Below, one piece after another: positions 1 to 6,035 of a stretch of 6,035 nt of DNA. The DNA is taken from the IMG/VR virus record IMGVR_UViG_3300020030_000019, positions 1 through 6,035 of that record. The stretch is one strand, 5' to 3'. The notes beneath the pieces were generated by a model. The model did not search any database. It worked only from the letters and a program-made list of their open reading frames with translations, and had not been told where the DNA came from. This DNA comes from a virus. The position numbers and the translations under genes were made by a program. The first letter of the stretch is position 1; the number at the start of each line of letters is the position of its first letter.

Positions 1-121
1 GAGGCAGTAGCAAAACATAATCTAGCTGCCCGCGATGTTCTTAAAGTTCAGGAGGATATAGAAAAAAACAATCGATTTATTTCTGACGCTACCCTTCTGA
101 GTGCCATCGATGAGAAAAAAA
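1..121. repeat. Terminal redundancy copy 1 (identical to 5915..6035); marks a circular genome of 5,914 nt
   Basis: Base-by-base comparison shows 1-121 = 5915-6035 with no mismatch. The window simply ends inside the A-run that continues at 122. Confidence 0.95.
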
Positions 122-780
122 ACCAAGCCGCCTTAGTTGCTGCAGAGGTTAAGCGTTTGGGTATTGAGAATGAAAATTTAGGCGCGCTAATGTCTGCTCA
201 GTCTTTTATGATGAATACGCAGGGCGCACTTAATCAGATCCTTGGTGAGCAAGCTCGCGAGGTGATTGAATCGCTTCGTCTTAATAATCTTGATACTGCT
301 AACGAACTTTCGCGTAATTGGGATAAGCGTTTCGAGGTTGAAATTCCTAACCCTCATTATGAAAAGAATATTCGAAGTTCTAATCCTATCACTCGTGGCA
401 ACCCTGGCCCTCGCTCCTTTAAGATATCGTTATCTCTTAAAGATTTTCACGATAAGACTATTATAAATCAGGCGGATGCTTCTGAGTTTCTTCCTGAGCA
501 AGCTCGCGTCGCCCTTCGTAATGCGAAGCTTGATCCGTATATCGAAATCACGAAAGCTTTAGTTAGCGTTGCGGGTAGTGTTGCCGGCGCAGGCATAATT
601 CGTGGAGGTATGGCTCGTGCGTCTAAGACTATTTCTGCCGGCGGTTCTACCAGCGATTCTGCGGGTTCTTCCCTCACGACTCGTTACGATTCGAAAGGAA
701 ATCTTGTTGGTTATGCGAAAACGGAGATGACACGCGGCACTCATTCGAGCTCGTATAATACTACTCGAAGCTATCGTTAG
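1..780 (+). CDS. VP2: DNA pilot / minor capsid protein VP2, 3' portion (continues from 5327..5914 across the circle junction)
   Basis: Frame 1 has no stop from base 1 to TAG 778-780. The track entry 157..780 is only the part after an internal TTG. Base 5915 (= base 1) begins a codon of the ORF starting at ATG 5327, so both pieces form one 1,368-nt gene (455 aa). This portion is a long helical, Q/E/K/N-rich region followed by a Gly/Ala hydrophobic stretch (ITKALVSVAGSVAGAGIIRGG) and a Ser/Thr/Gly-rich tail. Confidence 0.8.
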   Translation, partial: EAVAKHNLAARDVLKVQEDIEKNNRFISDATLLSAIDEKKNQAALVAAEVKRLGIENENLGALMSAQSFMMNTQGALNQILGEQAREVIESLRLNNLDTANELSRNWDKRFEVEIPNPHYEKNIRSSNPITRGNPGPRSFKISLSLKDFHDKTIINQADASEFLPEQARVALRNAKLDPYIEITKALVSVAGSVAGAGIIRGGMARASKTISAGGSTSDSAGSSLTTRYDSKGNLVGYAKTEMTRGTHSSSYNTTRSYR

Positions 781-794
781 AATCGTTGATTTTT

Positions 795-825
795 TTTGCA
801 TTTTAAGTTTTTGTTGTTATATTTG
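795..825 (+). promoter_or_regulatory. Candidate Bacteroidota-type promoter (-33 TTTG / -7 TAnnTTTG)
   Basis: TTTG lies at 795-798 and TATATTTG at 818-825, separated by 19 nt. This matches the TTTG-N19-21-TAnnTTTG consensus described for Bacteroides housekeeping promoters. It sits in the 71-nt spacer between the VP2 stop (780) and the ORF101 ATG (852), about 27 nt upstream of the ATG. Confidence 0.5.
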
Positions 826-851
826 CGTTGTAAACCAATAACCGTATTGTT

Positions 852-1157
852 ATGAAAAAGAACAAAAATTCTAAAGTTGACAAGCTGGCAATCGATGTTG
901 TAGAATATGCATTCGTTGAGTGGCTTGTCCGTCGAGGAATCTTTACTGCCTTTAGGGCGAACTATGACCGCGTCGTTACGACTCGGAAAACCTTTCGAGA
1001 CTGGTTGCGCGACCACATTCGATATGTTTATCGTAGGCCTAGCCTTGGCCCCGAATCTCTCATCTCCTCTGCTTTTCTGTTTGCTTCAACTCCTGAGGGT
1101 TACGAATTCTGGATCAAACATTCCGACGCTTGGAGGCGTTTTTACGATGAGCTTTAA
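852..1157 (+). CDS. Hypothetical protein, 101 aa, basic and aromatic-rich (ORF101)
   Basis: ATG-to-TAA ORF on the genome's single coding strand, placed downstream of the candidate promoter. It has 19 K/R against 13 D/E. The C-terminus carries the W/F/Y-rich motif SAFLFASTPEGYEFWIKHSDAWRRFY. I recognise no family. Confidence 0.6.
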   Translation: MKKNKNSKVDKLAIDVVEYAFVEWLVRRGIFTAFRANYDRVVTTRKTFRDWLRDHIRYVYRRPSLGPESLISSAFLFASTPEGYEFWIKHSDAWRRFYDEL

Positions 1158-1180
1158 ATGAAACATTAAATTATATTATT

Positions 1181-1504
1181 ATGACAAAGGTTCATATAGT
1201 TGTCCGCCGTATTAATCCGGCTCTCAACGTTGATATTATTCAGTTCGGTTGTATTAAAGATGACCAGTTTTCGCCATTACCTCTTGATGCTCTTGCGCAT
1301 ACTCCCGTTTCCGATTTTGTAGAGTATTCTAGTATCTCTGCTTCGCCCTATATCCATCATTGTCGGATTCCTAGCCTTGTAGAGGCCCTGATTGCGTACC
1401 CTGACTTTTCGGTCGATTTTTTCGACAATACACTCGTTCTTATGTTTAGCACTGATTTGAATCACAATGAAAGCGCGTCGAAAGAAGAAGGGAAAGGGAA
1501 CTAA
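1181..1504 (+). CDS. Hypothetical protein, 107 aa, acidic (ORF107)
   Basis: ATG-to-TAA ORF that starts 23 nt after ORF101. T occupies codon position 3 in about half of the codons (hand count), like the core genes. A terminator-like hairpin follows it. I recognise no family. Confidence 0.6.
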   Translation: MTKVHIVVRRINPALNVDIIQFGCIKDDQFSPLPLDALAHTPVSDFVEYSSISASPYIHHCRIPSLVEALIAYPDFSVDFFDNTLVLMFSTDLNHNESASKEEGKGN

Positions 1505-1550
1505 AGTAGTGACCCGCCCGCTTGGTGGAAGAGTTCTTTAACTCGTTAGT

Positions 1551-1586
1551 CCTGCGGGAGAAATATCTCTCGCAGGCTTTTTCTTT
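1551..1586 (+). terminator. Intrinsic-terminator-like hairpin plus T-tract
   Basis: CCTGCGGGAGA (1551-1561) pairs with TCTCTCGCAGG (1566-1576), giving an 11-bp stem with one G-T pair and the 4-nt loop AATA. It is followed by CTTTTTCTTT (1577-1586). It lies in the 107-nt spacer after ORF107. Confidence 0.55.
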
Positions 1587-1611
1587 AAGTGTAGAGCAAT
1601 ATTTTTAAATT

Positions 1612-1812
1612 ATGGATTATTTCGATTTCAGACCTAGATTTTCTCCTATTGTTAATAGCGTTTCTTATCGCTATTCTGTTGGCGCATATCGCGGCAAAAA
1701 GCGAGTTGTTATTGCTTGGTTTGTCGACGAAAGTTCCGCGAATGACTATCTTGTTCGTTGTCGTCGCACTAACCCTTATATTAAGTTTGATTGCCTTAAA
1801 AGTCTTCTTTAA
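1612..1812 (+). CDS. Hypothetical small basic protein, 66 aa (ORF66), translationally coupled to Rep
   Basis: ATG-to-TAA ORF with very strong T3 codon bias. The stop TAA 1810-1812 overlaps the Rep ATG 1812-1814 (TAATG). It has 12 K/R against 6 D/E. Confidence 0.6.
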   Translation: MDYFDFRPRFSPIVNSVSYRYSVGAYRGKKRVVIAWFVDESSANDYLVRCRRTNPYIKFDCLKSLL

Positions 1813-2882
1813 TGGCCTGCTCTTCCCCTATATGGATACGAAATCGTCGTTATTTCGACAAGAAAAACCCTTGTCGTAATGGTTCTGATGTCGTTAAGTC
1901 TGCACTTGCCCTTCGTCCCTGGGATGTCGCCCGCCAATGGCTAATGGTCCCTTGCGGAAAGTGCGAAGATTGTTTGCGTCGTCAGCGTAATGATTGGTTC
2001 GTCCGCTTAGAGCGTGAGTTAACCTGTTGTAAGGCTAATAACCAGCAGGCTATTTTTATTACAATTACAATTGCCCCAAAGTATTATAACGAGGCGCTAC
2101 TTGATCCTTCTCGATTCATTCGTCGCTTCAATGAGCGTTTGCGACATAAGCTCGGCCATTCGTTTAAGCACGCTTTCTTTCAAGAGTTTGGCACACATCC
2201 TGAAATGGGAAATGAACCTAGATTGCACTTCCACGGCTTTCTCTTTAGTACAAACGCCCTCTATAATACTATTCGTGCTGCTGTTCGAGACCTTGGTTTT
2301 GTGTGGCTATCGAAGGCTACTCATAAGCGTGCTCGATATTGTGTTAAATATGTTACTAAACAAATTCAATTTAATCCCGAAGAGATTTCGGACAAATATG
2401 TTACTGTAGATGGAAAACTTACACCTTTGTCTTGCCTCCTCCAACATCGCCGTTATACGCGAAAATTCGTATCTGCTGGCGTTGGTGATTTTCTTGGTTA
2501 TATGCCTCGCCCTTCTGCTCGTGTTTCGACGTGGTCTTATTTCGACTGTAAGAAGAATATCAATTATAACTACACGATTCCTCGATACTACCTTAGATAT
2601 CTTAAATCGGAAGACGAGGTTATGCGTTCGATTGCCGCTGCTGATGCTTATGCACATTTTAGCAAGTCTTCTCTGGTTAAGCGTATTGTGTCTTTGTGTG
2701 TTGAGCGGTTCGGTCTCAATTCCGCCGTATCCCGTAGAGCGTCGTACACGTGGGAACAAAAGCAAGTGATGCGCTTCTCTTCCTCCTCTCGGAAAATGCC
2801 TGACTTTGATCCCCCTACTTGGCTGGATTTAGATATTCTTCATTTTTGGAGAGATCATTATAAACTTCAATTAATTACTTAA
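1812..2882 (+). CDS. VP4: Replication initiation protein VP4 (HUH rolling-circle endonuclease, Microviridae type)
   Basis: 356 aa. The N-terminus is MACSSPIW...VPCGKCEDCLRRQRNDWFVR (the Cys-x2-Pro start and PCGxCxxC cluster typical of gokushovirus/alpavirus VP4). Motif 1 is FITITI (nt 2055-2072). Motif 2 is the HUH element LHFHGFLF (HFH at nt 2226-2234). Motif 3 is YCVKYVTK with two tyrosines, Y176 and Y180 (nt 2337-2360), as in the phiX174 A protein. Confidence 0.93.
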   Translation: MACSSPIWIRNRRYFDKKNPCRNGSDVVKSALALRPWDVARQWLMVPCGKCEDCLRRQRNDWFVRLERELTCCKANNQQAIFITITIAPKYYNEALLDPSRFIRRFNERLRHKLGHSFKHAFFQEFGTHPEMGNEPRLHFHGFLFSTNALYNTIRAAVRDLGFVWLSKATHKRARYCVKYVTKQIQFNPEEISDKYVTVDGKLTPLSCLLQHRRYTRKFVSAGVGDFLGYMPRPSARVSTWSYFDCKKNINYNYTIPRYYLRYLKSEDEVMRSIAAADAYAHFSKSSLVKRIVSLCVERFGLNSAVSRRASYTWEQKQVMRFSSSSRKMPDFDPPTWLDLDILHFWRDHYKLQLIT

Positions 2883-2885
2883 TTT

Positions 2886-4691
2886 ATGGGAAAACAACCT
2901 TTTATCTCACACGCTGTAAACGGTTACTCTCGTTATGATGTTCCTGAGAGTAAAGCCTTTACATGTACGCCGGGCATCTTATATCCGGTGCGAATTGATT
3001 TTATTAACGCTCGCGACCGTGTTTCTATCGAACAGGGCATCGACATTCGTAGCAATCCTCTCGCTGTTCCGACATTTAACCCTTATACTATTAGGCTTCA
3101 CCGCTTTTGGGTGCCTATGCAGCTGTATCACCCCGAAATGCGGACAAATAGCAGTAAGTTTGACATGAATAATGCCAGCTTTAATTGGATTCCCTCGCCC
3201 AATACCCCGACTGTTTCCGGCATTGATATGTTTAACAAGCGCGGCGGTTATTCCAATTCGCTTTTTAACTGGCTTCGCGTTTCTGTTACGCAGCCTTCTC
3301 GATCTCTTTCCGACGTAGAGTCTGTAAGTGTATCTATCCCTGTTGTTGGCAACTCGTCTGCTTATTTTAATGCTGATACTTATCTGGCATACTGGGATAT
3401 CGTCCGCAACTATTATGCTTACAGTCAGTGGGGTGTTTTCTCTTTTGCCTGGCCTGGAACCTCCTATATCACGGAAGATGGCTCTGGCGCCTTTGCATCG
3501 CAACCTCTTGCGACATCGTCTTTCTTTGCTCAGCGTTTTGGCAATGTTGAGTATCTTGACGCCTACTTCGAGAGCCAGTTTTACCCTTCGGCGCTCGCCT
3601 CTTCCAACGATACCTATAATCGCGCTGCTCTTTACGGTCAAATCATCAGGTCGGATATAGAAGGCACCGGTGCCGCTGGTGACGGCTTCCCCGTTATGGT
3701 TTTATCAGACTTGGCGGCGGACTTGACCCCTTATCCGGCTAATCAGTTTTCCACATCTCCCGGTACTGCTGCTGCGCCCCTAATTCGCAGTATTTTGAAG
3801 TACCATCCTATGGCTGTCGTCCCTTCAAATCCTGACCGTTTTAGTCGGCTTTTGCCCAATGGCACTTCGGATGCCGTCTCTATGACTGGTGTCTCTACTA
3901 TTCCGCAACTTGCTATTGCTTCGCGTCTACAGGAGTATAAGGACCTTCTTGGCGCTGGAGGCAGTCGTTATTCGGACTGGCTTGAAACCTTTTTTGCATC
4001 TAAGATCGAACACGTCGATCGGCCTAAACTCTTATTTAGCGCCTCGCAGACCGTTAACGTCCAGGTTATTATGAATCAGTCTGGAACTAATAACTTTCAA
4101 TCTGCAGCCGGTGGCGGCTTCCCCCTTGGCCAGCAGGGTGGTTCGATAGCGTTCAATACTCGACTTGGTCGTTCTCAGTCGTATTATTTCCGCGAGCCTG
4201 GTTATATGATTGATATGCTTAGTATTCGTCCCGTATACTATTGGGCTGGCATCAGACCCGATTATTTGACCTATCGTGGTTCTGATTATTTCAATCCCAT
4301 TTACAATGATATCGGTTACCAGGATGTCTCTACGGATGTTTTTGGCCAATCCACCACTCTTTCTTCTATAGCCAGGGAGCCGTGTTACAACGAGTTTAGA
4401 TCGTCGTATGATGAAGTGCTTGGGCAGCTTTCGGTGTTTTCCGGCCCGACTGGCGACAAACTTACACCCCTTTATTCTTATTGGGTCCAGCAGCGTTATT
4501 CTTCGGCACTTTTGAATGGAACCCCTCTCCCTGCCTCTTACGTCGCGTCTCTCCTTTTTGTCGATATGCCGCAGGTTAACTCGCCTTTCCTTTCGAACGT
4601 CGAGGATAACTTCTTTGTGAATCTCTCTTACGGCGTACGTAAGAAGAACCTTGTTAACAAAACCTTTGCAACTCGTTTGTCTAATCGCTAA
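2886..4691 (+). CDS. VP1: Major capsid protein VP1 (F-protein family jelly-roll capsid)
   Basis: 601 aa, the largest ORF, starting 3 nt after the Rep stop. Microvirus capsid signature blocks are recognisable. These include TPGILYPV...IRSNPLAVPTF...IRLHRFWVPMQLY (the FFVPxRLxW-type block), LAYWDIVRNYYAY (the AYxxIxNxYYRD-type block) and IASRLQEYKDLLGAGGSRYSDWLETFFA (the LRxAxxLQxWxExxARxGxRYxE-type block). Confidence 0.92.
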   Translation: MGKQPFISHAVNGYSRYDVPESKAFTCTPGILYPVRIDFINARDRVSIEQGIDIRSNPLAVPTFNPYTIRLHRFWVPMQLYHPEMRTNSSKFDMNNASFNWIPSPNTPTVSGIDMFNKRGGYSNSLFNWLRVSVTQPSRSLSDVESVSVSIPVVGNSSAYFNADTYLAYWDIVRNYYAYSQWGVFSFAWPGTSYITEDGSGAFASQPLATSSFFAQRFGNVEYLDAYFESQFYPSALASSNDTYNRAALYGQIIRSDIEGTGAAGDGFPVMVLSDLAADLTPYPANQFSTSPGTAAAPLIRSILKYHPMAVVPSNPDRFSRLLPNGTSDAVSMTGVSTIPQLAIASRLQEYKDLLGAGGSRYSDWLETFFASKIEHVDRPKLLFSASQTVNVQVIMNQSGTNNFQSAAGGGFPLGQQGGSIAFNTRLGRSQSYYFREPGYMIDMLSIRPVYYWAGIRPDYLTYRGSDYFNPIYNDIGYQDVSTDVFGQSTTLSSIAREPCYNEFRSSYDEVLGQLSVFSGPTGDKLTPLYSYWVQQRYSSALLNGTPLPASYVASLLFVDMPQVNSPFLSNVEDNFFVNLSYGVRKKNLVNKTFATRLSNR

Positions 4692-4703
4692 TTTACTAAT
4701 TTT

Positions 4704-5000
4704 ATGGCACTTAATTGGTTACTTGAAGATGCCCCCGCTTATATTTCCCGCGGTCAACGAATTATGTCTGTCCTTGAAGGTTCTGGGACTGTCGACGTTT
4801 TGCCCGGTCGCCCGGATATAACAGCTGAACCTTCCGATTTTGAGAAGGGTGAAAAGTTTAATCCCGAAATCGATTTCGACCCTAATTCGTTCTCTCGTAT
4901 GGATAAGTTTGACGGTCTCGAGGTCGGACAGGAACTTATTGATTCGGAGATAGATAGATCGAAGTCCGCTTCGAAAACTCCTAATCCTGAAGAAAAATAG
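4704..5000 (+). CDS. Hypothetical acidic protein, 98 aa (ORF98); possible internal scaffolding (VP3-like) protein
   Basis: ATG-to-TAG ORF that starts 12 nt after the VP1 stop and shows T3 codon bias. It has 21 D/E against 11 K/R. Its position next to the capsid gene and its strongly acidic, probably disordered composition are the only basis for the scaffold suggestion. Confidence 0.6.
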   Translation: MALNWLLEDAPAYISRGQRIMSVLEGSGTVDVLPGRPDITAEPSDFEKGEKFNPEIDFDPNSFSRMDKFDGLEVGQELIDSEIDRSKSASKTPNPEEK

Positions 5001-5022
5001 TACATTCTTTACTTGACGATAT

Positions 5023-5325
5023 ATGCTACGTGCGCGGACCCCTTTTGCAAGAGTTCGTGAATTGCTAAAGGTTATTGGTAACGACTGCAGGAGAGGTCGC
5101 GCATTTTTCTATCGTTCTTTAAATTTTACTACCATGTCTGATACTAAACAGCCGTTTTACAAGTCAAAGGCGTTTTGGACGCTCGTCTCTTCCATTGTTG
5201 CTGCTTTAGCTGCCTTTTTTCTCGCTTCGTGTTCTGCCCAGGCTAGGATGCAGCGTAGCGGCGTTCATATCGATACTGTGCGAGTCGATTATATCATTCG
5301 TTCTAACAATTTAACCCATATGTAG
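5023..5325 (+). CDS. Small membrane protein; probable lipoprotein if translated from the internal ATG at 5134 (63 aa)
   Basis: The frame is open from ATG 5023 to TAG 5323-5325. From ATG 5134 the product is MSDTKQPFYKSK-AFWTLVSSIVAALAAFF-LASC-SAQARMQRSGVHIDTVRVDYIIRSNNLTHM. That reads as a basic n-region, a 17-aa hydrophobic core and the lipobox L-A-S-C (nt 5221-5232, Cys33), i.e. a classical signal-peptidase-II signal. The alternative start at 5023 adds a 37-aa Arg-rich N-terminus. The start is therefore uncertain. Confidence 0.6.
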   Translation: MLRARTPFARVRELLKVIGNDCRRGRAFFYRSLNFTTMSDTKQPFYKSKAFWTLVSSIVAALAAFFLASCSAQARMQRSGVHIDTVRVDYIIRSNNLTHM

Positions 5326-5326
5326 T

Positions 5327-6035
5327 ATGCCTATTCCTGTTGCCGCCGCCGCATCTTTTGGTCAAGCTCTCGGTCAGTCTGCCGCCTCTACGGGTACTAC
5401 AGGCTTGATTACTGGCGCCCTCGGTCAGCTTTTCGGAGGCATGAACGCCCGTCGCCAGTGGCGCTTTCAGCAAAAGCAAATGAAGCTTCAACAGCAGTAT
5501 GCTTTAGAGCAAATGCAGAAACAGTCGGAGCTTTCTTATGCTAATTGGCAGAAACAGTTTGACTATGAGAACGCTTATAATGACCCTTCGCAAGTTTTCA
5601 ATCGTTATCTGAAGGCTGGCGTTACTCCTGCCGCCGTTTTAGGTTCTTCGGGTGTTGGTGTTAACGCTACTATGTCAGGAGGTTCTGCTGCTATGCCTTC
5701 CGCTGCTGGTCCTTCTGGTGGCGCCTCAGTCAGCCCTGGTGCTTCGCCTGTTGCTGACCCTGTTGCTATCGCGCAGAATATGGTTGCGCAGTCAACGGTA
5801 AGCCGTAACGATGCTGCCGCTAATCGCGATAACGCTGAGGCTCAGTCGATTAATGACCAGAATGTCGGTAATCAACTTTATGTTGCTATGGCCAAGGCTC
5901 GTGTAGCCCTTGATGAGGCAGTAGCAAAACATAATCTAGCTGCCCGCGATGTTCTTAAAGTTCAGGAGGATATAGAAAAAAACAATCGATTTATTTCTGA
6001 CGCTACCCTTCTGAGTGCCATCGATGAGAAAAAAA
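5327..6035 (+). CDS. VP2: DNA pilot / minor capsid protein VP2, 5' portion (runs off the window end and continues at base 122 via the circle junction)
   Basis: ATG 5327 lies 1 nt after the stop of the preceding ORF. The frame is open to the window end, and it is absent from the ORF track only because it has no stop there. The N-terminus is MPIPVAAAASFGQALGQSAASTGTTGLITGALGQLFGG (Gly/Ala-rich and hydrophobic). Next comes the Q-rich helical stretch RRQWRFQQKQMKLQQQYALEQMQKQ, then YNDPSQVFNRYLKAGVTPAAVLG. That last block resembles the AG-L-N-P-type block I recall from gokushovirus VP2 proteins. Confidence 0.8.
   Translation, partial: MPIPVAAAASFGQALGQSAASTGTTGLITGALGQLFGGMNARRQWRFQQKQMKLQQQYALEQMQKQSELSYANWQKQFDYENAYNDPSQVFNRYLKAGVTPAAVLGSSGVGVNATMSGGSAAMPSAAGPSGGASVSPGASPVADPVAIAQNMVAQSTVSRNDAAANRDNAEAQSINDQNVGNQLYVAMAKARVALDEAVAKHNLAARDVLKVQEDIEKNNRFISDATLLSAIDEKK
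5915..6035. repeat. Terminal redundancy copy 2 (identical to 1..121)
   Basis: Exact 121/121 identity with the window start. Confidence 0.95.

Follow-up and report, generated by a model that had tools for sequence, protein, structure and literature searches.

Colicin lysis proteins, or bacteriocin release proteins (Pfam Lysis_col), are very small lipoprotein-signal precursors that give a mature lipopeptide of about 30 residues, and they are encoded beside, and co-expressed with, a cargo that leaves the cell. They are lethal permeabilisers of the envelope (PMC9517006). Release proteins act via the outer-membrane phospholipase A and produce a quasi-lysis that may not free virions. In pCloDF13, the cleaved signal peptide is reportedly stable and adds to the effect. 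Small outer-membrane lipoproteins of phages are involved in the last step of lysis as spanins, lambda Rz1 being the outer-membrane part of such a system and T1 gp11 a one-piece form. Other small phage lipoproteins, T5 Llp and the Cor-type proteins, are outer-membrane-directed, face the periplasm and are encoded beside a gene related to entry. The microviruses have small membrane-targeted proteins of their own, E and K of phiX174, and the mechanism of E is the only one for microvirus lysis that has been worked out so far (PMC3394797).

The window analysed here, a stretch of 6035 bases, is one circular microvirus genome of 5914 nt. Its terminal 121 nt are identical (1-121 vs 5915-6035), and this repeat is the assembly overlap of the circular genome. 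The features discussed below are collected in Table 1. Genes start in AT-rich sequence without Shine-Dalgarno sequences, and the nearest GenBank records are uncultured Microviridae from the faeces of pig, deer, civet, rodent, lemur, and tortoise. Few phages are more abundant in the mammalian gut than Bacteroidales microviruses. To our knowledge, the exit mechanism of microviruses is known solely in the phiX174 group and in carriers of a peptidase. A domain search of the window's genome found no peptidase or endolysin domain, in agreement with a preliminary description of this DNA, which had recognised none in the sequence.

Table 1. Features of the window, in order along the sequence (a, nucleotide positions; b, strand; c, basis or remark).
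Feature	Position	Strand	Basis or remark
Three small ORFs	5' of VP4	+	
VP4/Rep	1812-2882	+	Pfam and PHROG matches
ORF119, overprinted inside VP4, predicted two-helix membrane protein, 119 aa	2410..2769	+	
Capsid protein VP1	2886-4691	+	Pfam and PHROG matches
Acidic 98-aa ORF	4704-5000	+	
Structured non-coding hairpin, then T-run	5030..5109	+	within false 100-aa ORF from 5023
ORF63, gene for a predicted 63-aa lipoprotein precursor, stop codon included	5134..5325	+	codon-position variability, homologue clusters
Predicted signal peptide, residues 1-32: basic n-region and helix FWTLVSSIVAALAAFF	5134..5229	+	
Lipobox L-A-S-C	5221..5232, Cys33 at 5230-5232	+	
Predicted mature 31-aa lipopeptide, type A, motif G43-x-H45-x-D47-T-V	5230..5322	+	
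VP2 pilot-protein gene, 455 aa	5327..6035, onward at 122-780 across circle junction	+	

ORF63 reads from ATG 5134 to TAG 5323-5325, that is, 63 aa, and a single base separates it from the VP2 ATG at 5327. When 78 distinct related loci were aligned, variability at the three codon positions of 5134-5322 was 0.084/0.050/0.351, a periodicity which indicates that ORF63 is under strong purifying selection as a protein. Over 5023-5133, the same 78 loci gave flat values of 0.099/0.122/0.119, with no periodicity. Most gene callers picked ATG 5023, and 117 of the 120 best database homologues are 100 aa long; in several relatives, a stop codon lies between the upstream frame ('MLRAR...') and the small ORF. 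Because periodicity is absent 5' of 5134, relatives carry these stops, and the upstream sequence forms a covarying hairpin (see below), the start at ATG 5023 can be ruled out: the 100-aa call is an artefact and the gene is the 63-aa ORF. The start at 5134, which the preliminary description had preferred to 5023, is thus upheld, and its account of the sequence (the ORF, n-region, hydrophobic core, lipobox, mature length, and 1-nt gap before VP2) proved correct in every detail.

Homologues of ORF63 form 424 clusters in a database of 5.8 billion proteins, and a record cluster whose 161 members were called at 63 aa contains precisely this sequence. Together with the selection pattern, these records indicate that ORF63 is a real gene of the microvirus, that selection on it is strong, and that its translation begins at ATG 5134. 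When it was searched against Pfam, PHROGs, NCBIfam, PADLOC, and PDB sequences, nothing significant was found; the only weak matches, all below threshold, fall on lipoprotein signal regions, which is consistent with the lipoprotein reading, and those to PADLOC PDC-M02A (12 bits, E 0.03) were discarded as noise.

The block immediately upstream of ORF63 (5000-5130) is highly conserved and non-coding, with a hairpin at 5030-5104 and a T-run after it. The outer stem of the hairpin does not vary; of the 20 predicted pairs, 11 change on both sides in a compensatory manner, mostly in the inner helix. Positions 5075-5122 are near-invariant among relatives, as is the sequence TTTTTCTATCGTTCTTTA / CTATCGTTCTTTA after the hairpin and T-run, and the block is 88% conserved even where the genome flanks cease to align. 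No known RNA or tRNA was found in it, and it matched no Rfam family. Possible roles of the hairpin block are those of a terminator or attenuator ahead of ORF63-VP2 and of a single-strand origin element.

As for the protein itself, the n-region contains K5, K10, and K12 and is followed by a hydrophobic core of 17 residues (F14-L30), within an uncharged stretch from A13 to S32 whose maximum Kyte-Doolittle hydropathy over 19 residues is 2.12. The lipobox L30-A31-S32-C33 passes the PROSITE-type rule ([LVI][ASTVI][GAS]C, with the Cys at 15-35), leaving the 31-aa mature part CSAQARMQRSGVHIDTVRVDYIIRSNNLTHM, which has four K+R and two D+E, positions +2 to +6 being free of acidic residues. A lipobox match was not accepted as evidence by itself, as the same rule gives 0.62 matches per shuffled 6-kb genome and also matches one off-frame ORF in the window. 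Since the rule matches by chance at this rate, the case for ORF63 was built on comparison with its relatives.

For this comparison, 53 diverse relatives, with identity down to about 45%, were taken from a search of 1.84 billion representative proteins, and the 39 of them that could be aligned formed the alignment. The Cys is present in all 53, and the residue before it is S in 40 cases, G in 10, and A in 3. Across the 39 aligned sequences, C33, G43, H45, and D47 are invariant, and K12, W15, A24, and F29 are near-invariant. The strict PROSITE rule is passed by 28 of the 39; four type-B relatives have L-E-S-C, in which the glutamate at -2 is atypical and fails the rule. Among the 78 related loci, constraint on ORF63 is greatest in the signal helix (variability of 0.017 at the second codon position), and the mature part shows values of 0.104/0.084/0.365. 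AlphaFold2, run with a shallow alignment, gave one long helix with pLDDT of 88-91 for residues 11-30 only, the mature part being of low confidence.

Bacteroidota export lipoproteins to the cell surface by means of C-X-K-(D/E)2 or SDDDD just after the Cys (PMC5080379). Such a signal, taken as at least two acidic residues at +2 to +6, was found in none of the 53 family members (the window has S-A-Q-A-R), so a periplasm-facing product would be expected. Both the lipoprotein-type signal and the lack of a surface-export signal had been read from this one sequence in the preliminary description, and both readings hold across the family.

The arrangement of the relatives points to the Cys as a boundary. 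Signal and mature parts have been swapped independently, and whichever part was replaced, the two are joined at the Cys, as a site of cleavage and lipidation predicts. Four lineages (P0149, P0160, P0166, and L117) have an unrelated hydrophobic helix but retain the Cys, the small residue that precedes it, and the mature part. Conversely, at least three unrelated mature cassettes are found behind the standard helix, namely type A (GVHIDTVRVDY), type B (RHYVVQSASS..GDTTRTTITYEQ), and a third type in L104; types A and B both occur in genomes equally near the window by VP1 (about 67-69% identity). A constant Cys, a small residue at -1, and a junction at the Cys are together the behaviour expected of a precursor processed by signal peptidase II, although the 20-residue uncharged stretch is long enough for a stable membrane anchor and could equally be one. 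The loci that represent this variation of the mature cassette behind the standard helix are L086, L087, L090, L109-L116, and L101-L103, together with L104.

In about 25 representative clusters, the module of signal and Cys belongs to long forms of about 190 aa, located just 5' of VP4. Here the module is followed by a Ser/Thr/Pro/Leu-rich linker, a hydrophobic segment of 15-17 residues (Kyte-Doolittle value over 17 residues 1.45-2.15), and a polybasic tail with the conserved end RRGGRRGKxRPK..IPLGGSHL. This polybasic end recalls the J/VP8 DNA-binding proteins of microviruses. The linker overlaps an ORF of 118-135 aa in another frame, and the long tail was rejected as ordinary coding sequence, as its substitution pattern follows that other frame. 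The argument for a function of the tail therefore comes only from the openness of the long frame, which is kept in several divergent lineages, and from its C-terminal end, where it is better conserved than the other frame. Long forms with the module and an overprinted tail include L105 (8001-8609), L092-L097, L100, and L118.

With regard to distribution, ORF63 lies directly 5' of VP2 in every inspected relative whose VP1 is at least about 55% identical (19 GenBank genomes and 80 IMG/VR loci), which agrees with the tight linkage to VP2 proposed before. The distance from its stop to the VP2 start varied from a 17-nt overlap to a 4-nt gap in the 18 GenBank relatives in which the junction was read, and ORF63 is probably co-expressed with VP2. 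Each module-bearing locus has exactly one copy. An initial alignment of the module proved too variable for searching, but with a narrowed version one copy was detected among 185,579 genomes, in a microvirus integrated in the chromosome of Alistipes montrealensis, and no capsid relative was found among the same genomes. Since the module occurs in an Alistipes prophage and the gene starts of the window are AT-rich without Shine-Dalgarno sequences, a Bacteroidales host is likely for the family and may hold for this genome.

The Alistipes element (L105; NZ_JAGYXY010000001.1, 123486-139671) is a complete microvirus prophage. It carries the module gene, VP4, VP1, a 112-aa ORF, and VP2, and lies between host HIT/HTH genes and a FocA-like gene, an insertion context that recurs in several IMG/VR contigs; the prophage-type loci of IMG/VR share this layout. 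In Alistipes-type prophages, the module gene is at the edge of the prophage. Over 51 aa, comprising the helix and the start of the mature part, the window's module and the prophage copy (L105 8001-8200) are 76% identical, and for the same pair VP1 is 22-31% and VP4 27% identical. Such a value would mean that the module either was exchanged between distant lineages or is under extreme constraint. The sole cross-family exchange reported so far in microviruses is that of a lysis-associated peptidase (PMC9239249). Exchange between distant microvirus lineages is reported as rare, and the 76% identity of the module points to such an exchange.

A peptidase of the M15 type is carried by the only isolated Bacteroides microvirus (PMC13064476). 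M15 is otherwise common in microviruses (judging from the best 60 of 469 peptidase-bearing records), yet it was found in none of the 118 module-bearing loci; the module, in turn, was absent from all three phiHBP1-type peptidase-bearing genomes. As the peptidase side of this comparison consisted of three close phiHBP1 peptidase relatives, taken as loci, the separation of module and M15 is suggestive, with a limited sample and confounding by phylogeny.

The preliminary description had also recognised no E-like gene in the genome. This premise did not hold, as a conserved ORF with dual-coding constraint, ORF119, is overprinted inside VP4. ORF119 starts with ATG and has two strongly hydrophobic segments. 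It is free of stops in 13 of the 13 diverse relatives matching at least 70% of its length, and among 19 relatives inspected its length is, with few exceptions, about 116-125 aa; most of them have PPYP (motif PPYP(L/V)E). Variability at the third codon positions of VP4 (52 genes) falls from about 0.40 to 0.17, and the fall coincides exactly with 2410-2769, a pattern that indicates a clear dual-coding constraint. ORF119 has no family match and is unannotated, with only five called proteins in the database. Judged by its overprinted layout, it is formally the E/K-like gene of this genome, and as a lysis candidate it is at least as good as ORF63. Because ORF119 is conserved and overprinted, ORF63 is not the sole lysis candidate. 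Other overprinted hydrophobic ORFs, at 266-466, 1649-1879, 2935-3168, 3328-3660, and 5652-5801, were discarded, as none is kept open in relatives.

When set against the described systems, ORF63 shares with the colicin lysis proteins the very small lipoprotein-signal precursor, the mature lipopeptide of about 30 residues, and the place beside a cargo that leaves the cell and is probably co-expressed. It is, however, a gene of a phage, probably of Bacteroidales, and not of an enterobacterial plasmid, and no Pfam match to the Lysis_col profile was found at E up to 10, so that size and layout alone agree. ORF63 can also be likened to the spanins as a small phage lipoprotein, but its mature part has neither Pro nor any Cys after Cys33, at variance with the Rz1 type, and the protein stops 30 residues past the Cys and lacks a second hydrophobic segment, at variance with the gp11 type. 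The relatives of about 190 aa have a layout that recalls T1 gp11, with a lipobox at the N-terminal end and a hydrophobic segment, possibly a membrane helix, at the C-terminal end. Genes for a partner inner-membrane spanin, a holin, or an endolysin were not found in the genome, and ORF63 gave no PHROG match.

T5 Llp and the Cor-type proteins resemble ORF63 as small, outer-membrane-directed, periplasm-facing phage lipoproteins encoded beside an entry-related gene. They differ in that the mature part of ORF63 is half the size, the gene occurs throughout the clade, and conservation extends to the signal helix; homology to Llp, Cor, or defence families was not detected (no PHROG match, and in PADLOC only the match discarded above). 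Like E and K of phiX174, ORF63 is a small membrane-targeted microvirus protein, but it is not overprinted, has a lipobox, and shows the opposite charge layout. It has a stretch of sequence to itself between the hairpin and VP2, and it is ORF119 that fits the overprinted layout of the E type. ORF63 represents a new, unrelated family among small phage lipoproteins, in a virus family in which none has been studied.

On these grounds, we tentatively favour a role for ORF63 in the exit of the virus from the cell, with a probability of about 0.42. The precursor would be exported by Sec, Cys33 would be lipid-modified, and signal peptidase II would then cut between S32 and C33. The products would be a basic 31-residue lipopeptide facing the periplasm of a Bacteroidales host and a released, unusually conserved signal helix, to which the stable signal peptide of pCloDF13 would fit as a parallel. 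As a part of the exit machinery, ORF63 may weaken the envelope of the host, or disrupt it, at a late stage of infection, acting either alone, like the small colicin-release lipoproteins, or as an outer-membrane component alongside ORF119; in the prophage-type relatives, the module heads a protein of about 190 aa whose layout, with its hydrophobic segment and polybasic tail, resembles that of a one-piece (unimolecular) spanin. An exit role is favoured because the gene is universal in the clade, has spread between lineages as a lysis module does, and is found apart from peptidase carriers, and because of the spanin-like layout of the long forms and the match in size and layout to the colicin release lipoproteins. 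Other points count against it. A 31-aa lipopeptide cannot span the periplasm, and the release of a virion of 25-30 nm needs a breach of the cell wall, for which an action of the release-protein type may be insufficient alone. In addition, a position at the prophage edge is typical for conversion genes, and the swapping of cassettes among close relatives fits a switching of specificity, as for exclusion factors.

The last two points can be turned into an argument for superinfection exclusion or receptor masking, in which the lipopeptide would bind the inner face of an outer-membrane receptor or block the conduit of an incoming pilot protein, so that infected or lysogenic cells and debris no longer admit related microviruses, in the manner of T5 Llp or Cor. 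At least three mature cassettes have been exchanged among otherwise close genomes, the gene is at the edge of Alistipes-type prophages, it adjoins the pilot-protein gene in the window's clade, and known small phage lipoproteins include exclusion factors. We consider this rather unlikely, given that the PHROG and PADLOC searches showed no sequence relation to exclusion or defence families and that the gene is universal, not patchy, in the clade; exclusion would also leave unexplained both the extreme, sequence-specific conservation of the signal helix and the hydrophobic and polybasic C-terminal end of the long forms. That ORF63 is an accessory envelope protein related to neither exit nor exclusion, modulating for example the physiology or defence of the host envelope, with ORF119 alone as the lysis gene, seems quite improbable. 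A genome of 5.9 kb rarely keeps a non-essential gene unchanged in more than 100 genomes, and this gene has, like a lysis module, passed between distant lineages, even though nothing links ORF63 directly to lysis and the conserved, overprinted, two-helix ORF119 has the classic layout of small-phage lysis genes.

The conservation of the helix could be accounted for if ORF63 were an uncleaved signal-anchor and a single-gene lysis factor, whose helix (SSIVAALAAFF, rich in small residues) binds a membrane enzyme of envelope synthesis, by analogy with the phiX174 E helix binding MraY, the C-terminal part being largely generic. In agreement with this, the helix is the most constrained part, with the second-position variability of 0.017, and is conserved across very distant lineages, and the C-terminal part varies between types A, B, and C or a loosely constrained tail of about 130 aa. 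A plain anchor, however, needs no constant Cys with a small residue before it, several lineages in which the helix is wholly replaced keep the Cys and the mature part, and the latter is under purifying selection with its invariant G, H, and D, all of which makes such an anchor very doubtful. A single-gene lysis factor of a new type, using lipobox recognition and the conserved helix together, is a long shot: as a decoy pre-lipoprotein, ORF63 would be recognised, through its invariant lipobox, by the host machinery of lipoprotein maturation or sorting or by another membrane enzyme of envelope synthesis, and the conserved helix would then block that machinery, leading to a collapse of outer-membrane biogenesis. 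A conserved target might in that case explain the spread of the module among distant Bacteroidales microviruses. We know of no phage lysis protein with such a target.

No lipoprotein, lysis, or exclusion gene of this kind was found for microviruses in the literature searched, and the novelty that had been claimed for this virus family is confirmed to that extent. As an annotation, the lipoprotein prediction is not new, since two GenBank TPA records (DAH63314.1 and DAU60727.1) are already named 'lipoprotein'. The question of exit is now reduced to a concrete test with two short genes, ORF63 and ORF119. Should ORF63 prove lytic, no lipoprotein-type lysis factor would have been described before it for a ssDNA phage, and it might lead to a new envelope target in Bacteroidota. 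Should it be an exclusion factor, it would be the first described in this virus family, and its switchable cassettes could explain strain-level dynamics of gut phages.

Hydrophobic ORFs overprinted on VP4 were also observed in Alistipes-type prophages, at 3434-3649 in L092, 1127-1309 in L100, and 8913-9236 in L105.
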